From: Phoronis australis
Taxonomy: Eukaryota; Animalia; Phoronida
Assembly (NCBI GenBank): GCA_002633005.1
Contig: NMRA01000024.1
Coordinates: 1,269,903-1,333,902 of the forward strand
Direction of reading: 5' to 3'
Length of the DNA: 64,000 nucleotides
Below the pieces are notes generated by a model that saw only the letters and a program-made list of their open reading frames with translations, was not told the DNA's origin and searched no databases. Of this stretch, positions 1 to 64,000 are shown one piece after another (within the stretch, counting starts at the first letter, position 1; every line of letters begins with the position of its first letter). The translations under genes were made by a program, and so were the position numbers.

Positions 1-99
1 AGACCCCATTGGACTGCGGCTCAGTAGAAGTACACGAGACGACAATAAATGTTTCTTGAGAGTCAATAATAGCCAAACTAGACATCAGACAACCAAGAA

Positions 100-2560
100 T
101 TTCGAGACGAGTTACACTGAGGGTAAAAGCAGACACTGGTGCCAATAGAAACCTGCTTCCTATGCGATGTCTCAAACAGATGTATCCATACGAGAAGGAG
201 TAATTCAGAGTTCCAACGTCAAGTTGTCTGCTTTTCATGGCGCACTGATAAAACAATTTGGACACCTTGACCTACCACTTCGTTTCGATGGATCTGATTG
301 GAACACCTATCGTTTTTACATCTACGAGACTGATTACTCAGCTATATTGACTTGCGACGCTTCAGAAAAGCTTGTTATCGTGAGTGTAAAAGACAGTGTC
401 AACATTTCTGCAATGAGTGATAAGCCAGACAACACAGTGATCCCCATACCTAGCAAATGCGTACTCCAAGAATTGTATCCAGATAGGTTCATTGGGCATT
501 GGTGACCTGCCTGGAGCGTGCTACACAGAGCTCAAGAAAGACGCTGAACTCCTGGTCACACCACCACGTAAATACCCAGTACACTTGAAGGAAGAAATCT
601 GCAACAAACCCGTGGAAATGGAGCAAATGGGTGTCATAGCCAAGTGCGATGACGATGAAGCTTCAGAGTGGGTCAACGCCCTTGCATTCTCACGTAAATC
701 CAGTGGAGAACTAAGAGTTTGTTTGGACCCAAGAAAGCTAAACATTGCTATAAAGAGAACTTACCACAAAATACCCACCTTGGACGAAATAAGCCATCAG
801 CTGTCAGGATCAGTTGTGTACTCCAAACTAGATGCCAGACATGGATATTGAGGTATTAAGCTCACCACAAGTAGCAGGCTGAAGAAGATTGCGAGAGCAG
901 AAGGGTTATTATTTCGGTTGGAAATATGTGGCATACGGAAAGATAACGTATCGTTCTTTGGATCTATCTGGACAAAAGACGAATAAAACCAGATCCACAA
1001 AAATGCGACAACAATGCCAACAAACCTGAACCAACATCAGCAGCTGAACTGTCAAGTTGTCTGGGTTTGATTCAATGTCTCAGTCCCTACATACCACAGC
1101 TGTCAAGTAAAATACAGATCCTTAGACAGTTGATCAAGAAGAATGCTCCGTGGGAATGTACAGTTGAGTGCAAAGAAGCATTCGATTCGGTCAAACAAGC
1201 AATCAGCAAAGATATGCTACTGAGATATTTTGATCCTTGATTACCAGTAGAAATTGAAGTCGATGCGTCAATGCAAGGATTGGGTGCAGCGCTAACACAA
1301 CATGGCCGACCAGTTGCTTTTGCTTAAAAGAGACTGATTGTAGCCGAGACAAACTACGCTAACATTGAACGAAAATTACTGAGTGTTGTGTTCGGACTGG
1401 AGTACTTCCACTGTTATGTCTATGGAAAACCTGTAACACTATTCAGTAACCGTAAACTACTCCAATACATCAGTGTCAAGCATTTGAGTCAGGTTCCACC
1501 CCTCGTGCAACGGATGTTACTATGCATACGACCATACGAAATGGACATTTAGTACCGTCCAGGCAAAGAGATGGTTTATGCTAATTATCTGTCAAGAATA
1601 GCACCATCACATGGAACAGTCATTGTACATCTACATGACCCAGATATCTGAACCTCATCTTGCACGCGTCAAAGCTTCGACCCTGTCAGATATAGAGCTT
1701 TCAGTACTGCGTGAGCAAGTAGTACTCGGATAACCACAATATGCTTAACTGGTACCAAAGATGATCAGAACATATTGGTCGATGCGAGATTTCATATCAG
1801 TTGAAGATGGTGTGCTTTCCACTGGAAAGCGACTGATTGTTCCCAATAACATGAGACAACAATATCTAGAGCGAATACATACAGGTCACCCTAGTATTAC
1901 GAAGTCCCAGCAGCGAGCTATAGAAAGCCTGTACTGGCCCCACATGACTCCTGTTATTGAGCAACTTATCAAGGACTGCAAACCCTGTTTGGAAAATACT
2001 CGTCTTCCTGGAAAGGAAAAAAACGATTGCACATGAAATTCCGACACAGCCATGTCGAATACTGTCAAGTGATCTTTTTGAGTTAGAGAGATATACCTAT
2101 GTCTTACTGGTTGATCACTACAGCAAGATGCCATTTGCCAGACCACAGACGAAACAGTCAAGTTCAGAAGTAATCAAGTTTTGCAAGGATTTGTTTACTG
2201 TTCATGGAATTTACAAGCTTTTGTACAAAGACAACGGACCCCAATATTCAAGCAGTGAGTTCAGAAGCTTTTCTACTGAATGGGATTTTCAACAGCAGCT
2301 CGAAATGGTTTTGAGGAAATGGTGGTTGGAGTAGTCAAGCAGATTTTGCGAAAGGCAAAGCAATCGCAGACCGAACCGCAATATGCACTGTTATGCTACA
2401 GAAGTACGCCACTTGACTCGAAGCAGCCAAGCTCTGCCGAACTGTTATCGAACAGGAAGATCCGATGCAACCTACCAGATTATATCCCAAACCAGTCACG
2501 AGGTGACGAAGAGTATTATCTTCTCTGTGAGACGTCACAACGCAGTCAATGTTTTTAACA
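100..2560 (+). mobile_element. Decayed Ty3/Gypsy LTR retrotransposon pol (protease-RT-RNaseH-integrase), many stops and frameshifts
   Basis: Protease VKADTGANRNLLP (~123-161); RT LRVCLDPRKLNIAI and YSKLDARHGY (ORF 492-851); RNase H EVDASMQGLGAAL...YANIERKLLSVVFG (~1255-1410); integrase zinc finger IHTGH...CKPC (ORF 1761-2036) and core LVDHYSK...DNGPQY (ORF 1957-2334). PR-RT-RH-INT order is Gypsy-type. The YxDD part of RT appears to be missing. No LTR pair was recognised. Confidence 0.92.
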
Positions 2561-3095
2561 TTCATATCTGTTTCTCCTGAACCCGTTGCAGGATCTGTAT
2601 AAAGTATGACGAGTGTGATGCTATGAACGTGGTAACAGATAACCTCTTTCAGACGGATCCGAATACAACTCTATTATCATACGTTTATCTCTGTTTCTTC
2701 GGAGTTCCGGGACGGACTTTCATGAAACTTGGCAAGTGCGCTTATAATATGGAAACTACGAGGCTTTCGTATTTTTGGAAGAATTCGAGATAGTCCGCTC
2801 CACTTGGTGCCTATTTTGATCATAAAAAGCACCCTTACAAACATGCCGTTTGTGATGCAGTCGTGCGCGCATTTCAACCTCTTGTGTACATACGAGCTAA
2901 AGTTACATGTAATTTAAAACACTGTCTTCTGTTTCAGACATTTCCCAAAACAGCATAAGATTTTCTATTCCTAAGTCAAAACTATACCTGGTTAGTGCTT
3001 AGCCAAAATGCAAGGCATGCAATATACTCGTAATGATTTCCCATTGCACGTTGTATACTTTCAGAGTGTATATGGTGTAATTTCCACATTTGTAG

Positions 3096-3290
3096 ATTTC
3101 CACACTTATTGGGACGACACTAGTGTTGAATTACTTGCGTGCTGGATTGGCGACGGCCGCAGCATCGGAAGGACAAAAAACATTGACCTATTTCAGCATG
3201 GCGAATGAAGTTTCTTATTTAGTGTTCATGACACCCACATTCCTGTGTGTGAACGTTTTCCATCTTCTGACTGACATTCCCCAGTGTTGA
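3096..3290 (+). CDS. Terminal coding exon of an SLC52 (riboflavin transporter)-like paralog; upstream exon lies outside the window
   Basis: Acceptor catttgtag|ATT at 3095/3096, then an open frame ISTLIGTTLVLNYLRAGLATAAASEGQKTLTYFSMANEVSYLVFMTPTFLCVNVFHLLTDIPQC-TGA. This aligns without gaps to the last exon of the minus-strand gene (IFTIITMTLVMNYLRAALATVAASEGQKTLTYFSLVNECASTVFLAPTFLCVNVLHSLPDIPQC). Not in the ORF track. Confidence 0.85.
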   Translation: MSTLIGTTLVLNYLRAGLATAAASEGQKTLTYFSMANEVSYLVFMTPTFLCVNVFHLLTDIPQC

Positions 3291-3819
3291 GAAATCTGAC
3301 GGTATGTTTTCCTTGGCAATCTAAACCATGTGTGCTGCATCTTGGAGAAGCAGTCCTCCAGAATCTTAGTGCCTTGATGGCAGAATTCATTCCAAGTTCG
3401 AGACGAAGGAACAATGTGAGCGAAAGTTATAACTATTTCAAATTCGTGTGATAACGAGCACCTTTACATTACATGCCATCATAGGCGAATGAGACACGCA
3501 CCCGTCTGAATAATGTGCTGATCGTGTTAAAGCTCAGTCTCTCAAAAGTTTCCAATGAGGAGGATTCACCCTTGTATGCTGTAAACCTTGACGTGTCTGA
3601 ATTTCAGATCGTTTAGGAGCCGTTCACAATTATTGCCTTTTTCGCTAGCGTACAAACCATACATTTGGGAGGGTTGGGTACTTAACCAGACTTGCAGTTT
3701 TTAAACTGTCAACACAGATACACGAGAATAGTCCTTATACAATATTTTCGTTTTAGTATGCTTTCACGGGAAAGCGGTGTTGGGAAAAGTATACTTTATG
3801 AGCGCTCGTGCAAATGGCG

Positions 3820-4680
3820 ATAATTGAACGATCCCTTACCAATTTTGGTGTTTAAAAACGAAGGTCCCCTGAAAAATTGTAAGAGATGGTTTTTTGAAGA
3901 TGAAAAACTCGAGGTGGTTTCTAGTTACATGTATCTTGGTGTTGTGTTCACGCTAAAGTTATTATGGAGTATGGCTAATCAGCCTTGTCAGCCCAAGCCA
4001 CGAAGGTCACCGTTAAAGTCGACAAGCTACAAAGAAGTTTGGTCATGTTTCAGCCGCGTGTGGCTCTTGAAATATTTGATAAAATGGTTTACCCTACCTT
4101 GTGCTATGGACCCGAAATGTGGGGCTTACAAGAATACAGTTGGTTAGAACAAGTCTATATTAAATTTTGTAAGCGTGTGTTGGGTGTAGCTAATTCATGC
4201 TCAAACGATGCTGTACGGAGCGAATGTGGGCGGTTTAATCAATTTAATAAGGAATTCAAATTGGATTTTTTTTTCAGTTTCAGTAAACCACGTGCACAAA
4301 TTATGTCCATGGCACGTTTTCTTTGTTCCAGTCACAGTCTCATGGTTGAAGTAGGCAGGCACTTGAATTTGGATAGGGCAAACAGAGTGTTTCCCTTCTG
4401 CCCCAATCTGGTGGAAGTATCATTTCCATCTAAAGTGCGGTAAATATTCTGAACTGAGAGAAATTATATTGAAGAGTACTACTGGAATTTTCCGTCTGTT
4501 TTGAAGTTCAATAGATTAATGTCAACAAGTCATGTTGCTAAATTAGTTAGCCTATGTAAATGTGTATTTGAATGCTACTCATATTGCTGCACTCTTAAGT
4601 ATGTTACTTGTTCTTTGGTACAGTGGGCCTATGGATTTTATTACAGAAATAAATTGAAAATAAATAAAATAAAATAAATC
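3820..4680 (+). mobile_element. 5'-truncated non-LTR retrotransposon (LINE) 3' end, RT C-terminal region, with (TAAAA)n tail
   Basis: Motifs EVVSSYMYLGV, IFDKMVYPTLCYGPEMWG, KFCKRVLGV..SNDAVRSECG and SSHSLMVEVGRH are typical of LINE ORF2 C-termini. The frame is broken, and the element ends in aaataaataaaataaaataaa at ~4657-4678. Confidence 0.85.
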
Positions 4681-7600
4681 ATTCATAAACAACGAGCGCT
4701 ACGACCTGGGTTTCAATATGCATTTTTTTCTGCTTAGACTGGTTTTGCACAAAACATAGTCCAATTATTTCAACCATAAACCTTCAAGATCAAGAACGGT
4801 ATTGTATTGGACTGCCTCCAGCCACTGGGATAATTTATGTTAACACAATTTTCTTGTCATGAGAGCTGTCATGTAAACAATGGATATAACAAATTACCAC
4901 AACTGGTCATCCCTATATTAGAACTGCTGAAATCCCCGTTTTTGTCAAATGAAGTGCACCAAAGGTTCACATCCTTAGTTCACTTGACGAAAGTCGATTT
5001 TCGGCAGGTTTAATTTTGTTCCGCTATAAGACCGGTCTCAGATTGTTCTTATTCCTAAGACCTGTCTGTGCACTACGATTTTCCGTGTAGGAATCTGTGT
5101 GTACCCACGAAAAAGCAAGACTAATTGGCGCGTTCTGTAATAGGACTGCTCAGCACCACTCACATTTTAAGAAATCTACCCACAACTTAACACATGTGTC
5201 AAGCACTTGTCTTGCTTCTTTACATGCAAACGTACAAGTAACAATCTCATATCCCAATTATCAATGTAATGCTGGCAAGCTTGTATCATTGCATTTTAGA
5301 TACAATGCCGACACCAGGGAACGGTCTCTGATCTTTTTACTCTAAATGGAACTCGAAATTATGTTTGGCATTTTCTACTCTACTCTTGTGGGAACTAATG
5401 ATAAATGTCTATTATTCTATACTCGAGTACATAATAACTTACGTGGATATAATTTATTATTCATAGTTTGCAGTTGATAAACCCAACATTAAGACCAAAA
5501 GTTCGAGTATGAACTCGAAATTTCGAGATTTTACTCGAGTTTGTAGCACGAATATAAAGGTCTTCAAGTGAAAACTTGGACTAGAAACTCATCTTGAGTT
5601 CGCACAGAAGCTTCATAGAAACTGAGTTCGTTTGGAGTACAAACTAGAGACAGGGCCCAGGAAACTTACATAAAGTGAAATATCAGTCATAGGCTTTCAT
5701 GTGTAATATAGAAACTAACTTCTGTAGCCCAAATTCGCAAATTATTTTTCGAAACCACTTTCTAGTACCCAAGACATTCCCATACACTTTCTCCACGTGA
5801 TGACCGTTGTTCTTTTTCAAGTTGATGAATGTTAAAATGTACCCCTTTATTTTCAAAAAGTGAAAAATTTACCTTTTTCCCGTTTTACAATAGGTTTTGA
5901 GTAAAAACACTGAAGATGATTTTGAATGCATTAACGCACAGGAAAGTTGCCAATGGGATAATATTCATGCTAAAAACATCTTACCACGTGATATACTGTT
6001 TACATTTTGACAAAACTGTTGAACTGTGTCCGTCATGTGGCGCCATCTATTGTTCTCTAGTGTAGTTGATTGTATGTTCTCTTTTGTTTTGGAGATAATT
6101 AAGAAGGACACTTCCTGTTAACCCATGAGGGATGTTGTATTCACTTGTTTATACTGGCAAATAAATCCACAGTAAATCCGAACATAATGGCCTCATCCTC
6201 AACAAAAACTACTCAGATTATGTGCATTTTGTTTTCCTAGTCATTGTGTAGCTAATACATAGTGCATGTCATGTTTCAGATAAATTCTAAAAAAGGAGCA
6301 TTCATGTTAAGTTTCTGGGAATTTGAAAAAGTTATCTTTTATAGATTTGTTATGAGGAAGGTTTGAAAATCCACTCCCAGCAAGAAATTTCAAATTATGT
6401 GACGTAACAGCTCAAAGAGTTTAATTGTATCCATAGTAACATAATTCATTCACATTCCAATAGTCTTTTCTACTCTGCTATGCTTCACAACGTGTGAAAT
6501 ATACGTATTATCGTTGTGTAATTATTTTCCACAATATATTTAAACTTAAATGTGGGTCTGAGATAACCTTTGTCTGTACGTACATGTATTTGGTTAGCTC
6601 AACTTAAAGCGACATCTGAGTTCTCGCCAAAAGTTACTTATTAGTTTAACCTTCAGTTGAAATCTATATTTTCCACGACAACACAACATGGTTATGTACT
6701 CAAAATACAAATCAAAGCCTTTGGAATTTTTTTTCTTGAAGTTGATTTTAAAAAGTGGTTTTCAGCCAATTTTCTTGAAATTTGTCAAAATTTATGCTCC
6801 GAGAATTACTGTGATGAGGTTATAGTAATCACGAAAATGTTTTGAACTTCTTTAAACATCTTGGAATATCTTAATTCTTAACGTTCACCAAATTTCATAC
6901 CGACTTTGTCAGAATAGATATTTTGCCTTTTTTGAAAAAACAAGCATCACTTTCTCATCTCAGAATCGGCTGGAAATATCAAAATTATGTCGATTCTGTA
7001 CCTTTTGTAAAAACAATGGACGTGAGTCAATCGAACATCTATTTGTTCGCTGTTGTGTTACGCGTTCTTTTTGACACGATAATGTCAGCAAAGATAGACT
7101 CCGATAAAAATACAAGTCAATACTCTTTGAAATCCCTTTTGAAAAAGAAAACAAGGTACTCAACTGGTGTTGAATATATATAGCCCACCGTATCCCCTTG
7201 AGCACTGAACGTAACTTACGGTGCGCAGGCGCTACGTTCAAATGCCAAAAGGTGGTTGGCTGCGCCTACGTGCGCCTACGCCCCACTACAGCACTGTATT
7301 TATCCCATATATCCACGAACTCATTTGTATCGCGGCGATATCTTGTTGCTATGTGCTTTGGCTTAGTGTCATATGACGTCATATGTATGCTAAGCGTACC
7401 AGCGCCGGTTAAGCGCCATTGTTTTTAGAATTAACTCGGTGGTGTTGAATAACTTGTAAAGTTTTATTTCAGAATAAATTGAACGAAAATTTCAGTTTGT
7501 GAAATATACAGTTTCAAACAATGAACTATTTAATAAAATTTAAATGTTCTTCGGAATTCTAAACAATCCATCCGGGAACATAGAATTTGAAACCTTTGTG

Positions 7601-7859
7601 AACTAAGCAGTGTCGTCCACCAGGGTGTGCTCAATAATTTCTTAGTTTTCAGGGACAGGAATGGAAATACTGATGGAAATATTTCCGTCGTTGATTACAG
7701 CACCGGAAAATAGAGATGGAAACAGTATGGTTAGGTGGCTGTCACCCGAAGCTTGAGGTAACGACAGTATGAAGTGCTGTAGTTTCAACTGGCCGGGCCG
7801 CCGATGTAGCTGTAGAGGAGATCGTGTCAGTTGATTTGATGTGAGCTAATACCATTTCC

Positions 7860-8470
7860 TTTTGCTCTGCTCTATCTCCACTGGTGTAGGACAGTAGGTT
7901 CTTATGGCCAGTTAGGTGCACGATATTATTTGATGATATTCCTGATTTCATCAGACATTGACATGCAGTTTTCCGCAGGCTGTGATTCGTTTTTGCCCTG
8001 GTAAGTTACTTTGGTGACACATAGTGGACATCATTTTCGAAACGGTATTAACACCAACAGATTGCGCGGCTAACCAAAGACCAGACTTCGTTGTGTTTCA
8101 GTTAGGACGGTTATAAAATGGTGCGTCGTCTGTCATCATTTTCGCATGCTCCTTTCGCTTATATTTTTTGTAGGCTTCAATGGGTCAGTTTTGCGGATCC
8201 TCTGAAGTGGCGAACATTTTGAGATTGAGCGGTCTCAATTGACTTCCATCTTTTCGTGTTTTTGTTGTTCTGTCATTAAACTCCCAGTATTCGCCTGTGT
8301 TTGCAGACGATTTAAGTACGATGTCGTCCTATCTCAACTTTCTGTTTTCATCGCAACCCCCAATGCCGAACGTCTTAGTGTTGTTTAACCAGATTTGATT
8401 TAGGAGTGCACGTGGGTGACCAGGTCCTATGATCCCTTTCTCCTTTAGGATACTTTCCTCCATTTGACTT
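7860..8470 (-). mobile_element. Degenerate Crypton-like tyrosine recombinase fragment (DUF3504; ZMYM/KCTD1/QRICH1-related)
   Basis: Minus-strand translation gives EYWEFNDRTTKTR, MFATSEDPQN, DDAPFY, WLAAQSVGVNTVSKMM and TNHSLRKTACQCLMKSGISSNNIVHLTGHKNLLSY. These include the HxxR and GH...Y catalytic motifs of tyrosine recombinases, with stops and frameshifts. Confidence 0.8.
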
Positions 8471-8554
8471 AGCATTTCTGCCTTTCTTGGCCTTTTCAGG
8501 GAAAATTTTTATCAAAGTGATCGTGACTCTTTGAGTGAATTTGTCAAATTTCCT

Positions 8555-9930
8555 CGTGTATTCCAAGTTCACGTATATATACGCGATCTTGAAATTGAAC
8601 AGGATTCCAAGCTTTGCGCCAAGGCTAGAAGCCTACAATGTTATAGGAATTTAGTTTTGTGAGTATTGTACAGCAGACCAGCTTTAATTCGAGTACATCA
8701 TGTAATTATGAGCAAACCACTGCATGGAAATAACTTGTGCAAATCTTTCTAAGTAACAGTTATGGGTATATTCTGTGAATTTCGATTACTTTTTAGAAAT
8801 AAAAATGTGGAGCGTAAGACCAAATTTCTGTCTTAAGTCTTCAGTCACTTTTGCAAGAACCAGGCTCCAGGTATAAATCAAGAAGTTTTCCTTTGATGGC
8901 ACAGTCACAGTATGGTTGGTTGCCGGGTCAAGTTACTTTTGTCGACGGAAGAGCAATAATACACGTAAATCGTTTACAATTCGGAATGCAGTAGTCACAT
9001 GACTGAAAGTATTACAGATACTTGCCCGAAACAACACATCAAGCCAAATTACCCTCCGAGACAATACTTCAGATCGCCAAAATACCCCTCCCCCTCCCAA
9101 TTGGTGGCACATCCCTACTATGGTTGGTCCCCCTGGGAGTCCCAGGTCTCTGTGTAGCTGGGCTATAAATTTGTTAGGGAAAGGAAACACCCCAATTGTT
9201 TTTTTTTTGCGTAATATAACACCTATTTGCATAACTCAAAGTTACTTCTTTGGTCCTCAGCAGAAAACTTGATCATGGTTGTTCGCGAGACATCGAATAA
9301 GCTCCCCCAGTCAAATTTCACCGTATTCTTTGGGACTAAGATGACTCTGGTGAGAGGTGGTGTACACANNNNNNNNNNNNNNNNNNNNNNNNNNNNNNNN
9401 NNNNNNNNNNNNNNNNNNNNNNNNNNNNNNNNNNNNNNNNTTACGCTCGTAATTACGAGCGTAATTTTACGGCGACACTTTCCCCTCAACGGCCCACCAT
9501 ATACACAACCCCATTACGTTGCTGCAGAAAGGTTACATAACATAGGTTAGGACATATCAACAGAGGAACAGCAGTTAATTTCTCCGTTGTTCTGTAGTAG
9601 TTTACAGATATTTTCGGTGGCCCGAAAGTATTATCGCGCCTTTAGTTAAATTACTTTTTATTTTTCCTTTTTAACCTAGGTGGCATTTATTTACACCAGT
9701 GGGAATAATTTCCATCAGGGAGGAAATTATTTCAACCCAGATTGAAATTATTTCCACCTAGGTGAATAAGGAAAAACAAAAGGTGATTTAACTAAAATAC
9801 CTTTCGAGCCACCGTAGATATTTGCCCCTAAGATATCGAAAAAGTTCAATTTTCAAAGACGGGTTTAATTTTGTAGTCCGTTAGATACCCAAAATGAGTT
9901 GGAAATAGTTTGCTTTGTTTTATTTTTTAA
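8555..9930 (+). repeat. Copy A of a ~1.4 kb duplicated composite segment (copy B at ~31395-33430)
   Basis: Blocks are collinear in both copies, e.g. aggattccaagctttgc(g/a)ccaaggctagaagcct, cactgcatggaaataacttgtgcaa, accgtattctttgggactaag, ggttaggacatatca and ccaccgtagatatttgcccctaa. Copy A contains the N gap 9369-9440. Confidence 0.8.
9612..9817. mobile_element. ~205 bp MITE-like element with terminal inverted repeats (second copy ~33121-33335)
   Basis: cggtggcccgaaagtatt at the left end and aatacctttcgagccaccg at the right end are near reverse complements. Confidence 0.6.
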
Positions 9931-10280
9931 GAAAAGCGTGTTGCAGCTTTAGTGTACAGTGATGACTTGTCGTGACAACAATCTGTTACTCATTCTGTTT
10001 ACACGAACAGGTTGTAACCCGACATACAAGTTGGTCCGGATAACTATTTGCACAATCACTTCATTAGTTAATCACACATTTTCGAATGACGGTCAATACC
10101 ACTTTAAATCGGGCATGTAACGAAATGACGCTTTCTTATCAAACCCATTTGAGGTAACCATTAGGTCTCTCACACGGTAATTCTCGCTGCCCGTACTTGG
10201 AATGCTTTCTGCCATCCATAAACACGGGGCTTGTCCAAGGTACAGCGCAGATGGTTTGAACTTGTGACGCAGTTATTCCA

Positions 10281-13123
10281 TCACGCACGTGAACACTGCG
10301 GAATATCTGGCAACGAATGCAAAACATTCACACAGAGGAACGTGGGGGCTAAGAACACTGTAGAGGCACATTCGTTCACCAAGCTGAAATAGGTCAAGGT
10401 TTTTTGTCCTTCTGATGCTGCGACGGTCGCCAAGGCAGCTCGCAAGTAATTCATCACGAGAGTCATTGTAATTATCGTGAAAATCTGCAAAATATGAAAA
10501 AGGTACTTGACGTATACTTCAGATGCACGGCATATGTCATTCAATGAATCGTTAAAACTAAGTCGAAGTTTATGTGCAGGCTCCTCTTGCATTCAGGTTA
10601 ATCACTAACTATGTATTGAGGGTTACATAAGGTTTTTACAAACGAATTCTTCCCAACTGATTTGATGTGATGTAGATTTCAATTTTATAGTCTTGTACGA
10701 TAATTTCACGCTTTTTTCTTCGGCGATAGAGGTAGATACCTGCAAACTGAAACTCAAATCACTGAAAGGATACAAACTCCTGCTTTGGATGATCTCAACC
10801 AAAACTGTGTCTGTCACCTGTAATCGTACGATTTAGTGCACTTACCTGACACAGGAACACAGTAAGTACATTTGGTCGACTTCGCGGGCTCCGCCGGGAC
10901 CAAACAGACAAGACATCTGATTGGTTCTTGATGACGACTTCCGGCTGACAGGCCAATCAAATGTTTTAGTTGTTTGAACCTGTGGAACCCGCGAAATCAA
11001 TCAAGTGCAAACGTTGTTGGGTTAGTTAGTTGGAAATGGGGGGTCTTTCGAAACAGCCGTCGATTAAATTACCGAATAGTTAATGATAATTGAGCAGAAT
11101 CTGTAAGGAGTTTCCTACAAGGTTTGAAAGGTTTGAGAGTTGTCAAATGTTGCAAAGTCTTATTTGTTTCATTGCTTTTTGATTGATCATGGTAAAACAA
11201 TGTTTAGTATAATACTTCTAACGCCATTTTGCACTTGTTGTCTGTTGCTGAGACAATCTGTCGTCGGAAAGAAAAGGATTCACGTTGATTTAGGTTGAGC
11301 TCTGCAAATAAATCATTTTGCTACTGTCAGTTTTGAGCACTTTACAATTACGGCGTGTCATTTCATTCGCTGCGGCAGGTCTCAAAGCACCAACATCAAA
11401 TAGTCGGTTGATCCCTACCCTAGAAACCAAGATTTGAAGCCGGTTTTCAAGGGGCATGTAAAGCGAAAACTCGCAAAATTACCGTTTAAACAGATTTTGG
11501 AGATGCTGATGTGACAGTTATTAGTTTTAGTTTTGTGTGATTCAACAGGCGAGAGCAAAATAACGCAAAACTGGTTGTAGCACCACTGTAAGACACTTGC
11601 TTTATAAGGAATCAGTTTTTGGACGTTTCAAGTGTCTGGCGGCCTCGTGACTAAAGTCAGCGATATTTTTTAGGTTATCTGATGTTAAAACCATGAGGGA
11701 AGTTTTTGTTAGTTCAAAGGGGAAATTTTTTACCAAATGAGGGGTATTTAACGTGATTTTTTAAAAACATTTTTGAGAGGAGAATCGGGCTGATATTCGG
11801 CCCCAGTTTGGTGGAGGAATCCAGGGTCCTGCTTAGTTTGAAAAACGCCATACTCACAGCTAGACTGCTCCCAACTTCTGGATTGGTGCCTACAAAAGGC
11901 GGCGATGGACTCATGGTGGCTGTCACGCACACATACAGAGAGAGCGTGAGAAAAGCGCAAAATGTTATTGTCAGAGACAACAAGGATTTCATAGGCAAGG
12001 CAGTGTGAACCAAAGAACCTAAGGGCGACACAATACTAGACACACGACTCGCTATACTGTAGGTAAACGGTCCGTAGGGTAGTGTCGCGTACGTCATCAA
12101 GGCGCGTGCTACGCCACTGCACAGACCTTTCACCACAAATATGTATAACATGATTAATACGGATTTGCGTGATAACGTGTTTTCAGGCAAGTGTTCTGGA
12201 GTCTTTTTATCACCTCCAAGAATTGGCGATTTCTCGTCTTTGTCTACATTTGTGGCATCACTTTTTCCATTCTCTGTGTGACCTGTTTTTGACGATTCTT
12301 CTCTGTCTCTTTCACTGACGAAAGCTTCATTGACTATTGCAGTGCTTTCTTCAGACGCAGATAACGATGAATGGTTATCACGAAGGAAAATGTGAAAAAC
12401 AAGACAAACCGCACAAAATGCAACACAACCTGCAGCCAATGCGAAGTATGCTTCAATCGAAATCGACAATGTTTTGTGCACAACGTCCACAGAACTGTGT
12501 TCAGTGATGGAGGAACGGTTGCTTTCCGAGTCGTTTGCTTGACCAAACTGTTCCATATTTGTGGACTTTCCATGTTTAGGCCTATAAACACAATCAAATT
12601 CACCACTTCCCTGGAAGAGTGCAATACATCCAAAGACTGTGCAACCAAAAGTAGCTCCAAAATAAAATACGGACACACTCTTTTCCACTGGCAATGTACC
12701 GACATATGTCAGTCCCCAAATAAATTCGAATGATCGAACAAAAACCAATGTTACGTAAATGGATTGGAAAACAATGCTATATTCCTTCCCATTAATGTCA
12801 GTTCTTGTATTCCAGAACATGATAAGAACCACCAAAAGAAATATCTTGACGATTTGCAGGATGACCAAGGCCAGCGGTCTGTTCCCGCTTCCAACTTCTG
12901 CACGTGGTGTGCACTTGTATTTCATTACCAGAAAATAGACCGTCGCCACCAGAGGCATAACAGTCGCACATTCCATGTTGAGTGATCCAGGTAACGCCCA
13001 GTACTCCGGTAGTCTCTGAACGAGAACTGGTGCCTCGGCCGTAATGGCATCTTGTATTGCGAACGAGGCAAATCCAATCACAATACTGAAGAACAGCAAA
13101 TCATAGTTTTTTTGGTGTCTCAT
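10281..13123 (-). CDS. Divergent SLC52 family (riboflavin transporter RFVT-like, DUF1011) multi-pass membrane protein, 2 exons, ~489 aa
   Basis: Exon 1 is 13123-11858 (1266 nt; donor GCT|gtgagt). Exon 2 is 10484-10281 (204 nt; acceptor ttttgcag|ATT, stop TGA). Both are phase 0. Motifs EAPVLVQRLPEYWALP (cf. ELPxLVxxLPEGWxLP), ALFQGSG (cf. ALxQGVG), YATLPYG (cf. YSCLPYG) and MSPSPPFVG (cf. SPCPPL), plus many hydrophobic helices. Confidence 0.88.
10868..11008. repeat. ~140 bp palindromic (MITE-like) element in the SLC52 intron
   Basis: catttggtcgacttcgcgggctcc pairs imperfectly with ggaacccgcgaaatcaatcaagtg; the inner tgattgg and ccaatca arms also pair. Confidence 0.6.
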
Positions 13124-13562
13124 GGCAGATTTCTTTTTTCAGTGATTAACCGATTTCTCTTGCTCAAACTCGTATCACATTCGTAAAGGACAGCGACAAT
13201 GTCCAGTAAACGTTCCAGATGATACAACACTACTTCAACGGTTACAAAAGATCGACGAACCAGTGTCTTTGTCCCCTGTTACCACGTGAACGCAAGGTCG
13301 TTACAGACGGATGGTTGCGAGCTGAGCAGCATGTGTGGCCTGGCGAAATTCACCTCACGTTTCCTGTGTACTCCGAGCGAGAAAAAATGCTCACTGGCTA
13401 CCTACTAGCCTACAGTGTAAATGTAGGATGTACGACTTAACAATGGGCCAGCGAGAGAGATTTGTTTTTGTCGGCCGGGGTGATGCAAAATCAATTCATT
13501 CTTGTCATGGAAGATGGTTTTATAGCGGCTTTAGATTTCATTGGTTACACTTGAGTTGCAAT

Positions 13563-13722
13563 GCCGGCGTGCGTTCAGTAGCGGCTAGGACCTACGCTAG
13601 GACTTAGCTAAAGCGTAGCCAAAGTCACGTGCTCTCATTTAAAACGCACGGCAATATTTCATGTAATCTCGCGAAGTCTTGCTTTTTAGCGAGGTCCTAG
13701 CGTTACTGAACGGGAGGCTGGT
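13563..13722. repeat. ~160 bp palindromic (MITE-like) element upstream of the SLC52-like gene
   Basis: cgttcagtagcggctaggacctacgcta and tagcgaggtcctagcgttactgaacg form an imperfect inverted repeat. Confidence 0.6.
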
Positions 13723-14044
13723 ATCAAGCTGGGTACATTCCATTGTTATTTAATGGTCTGATGGTTCAGAAAAGGCTAGGTCAATAATTCAACTACGTTG
13801 TGTTTGAAATACCACAGGCATCGGAGATGAAAGGATGGGCGTGGGGGTCACAAAATGAGTCAAATGCATTGGTCGCGTTAAATAGCGGAGTTGCAACCGA
13901 ATCGATTTAACGATTGCGCATGTCTGGAAATTAGGGTGCGCAAAGGCTATTGGGATTGATTAGGGTATATGGAAAGGCCGATTGGTTTGCACTACGACGT
14001 GTAATTTTTGTGCATTAAACTACTCTGCTATATGTAATTCTGCC

Positions 14045-14340
14045 GCTATTCGCCCTAATAAGCGCCCATGCCCCAATAAGTGCCCCAACTCGTTTTCAGC
14101 GCACGGCCCATGAAAATGCCTTACCTACAGTTCTAACGTCTCCAATTTATCAACTGAAAGATCCGACAGTCCTGAATTTGTAGACCACGAGCCTCACCGT
14201 TATGTCCCTACACACTTCAAACTTACGCCGCGATTCAAAAAGAACGCAGAAGTTTTGCTGCTCTTGCGAGGGATGTGGCCCACTATGCGGGTCTGGACTT
14301 TAAAAACAGACACAGCGTACTTGTCAGCGGGATTGCATTG
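14045..14340 (-). pseudogene. HIRAN-domain-like coding remnant adjoining a transposon-like end
   Basis: CNPADKYAVSVFKVQTRIVGHIPRKSSKTSAFFL matches the HIRAN NxxDxxAV...VGHxP pattern. The region ends near ctattcgccctaataagcgcccatgccccaataagtgcccc, which has repeated AATAAG(C/T)GCCC units resembling subterminal repeats. Confidence 0.55.
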
Positions 14341-15439
14341 TTTCTTTCCGGAACAGATCTTCTCCGGTCTCAACAGGAATCCAAACTTCTTTGTACACGT
14401 GAAAACCGTGAATCGAAGACTAATAAAAAACTCGACCAGTGTTAGCACGCGGCCACGAAGTGCGCGCTGCATAATGTACCAGCTGTCATCGAAGACATTT
14501 AGTCGGGAACTATCTATTCATGAAACGGGTAACATAGCATCGGTAAGAAATAAATATTGGCACTAATTTCCAAGTTTCTAATAACGTAAAAAACTTTTGC
14601 ATTATTTTTAAGAGAAATTATTTAACTAATCATAATTGGAATTTTTAAAGTCAAATGACCCACTGATAGTGAATACACCCCAAATCTTCCGGAAAATAGC
14701 TGTTACCCTACGGTCACGCATCCACTCACCCGGCTACTCAATGAGTGACATATCGGTCTTACCGAAAAAATTCTAGAACGTTTTTAGCAGATGAGGCCAG
14801 CAAGTGCTAAGCTAAATATTAAAGCTCTGCTTGACTGCTTGAGTTAATTTCTTTGGATATACAAAGCACACCTAGATCATTACATCGCATTTACTCTGGC
14901 AAATGAACTCTGATGACAAGCACACGCACGCTTACTCTCAAACACACGCATACAAACTTCACAACAAATGTCACGTGACAACATGTGTGTTCCTCCAGAG
15001 ATTTTTCTCGCGTTGCGGGCTACAATCTAGCGCAGATTTGGACTTAATCTGCAGTTAATCCAGACTCCACAAGAACTTAAAAATCTTAGAGACGCTATTT
15101 GGAAAACTTGAGGAGGATTTCAGGAAATTTGTTGAGTCGAAGCTGTATTCTTATTCAAGAATTCAAGCCCTATCGACGATTGCGAGACCCGCAGCTACGC
15201 ATTTGTCGGCAAGATTTCGCCCTGGGATTTCAGCACAACTTTCTGAAAAATGATCGTAATTTAACAACGAATTTTGATAGCAATGCACTACAATTTTGTA
15301 GAAAGTAAATAACAATATTCTGCACGCTTTATCTTAGCGCGTTAATGCATAGTGTGCGTACGTTAAGTGAGTTGACCCAGAACAGGTGATTGTGCAGAGG
15401 CATTATTCTCCGAAATTGCTCATGTTGGCTTGGTTCTGG

Positions 15440-15920
15440 TCAAGCGAAAACAAGTTGTTTTTTACTACCAACCGCCGTGGAGTATTTGTCACTGTTTCTT
15501 TGAAGGGAGATATTGTTAGGCAGATACGTTTTCAAATGCACTGATAAAGAACACGGCGCTTTTGAAATGTTATTTTTCATGACAAAATTGGAGGACTTCC
15601 AGTTCCCATACGAATAATGACATCGAGGTAAACACGGGCTTACAAACTTTAACATCACCCCTAATGATTTTCTTAATTTCGCGTTCGTCCTCGAAGTAAT
15701 TATTGTAAAGTACCTTTTTGGTCACACCAGTAGGACGTGCAGTGGATTCACAATTACGTTTGGACGTGAATCGACTAATATGACGGTCTACAAAAACATT
15801 GGTGTAGCCATTATTCACCAGGTTTGTCTTGTACTATCTACCTCTTGATTGAACAAGAGCCAGTTAGACGACACCAAAGACGCACTCCGATGTAACTATA
15901 AACTCTGTGTTTTATAAAAT
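15440..15920 (-). mobile_element. Penelope-like retroelement fragment (region between RT and GIY-YIG)
   Basis: Broken frames give SSNWLLFNQEV...NNGYTNVFVDRHI, EDEREIKKII and KSSNFVMKNN, resembling the C-terminal linker of Penelope-like ORFs. Confidence 0.55.
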
Positions 15921-18783
15921 CTGTTCTTAATGAAATTTTTCTTCCAATTTGGCCCTCAACTTTTTTTCATATGCTGTCTTGGTAACAGGCGGCGTCACAT
16001 TCTGTACCGGAGAGCACGGAAATCCTTGTCGTCACTGTTTTATGCGTTCCGTATCGAGACACTTTGTCCAGTACCATACCTCCTGCTGTGTTACATGTAC
16101 GTGGTTGCCTAGTGTCAGAACTACGTTCGGGCATCATGGAGTTGTGAAGCCCCGATGATGCATTGATTGCATGATATGCAGCCATTGATGTACTTTTCAG
16201 AACAAATAGTTCGGAATCTGCTACAATGCATGACCGAATTAAACACAAAGTACCGTCACAATAATAAAAAGTATGTTGCCACAGATCCGGGATGCCATCA
16301 TTTATTTTTCATGCAAAACTTAATCACATAAATAAGCAAAATCACAATGTGGTTAAGCATGTATAGAATTTCTGGCTGTTCTATATTGCTTTCTCAAGTC
16401 TAATCGTCCACTTGGTTCAGTTTTGCATTTTCTGTTTAATATTTTTTTCGGGAAGAGTGTACTGCACAGGTCCATATTATTTCAACCATAGATACATAGT
16501 GAATCTCTATCTGTGTGATCACAACCGCTCAAACTGTCACGTGACATATCACCATACGTGTACATTGCAAACGAAGCATGTGATAACACTACCTTTACTG
16601 GTGATGTCTTTCGTCTACGGAACACAACTCTGGGCAAAAACCATGGCCGAAACAATAGAGAGAAATGGTACTGTGATCACGTGTTTCGCTTGTAATGTAT
16701 GGCGAAGATTTGCGTGAACTCTGTTTTCAATGAGAGCGCGGATTTTAGCTTGGTTTTTCTTGCCAAGAGGCAGTTTCTGGATTCTACGCTGGCTTCATTA
16801 CTGATGCAAGAGAAACAGTTGCGAGTTACGAAATACCACATCTCCAACCATTTTAATTATCTTCTGCCGTTGCACACTCATTTTCACGAGCCATCTCGCA
16901 GCAGCGATCTTTGTTCTTTTGTTCTACATGTATGTGCATAATCAAGTTTTCAGCTAGGGTCACTATCTTGTACTGTGTGTGTATTGAAAAAATGTATTTT
17001 CAGGTGTCACACGCCGCCCTTGCCGTGACATTCACGACTTGTTTAAAATAAAATATGGCGTCCTCAAAGGTTTTCGTCGACGTGCTCCTCCATGCAGGTG
17101 TGACCTTCTCTATGCACAGGCATAGTAACTCCAACGAACCTCTAAAATAACACCGCTCGGCAACTATTACAGGTGAGTCCCTATTTGGGACCGTTTCATG
17201 CAACCGGGCACTATTCTCTTTCGAAATTGTTCATTGTTCCCAAGTGAATGCTTCCAAGAGGAGTCCCCAGGGGGTGTCTTGGTAAAAAATTATGGTGCTC
17301 TTTGCAAACTTGTATTGCCACCACCACCTCACTGATTTAGCATTTATGGGCTTAAGCGTATGGTGTAAAAGAAATATTTCACTTTGTTGGCAGTGGTGTG
17401 GTGGTATGACTAGAGGTGTTAGACAACGTTACTGTTGAAAGTTTTAAGAAAATATTGAGATCTTGCCGATTTCACATGTACCAGACATGCAAAAAAATCT
17501 CAAACGAAACGTGTGGGGATTTTTTCGAACACCGTCTCCCAATACGCTCCGGTAGTGTCTTTTTCTTGACTGGGGGTTGTCTCTGAACTCTCTAGATGAT
17601 ATAATAGTTTGATTTTGTTGATCAGTTATAAATTTAACCCGTGAGAAATGCACGACCCAGAAACGAGTATCTGGGACCTGTTTCACGAAAAGTATAAATT
17701 TGATGTTCTGGAGTGGAGCTTGAATTCGCCAATGTTTTCCATAATGGTTTGCTCTTCAAGTTATCACCTTCATAAAAAAATATTCTGAAGCCTGTTGAAA
17801 AGGGTACCAAAACGTTTGAATTGTGATCTCCATGGTTACAATTATGAGATGTGTAATCTCGGAATAATTATAAATCTTGGTATTAAACCATAGGGCAATT
17901 TCGATCACTCCTAGAAACTACAGATGTATTTTACCTTCCGTAAGCCGAACAACTTCTACCTTTTAAGACTGCTTTGCGTTAGCTATTTGCTCGCAATGAC
18001 TACTCCGGTTGTACAAGTGCAACACCACAGTGTGTTAGCTAAAACGTGTTACTGGCTGCGATGATCGAAATTGACTTTCACAATAATTTTCCAAATTCAA
18101 CAATTGCATGTCAGTTGGAAATATATCTTTAAACTTTCAGGAAATCTAAGACTGCATTTAACTAACAACATCTGTCATGGTTTCGGAGAATATCGTGTAA
18201 CCTCAGGCTTACAGTTTCATTTTAAACTAATCTGACATTTCTCAGATATGATGGCCCAAAGTTTGTCAGTTCAACATTTTCATGGACTTTTGACATACTT
18301 TTGCGATCTTTTGGCGCTGCAACACAGATTTTTATAAATCAAGTTATGTAAGAAACTACTGTAACGGGTATAGAACGTGCCTTTCTCAAATGAAGCACCT
18401 CAGCAAAAGCTCAGTTATTCCAATGGGAACACTGATTTGAAGTCGTGACGTTTTTCCTGAACTATAATATTGTTATCGTCGCCACAATCAAGCTGCTGTG
18501 ACTAATTGTAGAGACTTGAGCTTGTATTATTCGCTATTTTGGATGCAAATATTGGCAAATATGAAAGTTCAATTTACCTGCAGCACTTGCATTATTCACC
18601 ATTTTTTATTCATTTGCCCCTATCTGTTCATGTATCGGAAACAAAAGATATTAAAACACACGAAGGGATCTACGACGACCAGCATCAGGGAATCCGGCAC
18701 TCACTTGCAGCTAAACACAAATCTACGGTGGCTGGGAAAGGATATGGTAATTTACTTTTTTCTAACCCGAGCACCCGACTTAA

Positions 18784-20797
18784 AGGAGAATGCCACCCGA
18801 TTTAATTAGTCTTTTTTACCGTCTTAATCGGTCTATATCCACATCGCCTCTTATACGGTCGACCTCACCATGCCGAGAGGTGCCGCGTTAACCTGTGAGG
18901 AAGGTGAGAAACGTCGCAGCGACGTCAGTGGTTCGTCTGCAGAGTGAATGCTGCTATATTGCGGTGCATCGTTTCCGCTTGTCGGAATTATGAAGCTGCG
19001 AAGAAAGCGGGTATACTGTTTTTTCGACTTCCTCGAGAGCCCGAAATGCTTAGGAAGTGGCTCGCGGTAGTGAAGAATGTTACGCTGTTATAATAGCAAG
19101 TATGAGGCCGTGAAACATCTCCGTGTAAGTGGCCGGCATTTCGTCGACAGTGATTTCTCTGACGAATTCCGACTTACCAAAGAACTGTCCATACGTTCCT
19201 TTGCCTGTGCATGTTCACGGCACCTCTCTAGTATTTCTTGATCAGTGTACTCCGGTTCGCACTGATAGCCTGTGAAACCTAAGGATCCGACCAGTGATGT
19301 CTTCGTCGGATGAGCTCTTGACTAAGTCGGGATTGGCGCCGGGCGAGTTCCCATCTAGACATTTATTATTCGCGTTCTGTTTCAAAATGAATTATTCTCA
19401 TCCTAACTAATGCTTATATAAAACTGAAACAAAATCTGTCTCATTAGATACAATTTGTAATGCCTTTGCAGTCTTCGTGAGTGCAAATGTTGAGAAGTCA
19501 GACCGGGATCCCAAAGTTTTTTGGGCATGAAAGGTAACCATTTTTCTTTGGTGCCAGAGTTCTCTGTGGATATCCTGATGCTTGAAAATGGCCGTCTGGG
19601 AGGTTCGCTTTGGTGGGTGTGGTCGAGAGAGCCAAGAGAATGACACTCAAAAATTGAGCTAGATCAACTTTTCTGGTAACTGCTTAAAACTGCTTTCGAT
19701 ACCTGCTACGTCACCCATTGTATCAAAATTGGTCACTGCCAGACAATTTCTGTGGTTGGGAGTACCCGCCAGACGAACATATACAGGTACAAAAATTGAG
19801 CTAGATCAACCCAAGAGGTAACCGCTTAAAACCAGTCGCAAAATATTCACCATAAGCCCAGGTATCACGAATGAACACTGCCAGACCCCCCCCCCCNNNN
19901 NNNCCAGACACGCCCAAATACCAGAATTGAGCTAGATCAACCCATCAGGCAACCGTTTGAAACCAATTGCAAGATGTTCAGCATCACTGAACATGGCACA
20001 GCAGTTAGATGCCAGACAACTTCAGTGGTGGGGTGCCCCTGCCAGACGATTATCAAAAAGGGTTAAAAATTGCATTGTTACTGTACAACCTTTGCCCTGG
20101 CGGTCTGTGGAAGGGGAACCAGACTTCGTGGCCCCCGACAAGTAAGCAGATTTTCAGTTTCGTGGCTAATTTACATAATTACGTGCACATTATTTCTTTG
20201 GCTCACTATTATAGTCTTTTCGTGACTGGAGGTTTAGTTTCCAACTCTGGTTTATGTTCGTGCCAGTCCCGGCGGCCGAGACGGGCCTGATCGAGTTCAG
20301 AGCCACTGGCCGGGATAACAAGCGTTTTGTGTCTTTAGAACTCAAAAAATCACAAATTTAAACAACACAGATCTAGGTTCACCTGTCTGTATTTCACGGA
20401 AGAATACTTCGAATTTATCTCCGAACAGACCCCAAACTCCTGCTACGGACCTTGGTAAATTGGCCTGCCGAACTTTGTAGGCTACGGTGTGTCCAAATAC
20501 CAATAAATTCGTAACAGCGAAATAAAACAGCACGTTTTTATAAGAACTCGGTGTATTTTTAAGGGTTTTACATCGAAGTTTGATGATTTGTTGGTGTAAA
20601 GCGATAAGCTGACACCAGTAACCCGTGTTGTAAACTGGTGAACAGACTGCGTGTGAAACCAATGACGTCATTGGATAATTTCAACACCTCCGTCAGCCTT
20701 CAGATGTCAGGTAACGCAACCGAACGTGCCATTATCGACTAAAACTACTCGATCTAAACTGATACAAAATAGGTTGTTTTTTGGGTGACATTCTCTA
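18784..20797 (+). mobile_element. Non-autonomous Kolobok-like DNA transposon with decayed THAP domain
   Basis: TTAA at 18780-18783 and at 20798-20801. The ends aggagaatgccacccga and ttgggtgacattctcta match as inverted repeats at 17/21 positions including TTAA. Internal THAP remnant RCIVSACRNY...FFRLPREPEMLRKWL...LRVSGRHFVDSDF at ~18962-19160, with stops and a frameshift. Confidence 0.65.
19645..20050 (+). repeat. Three degenerate ~130-145 bp tandem units
   Basis: aattgagctagatcaac recurs at ~19652, ~19794 and ~19925, each followed by ggtaac(t/c)gcttaaaac-like and gccagac motifs. Confidence 0.7.
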
Positions 20798-22952
20798 TTA
20801 AGGGCCGAGCGCTTGAGTTATTTTACGAGCATGAAAACGAGGCTGATCTCGAACATGGAAGCTGCTGTTACGAATTTCTTTCAGCAAAATTGAAATATGC
20901 ACTGTTTTCAAAGATTCTGTTAAGTCGTAAATGAGCGGCAGTTACGCTGCACGCCGTTTTCCTGCTCAGCTAGGAGCTAGGATATGTTATAAGTAAGGAC
21001 TGCGTGAGTGTTTTTGAAGCATCTTGTAAATCCTGAGGATCTGGAGCTGAGAAAACGCAGATTTGTTTGACCGCGATATAATTCCAAAGGACCGATAGAT
21101 TCGTCCGACAATTTAAAATTGGCTTGCATTAATCGCTACTTTGATGGGTTTTCAGTGGCGGACTAAGAGGGGGCCAAGGGGGCCATGTGCCCCCTAAAAT
21201 TCTCCCAGATTCCAGTTGGCAGTTTGGGGTGAGAATGTCTGACGGGCAAAATCCTGGCTAATAGTCTGCCCTGTCCCCCCAACTCAAAATCCTGCATCCA
21301 CTCCTGCTTTTTGCGTCATATTTGTATGTTGCAAGCAAGTACCACAGACAGCGATCCTGTGGTCATAGCAGGATACGTTGTGCAGGCAGTTGAAAACCAG
21401 GACGGTTGCCCGAAAGTCGTTTGAGCTGACCATGGAACTGAAAATGGACATGTTAGGGGTTTCCAAACGTTTTTGATGGAGAGCTTGTCTATTTAGTTGT
21501 AGCTGTTCCCCAAAATAATATCTTGGCGGGAAGTGGTGCACTTTAAATGAATCAGTGACTTTACAGGTATTATTTCTCAGGTAAAGAGGACTTAAAACTG
21601 GCGTCCATCTTACATTTCAATGACTGCATAGTAATAGTTGTCCTTAATACACTGCAATCTCAACCCTGACAAGGCGTTACGATTATTTATATCTGACGGA
21701 GTCGACTGACCGTGGACAGAACCCACAGGTCGTGAAATAGATAATCAAAATGCCAGAACAAAACGATTGCAAACGAGCTTCATACCTGCTATCATTTTTA
21801 CACAACTCATCGTGGTAGGCATCATGTAGGACTTGTTATCTCTGATGATGTATTTTCCACCAAACGTGTTGAGAAAATGAATTTAACCTTTTGTAAATTT
21901 TTAAGTGTTGGGTGCATTTTGTCTTTGATTTGGCTCTCAGACTTTGACGTCTTGAAACCTCATGTAGCACTGTACCACCACTATTTCGGTTCAGTGTTTA
22001 AGTGAAACTACATTTTAGTGTTTCTAGGTGTCCACAAAATGTACTCACACTTAACGCAACGCCAGTAGTTTCCATTCAGTTAACAATTTCACATTTGGTC
22101 CTTCTGGTGATTCCTTCTGGATACACCAATGCAAATATCCTTGTTCCGTATTTAATAAAAAATGCATTTGTTACCGTTTGAAATCAATACATTTTGGGGC
22201 ACCTTGAATATGATAACACTGTGAACCGCCCAGAGTTCTTAATTTATTCCAGCTGAAAGTTTTAAGGGTTAGTCTAATTTACAAAACTGTTATCATAAAG
22301 ACTACAGCTTTCTTTATTTTTGTTTAGAAATTTGTCAAAAAACTGAAATGACTTTGATATGTTGTTGGCTAGACGGGGGAAACTACCACAATCGTCCAAC
22401 GCGGTCTGAGCGCTAATGCTCGGATAAACATCCAGTTCCATTGTCTTGAAAATTTTAATCACGTGCTCGGCTGGTCTACGCAATATTTTTGCCATCAGTG
22501 CTTGAACATCAAGGATTTGTTTTGACATGAACTCATTCAGTTTGTGCTGAAGTCACTGAGTAGGCCCCAGTCAGTGTTGGAAATGACGAGCAAATCAGTT
22601 CTAAGACATAGTTCTAGCTTGAAGTATGCTACTTTGACTTGACCAAATTAGCGCTACTCGGGACTTTAAAATGTGTCTGTCTAAAGTTTGCAACCCGAAG
22701 ATTCGAAATATTTAACAAAACGTCTGCCGCACAATTTCTATAGACTGTAAACTATCGAGTTATAAGTCGGGCGCTGGAGTACGGAAATAATGAATTAGCG
22801 TGTCCTTTCCCAGCCACCATACAAACGTACAACGCACTTGTTTGTTACTGGGTATTCAATAGTCGACAGCATCCTAAATCTAGCATTTGTGACGAGTGGT
22901 CTCTTTCGAAAACTTCACATTTGAGCAAGTGAGATACCTGTCGCTCGGAAAG

Positions 22953-25900
22953 ATGCTTTTCCTCGTGGGGTGTAAGTTGCCTTTAAGTATGAGATTACAT
23001 GCTCAAACTAATTGACCTTCCAGTTTATAAAAAAAGCATTCTTCAAAAAGAAATTATGAGTACAGATTAGGCTAATTAGCAAAAACATTCATCGGACACG
23101 GGTTTGTAAGAAATAAGGATTCGAGTGGTAAATATTATTCATGTATTAAAATGTATTCGAATTATGGGCGACATAACTTGGTGGGATTTTTATTTTCTGT
23201 TGGGGAGAAAACGGAGTAGGTGAAGTAATTCCTTTTAAAAGGAACAGCGCATATTTTCTGAGAACGCAGCTCAATAAAAAGTGAACGAAGCGTTCTGAAA
23301 TTAAAGACTGGCCGTTTTTCAACAAAAATATAGCAAACGGATATCCAAACCTACTGTTTGAAGGTTTGAACTGCTCCAAATTCGTTCAATAGCTCCAACA
23401 TCGTTTTTCTTTTAAAAAGTGAAATCGCTTTGGCCGTTTTAGGGGTGGTCGTCATCTTAAACGTGCTTAGCTTGTCCTACTGTGCAAAGAGAGAGTTGTT
23501 CGACCACGACGTGGCATTTTTGGAAAAACCTATAACGCATTCGTTAACAAGCCAACTTCGACTGCATGAAAGAGGAGTCGGTCCAGGAGACCTCAGAATT
23601 CATGGAACATACACGCTACCCTCAGGAATTACCAAGGTAACGTTATTGGAGACACTCCATCTTGTCAACTTGTCGTTTTATCTCAGTGTGAATCGGCAAG
23701 TAATTGAATTTCTCACTAACGTTTCGTATACCCTGCAGTTGTATTGAAATTCCTTGCTTGCGATATGAAATTATATTTCTATGTCATCGCGGGTTCAAAG
23801 GAGTTCCTTTGCTCGCACTCATTTTTGCAATCACGTCTTCCTCTAGTTCTTGGTTTCTTTATTTTGTCTCTCCATCTTTTGATCGTTAACATACAACTAT
23901 GAACTACCGCTACTAAATCACAAATCGACATTAGAAAGACATCAAGAAAAAATGAGAAAAGATTTCTTGAACCCCTACCCCCTAAAGTATTTAAATGGTG
24001 GATGAATTGAAATTAATCTTATCTGGTTTTTAGCAGTCTTGTTCTGGTTAGGGTATTTAAACCACAAGCATACCAAACTTCAAAAATCATATTGCTATGT
24101 TAAGGCAAATCTTTATGCGTGGGCTTCTACAGAATGAACTTTTGGCACCCAACATCTCGCCCAGGTATAACTCGATAAAGTGACAAAAAACGAGGCTCTT
24201 GAAGAGCGTACGTTTTGTTCCAGTCAAAGACACGTAATATAGGAATGTGGTGCGTCAAAAAATCATTTTTTCGTTTGGATACGATACACATAACTGAACT
24301 TACCGGTTACAGTCGATAGTCTTTTACTTACTCTACAGACAAAAGTGGTAAAAATTTCAACATGAAGAAGCACTACAAGGGTACAACAGCACCACCTGTT
24401 GAAAACAAATTGAGTTTGATCTCAACAACCACTGAGGAGAGTTTAATTAGATAGTATTTATTTCATCGAAGTGACTTTGCGCCCAGAAAAAAAAAGAAAA
24501 GGTGGTGAAGCTCTTTCGGAGACTTCTTTGAAAGCCCGCAGCACCTCTTTGCATTCATTGTTTAGGCCAAAATATGTAATTGTTTATTCGTGGCGCCGTA
24601 TCGTGCCACACAATGTGAGTGTCTCTTCAGTGAGTATTTTTGAGTCACGCGTCCACAGTTTTAAGCTCTTCTTGTACATTACTTTGAAGGTGATAAACCC
24701 TTTCTTTAAAGTTGAAATTGGCCCAGACCTTCAAAGGTGTGTCGGTATTCGGAGCGTTCATTGTGGGCGAACATAAGAATGGGAAGCACGGAGGACGAGT
24801 GTCAGGCCATGTTATCAAAGGGATTCACCAGGATCTTAAAGGTAGGATTTCATACGCCACCTGGTGTTGATATGCCACATGTACATTGAATCTGGAAGTA
24901 ATAGTTCTTGGTTGAATGTAGTCATCTAATTTCGAAGACTTCTTCTAATTTACAAATAAAATCTGTTTGGAAACTGTTAAGTTGGCAAGCCCACTGACAT
25001 TGTCAAAAGTGTGACGGGGAAAATAGTAACTGTATGTTAACTGTTATGCTTATTTAGTTGCTATTGTTCACTTATTATCATGATTAATGTCTTTGTTGCG
25101 TCTCAGTGCGCTGTATAGCCTTTTTTCCTTGGGCCATGCGGACGTAACTGTGTCGGGCACTTCGCTGGTGACAGACTTTGGAGAAGAGTGTGTATCCTTC
25201 TTTGACATAAATTTTAAGGAATTGAGCGTGTGTAATGTGCAAAAGAACTGAACTTGTGTTAAGCTGAAATACACATTTTGGTGCTCTCTGGAGATTTGAT
25301 GTGTTACAAAGGCAACGACGATTGAAAGGCCGCGTCTAGTAGTGAAATCGCAACATGTTTTTTTAAAAATAAACCAAATTACTGGAAATTAACTGTTTTG
25401 GTGTTTCTCAAATGTTGAACCACAACTATCTTCACATTTCTAATGCCGAACATTAAGAACGACCAGCGTTGTAGCTACTTGTTTGTGTTTGATTTCAGGG
25501 AACATTAGCCCAAAACTCTCGGCAAAAGAGGCGATCAGCGCATGTCTTCAAACGCTTCACGGAAAGAAACATGTTGCTCACGAAAATGCAGATTTTATCG
25601 TATACGCAGGTAAATATGTCAGGTTATGTTTGTGATCGGATTTTTCCGGACCATTTGTGAGAAATTGGAGACCTATAAAAATGGCATTTCTTTCTAACTC
25701 GTGCTCCTGCCATTTCAACCTCGTTCTCAAAACATGACGACAATTTTTGTCTAACTTAAGCTTCTAATCTGGAAAGAGTTGAGGACTTTGCGAACAATCT
25801 CGTACCTCGAATAACGGATACCTCCAATATGTCAACCAAATTCTTAATTACAGCCAATCAGGACTCGGGAAACGTAAACGGTACACTTGTTCTTCATCAC

Positions 25901-28656
25901 CTGCTCGTTTGGTAACAGTTTTTTGCAAAGTACCCACATTGCCTCTCGTATTACACTCCGTCGCTATCCAACAAGTTCGCGTGTGTCTCCCTTTTTGAAT
26001 ACTTCTCACTCCTCACGGTACCCTCAAACAACAGCTGTTTAATGTTCCGTTTGCACTGCAAGGAGTGTTCACACGTCATTAAATGCTTTTGACAAGTCTA
26101 TAAATATTTCGTGTACTTCTAATTTAAATCATTGATTCTATACCAATGATTAAAGAAACTCAAATAGTCGAATTAGAAAATGCCTTAAAATCACTGATTG
26201 AGTGGGGGATGACGATGACGGACACTACGACGTCAAGGTCTCTCCGCTTAACCATCTGCGGATGGTGAGAGAAATCGAGTCTGAGGGAAGAATTTTGAAC
26301 CTGCGTTTCGCAGAGCCCACCTGACTAGTCAGGGCATTTTGAAGTGTGGGTTTCTTTCCAAGGGCCATCTTTTTGCAGATGTAAGGGCTGCTGTTATCCC
26401 GGGAAGCGTTTCATATTGCAAAAGCCTCGCGAAAACCCAGAATCACGGAAGACTTCGAGAGACGCCCAGCACTGCAAGCCGCAAGCACGTAACCAGTCTA
26501 GTTTAAGATTCTTTCATCTATGGAACACAGCCCCACTCTCCGCAGCTTCGAGTTAGTTCTGTTGCTACTCTGGTTTAAAAAATCGGAAAATTTGGGCAAG
26601 ATTTTTAGACAGTCTTGGCCAAGAAGATTTTTGAAAAATCCACGTAAGATTTCAAATTTTTTCCAAACTTTTAGAGAACCTTGGCAAGATTGATGGAAAA
26701 TTTTGACATGATTTCAAAATTATCAGCAATATTTTTGAAATTATTGGCATCATTTAATTCTTGGCGAATTTTATCGTGGTCTTGATGGGGGATACTGTCT
26801 TGGTCTTTTGCCGTTTTGGCATTCACTTACACTAACCCTACCAATCCCAGTAAAATTCTTACCCGTCATACAGAGGAGTTACGAAATACTGATTAGCTTG
26901 TGTTGTTTCCAATTTCCCTAGGATTCAGTTATGAGCACAATGTGACCGCGACTTTGGCTTACTACGTCACGATGAGCGTGGAAAGCAGTTCCGGAGTCGT
27001 TGAGCCGTCGTGCTTGGTTGACGCCATGACAGGGGGTATAATAAAGAAATGGGATGCGATAGCCTCAGCGGTTCAGAACGTTAACAGTGTAGGAGGGAAT
27101 GGACATGTAAGTTTATTGTCATCGAATGTGTATTGAGGGACGTCGTTGTGTGAGCATTTTATTTTCTGCACTCTTAAAGTTGCGTAAGACCATAGAAAAA
27201 TGTCTAAATTTGACTAACTTCGGAACTTCATATCCAACTTCCACATACTATGCTATGTTAACACTAAAGTTCTACAGCGTTACTATTATAAAGGTATACA
27301 GATTTATTTTAGTTTTGAAGATATTTGGCTACATGCACAGAGTTGTCGATACGGTCCCGCGGCTACATGCTCTTTTAAGAGCATGTTAGAACATGTTGCA
27401 TCTCTAAGTTCCTAGGTCTAGAGACCATCGACTGTCAATTTGCTATGTTGAATTTTTCATAGTATACAATAAAACGACGAGCGTCAGTACTTAACTATAT
27501 TAAAATATTCCTCCCTTTTAGAGCGGTACGCTCTTTATCGGGGCCATGACACGACCATGCCTTTGACAAAGAACGTACAGCTCGAATAGTGAGAAATAGT
27601 TGTGGTACCGACGATCATCGTTCTACTGTATACTATTTTGTTCTTTTTAACCGTCGGCAACTGCACTGCATTAAAACGTCTATTTTATTTATTTTCATTT
27701 TTCAGACTGGCCAATATTTGTATGCGCCAGGTGGCAGTGTTCCCGCCAATCCCAATTTCCCTCCGTTGCAGGCACAAATGAAAGACGCGACAACGTGCGA
27801 ACTTGTGACTGGTTTTGTTGAGGTCTATAACCTCAAAACTGGGGTTTTTCCGAGAAGTGTAAAGGAACCTTGGTCCTTCCCATGTTCTTCCGGATTCCGT
27901 GATCAAAGAAACGGTGCCTTCTCGCCTCTAAGTGACACGTTTTTCTACTCACACGCCATCTATCATCTGTACATGAAGCATTTGGGGGTTCCCCCACTTC
28001 CTCTCCCTACAAAATTGAAGCTGTATGCCCACTACGGCTCATTTGGAACGATGACGGCACATTACAATAACATAGAAAAGCGTGTTATCCTTGGAACGGG
28101 GAACAGCAAAGTATACTACCCGTTTGCCACGGTGGGCATCATCGCGCACGAACTCGGACATGCATTCACGTACAGTTACTCGAAAATCGTTAAAAAGGAC
28201 GAAGGTTACGGCCTCCACGAGGGATTCTCCGATATTTCAGCTGCCATGGTAAAATACGAGCTTAAACGACAGCGCAGTTTCTTGTTTGGAGAGGAAATCC
28301 AAAAGGATCCGAACAAATTTGAAAGAGACATGTGTAATCCTACCCGTGACAAGAAGTCCATCGATAACTACGGGTCATACGTAAAAAACATGGACGGACA
28401 TCAAAGCTGCGGTATCATCAACAAGGCTTTCTGCATTTTGGTCACCCATTACAGGTGGGACATGAGAACTGCTTTCAAAGTGTTCGCCATCGCCAACATG
28501 AAGTACTGGACGGAGACAACCGGCTTCAACCATGCCGTGTGTGGCATTGAACAAGCGGCGAGGGACCTGCGAATGTCTGACAGCGATGTCAGGGGTGCCT
28601 TCGCAGTAGTTGGTTGTTCGTGCCCAACAAGCGGACAATTCTGTTTACTGATGTAG
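22953..28656 (+). CDS. Secreted M4-family (thermolysin/elastase LasB/vibriolysin-like) zinc metalloprotease pre-pro-enzyme, 6 exons, ~529 aa
   Basis: Exons 22953-22971, 23443-23636, 24712-24841, 25499-25609, 26922-27106 and 27706-28656 are all GT-AG with phases 1,0,1,1,0 and total 1590 nt. Signal peptide MLFLVGWVVVILNVLSLSYCA; FTP-like LPSGITKLKLAQTFKGVSVFG; PepSY-like LAYYV...LVDAMTGGIIKKWD; catalytic domain GGN.HTGQY, NGAFSPLSD, AHELGH, GLHEGFSD, ERDM, DGHQSCGIINKAF, YWT..TGFNHAVCG, AFAVVGCSCP. Exon 1 is the least certain part of the model. Confidence 0.9.
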
Positions 28657-31394
28657 ACAGTTTTAAAGGAAACAAAGCTTTGCAATCTGTTATTAGGCAA
28701 TGAATTCAAAACAATCGTCACAGTACTTGATCCTCCTGAAGTTTTCAAAACGTAAATATTACTTTATCCCGCTTTAAGAAGTTTTCAGAGCGTAAATATA
28801 TTGTACAACAAAGAAGTGAAAGGTGTGCGTGCGTGCATTTGCGCGTGGGCTTTTGCATTTTTGGGTGTAAGTTTCGCGGAGACGGGCTAAAAAGGTCTAG
28901 AGGCTTCGTGACAAGTGGCCGTGTAGCGGGACGTACAAGCACGTATACACATACTATCCGTTCCATTTTTGACAGGGCGTATAAGTACCAAAAGTTAGGA
29001 GTCGTCGTGGAGCGTAGACGCAGTGCCGGCATCGCCGTTTTGATCTTGACAAGGTTGACAAAAGTTGACAAAGCAGTATCACTGGACATTTTGAAATCAC
29101 TGTAAGCACTGTGAAAGGGATTTCATTTGTAAGGCTTACTTACTTCCCAAAGTCTAGGAACATTAAACGCTTCTTATGAACAATTTTATGGCGGGAGTGA
29201 TTCGTAAAACCTAGAACTAGTGTCAAGCTATTTCTGGAGGACAAGAGAGGATTGCAAACCCACCACAGCTCTGCATTTCTGAAAATGTTCGACTCATTCG
29301 TATCGAACACGTCAGTCCAGCCCTTAATTTCGTTCCCGAATCATCTAGAGAGGTTGTTGCTTCAACGTGCTTCAGTCGCCTCTTTTTCTCAGATACACTC
29401 AGGAGATGAACCCATACTTTTTCACGTGGTCTTTGACTCCACTATGACGCTGCTTTCGTCGGCCATTTCACACACGGCGTCTACGTAACAGTGACACAGC
29501 TGAAGAGTAGGCCGCCTTCAGGATTCAGTTTCGGCACTTGGCGTGACAGCCTTTGTGAGGCGATTTGTAATAAAATCTCGTGAACAACATGTTTTGTTGC
29601 GCGGTTTAGCTCTAGTCAAACTATCACAAAATAACTTTCAAATTGCGTTTTTTCTTCGGCTGTAAATCAATCGCGAAAACTCGAAAATTTCTTATGGCGA
29701 ATCTACTTCTCAGACATGCTAATGCTTAAGAGTCACGTGATAAGAATTATCTTGCGCAATTGAACGTTTTCAGTATATTCCAGCATTCCAGAAATTCCGT
29801 ACATTGAGTACATGGCAAAGAAGAAGAAATACTAAGACCAGCCTTACACCCGAAGCAATGGTCTTACATCTGTTGCACATTAAAAGGTCGCCAGAAAATG
29901 TATTACTATAACCAATAAGCCATTGAATTACATCCGGTTTTTGTCAATTCGTACTTCGCGATTATTCAACATACATGATCACTAGGTGGAAAAAATGAAG
30001 TTTAACAGAAATGTAGATTATTACATGGCGAAATCGTTATCCCCGTATTCTTTTGAGAGCCCGAGTGGACTTTAGAATTCTCGCCCGAGCCGAGACAGAG
30101 CGCGCCGCCGGGGCCAGCTGTAGTCGCACTCTGATCCGCCAAACAGAAAAATATTTCGTGATGTCCTGTAACGTTGCTCTGGACGTACCACCCAATCCGC
30201 CCGACCATGCGACAACGATAGACTAACAAGATAAATAATGCAACTCTTGCTACCATTTAATGTGTATTGTGGCTGACCGCCAAAATCCCAGAACTCCCTG
30301 CGTGACCAGGGGAGATAACACTCATAACAGCCCTGCGTGACCATGGGAGATAACCCTCATAACTTTCCTGTCCATCATCGGCGTTCCTGTCCTGCTATGG
30401 GACGAAAGGAGCATTGGCCTATTTTCGGTGCATCGGAGGTCCGTCTGCCAGAAAAGTAGCCTTGGTACAAAATTGGCAATAGTCTTTAACAGCTAGCTGG
30501 CTGGCTACCAGAATTTCAGAAAAGGTGCGTTGTTCAATCCTGGTTCGATTATATACCCCTTGTTTATGGTGCGTTTAAAACGTGTAGTCTGCTGCTAGTT
30601 GTGCCAGTTTGTACAGCTGTACGGAGTAGCAAAGCCGAATGCGAGTCGATAACCTGACGGAGCCGAACTCAGCTTTGGGTAATGCAAGTGATGGGTCGAA
30701 GGGGTTGTGGGTCGAGGGCTTGTGGGTCCAGGGGTGTGGGGGGTCGAGGGGTTTTAGAACAATCCAAAACAATCTGATGAACGTCACTTTGTTGCATAAT
30801 TCTCCGCTTTTTATAAAAAAGAAAAATCTATCGTAGTTTTGAAAACAGTAGGCAGGTGACACGCCCTCGCACCATTTGCTAATTTTTTGTCGGACATCTC
30901 TCACGAGATCGTCGCTTGTTCTGAAATTCGGTTTGCTGGTATTAAAACGCTAGAACCTTGGAACGAGATGAAACCAATTTCCATAATTTGTTGTGACGTG
31001 TACGCAACCTCGTGGAAGAAAAACAGTCGATTGAAGAAGTAATTAACCAATAGGTTACGTTGATGTGGTTGAATTTGGAATCGTGCTTAATTAAAGATGG
31101 CGTATGGAATTGAATATTCATTAAGGATATCAGGTGAATTTTTTGTTCAGTGCAAAGAATGTTTGTAATTATTGGCCTGACTCACGATCTCCCATTTTCT
31201 CCTTTACTGTAACATGTGTCACAGAATCGGAATGGTTAAATCATTTATTGTTTGCTGAACAAGATCGTCAATAATTGAACACCGGTTGGTTAAAATTTAC
31301 ATTACTTTATTAACATATAATTTGATTTAGGGCAATGCAATTTTTAATCAAAGTGCACGTGATTATTTGAGTGAACTGTCAAGTTTCCGCTCGT

Positions 31395-33430
31395 GTATTC
31401 TTAGTTCACGCATACGCGATCTCAGTTGAGATCTTTGAGCAGGATTCCAAGCTTTGCACCAAGGCTAGAAGCCTCCAATGTTCTAGGAGTTTAATTTTGT
31501 GAGTATTTTCCAGCAGACCAAATTTAATTCGAGTACAACATGCGCACATCACTGCATGGAAATAACTTGTGCAATTTTTTCTCAGTAAGTAACAGTTACG
31601 GGTATGTACTCGGATACTTTATTCCTTTTTAAAGTGACTTTCGATTACTTTTTAGAAAGAAAAATAAGGAGCCTAAGTCTTAAGTCACTTTTCAAAGAAC
31701 AGGCCCTAGGTGTAAAAAAATGTTTTCCTTTGTTGGCACACTTGCAGTATGGTTGTCGGGTCAAGTTACTTGTGTCGCGGGTAGAGTAATAATGCAAGTA
31801 AATCGTTCGCAGTACAGTCACATACGTGAAAGTATCACAGGCAGGTAATTGCCCGAGACGATACCTCAAGCCAAATTAACCACCCGAGGCATGCTTGAGA
31901 TGGCCAAAATTAGTACCCACCAGAGTTGACTGCACATTCCAATGCAACACCATGACCCTGACAGGTGTCGCTTAACTCAAAGGTACTCCTTTGGCTTCAG
32001 GAGAACACTTAATCATGGTTGTTCGCGAAACCGTATTCTTTGGGACTAAGGTCACTCTGATGAGGATATCACAAGGGGGGCCCAAAATTTTGTCTGTAAA
32101 CATTTGCGCAAAGCACGATTGTAGATGCGCATAGCACCGAATGGGGGGAGGCCCAGGAAGTTTTTCTGTTTTTCCTTTAAAAATCAAGCATTTTACTTGA
32201 TTCCTGAAGCATAATCCAAGAAAAAAACACGGAGAACTTGTCAAACGGGAAAAAACACAATTACAGTAGACTCGAACTCACGACCTGGCGGATAGAGCAC
32301 GAGAGCTGTACCACTGCACCACCACGACTTATCACCAATTGGTTATCAAGAGACTTATTGTTTGAGGTCCACAGCGTTTGCGCGCGAAATCTACTTCTTT
32401 TTGTAATGCTTATAATACGTTTTATATTTTGTGCAATCAATTCGTAACAAATTTGTTGTATTTAAAATAGTCGTCAATTGCCCAAAAGACCAAATCCGTT
32501 TTTTGTGTTGGCAATAATGACGCGATTGCTTTGGAAATCGTCTTAAGTAAATGTTTGACAAAGAGAGAATTATGAGTTTCTGAGTGATTCACTAAAGCTT
32601 CGATTAAAATTCACATCTTACCAGCAGCTTCTGTTTTTTCACGTCACTCAGATTCCATTTTCTTTAAAAAATGAAGTAATTTTCTTCATTGCACAGTGGA
32701 GCAGACGACGGAAACGGAGTCGTAGGGCGCAGCGCCACTGCCGGTCGCCTGGGATATCGCGGGAGAGCCTATACTTAGCCATAGTTCCGTTACGATTGCG
32801 CCGTGTTCTGAATTTGACAATTGAAATTGGATCTGAGTTTCCCCCCCAAAAAACACACCAAAACTGCACACATTTATATCTTGTTTCAGCCGTATGATTT
32901 TAATTTCCGGGGTTAATTAATAAACTCAACATTTCCCTACGCTCTTGCTGTTTTATTTTTTTGCGGCAGCCAAAGGGGGCATGCCCCCCTCCCCTAAATC
33001 CGCCTATGTTGGTGTACACAAGTCCATAACGTTGCTGCAAACAGGTTACATAATACAGGTTAGGACATATCATCAAATGAACAGCATTTAATCGTTCTTC
33101 TGTTGTAGTTTACAAATATTTTCGGTGGCCCGAAAGTATCACCAAGGTAGAATTAATTTACACCAGTAATGTCTTCCTGTTCACACCTAAGTGAGAATGA
33201 ATTCACCTAGGTGAAAAATATTTCCAGCCAGGTGTAAAGAATTTCAACCCTGGTTGAAATTATTTCCACATCGGTGAAAAAAAAAATTAAAAAGTAATTT
33301 AACTAAAATAGTGATGATACTTTGGGCCACCGTAGATATTTGCCCCTAAAATATTGAAAAAGATCTATTTTCAAAGACGGGTTTAAATTTTATAGTCCGT
33401 TACATGCCTAAAATGAGCTGGAAATAGTTT
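31395..33430 (+). repeat. Copy B of the duplicated composite segment, interrupted by a ~940 bp insertion (~32066-33008)
   Basis: Collinear with 8555-9930. The insertion ends in gggggcatgcccccctcccctaaatccgcctatg, which resembles a DNA-transposon/MITE terminus. Confidence 0.75.
32262..32332 (-). pseudogene. tRNA-derived sequence (SINE head or tRNA pseudogene)
   Basis: The reverse complement gtggtgcagtggtacagctctcgtgctctatccgccaggtcgtgagttcgagtctactgt contains an A-box TGGTGCAGTGG and a B-box GTTCGAGTC at tRNA-like spacing. The acceptor and anticodon stems pair poorly. Confidence 0.5.
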
Positions 33431-33499
33431 GTTTGGTCTTCAATGTTTTGTTTGGCCATGTAAATGTATATTAACCCCACTGAGTGTGATATCAGCATA

Positions 33500-34242
33500 C
33501 CGTATAGCCTGCAGTTAGGCTCATGTGCCTAATTGCAGGACCGCGCCTAATTCCAGGACTTAGGCGGATGTGCCTATGTGCGGGACATTTGAGTAGAACT
33601 TGCGTTATGGCCCTCCGGACATAGGCGCACATCGACGAGAATACTATCAAACTTGTATTTGTTGTGTACAGAGTGCTTCCACTGCCAGAGGATGAACGGC
33701 ATCACGCTCGACTCGATGACTTCCTGCTCGGGAGAAGGCACCAATATAACTCAATGATTACGAAGTAACCGACTTGGACTGGGACTCCGAATCCACGCCG
33801 ATCACTTTGTCTTCGGACGCAGACAGCAAGTCACGGTAGATTCGGATTAGTCGTGAAAGCCGATGTCACGGTAGTCGAAAGTCAGGTTGAGCAATCACGT
33901 CTCAATTGGAGTTAAAACGTAGCAGTTAAGTTTATTTTTTCGACGGGGAGATGAACCAAGTGTTCTTTTATGCGTAAGTCGTTCTTGAAAACATAGCTTG
34001 TAATGAAAACTTTTAAATAAAAAATGTATTTTTAAAACTTTTAAAACAGCAACAGTTTAACAGGAACAATTTTAAGAAACTGATCCTGTACTCACCCAGT
34101 GTCACTAACGCCACACGCTGTATGAAATAATATACATTTAGTGTATTCTTTAAAACCGTTCTGGGTGAGCCAGCAATGGGAGCACCGCCTGCGCCTCTTT
34201 GCGGAACTTAGGCGCACGCGCCTATATGCAGGACATTTAAGG
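33500..34242. mobile_element. Putative degenerate Tc1/mariner-pogo type non-autonomous element
   Basis: The left end ta|ccgtatagcctgcagttaggc and the right end gcctatatgcaggacatttaagg are weak inverted repeats; taggcg/cgccta motifs recur subterminally. Confidence 0.4.
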
Positions 34243-34295
34243 AAAAAATCGAGAATAAAACGCAGTGATCCGCATACAGGTGCATGCAAAAGGGA

Positions 34296-34878
34296 AGCTA
34301 TTTCCGAGGTGTGATATCAATATAGTCATTTTCGAAGTTTGATATCAATATAGTTATTTCCCACAAGTGCGACATCACTAATTATTTTCAAGGAGTGCAA
34401 CATCACTATAGGTACTTCCGCCGAGTGTCATATCAATATAGTTATTTCCAACAAGTGTTATATCAATATAGTTATTTCGGCTGAGTGTGATGTCAATATA
34501 GTTATTTCTGCTGAGTGCAATATCACTATAGTTATTTCCAACATGTGTGACATCAATATAGTTATTTCCGCCGAGTGTGATGTCACTATAGTTATTTCTT
34601 CTGAGTGCGATATCACTATATTATTAGTTATTTCCAACAAGTGGGATATCACTATAGTTGTTTTCTCTGAGTGGATATCACTATAGTTACTTCCATTGAG
34701 TGTGATGTCACTATAGTTATTTCCAACAAGTGTGATATCAATACAGTTACTTCCGCTGAGTGCGATGTCAATATAGTTATTTCCCACCAGTGTTACATAA
34801 ATATAGTTACCTCTGCTGAGTGTAACATCAGTATATAGTTCTTTCCACGAGTATGGTATCAATATAGTTTATTTCCAC
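34296..34878. repeat. ~30 bp minisatellite (~19 units)
   Basis: Consensus approximately gtgtgatatca(a/c)tatagttatttcc(gctga/aacaa); it produces the spurious repetitive ORF 34458-34862. Confidence 0.92.
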
Positions 34879-35662
34879 TGTCAAGTATCCAAGAGACAAT
34901 GAGATAAACCTCATAGACTGAACCAATAACACAGAACGAGCCAACTGCAAACATGACTACAGTTGTGTGTCAGTAGCTCAACGCTACTGCTTGAAGAACA
35001 AAACCAGTGCAGCATCTAACATAGTTAGTTTCTTTAAGCCATACAACTAACCATACTTTATGTCGTCTACCTCATTTTCGTCTGCTCCCAAAGATACCGT
35101 ACTACTAACTGCACCAAGGCAATGAAGAATAACAATCCTTACTATTTACTTGAAATGGTGTTAAAAAGCAGTAAAAATTTAAATTTTCAATTTATTCACA
35201 AGTTTAATTGCCTTTTATCCAAACAACTACTCATACAGGGACATAAATGCTTGTTAACACCAGAAGAAAGAAAACGGTTCCGCGATAATTTCATTTTACT
35301 GCTAAGACTGCTATTTACAGTACAATATATTAAATTCTTGAACATAAGACTACACTGCCATGCAATATTGACCACAATGCTTGTAGTCGATGAATACAAC
35401 CTTAATTGGCTTTGTTCAATGACACCTTATTCTCCACTGACTTTCACTAAATTCTCACACAGTTAGCTGAGCACATCAGTTCTCCATGTATAAAATTCAA
35501 ATTAACCACGTGGACCAGCTGATAATCACTCTAATTAATCGTCATTATAAATAAAGTATTCCCACTACAACGGTGCCGCACAAATCTCGACTAATCCCAC
35601 AGTATACAGCGTCAGGTCCGTACATGAGCTGGGTCCGACTTGCGTGAGCACGTGATACGGTC

Positions 35663-38600
35663 TTAACTCAACAGGTTGCGTATCTCTTTGTGAATGTGGC
35701 ACAGGAAGTCTACGTAAGAAGCTGTACCGTTCATACCCTTGTCCTCGACCAGGAAGTGATTAAACCATGGCTCCAGCTTATCACGCTGTCGAACAATCGT
35801 CAGCTGTAAAGACAATAAATTGGTCTGAACACTGTAACAGCTCAACTGAGAATGAGATGAAAACTATTCAGGTTGTTTACTTATTGAGCAACCTTAAACC
35901 AAGGGAACAATGCACGTTGCAAAATGCTGTATGGTACAAAACATACACGATGTTCGAGAATTAAGAACAATCCTTCCACTGTGTAGCATTATATGTTAAA
36001 TTCAAAAACTATACAGAAATAATTGAGCTTAACGAAGCCTTATGTCTACAGCAATGGATTCAATAATACAGCCAAGCAACAACAAGCATAGAATGGCAAT
36101 ACTAGAGTGAAATTAGTTAGCACACTCGTTCAAAATTCAAACGTTCCATCACAGGATGGTTCTTCGATAGAACTATTCTAACCCGAGATTGCGTGTGAAA
36201 CCCAGACTCATAACCAGTATGTTTTGGTACACACATGCATTTCGCTGCAGTTGAGTCTGATAAAGTTGAGTTTGCAAAGTTGAGTTAACAATGTCTCTTT
36301 TATTTTTCCATGACAGTACTATGACCACAGTGGAGCTCATAGATGGCTTCATGGTATGTAAAATCAAAAAATTTGTGACCAAATCAGAAAGCTGTAACAT
36401 GAAATCCAAGCTATTCACTGGACAGAGATTTTGAAGAACACCGATTATACAAACATGGATCGATCCCCAGGGCAATCTCAGGTCATAAGGGCCGAGTGAG
36501 ATCAATGTTGCAGGAAGTCATGAGCAATACAACCTTCCTAAGGTCTGCATACTCTGACGTGCCACAGGGAGAGATCTATATGTTTCATTACACAATGATC
36601 CTTCCTCCCACTAATATCTTCATCTGACAGATGGGTATGTTTCTCCCGCTTTGACGTACCACCGTTTGTTTGTAAACTTTATTTACATGGTCAAGGGTTT
36701 ATGATTTCTGCGGTGTGTAACTGGTCATAACTCAAATAGTGACAGCTGAGCCCCAGTCCCCAGATGCTTGATTGAACAGTGATACCACATGGAAAGCCTG
36801 ACAAGATCACTTCATAACAGAAGTCAGCGTGCTGGGCCAGAGGACATAAGTATCAGTAGTTACATAATAAAACCCAGCAAGTACCTTCATATGTTTCTGC
36901 CGTTGACTACGAACAGATTTTACGATTTCGCGAACTCGTTTCGACAAGGGAGTTTGCAGATCTAGCAGGCGGGTCTGAAAAAATAACATTAGGCAAGTCT
37001 AAGCACTTGATTGCTACCTTAAAATATAATACATAAAAAATAACATCTCCTCTCAACATAAGGCATAGCTCCTGCCGTGAACATGAATGACGGCACGTGA
37101 CCAAATTTGAAAATTAATATTGTTATGCCCAATATGTCCTCTTTGCTTATCCTAAAAAAGCTTAATGACTTAACTGTTGCTTCTGAAGAATGAGCACAAT
37201 GTAAGTTGAGTTTGTCAGTGAAACAAGATAACTTGAGTGACAAAGCAGCATATCTCAAAATAACCTATGTGCTACAGACTACGAATTCGTCACAATAAGT
37301 TATACGAACAGTACTTAAGATTAAATCTCAGGGCTGTTCCAGTAAAATCCGTGTGGGAGGGGGGGGACGGCAGTAGAAATAAAAATTCATGGGTGGTGGT
37401 CTTCAGAAAAAAACTCAAATTATGGGTGGTCGTTCCTGTAAGAAGTGATGCATTAAAAATGGGTGGTATTTTTTGACCTGTTAATGTCGATAGGTTGATT
37501 ACTTCAGCCCTAAAAACTCAAAAATAAATGCAATTGTCCTAACTTATCCAAATACAAAAAAGCCCATATTGCCAGTGAACAGAGTGCAATATGTTCACTA
37601 AGCCATTAATCAAGTCATGGGCAACTCGATTTGAGCCAACTGTTTGTCTGCAGTCCTATTGAATTGAAAAGTTATGCAACACTGAACTGGTGTTAACACA
37701 TATAAGAAAATTGATGATTTTTAAATAAAAAGTATGAGGAGTAAGATAAACAAGTTCCAATATTCACTTGACATAGAAGTATAGAAGAGTTCGTGGAGAC
37801 AGTTTGAGATTCATAGATCCTTATAAATGAAAAAATGTTCATTGAAATTATAGACACATGGTGAACAGAGACACCTGGTGGCTGCCAAAAGTATTGCTCA
37901 CAGGCTACTTTAGTTTTTGACAATATTGGACAAGACAACTAGTTCTTGTCTGTCAGTCATCTAAGTTCTTAACAGGTCCTCCTGGAGGCAATTTGTTTGC
38001 AAGTGTTGGATTTTATATTTTAACCTATTAAAAATAATTAAAAAATTATGGGTCATGGGTTGGAGAAATAAATGAAAAATACGGGCGGTGGGTATGAAAT
38101 AAAAGTGCCTTCCCCCCCCTCCCATACAGATTTTGCTGGAACAGCCCTCACCACTTTAGGAAACAATATGGTGGAAAAAGAGAATTCCATTTCTTCATTT
38201 TTTTCACAGAAGATGAGTAACATCGAATAAATGCTTTAATCAGACAATGTTATAAGAAATTGTTGGCACTTACAGCAGAGCCTTTGAAAATTCAAAAAAA
38301 AAACAAATTTTAAAAATCTTTTTTGTCCGAACCTGGCAAGATATCACTGTTGTGGATCATTCTCTATGAAAATGCTTTCTTAAAATCGTCAATACACAAT
38401 ATATGTAGTGTATACATAGCCTACCTTGTCAATATCAATCTGTGCTGCCGACTGAACACCAAACACATTCTGTACCCACTCTGGGTCCACGTTCAGGCCA
38501 ATTCGAACAAACATGGAGATGCCGTTTTCTGCAAAAACAACACGGTCAGCATCAGGCCTACATTCTGGGAGCACTACACATGATCACGAAACTGAATCAG

Positions 38601-41600
38601 ATGTCAACTCCTTAATTTATGTAGAGCAGTCGTTCTCTATGTTACTTTGTTAACTCTCCCTAGTGTGTGGTGGGGGTTCTGTGAGGTAAGTGACCCGAGT
38701 AAGCATGTGAACTGAAGAAACCAGTTGTTCGTAACGTGGAGAGCATGTAATGTCATACTAGCAGTTTCCATGTAAATCATCATGATATGCAGAATATTCC
38801 ATTAAGCACATTTCAACTGGGCGGCTATCATAACTATTCTTATAAGCTGATTACATAAGTGGAATGGGGCAAGGCGATAGCGGAGTTCTACAGAAGTTTA
38901 CTGTATAAATAAAGATGAGAGCCGGTATGAGATTTGAACGGCATATCACGTTCCCACTGATGAGTCATTATCATGAGATACAACTTGAAGTTTAACCAAG
39001 GAGTGTTACAACTAGACTCCTTGGTTTAACCATGAGGTACAAATAAATGATTCCAGGCAATTTTGTTTGACAAATTATGGTGCGTTATAACAACAGCTGA
39101 AGTCTCACTGTTACACTACAAGCACTGACAAGCATAGCACCTATCAGATAATGCTGTATCACACATCTGATATAATGCTATATCACATATCAGATATAAT
39201 CCTTCCTAGTGCATTCTGGGCTTAACTCTATTTATTGTATATTGTACATTTTGTGATAAATATTAAAAAAACAAGGACATCAAATAATGCAAATGGAAAA
39301 AAGAAACACGACTCACCTAGTAAGAACACCCCATTGTCTTGGAGCCGTTCTACTGAGCAGCGTATTGCACTGGGCATCGATGTTTCTTCTGGATTTACCT
39401 CATGCTGGAAACGAGATGGATACGAGTTGAAAATGAGCTAAAATATCGAGTTCAAACCACCAGAGCTCGACATGTTCTCCGAGAACTGGTTTGACGTGTC
39501 CTGATAACGAGCACACCAGTTAGGCCGAGACAAGTTTGGTTCAACTGGGTCGAGCCAGACAAACAATGAAACACGTTTAAACTCACAAGAGTTTAAATCC
39601 CGTGTTAACAATATGAGCTTCAATGCACAGATTACAAGGCTTTATATGTGTATACAAAACCCCACTTTGTGGACGTGAACTTTTGAGGACGTACAAGTAA
39701 GGTGTACCCAGGTTGTATAAGGTGTTTCCAGCAGATGCAGAAGCAGCAAGATGAGAGGTCAATCATAGAAAGTATTAAGTACAAATAATAATACAATTTG
39801 TACACTTCAACTTGGAATGACCAATGACAAAAAAAGCGGAAACTTTGTAACTTTTACGGCCAAAATCATGCCCGATAACCAGCCTTGAAATGGTCAATGT
39901 GAACCTTTCCCCGAGAAAAATCGGGAGGACTAAAAAAAAAAAAAAACGTTACCACCATCAGTAGCATGCGTCTGCGTCCTTTTAGCTCGCCCGTCCACTC
40001 CCAACCCACACAATTTTGGCTGCACAGCGGTAGTATTTGTCGCCGCGCTTAACAATAACACGAGACGCCATTGAAAATCCCACCACGCTGTCCCAGATGC
40101 CCCGGCAATGTTGACAATTTACGTTCCTCCGAAACATAAAGAGCAACTTCCGCTTTTCGAGGTGAACGTCGTCTGCAACGCCGCGGTAAGAAAGGAATTT
40201 GCCGCGGAAATTTTACATCAAATCTGATTTTTTACGCGGAAATATTATAAAAAAAGCGGAAAGCACATTTGAAAAAAGCGGAAATCCGCGTTTCCGCGGA
40301 AAATTCCAAGCCCTGACACTTACCTAAATTAAATCAAGAACACCTGCTGCCTGTGTTGTCAAGGACAGAATAGTACAGAGATTGTCTAGCCACCCACAAC
40401 TGGTGTTAACAAGAGCATTGTAATTATATACAAGGATATGCAGAAAGGGTCTTGACACTTACGATTGGCATCAACCTGGGGTAGAAAAAGACATTTGTGG
40501 CCCTCACGTTCATGCCGTTCACCAGGAAAGCTAGATAACTACGGTCGTCCGTGGAGATCTCTGAACCTGCAAACATAGGAAAATCCTAGTAATGTCTCCC
40601 GCCAGACAGACACGGCAATGTGGATAACACGTGTATCAGAAACGTTGGCCAGTGCTGACGTAGTGTTAAGTGGTGGGTGCAAATTTCACTTAACTGCGGT
40701 CTGAAACTTCAGTGATCCCAAGGAAGAAGTAGTCTTGCACGGTCACACCAATGACCGCCCCTTCATCTGGTAAGAGTTCCATTAGGTGACCTTAATTGTC
40801 TACATTTATACTTAACACTTGATATTCACCATGTCATTCCAAGAAGGGGGGCTGCAAGGTCATGTTGTACTCAACACCATGAGAACAGAAAGCTTTTTAC
40901 CTACATGAGGACCCTAGTTTTCGATAACAGTACAGTGGGTCTACCTCAATAGTGTGTATTTACAAAAGTCGAGCCCTTGTTTTTAGTGGTGCCACCTTGT
41001 TACTTTTGATCTTTGATTTGTGAGCTTAATTCACACAAGTGAACTGAAATGCCTAACGGTAACGCGAACCACAGAGCACGGTTGAAACCTTATCCACAAA
41101 CAATCCATGAGGTGTATTATGCAAATATGGTCAATTTTTCTCTCGAGCACGTTTTTTGCCAGACCTCCCTTACTTACCTGAACACCACGATTTCACTTCT
41201 AAGCAACACAGCCAGTAAGGACAAGTAACGTTGATGTAATTTGTTAAAAGTAGGCTTGTACTCATCAGAGTAAAAATGACAGACACAGCAGTAATAGCAG
41301 ACTGAGCTCTGCTTGCCAGGGCACTGTGATCTCAGAACTGGCAGAGGAGCATTAATGTAGCTTAGAGTAACAGGAAAGTTTTTGTTAAGAACACTGACAT
41401 GGAACGTTTATTCGATATTGCAGATTCCTGGACACTGTTGACACTGAAGAGTTGACAGCAAATGTCATCCTTAACAAAACTGTGAGACGTCCAGCCGTTA
41501 AAGAAGACGAAACGTATAAAAAGTCAAGTCATATGGCGACAGGATAGCTGGACAGCCCATAAACGCCTGCTCTAGGACGCACAAGCGCCAGTTAGTAAGT

Positions 41601-44600
41601 AAAAAGATGAAGGTTACTAACCGCCTTGCAGCGCGTCACTCTTGATAACGCAGTTGATGTAGACAGGCAGCAGCTTCATACACTCGGGCAGGATCAGCTG
41701 TCCGGCCGACGACGGGCTGGCGCAGTTCTTGCGGTAGCAGGCCAGGATGTTGGCACATTGCATCATCAACTGCTCGCGCACCTCCTTGGGCGTCTTCTGC
41801 AGGGTTAGTCGCAGTGCTGCAACACACCAACACAGTTCAGTTGCCAGGGAAATTAACATAGAAGTTTGAGGGCTTGGGAGGTACCTCTTACTAAAGGAAA
41901 TGGCGGGGACGTGGGGCCAACTCCTGTAGACATTTTGTCTTAGCAGGTATAGCATCAGATGGCTATTTGCTCTTTCAGGTACTGTCAGTGAAGTTGTTTC
42001 AAGTACTCCATTTCCAGGATGCCCAAGCATTGCATTTATCTGTATTTTGAAGGAGCAGCAACATTCCCTATCTATTATTTAGGAGGCATTGGCTCTATCC
42101 AGCTTGAACTTTGAAATTTATCACATTCTGTATGTCATGTACATCGTTGTCCGTATCTATACACCTAGCCTACTTCCTCATCGTCCAAACTACCCAATGA
42201 GAAAAAAAAACATCAAAATCACTGCCAAAAAGTAGATTTGTTGCTGCTTCAAAAACCAATATTTCTGCTTGTTGACATGGTCACCAACGCTAAAAACTTC
42301 CATGAAAAGATCGATATTTCACTTTGATGAATCATTCGCACACAGTAGTTGTGGGTGCAGAAATATTGGAATGTCTTCATAGAAGTGTCATCTATAGATA
42401 TTTGGCAATATGACTTGTCTATCCAGATTTCAGGACTTTTACGGACACCACGTTCACAGTGGAGCAATTGACAGGGCTATAAAAAACATTCTCTTTACTC
42501 TAATTATACACTACTAAGCCAAAAAATCTTTATATATAAATTAACAACTATGATACATAACGCTAAAGAAATGATGTCCGAAATTCTTAAAGGAATAGAG
42601 GCACAGTGCAGCAGTACTCAACTTCCCTACACTACAAAAAAGAACGGAACGACTGAACAAAAAACGAAATAAAACCACACCAGATTTTGCAGTGAAATTG
42701 ATGAATGTGTCGAGCTCACACGACCTGAACAGGTCAGCCATCTGCGTGCAACAGTTGAGCGCCAGGTTGTGAATGCGCAGCCGACGCTGGCCTGTGATAC
42801 TGGTGTACAGCAGCGCCACCTGTACAAGGGCGCCTTCTGGCTCATTCATCTTGTCATCATGCTTTATCTCTACGCTGATCGACTGGTCACAGTCCATGGC
42901 TGCCAGCTCCACGTCGGTGGTGTTGGCCATGTAAAAGTTGCCGAAGAAGTCAACAGGCCTTATACCTGGATAACGCAGAAGAGAAGGTAAACAAGATTAT
43001 TAATGGCTCAAATTTATAAAAGCGGTGATCAAAAAAGTAACTAAGTCTTTATCTATACAAGAATAAGTCTTTATCTATACAAAAATAAATGCATTGTTAA
43101 CTAATTTGGTAAATTTATTGTGGGCACAGAGCATGAAGGGATACACACATGTTTAACAGGACTGTTGCACAATACATGTTCATTCTCCAAATCTGATTCG
43201 TTTGTTTGCCATTTCTAGGCATACAGAGCATGTGACGGCTCACATGCCTACTTTCGCAACAAGGTGTCATCATACAGTAAATTTGTGAACAGAGTCTGAT
43301 CCACCGGAACAGAATTTGAACTCATGGTGTTGTACTAAGTGTGGGTACATTTTGGGACACCGCTTAGACAATTGAAGAGAATTTTAACAAACAGGCTAAT
43401 CCTTATATACCTGTGCTGGTTCGTATCCTCAAGATGGCGTCAAACGCTATTGGCTTCATCACATTCTGCTTAAGGTCCTCCATGAACCGATCACCATCCA
43501 GGTCAGCCTGTGTCGGAGTGGAACAGAAATTACCCAAGATTCCCGATACTGAGAAACGACAATTTTGCTAAAAATCACAGAACTAGACACCATTTAATAC
43601 AGATGTTTCTTCTAGTTTAAAGCAAGTCTTGCCAAACCTTTTGTGGATCATTCAATAAAATTGTGAAATAAGAGGCCAAAAACACAGACATGGACATTAT
43701 CTTGTAACAAAACTTGTTCATACATAATTTTTTTGTTTTGCACAACACGTGTAGTGATTGCGGTATAACTGGCAATCTGACACAGTATTCAGACCATCAC
43801 CTCGGAACCCACCATGAGACGGCCACCATTATTTCACCATGAGACGGCCACTATTCCACTATGAGACGGCCCCTATTTCACCATGAGACAGCCACTATTT
43901 TACTATCAGACGGCCATCACTATTTCACCATACCTGGAAGTAGCTGTACTTGTACATGTTGCCGCTGGTGAGGCGACACACCTCGCCGAGTGTGGCGACA
44001 TCTGTGTAGGAGTTGGGAAACAGGAAGAGGTCGACACAGCAGCCGGCTGCCACGCAGTCCTCGCCGAGCTTGGTGTAGAAGTTGTTCTGCGGTGTCAGGA
44101 GTGTCTGCAGAGACATAGAGAGCCAGTGTCCTTAATGGAGTTCATTCAGTTAACAGTAGCTGAAATTGTGCCTACCATTTCATAAGCGTTGCAAGGTATT
44201 CACACAATGGGTATGATAAAACAATACTTCAGAAACACAAGCCAGAGGGCTAGGATTCCGCCTGATATGAATGTACGGGGAAGTGAACAAGTTTCCAGTT
44301 CAACAACAGTACAGTGCCTTCTTTAGGAACAGCCCACAGACAAGGAAGACAAAACTTATTAAGTGTATACGAACAGTGCATGCTGACGACAATCATACGG
44401 CACAAAAACCCAGTTCCAGAATCTATAGGGTGCAAGAGTTCATTTTAGACAAATAATAAATACTGCAACAACAGTATTTACTTCTCACATAGACAATATC
44501 TTACCATGGACCACTATTGTTTCTTTAGACACGGACTGGGTTTTTGGACTCTAAGCAAGACTACATCTGCCACATTACAATTATAATATAGCAGTGTTCT

Positions 44601-47600
44601 CCACAACATAAAGTTTAAACTCGACTGGAATTATAACATCCCTGTACATAGTTTTCAGAAGTCCATGTCCATACTGTGGGCAGTTTGTGTGTTAAAGCCT
44701 GGAATAATTGAGTAAACTGGCATCAAATGTCCAAAATATCCTAAATGAATAATCTCCCAACTCATTGCATAGGTTTTCAAACTTGACACAAGAAAGCAAA
44801 GCTCGTCGTGGCAAAATTTGAACTCCAGGCAGTGACGAATCAAAAAAGGTTGTAAAGAACACTACAGAGTAGTATATTTGAACAGTGTACATTGGAGGTC
44901 TTGCTACCTGACTCAAGAACTTACCTTTTCCTTCTCAGTGCCCAGCAGCTTGCGATCGTCCCTGTTTTTGATCTTGCCAGGCGCCTCTGCTATGGGTAGA
45001 GTGCTGTGGAAGACCATCAATTTACCGGCGCAGTCAGCCGCCTTCAAAGCCTCCAGGCCAGCTTGCACGACAGGTCCAAACACGGTCTCCGTCTCCCGTG
45101 TACCCGCGAACATCTGGGGAATCTGGGTCAACAGACTGCAACAAAGGACGGGGGTGTAGTAATTACTAAACTAGTCTCTTTTCGCCACATAAAGTTTTAC
45201 GAGGTGCTGTTTTATAACAGAGAAATGTATTCTTAAGGTTAAATATAACCTCATCGCTGTGTGTATGTTTCGCCGTAGATTTTAAACCAGTAAAAGCATA
45301 CATTTTCTGAAAGTGGAAAGCCTGCAGAAGTTGATTTTTGACTGTTGTTAATCGGGTCATGTGACATCGACAAATGTCTTTCTTTTGATAAAATATAGAA
45401 AAGAAGAATAACAAAGCAATCGTATCAATAATGTGACCAAATTTCATGTGATATGAATGTTCAAAATGGTATCTCAATAACGCTCCTGTTTTCTAAATTA
45501 TTGTTTCATTTTTCATGCAAAACATAAAAGTCCTGTTTTATGATAGTCCCTCGTGCAACAGTGGAGCACTTTACAAACCATTCCTAACAGCGCGTAAATC
45601 ATAGTATCTGAAAATTTCATGTGCATCCAACCAGTCATTTCTGAGATGTGATGTTCCAAAGTTGGCCAAATTTGAACATTTTTACTGGGTCCTACATAGT
45701 GCCAATCTGTAATTTGGCAAGGTAGAAATATAATAAAACATAAGTTGGGACATGCTAAACTCAGACTAAGTTAAGCAGGACACTTGTTCTACTAGTTGGA
45801 TCCAACTAATACAATTTTAACCGTATGTAAAAGAAAACGAACCATAAAACATAAAAATAAGGCTAGGCCACCCACTGAAAGTTTCAACCAAAAACGTCCA
45901 GAAGCATACATCTCAAAGACAAGAACATGTTTTACGACAGTTCATGAAGTGTATGTATAGCGAGAAACAAAACAAAACTGACTAAATGCTGCGGAGACGT
46001 TCCTTAACATTTTACACCTGTCTACCCTACCTGTCGATGACGGCCTCTGACTCGGACAGCTTGGCCAAGAATCCATCCAACAGAGGCATGAACATGTCTT
46101 GTACGTCAGAGACAACTAGCATTTGGGGCTGGGCTAAAGCACTCTGCAACAGTATAGTTAGAAAACACTGAAGAGCAGTCATTCAAGTAAAGTTAGGGTA
46201 TAAACGTAGACTTGCTCAGCAACAGCTTGTTTACTTAAAACCACAACAAACCATGCTCTGCCAGGGCTCAGGACTCAAAATCGAAGTAAAGATTATTCTT
46301 GGGATTCCCTATTCTGCTTTTTATGCGTACTCAAGATGAGTGTCTCTCATTCTATGCTAGAATACATAATGGCTTAAGTGAACAACTTTATAATCCTAAT
46401 TTGCACTTGATGACTTCAGCATTGAGGCTGAAAGTTCGAGTCTAGAACTTAAGTTTTCACTCAGTGACACGCTTGTAGCCCAAATGTATGGGTCATCAAG
46501 TGCAAAATTGGTCTAGAAACCATAAAAATACTTGAGCGCTGACTAACAGCCACGTATCTTGCGATAGCACAAAAGTAGAATGGAAAGTACCAAAAACATT
46601 TTTGAGCTCGATTTTGAGTCTACGGATCAGACCACGAACCCTGGTGTCTGACACGACTTCCGTCACAGGCACATTTGGTCTTCAGAGCAACAACCTTGGC
46701 TTTTTAATTTTTACTCAAATTGCAAGTGGTTGCAAAAAATGCCTAGAATTCCCCCGACAGTTACACTTCTTCGGCAGCTGAAAATAAGCCACTATTTCAA
46801 GTCAACTGCAGGAGCCAGGGCAATGACAAAAAAGGCAAATTTTCCAGCTAATGTAAGTAGTAAATAGGCTTGTGTGATAGAAATACTTGTTGTGTTGTAA
46901 AATTTAACTGAAATAAAGTCGTTTTTGCACGGATAAAGCCAAAATAATGATAAAAGAGACAAAATAAGAAAATGGAAATCAAATAACAGGAAATCGAAAC
47001 CAAAAAAAAGGAAATCCTCTTAAATGAGGAAAATTCCAAGCCCTGAAGAGCCATGTCTGAAGCACTGATAAAATTCTGGTTCTCCTTAAACCTAGAAATT
47101 TCTTCTAATCTGGGCAAAGAAAAATATAAGTCTTAGAATAGTTTTGTAATGGGAAGGGGCCCAGATTGAAACATTTTTGCACAAAGTTTGCACCTAGACA
47201 AGCACACATTTCCCAATATATACTCCAAAGTCACTCACATTGATATTGTAAAAGTGAAGCACATTACTGTAGGTGACAAATCCTACACGTATTTCCGACT
47301 CATCCATATTCGCTTCTCTGCAAGAGCAATAGTATTTGAGTAGTACAACATCAAACAACTGAGAACTATTGCTGACAACATGTTGTACTTACATACATTT
47401 CAGCAACTACAACATTCACTGGTTTCAGTGAATAATAGTATGACAAACTACTCGTTGGAAGTTTTAATTCAATTAGCAATCTGTTCTTCCCTACCCCAGC
47501 ACCTATTAGCAAATTACAAGCCTTAGGTAAGAACATGTCATGGTAATATGAAGGATCTTATTTTAAAAGTGTTGTCAATATCAAACATCAGCGGAAAAGT

Positions 47601-50600
47601 GGTTAAGATCGGTACTCCCTTTACAGATTGGAAAATCAATTCAGTACTCTAGTGTACAGCAGGAGCACTCTGTAGACACTGGTGGCTATACCCAAAAACA
47701 TGGCAAACAGGACCTCAAATTTCAATGTCTCGACTCGTTAAACAATACGCAAAGAGAACATATCTTGTCGGAGACTCACACCTACCACAGGATTGTTTCC
47801 CCACCCTGAAAAAAGGTTAAGGTGGCGTTAAATAATGTCACAAAAGTCTCAAACAAGTACTGCCTCACAGAATACTGGAACGGCACCCACTCACACCCAC
47901 TCACTTTGGCAAGTTGACCAGGATCTCGTCCTTCAATCTACTACATATCAAGTTAACGAGCCCACTTGTGACGCTGTTGTACGACACGTCAATCATGAAG
48001 ATGAAGGCAGGTGGCTTGGGAAACACTCCGCCCTGAAAACGGTGTACAGAATTACATTAAGAACATCGGGATGTCAGGTACGCTGAGCAGACTGAGGAAC
48101 ACTGCCCAGTTGAGTGCAGACTGTCACTCTCACATCACCAATTTCAGACCATCAACACATACCAAGACCCTAAATAACGAAAAACCAACTCAAAGACTGT
48201 CAATAGTCATTATAAGAGCTCCCTTGAACATGTCTAGAATGATGAACAATGGAGAATTCTTCCTTCTAGCCACCTGGTGACTGGAAATTCCATTTTCTAT
48301 AAAGAAGGATATTTCCCACCATCCATTGCATGCACGCACACACGCATGCACGCACACGCACACACAACGCTGTATTCGTAAAAGGTTAATAACACAATAT
48401 CACACAATACAAGGTGTGGGACAACACACATTTCAAGGAAATTAATTTGATTACTTGAAGGAGGAAGTTGAATATTTTCAATTCGATTCTTGTTTGTCTA
48501 AAACTACTTCACTTTTTTTCTCAAACATAAGTAGTTAACTTACCACTCGTACCACATTTAGCAATAAAATAGTTAAATATGGTAAGATTCCAACTAATCA
48601 ACAATCCTGGAGCCCATTCCAAGAAAACCCACTTAGCCAAAACAAACCTTAAATTTCAGATTTCAGTCAATTTTAAGATAAGACTTCAGTTTGTCTCAAG
48701 TCCGTTCCAAGAAAGAGATCTTAATTTTGAGTATGATATCGGATATGGAAATTTCAAGGTTTGGAAGTTGAGACAAATCTTAAGACTTTAAGTCAAAAAT
48801 GAACTTAAGTCAGTTTCTTGGGACTGGCCCCTGACCTGGGCTGTTTATTTGTTCAATATTTCAATAATACTCTTAAAAAGATACAAATACGTCAATTTGT
48901 TAAAACACCCACCCACAAATTGAAACCAAAAATTAAATCAAAATGAGCCTTGGCACATTGATATCAAAATTGGTTGCTCTAGATCAGTATTACATTACAA
49001 TTTGATTAATCGTCGCATGCTTACACAATACCCTGTAGTAAGCCTAAATAGCTACACAGTTTGACTAACCTTGCAATAGTCTTTTGTAGTGATAAACTCG
49101 TATGACCCTAGACATAGCTCTGGCCGTTCGTAACAGTCCACTCTGCGTCCAGTGTGGTCGAGGTGTGCAAAGTATTCAGGAGGCACTAAGACAACACAAA
49201 AATAGCACGTCATTTCCAAGCAAGTGACGCACAATGCCAATCCAAGTGACAAAAATAAATGTTGTGTAATTAATTCAAAATGAAGAAGACAAGTGAATTG
49301 ACTAGTTAGTAATTTCAAACACAGGCAGCACCTCACCACCCCTTCAAAATCTAATGGGTTGCACCAAACATTGACTGTCAAGTCCCCACTATATTCCTGG
49401 CTTTGTCTCGTGAAGAATGACACAAGACTTATCAGGCATTAGGTCTTATGCTCTACTAGACTACTGTTGAAAAATAATTAAATTTCTCTGAAGCAAAAAG
49501 ACAAAGTCTTAGAAAATAAACGCATAACTGCTAGGTGATGAGACAATTTCTGAAATTTCTAGACTGTGATGCGCTCGCAATTATGTGGCTAAACGTTTTC
49601 CTAGCAAATGTGAAGTGGGAGAATAAGACCAAATTTCTGCCGTTTTAAGTCACTTTCATGAAACAGACCCTTGGGGTGCATTCGGCAGAGCAAATATCTT
49701 GCGATGACACAAGACGTTTGAAGAGTGTGAAAACAGAGTGTGTCGTGATTAGTAAGGTACTGAGCTTATTTGTGGACACTAGCAAAATGGTCTCCAACGT
49801 TACAATGTTTCATTATGGGACAAAATTCACTGTTTGCATCCCCTACATGAAGATGTCTTACAGCAGGTGTCACATAATTTTACTGGAATTATAGAATGCA
49901 CCTAGCTGCTCATCAGTTGGTCACAAGGTCAAACATGACATCGGTGGATTGGAAGACCTAACAACATTGACGTAAGAACCAGTAACATTAACACACTGAC
50001 CACTCAGCTGGACAGCAGTCAGTGAATGACACTCGGTAAAATTAAATGGCGAAATCTACGTGCATCCACTTGGTCTGTGTTTGCAAATTAAACATGTCTG
50101 TACATGCAAATGGCTCCAATGCACCACCAATGCAAGAAAACACAACTACGCCATTGATTCGCTTTTCTGTAGACTTTTCTAGCCGGCCACTAGCACCACC
50201 AACTCACCTTCGGTGCTGCAAGTGCAGAGGGGGCACTGAAATCGACGACCACCGTCGACGAATACCATGAAGGGGTTCATGTAGGCTTTGCACCGGTTAC
50301 ACCGCACCGGGCCCATTTCACCCAGGTTGACTACGGGAATTGGTTGCTAGAAATGGAACATCACGGAATGAGGAAGACGGTGTAAAACACTTGACATGCT
50401 GATACATGGGTAATGCCTGTACTCCAATTTCCACAGAAATGTATATTAATTTTCCTAACTGAATAACTGAGAGAAGAAAATGATGTCACCACATTCCAAA
50501 AAGAACTAGTTTGGTACCATCAATCATAACGTGTCTACAGATCAGCATGAATAATTGAGGTTTACATACATACATGCGGTACAAAGTGAAACATTTATTT

Positions 50601-53600
50601 TGAAGCGGAGTTCTCTTCCCATTTAATATAACTCAAACGGAAAAGACAAAATCAGAATATGTTTGCCAGTATCCCCGAATTTCTTACTCTACCGTCATGT
50701 AGTTATGGCCACATTCTACATTATTGGAGTCCATGGTGAGATACGAAACACAGGACTACAACACGGGTGGCTGGAGCAAACCATGCTGACAAACAAAGTA
50801 ATAAGTTCTTAACAACGCAATATGTTAATAGCGTCATGCAGGATCTTATTGCATTTAATCAACATCTGCAAAACCATGCCATTTAAGGTTATGTAGGACC
50901 CTTAGCAAAATGGCCAAATTTGGATACCTGCAGAACGTCACAGCTCAGATATGGCTGAAAGGATTCGTATGAAATTTTCAGATACTATAATTTACGCGCT
51001 GTCCTCTAAAATGCTGTCAAAACTGTTTTTAAGACGCATCACTTTTGCATGACAGACTATCACAATTACCACTTATGATTTTGAAGAAAAATCAAAAGTT
51101 GGCTAAAACGACGAAAACAAAGCAATAAGACGGAAAACTGTAACAGCGTTTTCGAGATTTTATCTTGGATATTTACATCAAACATTGTTTGAATATTAAT
51201 ATACATTTTTGCTAAAATTTACTAATTAAAGACATGGTCACAAGACCCAAGTGGTTGTAGTTTCAATTGGTATTAAGTCAAAATTCAAGTTCCAGAGTTT
51301 CTATTTTCAGAAAATGTATACTTTCAATTTTGCAACTTTGTAAACGTCAGACTAAATGCACTGACTCGTGCATGTCCAAATTTGGATACCTTCGGTATTA
51401 CGTATTGAGTCCTTCGTAACAAAAGTGCATAGTTTCTGAATAAAGTGGAAAGCATGTAGACATTGATTATTGACTTTACACCAATCTGGGCGACGTGGCC
51501 ATGTTTTTTATTAAAATTTAATGAAAAACATACATTCAAAGCAAAACGACGACACCAACAGCCCCACAAAGTTTGGTTTGACATGAAACACCACTACAGT
51601 TTCCCAAATCGTCCTTTAAACTTACATAATTATTCAAGGTTTTATTGAGATACAACACCTTTAACGTTTACCCTAGTTCAAGCTGCCATAAACCAGAGTG
51701 ACCACATTTGATGATTTGCCTCTACAAAACCGGTCTCCACTTGAACCTTACTCAAATGAAAATGATTGATAAGCTTTGGGGACGAGTGACAATTCATTAT
51801 TGTTTGAGACCGCGATCACCCCTTAAAATGAGACGCCGTGACAAACCAAATCAGCGAGCCTGGTCTCAAACAATAATGAACAGATAGGAACAATAATGAA
51901 CAGATATGAGCAATAATGAACAGATAGGAACAAGAAGAGACCAATACTGCCACAGCACGTGGTCTCAACTAAAAAGTAATTTTTTCGCCAGAATGCAAGC
52001 TTTTAGCAGCTTTGACTGCTTTGCATGCAAAACTTTAGCTGCTGTCACCAAAACAAATGAAGCATTTAAACACTTCTAGTGGACAGTTGATATGGCCACC
52101 ACCAACCCCCCTACCTCATTATGTCCCAGTCTGGCCATAGGTGATATGCTCAGGGCGATCGGTATCTGACACTGTTTCACCATGTCTGACGTGCACGGGA
52201 TGTTGTACATGGTCGACCTCATGAACCGTGGGTTGCAGTTGCCTGTGGGTGAAGTTAGCGGTCATCTTTTAAACTTTTACAATGTACAAGACTATCTTCA
52301 ACATTTGTGTGATGAAGTCAGCAGTGATTAAATAATTCACATACATTAACTAGGAGTTCAAATTTGGGTGCATTTTGGCACCACTGACGAACACAAAGTT
52401 CACATTACTTGAGTACCCATCGGCTACATAAAATGTTGAAGCTCTTCCCAAAGGCTGCACACTTCTTGTAACCAGAAGAAAACAAGTTCTCATTGCTCGA
52501 CAGCTAGCTTGACGCTAAGTCGCCAAATGCAACTCTCATAAGCAACTCACAGTACCAACTAGATACATCAACAAAAAAACTGTACCATGAGGAGCAACAA
52601 ACAAGCCCTAGTCAAACAAAATGTAGTGCCACAAACAGTACAAAACAGTGTAAAAAGTAAAAATAAAACACGTGCAACAAGCAACTTTGTTACAGATTGG
52701 ACAGGGTGTGCAATTCTTTTCAATTTGGGACAAACGAAATTCCTAGAACAGCCATATTTCTATTCCGCAGAGACCTACCACACTGTTGCAAATGTTCAAT
52801 TTTTTCCCAAATGTTTGGTAATAGCTACGCCGCCCAAACCTTGCTAAAAGCAAAGTAGATTTTTGTTGACGAGAAATTTGACAAAATGAAATTTCACCTG
52901 CCACCATATTATGTCCAAAACTGAAGACTTTATACCGTATATTAAAAGTCTGGTTCTTCCTGACTGCTTGACATCAATCAAAATCAATGAAGTTTGAGCA
53001 AAAAAAAAAAGCAATGACTGTTTCAAGGAGCAAGGTTTTAATCAGTAGTTGCTTCCACCATTATGAGCTAGCATTGACCTTGTATCACTGAGACACAAGT
53101 AACACAGAACACTGGTACACATGTAGCCTCAGGTCAAGCTCGAGTCAAGTCTTTGAATGATGAAATCACCTTTCAAACACACTGCTGACTAAGTTTGTCA
53201 AAACACTGTTAGCTAGTCAAAGACAGTGAGCTCTCACCCTGATCCTGAGTTGTGAAATCCGTAGTGACCAGGGGAGGGGTCACACCCCGGCCCCCTGTCT
53301 GGAACACGCCCGACCTGCTCTTCTTGTCATCCTGGATCACTTGAATCTGCGAATAACGGACAAATACACTGAACCCAGCACACCAACGTTGCACAGTTGC
53401 CAGCCTCAAGGTACGGCAATGACATTTAGCGTATATTTAGACAAGATATACCAGCTGCACTGCAGTTATCACCACTTTAGAATAAGGATTAATAAACATA
53501 CGACTGTCAGCTGCATTATACTATGGCATCTCAACTAATAATCAACCATATTAACATGAACCGCATATATATTAACTAGTGTCAGTATTTATATAACAAT

Positions 53601-56600
53601 AACATTCTTCCTAAGCCTTTAGCGGTTGGAATGTCCCAATTTGGTGAAATCATTGATCAAATGGTAAAACCTGCAATTATCTGCTGCAGAAAACAAGTGA
53701 CATAGTATAGGGCTACACAATCTCAACAACATCAAGAGACAAACGCACTTACCGGGCTTGGCATTTGATCAGGGTCAAGTCTCCTAGGAGGTACCTGAGG
53801 TTGACTCATTGGACCCCTGTTTCCCATCGAAGCACCCTGTGGGGCCCCAAATGGCTGGCCTCCAGGACTAGGAGGCGGAGCTCCAAAATGAGACATAGGT
53901 GGCGCACCATACTGAGATGTGGGTGGTCCTGCCTGCATTGGCGGCGCTCCTCCGAATTGTCCTTGTGGTGGAGGAGGAGCGTTCATTTGTGAAGTGGGCG
54001 GTCCGGAACCACTAAATGGTAATGCGGGTTGCGGTGCACCAAACTGGGAGGGAGGTGGGGCCCCCTGTTGTGGATGGGGCGGTCCGCCATACTGTGAAGT
54101 AGGAGGTGCTATGCCATACTGGGATGAAGGTGGTCTACCATACTGTGAAGTGGGTGGACCTGGAGGCTGAGATGGCGGACCACCTAACTGTCCAGAAGGT
54201 TGTGGTGCACCGCCGCTATAGTTAGACATGGGAGAGCCTCCGTACTGTGACGTGACTGGTCCTCCAAACTGTGATGACTGCGGTCCTCCAAACTGTGAAG
54301 TGGGCGGGCCTCCCAACTGGGGCGGAGGCCCCACTGGTCCACCTAGCCTGTTGGCTGGAGGTCCCATTGGTCCACCAGGCCTGCTAGGAGGCCCCATTGG
54401 TCCACTTGGCCTGCTGGATGGGGGACCTTGATGTGACATACCAGGTGGGCCACCAACTGGAGGGGGACCAGATAGACTCATTGCTCCCACTTGGCCAGAT
54501 AACTGAAATAACAATTATTGGAAAGATCAATTAGAAAATCGTCAACCTAAAACTTTCAGAATCGACTCATATTAGACCAAATTTCAAATTCTGGTGGTCA
54601 AGCTGGTTAGAACTGACAAAGATAACATACAATTTCTTTAATTCACAGACATATTGTCTAGTGATGTTGGATGAGTATCCCACCAGACAACAGTGCTGAT
54701 GACGGCTGGTGATAACAAAGAACAAGAACAACGCAGAGTGTTGATATGCACCCACTATGTGCATCATTGAATCCATATGAAAAGGGAAAGGTGTCGTTGT
54801 CTCCTTAACTATCTTTTTCAGTAAAGTGATTTATTGATAATAAATCAAAGAAGTTGGCATTGACATTTGGACAACAATTTGCTAAATTTCATGAAAATCC
54901 GTCACAGAATTTCAAAGATACAAAGGCAAATGCAAAAAACTAAGACTGCCACTCGAGGGCACAGTGGTAGTCGGATCCATCTGAGAATTCGCTTGCGCTG
55001 TCCCACCCAAGATTACGAGCACGTCTTCAAAATTTCTCTAACATCCATCAAGAGGATCCGGGAGATACAGCAGTGGATGCTGAACGAACAGCAATCACAG
55101 CATAATGCACCTACATATATAAATGTGGCCGAACAAAAATGTTGTGAAATTTCACTACTAATCTTTGTCCAAGTTGCATGCAATTTTTAGTTGTCGACTC
55201 ACTTTCGCACACATAATACTCCATCAACCAACACAGCGACTTTCAACAAGTTGTCGATTTATCGTAAAACGGTTATCTTCGGCTATCTTGTGGCAATGAA
55301 TATGGAGCGACAACACCTCAAACTAGAGAAAATTTTCAGATCATTCTCCTCGTCATAAGCACAAAAAAATTACATTGACACACTGCAATTGCTTAACTCA
55401 GGTCAACGGGTGCATAAAATTACGCTGTAATCCTGTCTTATTTTTGCTTCAATAACACAGTAACATGTTGGCTTCGGTGCTGTGATAAAAGTGACCACGT
55501 AACAGAATNNNNNNNNNNNNNNNNNNNNNNNNNNNNNNNNNNNNNNNNNNNNNNNNNNNNNNNNNNNNNNNNNNNNNNNNNNNNNNNNNNNNNNNNNNNN
55601 NNNNNNNNNNNNNNNNNNNNNNNNNNNNNNACCATACTGTGAAGTGGGTGGACCTGGAGGCTGAGATGGCGGACCACCTAACTGTCCAGAAGGTTGTGGT
55701 GCACCGCCGCTATAGTTAGACATGGGAGAGCCTCCGTACTGTGACGTGACTGGTCCTCCAAACTGTGATGACTGCGGTCCTCCAAACTGTGAAGTGGGCG
55801 GGCCTCCCAACTGGGGCGGAGGCCCCACTGGTCCACCTAGCCTGTTGGCTGGAGGTCCCATTGGTCCACCAGGCCTGCTAGGAGGCCCCATTGGTCCACT
55901 TGGCCTGCTGGATGGGGGACCTTGATGTGACATACCAGGTGGGCCACCAACTGGAGGGGGACCAGATAGACTCATCGCTCCCATTTGGCCAGATAACTGA
56001 AATAACAATTATTGGAAGGATCAATTAGAAAATTGTCAACCTAAAACTTTCAGAATCGACTCATATTAGACCAAATTTCAAATTCTGGTAGCCAAGTTGG
56101 TTAGAACTAACAAAGATAACATACAATTTCTTTAATTCACAGACATATTGTCTAGTGATGTTGGATGAGTATCCCACCAGACAACAATGCTGATGACGGC
56201 TGGTGATAACAAAGAACAAGAACAACGCAGAGTGTTGATATGCACCCACTATGTACATCATTGAATCCATATGAAAAGGGAAAGGTGTCGTTGTCTCCTT
56301 AACTATCTTTTTCAGTACAGTGATTGATTGATAATAAATCAAAGAAGTTGGCATTGACATTTGGACAACAATTTGCTAAATTTCATGAAAATCCGTCACA
56401 GAATTTCAAAGATACAAAGGCAAATGTAAAAAACTAAGACTGCCACTCGAGGGCACAGTGGTAGTCGGATCCATCTGAGAATTCGCTTGTGCTATCCCAC
56501 CCAAGATTACGAGCACGTCTTCAAAATTTCTCTAACATCCATCAAGAGGATCTGAGAGATACAGCAGTGGATGCTGAACGAACAGCAATCACAGCATAAT

Positions 56601-58027
56601 GCACCTACATATATAAATGTGGCCGAACAAAAATGTTGTGAAACTTCACTGCTAATCTCCGTCCAAGTTGCATGCAATTTTTAGTTGTCGACTCACTTTC
56701 GCACAAATAATACTCCATCAACCAACACAGCGCCTTTCAACAAGTTGTCGATTTATCGGAAAACGGTTATATTCGGCTATCTTGTGGCAATGAATATAGA
56801 GCGACAACACCTCAAACTAGAGAAAATTTTCAGATCATTCTCCTCGTCATAAGCACAAAAAAAATTACATTGACACACTGCAATTGATTAACTCAGGTCA
56901 ACGGGTGCATAAAATTACGTTGTAATCCTGTCTTATTTTTGCTTCAATAACACAGTAACATGTTGGCTTCGGTGCTGTGATAAAAGTGACCACGTAACAG
57001 AATGATGTCCTATGCCTAAGTTGGGGCATTTTGTTTCAGTTTTTGTCTGATTTAAGTAAAAACATAATTTTAACAAGAAAAACTATGCATTTCTTAAAAG
57101 GTCACAACCTCCAACCCCAGGCCTCTGACATAGAAAGTAGTTACAAAAGCCGAGGCCAGTGGAGGAAGGTAGATCGATTCATTGCAATGTTTATCGTTCA
57201 ATATGGGGTATAAATAGATGATTACATGTTCTCAGTTGTTATCCCCCTTATTTCATGGGCGGGGCACCATAGGGGGCTGGGGGGCTATAGCCCCCACTTT
57301 TTTCAGTGCTACGCCGCACATGGTCTATAAGCGGTGCACCACAGGGGGGCTGAGAGGGCTATACCCACTCCCTTTTTTCAGTGCTGCACCACCCATGTAT
57401 TTAGAGCCCTCGTGGATTTTGTACAATTATAACCCAAGGGGCATAATTCTTCAAAATCCACGAGGGCTCTAGATTATGGGGAATAACGACTTCGCCATGT
57501 AATAATCTATGCGTAATTTGCCAAGCTTGGACATTTTTAGGGTACTACATAACAGGGTGTCTAACATCTCATATTGAATGAGGTAAATTTAGTACAAAAA
57601 AGTTTGCCAAACCTTTTTAGTGCACTGAACTCACCTGATTTGGACTAGGTGCTAGATCACCATGGGGACCAGTCTGCACTCCATTCTGCATTGGAGGCCC
57701 GGGCTTCGCTACTGCACCCGCGCCATTGTACATCATCTGACCCGGAAGATTTGGTGGACCCGCTTGTCCATGGGGTCGATTCGGAGGCGCGCCCATCGAC
57801 CGAGGAGGGCCCATTGCAGGCCCTGGCGGGAACTGGCCACCGGGTACCATTGGCCGCTGGCCCATTGGGGGACCAGGTGGACCCTGGCCAGGTGGTGGGC
57901 CCATGTTTGGGGCACTGAACGTTTGGCCAGGAGGTCTCTGTCCCATGGGCATCCCAGGCTGTTTCCCAGGAGGCCCTCCATACATCTGAGGTGGCCCTTG
58001 ATTGTAACTACCGTACGGCGGATTCAT
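35663..58027 (-). CDS. SEC24C: Protein transport protein Sec24C/D (COPII coat cargo adaptor), 19 coding exons, ~1146 aa
   Basis: Exons (minus): 58027-57635, 54502-53753, 53346-53238, 52242-52115, 50346-50208, 49185-49070, 48032-47905, 47317-47239, 46143-46031, 45135-44925, 44104-43934, 43507-43411, 42965-42681, 41816-41622, 40566-40463, 39404-39317, 38528-38425, 36974-36885, 35803-35663. All are GT-AG and phase-consistent, totalling 3441 nt. Pro/Gly-rich N-terminus, [17 protein letters not shown], zinc finger [58 protein letters not shown] (the LIL cargo motif of the C/D subfamily) and [14 protein letters not shown]. Confidence 0.96.
37331..38147. mobile_element. PIF/Harbinger-type MITE in a Sec24 intron
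   Basis: TIRs gggctgttccagtaaaatccgtgtgggaggggggg and cccccccTcccatacagattttgctggaacagccc, flanked by the 3-bp direct repeat TCA on both sides. Confidence 0.85.
43810..43930. repeat. ~22-25 bp tandem repeat (5 units) abutting a Sec24 splice donor
   Basis: ccatgagacggccac(c/t)atttca-like units run up to the donor at 43933. Confidence 0.85.
46261..46645. mobile_element. Foldback/MITE-like element in a Sec24 intron
   Basis: Nested inverted arms gactcaaaatcga / tcgattttgagtc, attctgcttttt / aaaagtagaat and aatttgcacttgatgac / gtcatcaagtgcaaaatt. Confidence 0.7.
48606..48833. mobile_element. MITE-like element; related ends occur at ~5650, ~8860, ~31700, ~47160 and ~49650
   Basis: ctggagcccattccaagaaa at the left end and tttcttgggactggcccctg at the right end form an imperfect inverted repeat. 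Confidence 0.55.
51792..51932. repeat. 19-bp perfect inverted repeat followed by a 20-bp tandem triplication
   Basis: ttcattattgtttgagacc ... ggtctcaaacaataatgaa, then caataatgaacagata(gg/tg)a three times. Confidence 0.75.
55631..57003 (-). repeat. Near-identical direct duplicate of 54137-55508 (includes part of Sec24 coding exon 2) across a 122-N gap
   Basis: The offset is 1494 bp. Copy 1 ends exactly at the gap start and copy 2 starts exactly at the gap end. There are scattered substitutions only. Confidence 0.93.
57253..57397 (+). repeat. Short interspersed GC-rich repeat; second copy at ~63738-63880
   Basis: catgggcgg.gcaccatagggggctgg...ggggctatagccccca and ctttttcagtg(c/t)tgca occur in both copies. 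Confidence 0.7.
57402..57471. repeat. Perfect 20-bp inverted repeat with 30-nt spacer
   Basis: tagagccctcgtggattttg (57402-57421) and caaaatccacgagggctcta (57452-57471). Confidence 0.9.
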
Positions 58028-61000
58028 GATTGCACGAATCAGTTACACATGAGGCGTCACAGCCAGCAACCTGAAACAATTCATGGAAGATATGAAATTT
58101 TGATTAAAGTTTTCCATGTATTACGGATGTTATGGGAGGCGTTATTACAAGTTTGCACTACCTCAATAGTCTGCAAATACCTGAACTTAACACTTTTAGG
58201 GGAAGGTTAAAATTACAACTGTAGTGGTACACACATAAAAATATATTTTCCTACCCTAGGAGAAATTGACAAATAGTAACTTCCAGTAGTTACTGGTTTT
58301 AAGAATCTGACACCACAAAACTGCAAATAAAACTATTGGCATTGCTAATTTGTTTGTCAGTCTTCGTTTTAGAAAGGTCCTGGTTCTGTAGTCAACTCAA
58401 AGCCTTAAATCAAGCCATAAGAAATGAGGCTATAACCTATTGCCTTGGCCTTGCCTACCAAGGGAATTTATCATGTTCCTTTTGAATAATGTGCTACAAA
58501 TCTAAGGTACATTCAAAACCTCCCACACTATTCTGGCTAAAAACCATAACGGGTGCCACACAAAGGCCGCCATCTCAATATTGTATGACACACTCACTAG
58601 TCACTAGCAACCCTGAGACTGGCTGGTGTTTTGCTGTCAACGGAATGACAATAATCGAAGGCAAAATGCCAGTCAGTCACATGGTAGCTAACGATCAGCA
58701 AGCGTGTGCCACGGTGACACTAACAACCTCGCATGACATGGAGTGACAGGTGGTGGACATCCCAAATTTCATATTACTCTCCTGAGAGGTATAAGGCATT
58801 TAGTAGATATAGTGGTCCCTGATTTAGAGAACCAATGATTGCCTGGCTCTCTAAACCAAGGACTGCTATATCCAACCACAGCCAGATACAGTCCCATTTA
58901 CCAACACTAGAACACTATCTTACTACACTTAAATCTGCTCAGATTATCTCCACATGGTAACAAGTTGTCGTATTTTAGACGAAAACGTGTGACATTACTT
59001 TGAAAAATTGGGCATATAAAAAGGACGGACATCAAAAGCAATGCCAAGCAACCGTTTCTGCTGTTGACAACTTCTTCAGCATCCCCTGTGTAACATGCGC
59101 TTTTGCAGCACTCAACACTTAGTTAAACACCATGTTGAATTTGGCAGCCTGGCAAAAATCCCAGGTCGCGAAACAAAATCTGAGGTGACAAAAATCTCAG
59201 GCATCCAAATCAGTTCTGAGGTTTCCTATCCTTCTATACGTTGTATAAAAGTCTGTCGACAAAAAAGGTCGAACGTCAGTGGCGCCACCCACTCTTCCTA
59301 TTTAACTTGTATATGCCTAAGAGCAGGTGTACCTTCATTCTCCAACTCAAGTCCTCCTTGAACATAGAACGCAGACCACCATAAGGACTGGTAGTGCAAA
59401 TTTCACCCATCTTGCCAGATTTTTACCAAACAATTCTGACTCATATCTCTTTACTTCCTGTTGTAATTTAAGCGTTGTGGCAAATGCTTGATTTCACGAA
59501 ATCAACGAAACAATTCTGAATCAAAGGCAATATTTCTAGGAAAAGTGTTAGTAATTTAAAATTTGGATATCAACACAAACTTTGAAATGAATTTTGAGGG
59601 AATTATTGTCTGGTGACTTTGTGGGGTCTTTTTCAGGTTGCCAAACACAATCTGAGGTAGCCAAACCGAGCGCTACTTTAACAGACTATTTTTGAATGGA
59701 AACACAAAATGTCACTTTCCATAACATGTTATCTGGCAGTTCTAGGTGAGCCAACTCGTGGGCAAGACGGCCTTGCCACCTGGTGACTGCAGAATGTTCT
59801 AAAAAAGTTCCAGTGTTGTCTAAACCACAGCCCTTTGGGTCATTTTTACATCTACAGAAATTGTAACCAAAAACCGGATGGATCTGAAAATGGGAGGTTT
59901 TCAAAAATCTTACTTAAAGCAAAATCTGAGAAATAAATGACATAAACTTGTATGAATTCCAGTGCATTGTAATGCCCTCTACCATCTTGTTTTACAGCAT
60001 TTATAAACTCATTTTGATTTAGTGGACATAGGGTATTTTACAACAAATTTTTTAAGAGAGTTGTGTTCTAACAGCGAGTACAACAAAACACACGAGCTGC
60101 AATTTGGTGACAATGTTTCAGCAGCCATCGCATGGTTAGTCAATGGTCTGAACATACCTTTACCATACACCATATCAGCTAACATCATTACATAACATAT
60201 ACATACCGGAAGTTAGATATAGATGCACCTCAAGTCTAGCAAAGTTCACAATCTCGCCACTACATGACACGTATTTCAACTGCTGTGAATGGCTGTTGCT
60301 TGACCTTCAATCTGGGTCATTCATTGCCCGACCCTGATCAAAAGTCAAGCGGCAGGTAATCACGCACGTCACGCAGTGGCAAGTTTGCAAACCTCCCCGG
60401 AGTTGCAGAATATCACATGCATCACATTGCAGTACGAAGATTTCAAACCTAATCAGTCTTCCAGGTTATCTATATTGCTGTGTAATGGCGATAGGCATTA
60501 ATACCTCCTTTACGTATGGTTTATACTAGAGGTAAGATCTAACAGATCAAAACAAGCTACCAGAGTCTATCGCGGTGTGGCGTATGGCAACATAGTGCCC
60601 GGTGGTTTCCTAGTTGATTTCTTGAAAGACCAGTCAGAACATACATATGAATTACAGTGACAATAATTCTGCAAAGATAAGTCTACTTCACAAAAGAATT
60701 TACAGCAAACGGAAATATTTTCTCTGAAACGCGACGGAAAATGTGCCAATACGATACTTCGGCCGAGTGACTATACCCAACCTTTACCACTGAACATTTA
60801 CGACCACTGCAGTAAACACCAGGCCATCGCAGTCTTTCATAAAATGTTCAAGTTCAAGCCAAACATCTTCGTTCCTCAACGACCCAACAATAAAAATACA
60901 ATTGAAGATCACTCAATCAGCGTCAACGTGTCACTACGAGACGTTTATTCCGGTAAAAACTGATGAAAACGTGAACTAAACAAAGATTTTTAATTCACAC

Positions 61001-61050
61001 ATACGTGATAATACATAAACTCAAAACACGGGAACTGGTGGTGTCCTTAC

Positions 61051-61185
61051 CGGCCTGTAAAAGTGAAATCTGCAGAAAATATCTGACAATACTTGACACT
61101 AAATTTCTGCCACGTACAGAATAACTTCCTGTATACCGGCGTGACATGCGCAATCTTGCCACGTAATCCCACTAGACGTCGCAAA
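61051..61185 (-). promoter_or_regulatory. Putative Sec24 non-coding first exon and promoter with two TGCCACGT (CREB3/CrebA/XBP1-type) motifs
   Basis: Strong minus-strand donor CCG|gtaagg at 61051/61050. The ATG-containing exon has its own acceptor at 58070, so an upstream UTR exon is expected. TGCCACGT at 61108-61115 and 61157-61164, GACGTC at ~61175-61180, and an ETS-like ACTTCCTG at ~61124. Confidence 0.55.
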
Positions 61186-61235
61186 CTTGTATTGACCTCT
61201 CTGGTGTAGGTGATCTTGGAATCGTGATTTCTCTC

Positions 61236-61580
61236 AAGATCGCGTATGCGTGAACTTGGAATACGCGACGCAGATTGAAATTAACTCAAATAATCACGTT
61301 CATGTTCATAAAAATTTGCACTACACTAAATAAAATTACACTTGAATAAATAATGTTAATTTTAGCCAACCTTTTCAACTACTGGGGATCTATTTCACCA
61401 AGCAATAATAGATTTAGCCATTCCAATATTCCACCGGTTCTGCGGCACAAATTACGGTAAAGGAGTAAACGAGTGATCGTGAGGCCAATAATTACAAAAT
61501 TCTTCTCACTGAACAAAAAAAAATTCACGTGGTTGCCATAAAGAATATACAGTTCCAAGTTCACGCATATACGATCTTGA
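61236..61580. repeat. Inverted pair of the repeat family also found at ~8560 and ~31150-31440
   Basis: caagatcgcgtatgcgtgaacttggaa and ttccaagttcacgcatatacgatcttg are near-perfect reverse complements. Confidence 0.65.
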
Positions 61581-64000
61581 GATTAAGCAGGATTCCAAGT
61601 TCACGCCCAGCATCATAAGTCTCTCTCCCCATTGTCTCGTAAGACGTCGCTTTAGTCGCTGCAAAATGCTGTTCCAACGCCGCTGTGCAGTTCACGTGGA
61701 GTCGGCAATCAGTCGTCATGAAGTCAGTTCATTTTTTCACTTTACAGTAACGTCAAGAAGTGATATTAGATACGTACTTAAACTCCTATTGAGTCCAAAA
61801 TTGCCATAAAATGTCTTTGTGTGAGAAAAATATAAAAAACCAACAAGGCAGAATAAAACCTAGCCAGCCAGCGCTAGCTGTATTATTTATCGTCAAAATA
61901 CTATACATTACGGGTACCACTGTGTGTTAATCTGCCATAGATCCCGAAATTGCACACAGCCAGGATAGCTCTGCGCAGGCGTCACCTCCCCGTGAAACTT
62001 ATTTCAACACATGTAGGCCTAAAGCTAAAGACCGGACGGGACGCCAGCAAAATCTCAGTGGGAGTCAACCGACAATCACCTGATTGCCCGTTACAACCGT
62101 TTAAGTGACTAAACAAAACAATTTACTTTTGCAACACTCTCTTGGGTCATTCTCGACCTTTTGTAGCAATGAAAAGTATTAGTTGGTGGGCCAAATCTCA
62201 TAGCGTTCACCCTTGTGAGTACTTTGGGGGGGCAACCTAGTTTTTTCTATGTGGCTAGATAATATAACTAAAAATCAAATTCCAAAAAGTTCCCACGTCT
62301 ACACTTGCACATTTTTTTAAAAAAAGGTGTTTTTGTTGCACAAAATATGATGCCTATTCCTGCCACTTGATGGCGCTTTTCTAGTGAATTGACCAATCAG
62401 AGAGCCAGATTGTATTGTTGTGCTTAGTTACTTCAATATGGCTGCTCCCATGGAANTAGAGGCCCTACAGAATCTGGCCCACCGACTATATGTTGTCGTT
62501 TTGAAAACCGTGAGGCCTACGCTCGTGTCACGCACACGCGCCATTTCCTTCATTAACTGGATTTTTGCGACAGTTCGCAACTGAGCAAAATTTGTTCTGA
62601 CTGATGATTCGGTTTAAGTTTTTGGAAATTCTAAAAACTCATAATGAAGTGACCAGTTCAAATGTTGTGACGTGTAGGGCCTACGCAACCTCGTGAATCA
62701 GTGAACGACAGTTGATTGGAGAATCGGCGAATGAAAGAACTGGCCAACAGGTGACGCAATATTTCATACGGCGCCGAAAGCCGACGCACCGGCGGAGTGA
62801 GATCGCTCCCGGCAGTCGCTTTACAACACCGTGAAAAAATGGCAGGGTGAACAATTTTTAGCAAGTGGCGTCGCAGCAACTATTTCGTTTCTGCACTAGT
62901 GATGTTTAATAGCCGCGTGCTTAAAGCACATACTCTGACCGATTTAACCGATGTGTAGTTATTCATACTGTATGAATACAAGACACTATCGTAAACAAAA
63001 GTCATCGACAGTAGAAAGATGCATTCCGAAAAGGCGCAATCTACTAGGCTTCACATTTCCTGAATATAAATTTTGAGCACCGATCAACAGACCACATTTA
63101 CACTTCAGTCCATCAGTCAAGGCAGTTTGCGTAAAGTGCTGCCTGTTGAGACTAACCAATCAGAAACGCCGGTGTAAAAAAAAATCCCGAGGAAAATTAA
63201 GTGATACCTGCGTGCTGGTGCGGCTACCGCCCTACCTAGCGGCACGTAGGGAAGCAGCGAGTGTCTCAAAATGCCAATGTGGTTCCAGTATCCGAAAATA
63301 CCTACTAGATAAAATCTTATTTTCGATGCCCTTTCTTTATATTCTTTTCGTCTTTCGTGCCAACAGTGATTTTTTAACAGTTTTTGACCCTTTTCTGTGA
63401 GTGTATAATTACCGGCTGTCATCAGTTATTTCCGTACCCACATTTCCGGCTCGTCAGTTCAGGAACGACGCCATTTTTCCTTGTAACTGAATGTGCTAGC
63501 GCTTGTTCGAAAAGTCTTCATTATTTTATTTTATTAGTAATATCTCGTGATTCGTTTGCATATGTAGTGTATTTATAATTTGTAGTTTGTAGTCGTTGAA
63601 TTTTTTTGGAATGTTACGGAACAAGTTTAGATAATTTTCATTGCGGTAGGTGATGGTAGAAATCAAAAGTTTCAACCCATGACGGAACGGAGGCTCTATT
63701 GCGGCCCCGGCGTTGGCACACAGTTACCGGGCTCAGCCATGGGCGGCGCACCATAGGGGGCTGGAGCGGGGCTATAGCCCCCACCGGCTTTTTTAAGTGC
63801 TGCGCCGCCCATGGTATATGGACGGACACCACAAGGGAAGTGGGGGCGCTACAGCCCCCCACTTTTTTCAGTGTTGCAACGCCCTTGTCAGCACTCAACT
63901 CGATCCGTGACTGAGGCAGAGCCGGGCCCCGCAGCCGTCACTACTGACTGATATGCACTTGAGCTGTCTCGGCACTCTGACTGCCGCACCGACTGTTCGT

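Follow-up and report, generated by a model that had tools for sequence, protein, structure and literature searches.

A stretch of 64,000 nucleotides from Phoronis australis (the window) holds what reads as a bacterial secreted M4 metalloprotease interrupted by spliceosomal introns. The locus raises the questions of whether the gene belongs to the animal, where it came from and what its product might do.

Gene structure and transcription

Six exons join into a spliced sequence of 1590 nt, encoding 529 amino acids plus a stop codon with no internal stops. The five introns are all GT-AG, with sizes of 471, 1075, 657, 1312 and 599 nt and phases 1, 0, 1, 1 and 0. The features of the transcription unit are as follows.

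22901..22952, forward strand: 5' UTR; read ends of three RNA runs pile up at 22901, 22907 and 22913
22953..22971, forward strand: exon 1, aa 1-6, first part of a hydrophobic, signal-peptide-like N-terminus (RNA junctions, translation)
23443..23636, forward strand: exon 2, aa 7-71, end of the putative signal peptide and beginning of the propeptide (RNA junctions, translation, alignment)
24712..24841, forward strand: exon 3, aa 72-114, propeptide motif resembling FTP (Pfam FTP E 0.006, under the cut-off; junction reads)
25499..25609, forward strand: exon 4, aa 115-151, propeptide, region at the PepSY position by collinearity only (junction reads)
26922..27106, forward strand: exon 5, aa 152-213, propeptide end and putative maturation site (junction reads)
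27459..27636, no strand assigned: degenerate, MITE-like inverted repeat within intron 5 (67% over 187 columns by self-blastn)
27706..28656, forward strand: exon 6, aa 214-529, M4 catalytic domain without a C-terminal accessory domain
28657..29000, forward strand: 3' UTR, low RNA depth of 4-11, extending to at least 29000

Transcription is likely to start close to 22901-22913. A candidate for an extra exon at 26202-26324 was rejected because RNA reads join exon 4 straight to exon 5.

Splicing was assessed in three stranded RNA-seq runs (X6, X7 and X8), where junction reads were obtained for every intron in every run, all on the sense strand; the counts derive from ~18-19% of each run. For intron 1, the exact junction of the window was covered by 5, 7 and 18 reads in X6, X7 and X8, respectively, and a variant exon 1 end spliced onto the same acceptor by 76, 50 and 67. 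The corresponding counts were 90, 93 and 81 for intron 2, 54, 54 and 39 for intron 3, 40, 32 and 41 for intron 4, and 27, 30 and 58 for intron 5. RNA depth was close to zero in most intron bins, and expression amounted to ~39-47 reads per kb per million with all versions of the gene pooled. The model of six phase-consistent exons joined into an uninterrupted protein of ~529 residues, proposed in a sequence-only reading together with the junction check, thus holds at each intron, and we regard the M4 gene as almost certainly a real host gene.

Family and domain architecture

Sequence and predicted structure identify the protein as a pre-pro-protease of the vibriolysin/LasB type within family M4, with the thermolysin fold. 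Exon 6 matched Pfam Peptidase_M4_C (E 1.5e-20, 74.2 bits versus a cut-off of 24.4) and Peptidase_M4 (E 1.2e-6, 29.5 bits versus 22.4); scores for NCBIfam equivalogs were far under their cut-offs. The best PDB matches were LasB and vibriolysin with E 2e-50, compared with 1e-10 for thermolysin. The predicted model (pLDDT 86) gave a TM score of 0.82 to vibriolysin MCP-02 versus 0.73 to thermolysin, and its top 26 Foldseek matches were all M4. A second fold prediction, made from an alignment of 4 rows, reached only pLDDT 67 and was set aside. The earlier assignment to the LasB/vibriolysin rather than the thermolysin type is borne out by these comparisons, as is the placement of Cys residues at both LasB disulfide positions: C244/C273 and C492/C519 align with conserved bacterial pairs.

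The predicted layout of signal peptide, FTP and PepSY held in part. Hydropathy, by which the signal peptide was judged, was 2.1-3.1 over the N-terminal ten 9-residue windows. The spliced pro-region (aa 36-192) scored 63.7 bits against a profile of 103 bacterial pre-pro-M4s, with 200 shuffles reaching at most 5.2, which makes homology of the propeptide clear. FTP reached 16.9 bits in exon 3 against a cut-off of 21, the motif being cut by intron 2, and PepSY had no Pfam match with exons searched singly. Alignment to bacterial precursors suggests a maturation site around aa 201-204.

Relatives and origin

Family M4 is described as almost exclusively bacterial in PMC7851659, and it is absent by name from the 41 anthozoan genes acquired by horizontal transfer in Table 1 of PMC4878875, where some rows are unnamed proteins. 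No paper on animal M4 genes was found in literature outside subscription journals, searched without supplements and partly with coral and cnidarian terms. None of the relatives retrieved from 1.84 billion representatives exceeded 43% identity; the collections searched are mostly microbial and were considered by their best rows, and close animal orthologues may exist. Exon 6 gave no close relative in a word-based search (0 of 392 candidates), nor did scanning bacterial genomes and metagenomes by pattern (0/18 and 0/28). Profile scans yielded relatives with 29-37% identity among the matches listed. The best 120 matches of another search included no named eukaryote, and M4 clusters, whose taxa were set aside, were the only matches in atlas searches. 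A profile of molluscs plus the window protein retrieved molluscs first and then bacteria, with no named cnidarian in the best 120 of 465. M4 genes are nevertheless present in many molluscs and in Lingula, in line with the earlier suggestion of M4-like annotations in some marine invertebrates.

In a maximum likelihood tree of the catalytic domain (55 rows), the Phoronis protein fell in a group of seven with bacterial-type proteins (97/92). In the full-precursor tree (38 rows) it was sister to P0122 (98/87), within a group of nine that includes Rhodanobacter, Luteibacter and Enterobacter (96/96). P0122, P0123 and P0152 are taken as bacterial from their architecture. The split from the Gram-positive outgroup received 100/99 and 100/100. 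Three free trees nested the Phoronis protein among bacteria and outside the mollusc clade; their rows were hand-picked, and the Phoronis branch, at 1.98-2.24 changes per site, is a long one that meets other long branches. In AU tests, a single clade of Phoronis and mollusc M4s was not rejected (p 0.069 and 0.337), whereas one uniting Phoronis, molluscs, Lingula and the ShK-bearing M4 was (p-AU 0.0003). The idea of one wider animal M4 family therefore fails for all animal M4s together and survives for Phoronis with the molluscs.

A bacterial origin of the Phoronis gene is very probable. The proposed old transfer from a gammaproteobacterium-like donor agrees with the nesting among bacterial M4s, but the nearest proteins are unnamed bacterial-type sequences, Rhodanobacter, Luteibacter and Enterobacter, not Pseudomonas or Vibrio. 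We consider it fairly probable that the acquisition was separate from that of the molluscs. The alternative is a single ancient acquisition shared with the mollusc clade, by transfer into an early animal followed by many losses, in which case the bacterial placement would be long-branch attraction. The AU results leave room for it, and molluscs also have an extra Cys pair, a non-Trp aromatic residue at the site of thermolysin Trp115 and, in several rows, no upper-rim Asn; the Cys pair does not discriminate, since the nearest bacteria have it as well. Against a shared acquisition stand the three free trees and the BLAST ranking, in which the best named animal protein came 29th of 421 collected proteins and named molluscs 29th to 418th. 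Phoronis moreover lacks the mollusc C-terminal domain of ~110 aa, and most molluscs lack C519. We regard a shared acquisition as possible but doubtful.

A second version and the variable, predicted substrate-binding strand

A second version of the M4 gene was detected here in both DNA and RNA. In DNA run X1, two contigs cover 27960-28143, of which one matches the window exactly and the other differs from it at 21 of 184 positions. The window-type transcript is the minority, at ~8% in X6 and 20-25% in X8. Differences between the versions concern the following region.

28033..28077, forward strand: upper-rim, predicted substrate-binding strand region, aa 323-337, equivalence by alignment; highly variable among host versions

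Over 101 codons, the window and the majority RNA type differ in the zinc core by one nonsynonymous and four synonymous changes (pN/pS 0.08), compared with eight and one in the upper-rim region (pN/pS 2.6). Fisher tests gave p 0.0003 for clustering of nonsynonymous changes and 0.036 for nonsynonymous versus synonymous changes; both values are optimistic because the region was chosen after inspection of the data and only 2-3 versions with 9 changes were compared. pN exceeded pS at the strand in three pairwise, non-independent comparisons. The majority type has Lys at the Asn112-equivalent site. In 99 bacterial rows the same strand is conserved, with a mean top-residue share of 0.88-0.92. PMC9002140 assigns the binding of substrates, as an antiparallel beta-ribbon, to the upper-rim strand.

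The likely cause of a substrate-gripping strand that differs between versions is selection to cut changing foreign proteins, at the body surface or in the gut; relaxed constraint may be an alternative cause. The latter belongs to a second explanation, that an active protease acts on the animal's own extracellular matrix or mucus, in remodelling, larval settlement or the skeleton, and that the strand varies through relaxed constraint after duplication. The secreted architecture would suit such a role, near-neutral drift is plausible at a strand that binds the substrate backbone, and matrix remodelling by animal metallopeptidases has been raised in connection with bacterial-type M35 genes of a sponge (PMC4784904). 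However, conservation of the strand in bacteria combined with variability in the host, and the excess of pN over pS, argue against it, and we consider a host-matrix role unlikely. Whether the target is a protein of microbes or prey, or instead the matrix of the host itself, we judge to be evenly balanced.

Active site

Alignment placed the catalytic residues at the following positions.

28147..28161, forward strand: HEXXH motif with H361, E362 and H365
28219..28221, forward strand: third zinc ligand, E385
28192..28194, forward strand: K376 at the transition-state Tyr position, where bacterial rows have Tyr in 99/99
28324..28326, forward strand: R420, equivalent of thermolysin Arg203
28399..28401, forward strand: H445, equivalent of thermolysin His231

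Seven residues (H, E, H, E, D, R and H) do not vary across the 100 rows of alignment A2. Equivalents of Arg203, His231, Asp226 and Asp170 are present as R420, H445, D443 and D389. In contrast, K376, T330 and Y333 replace the equivalents of Tyr157, Asn112 and Trp115, which are Y, N and W in 99/99 bacterial rows; some M4s of bacteria and of molluscs vary at these positions too. Four acidic positions, which are presumably the ligands of the single calcium site of vibriolysin and pseudolysin, are occupied by G357, A393, K396 and S404, compared with D, E, E and D in at least 92 of the 99 bacterial rows. Overall, 106 sites show at least 90% conservation among the bacterial rows, and the Phoronis protein differs at 55 of them. 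The enzyme had been described as kept intact. This holds only in part. Changes are found in the upper-rim strand, at the Tyr157 equivalent and in the calcium site, whereas the zinc ligands and the catalytic Glu, Arg and His are retained.

Substitutions of the Asn112, Trp115 and Tyr157 type cripple thermolysin, and the Phoronis enzyme may therefore be weak or dead. Such a fold could have been retained as a secreted binding protein or decoy that, for instance, sequesters inhibitors or attaches to proteins of microbes, with the variable strand as its binding surface. Loss of these three residues and of the four calcium-site acids, and the concentration of amino acid change at the cleft, would fit this explanation. 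However, no zinc ligand has been lost, the general base is in place, as are R420, H445 and D389, the zinc core is under strong purifying selection, and several bacterial relatives of the same branch (P0152, P0146) also lack the Tyr or the Asn. The enzyme is probably active, and a weak or dead fold appears improbable.

Genomic surroundings

The M4 gene lies, as originally described, between animal genes, now identified as SLC52 (E 2e-40) and a Sec24C/D-like gene. An integrase fragment is found ~2 kb away. No N gap occurs between 19903 and 55509, so that the M4 gene and Sec24 lie on one ungapped contig, and the GC content of the introns (38%) is like that of the window. Within the window, tblastn detected no second M4 copy, and 79 further flanking ORFs gave only two Pfam matches, both below cut-off. 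It is hardly credible that the gene is a contaminant, from bacteria or a eukaryotic symbiont, or the product of a chimeric assembly: the best matches of the protein are bacterial and the M4-Sec24 linkage is seen in the assembly contig without one DNA-run contig over the whole interval, but the five GT-AG introns are spliced in RNA, their GC content is like that of the window, no gap separates the M4 gene from Sec24, 79-93% of the words occur in four DNA runs of one study (possibly the assembly's own sample), and M4 transcripts occur in two further studies with the same species label.

Proposed function

The explanation toward which we lean slightly is that of a domesticated bacterial-type zinc endopeptidase, likely gammaproteobacterial and predicted to be secreted and self-maturing, with its strand retuned to foreign proteins. 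The roles suggested earlier (digestion, defence, venom, matrix) would be candidates. The signal peptide would direct the precursor into the ER, where the FTP/PepSY-type propeptide would fold and inhibit the enzyme until its removal at the putative maturation site. Zinc would be held by H361, H365 and E385, and with E362 as general base, together with R420 and H445, it would hydrolyse bonds preceding hydrophobic residues. A third disulfide, C423-C456, may make up for the loss of the calcium site.

As a tentative extension, marine animals could have captured a vibriolysin-type protease several times independently, in the Phoronis lineage, molluscs, Lingula and the ShK-bearing form, the Phoronis copy having been duplicated and its strand placed under diversifying selection as an arms-race weapon or digestive enzyme. 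Should repeated capture and retuning prove true, vibriolysins would clearly exemplify the convergent transfer of a secreted, virulence-type enzyme from bacteria to animals. The locus itself shows an M4 gene that has been fully domesticated by an animal and is well expressed there, and for reads annotated 'virulence metalloprotease' or 'elastase' in invertebrate transcriptomes a Vibrio source should not be assumed.

Comparison with known systems

The M35 metallopeptidases of the sponge Amphimedon (PMC4784904) are likewise bacterial-type, secreted enzymes that a marine animal has domesticated, and their genes have introns and duplicates, but they are a different family with 76 genes, and no M4 term was found in the main text. 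Lingula M4 with a C-type lectin (XP_013417113) and P0169 with ShK, the latter probably of animal origin judged by its ShK domain, are vibriolysin-type M4s fused to eukaryote-type domains; they differ in tree position (P0169 with Vibrio, 100/99) and have near-bacterial active sites.

The 'elastase-like' or 'virulence metalloprotease-like' M4s of molluscs (Ylistrum XP_060074769, Ostrea XP_048756120, Octopus XP_014767445, Pinctada, Mytilus, Pecten, Argonauta) resemble the Phoronis protein as animal-encoded vibriolysin-type pre-pro-M4s that have the extra Cys pair and whose upper-rim strand is divergent. They are 26-30% identical to it and form their own clade (100/100). They retain the Tyr and mostly the calcium acids, both lost in Phoronis, and continue into their C-terminal domain, whereas the Phoronis protein stops 10 residues past C519.

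With LasB (pseudolysin) and vibriolysin MCP-02 of family M4 (PDB 1ezm, 3nqx), the Phoronis protein has in common the predicted layout of signal, propeptide and catalytic domain, HEXXH plus Glu, the R and H helpers and two conserved Cys pairs, with TM scores of 0.81-0.83. LasB has no C-terminal PPC domain, and neither has the Phoronis protein. Unlike both enzymes, it is encoded by a nuclear gene with five spliceosomal introns, is only 33-35% identical to them, has replacements at the upper-rim Asn/Trp, the Tyr157 equivalent and the calcium-site acids, carries an extra Cys pair and occurs in multiple divergent host versions.

Gene structure, expression, and genomic setting

The M4 gene is composed of six exons.

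22953-22971, + strand, exon 1
23443-23636, + strand, exon 2
24712-24841, + strand, exon 3
25499-25609, + strand, exon 4
26922-27106, + strand, exon 5
27706-28656, + strand, exon 6

Joining of the exons gave 529 codons with no internal stop. All five introns are of the GT-AG type with matching phases (1,0,1,1,0). Junction reads were counted in 18-19% of each of three stranded RNA-seq runs, all labeled with the same species, and were found for all five introns in every run: 81, 57, and 85 for intron 1 (window-type and variant exon 1 ends summed), 90, 93, and 81 for intron 2, 54, 54, and 39 for intron 3, 40, 32, and 41 for intron 4, and 27, 30, and 58 for intron 5. Identical joints were present in an older contig set. 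The open frame and the RNA junctions for every intron showed the six-exon, five-intron model of the sequence-only reading to be exactly right. The RNA derived from the sense strand with a transcription start near 22901-22913, and expression, all versions summed, was ~39-47 reads per kb per million.

The gene is flanked upstream by an SLC52 transporter and downstream by an intron-rich Sec24C/D-like gene; judged by these neighbors, the host is an animal. There are no N gaps between 19903 and 55509, and the GC content of the M4 introns (38%) is similar to that of the window. Observed/expected CpG was 0.99 in the M4 gene (22953-28656) and depleted to 0.50-0.65 in Sec24 (36001-60000), a contrast that would fit an unmethylated regulated gene next to a methylated housekeeping gene (PMC4378018). 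Inside the Sec24 gene, a 1373-base block occurs at 54137-55508 and 55631-57003 (97.9% identity) on the two sides of an N gap and is likely an assembler haplotype duplication. A degenerate tandem array with a period of ~60 bases separates the two genes (34296-34877). Decayed LTR-retrotransposon pieces occupy 149-2334 (integrase core match, E 8e-9), and weak, sub-cut-off Pfam matches to tyrosine recombinase and HIRAN at 7745-8005 and 14203-14517 are possibly transposon or gene relics.

Protein identity and active site

Exon 6 passed both M4 Pfam cut-offs, and its closest solved structures were LasB (E 2e-50) and vibriolysin (8e-46), with thermolysin far behind (1e-10). An AlphaFold model from a 100-row alignment reached a pLDDT of 86 and a TM of 0.82 against vibriolysin MCP-02. 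When single exons were searched with Pfam, the FTP match was below the cut-off and PepSY gave no match; against a profile of 103 bacterial precursors the pro-region scored 63.7 bits, with 200 shuffles at ≤5.2. The residues His-361, Glu-362, His-365, Glu-385, Asp-389, Arg-420, and His-445 are retained. Of the 106 sites that are strongly conserved in 99 close bacterial rows, the protein differs at 55. These include the Asn and Trp of the upper rim, the Tyr157-equivalent, which is Lys, and four acidic residues that we take to be the LasB calcium ligands. The predicted pI is 8.8. By motif and modeled fold, the protein belongs to family M4, with non-canonical subsites.

Relatives and phylogeny

When 1.84 billion representatives were searched exhaustively, 1587 matches were obtained. 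None of the 150 listed exceeded 43% identity to the window protein. Names were checked for 30 of these 150; five clusters were from named animals (Ylistrum, Ostrea, Pinctada, Octopus, and Lingula). Further M4 proteins, from Pecten, Mizuhopecten, Argopecten, Saccostrea, Argonauta, and Mytilus, were recovered with a profile. No named cnidarian was among the matches listed. Databases thus already contain animal M4 genes, with automatically assigned names such as "elastase-like".

Trees were built from 186 domains (FastTree), 55 hand-picked domains, and 38 hand-picked precursors (both IQ-TREE). In all three, the window protein fell within the vibriolysin-type radiation, its neighbors being Enterobacter M4s and P0122, P0123, and P0152, proteins taken as bacterial from their architecture. 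The precursor tree added Rhodanobacter and Luteibacter to this group (supports 98/87 and 96/96). Molluscan M4s from scallops, oysters, mussel, pearl oyster, Octopus, and Argonauta (P0131, P0161, P0235, P0277, and P0307-P0320) formed a separate clade with 100/100 support. The very long branch of the window protein counts against its placement apart from the molluscs, and constraining the two together was not rejected (p-AU 0.069 and 0.337). A single clade of window protein, molluscs, Lingula, and the ShK-bearing P0169 was rejected (p-AU 0.0003), which probably owes much to P0169 sitting firmly with Vibrio. A bacterial origin of the gene is well supported.

P0169 combines FTP and PepSY with ShK domains at its C terminus and falls among Vibrio vibriolysins (100/99). 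It is a candidate case of gene transfer into a eukaryote that was separate and more recent. The Lingula anatina M4 (P0258) is fused to a C-type lectin domain and lies outside the mollusc clade. The Enterobacter-type P0146, P0202, and P0226 have divergent active-site rims and branch near the window protein; P0202 and P0226 bear Ig-like tails (Big_2/invasin-like).

Gene versions and the variable strand

Most RNA reads differed from the window sequence by several percent. The DNA run X1, which may derive from the sample used for the assembly, contained one contig identical to the window (depth 10.9) and another with 21 differences in 184 bases (depth 7.4). Window-type reads made up ~8% of the RNA in run X6 and 20-25% in run X8, where three exon 1 types and intermediate allele shares were seen. 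These data point to a second locus, the rival explanations being pooled samples or very divergent alleles. The majority version diverges from the window at 28634, with its own last residues and 3' UTR.

For 101 codons, the window and majority types were compared in full. The pN/pS of this set was 0.46, with values of 0.08 for the zinc core (Nd 1, Sd 4) and 2.6 for residues 323-337 (Nd 8, Sd 1). Run X5 supplied a third version, in which this strand is different once more. Over the whole gene, the 40 best-supported of 159 variant rows (38 coding) affected 16 codons silently and 17 non-silently, 11 of the latter within residues 315-348. The strand at 323-337 is the upper rim, where substrate is bound in the form of an antiparallel ribbon (PMC9002140); unlike in the host versions, it is conserved across bacterial rows. 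With small counts and a region chosen after the variation had been viewed, the clustering is a lead, not demonstrated positive selection.

Discussion

The M4 gene is a real, expressed, domesticated vibriolysin-type gene. Most likely, the precursor would be secreted, its propeptide would assist folding and be released near residues 201-204, and the mature protein would act as a basic zinc endopeptidase with an altered cleft and no calcium site. The main mechanistic rival is a weak or dead binding protein, as the upper-rim Asn and the Tyr157-equivalent, both important in thermolysin, are lost. A transition-state role is ascribed to the Tyr157 site (PMC7851659, PMC9002140). The zinc core is under strong constraint, which argues for a continuing need for catalysis or zinc binding. 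Variability of the rim suggests changing targets, which favors digestion of, or defense against, foreign proteins over remodeling of the animal's own matrix. That animals captured such genes repeatedly, with diversifying selection on specificity, we consider rather unlikely.

Family M4 has been called almost exclusively bacterial (PMC7851659). In the main texts of openly accessible papers, our literature search turned up no account of animal M4 genes and no published description of the mollusc clade. Supplements, such as the tables by cell type of the coral atlas PMC8162421, may contain M4 annotations or expression data. None of the 41 anthozoan genes tabulated as horizontally transferred is named M4 in the Results and Table 1 of PMC4878875; M4, vibriolysin, and thermolysin are not named in the first 300,000 characters of PMC3750612 or in passages of PMC13608440, and in PMC3681718 vibriolysin appears in a reference only. 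The closest precedent is the intron-containing bacterial-type M35 peptidases of one sponge (PMC4784904). Within family M4, the window protein differs from most vibriolysins in having the cysteine pair Cys-423 and Cys-456, which it has in common with Rhodanobacter-like bacteria, Enterobacter, and molluscs.
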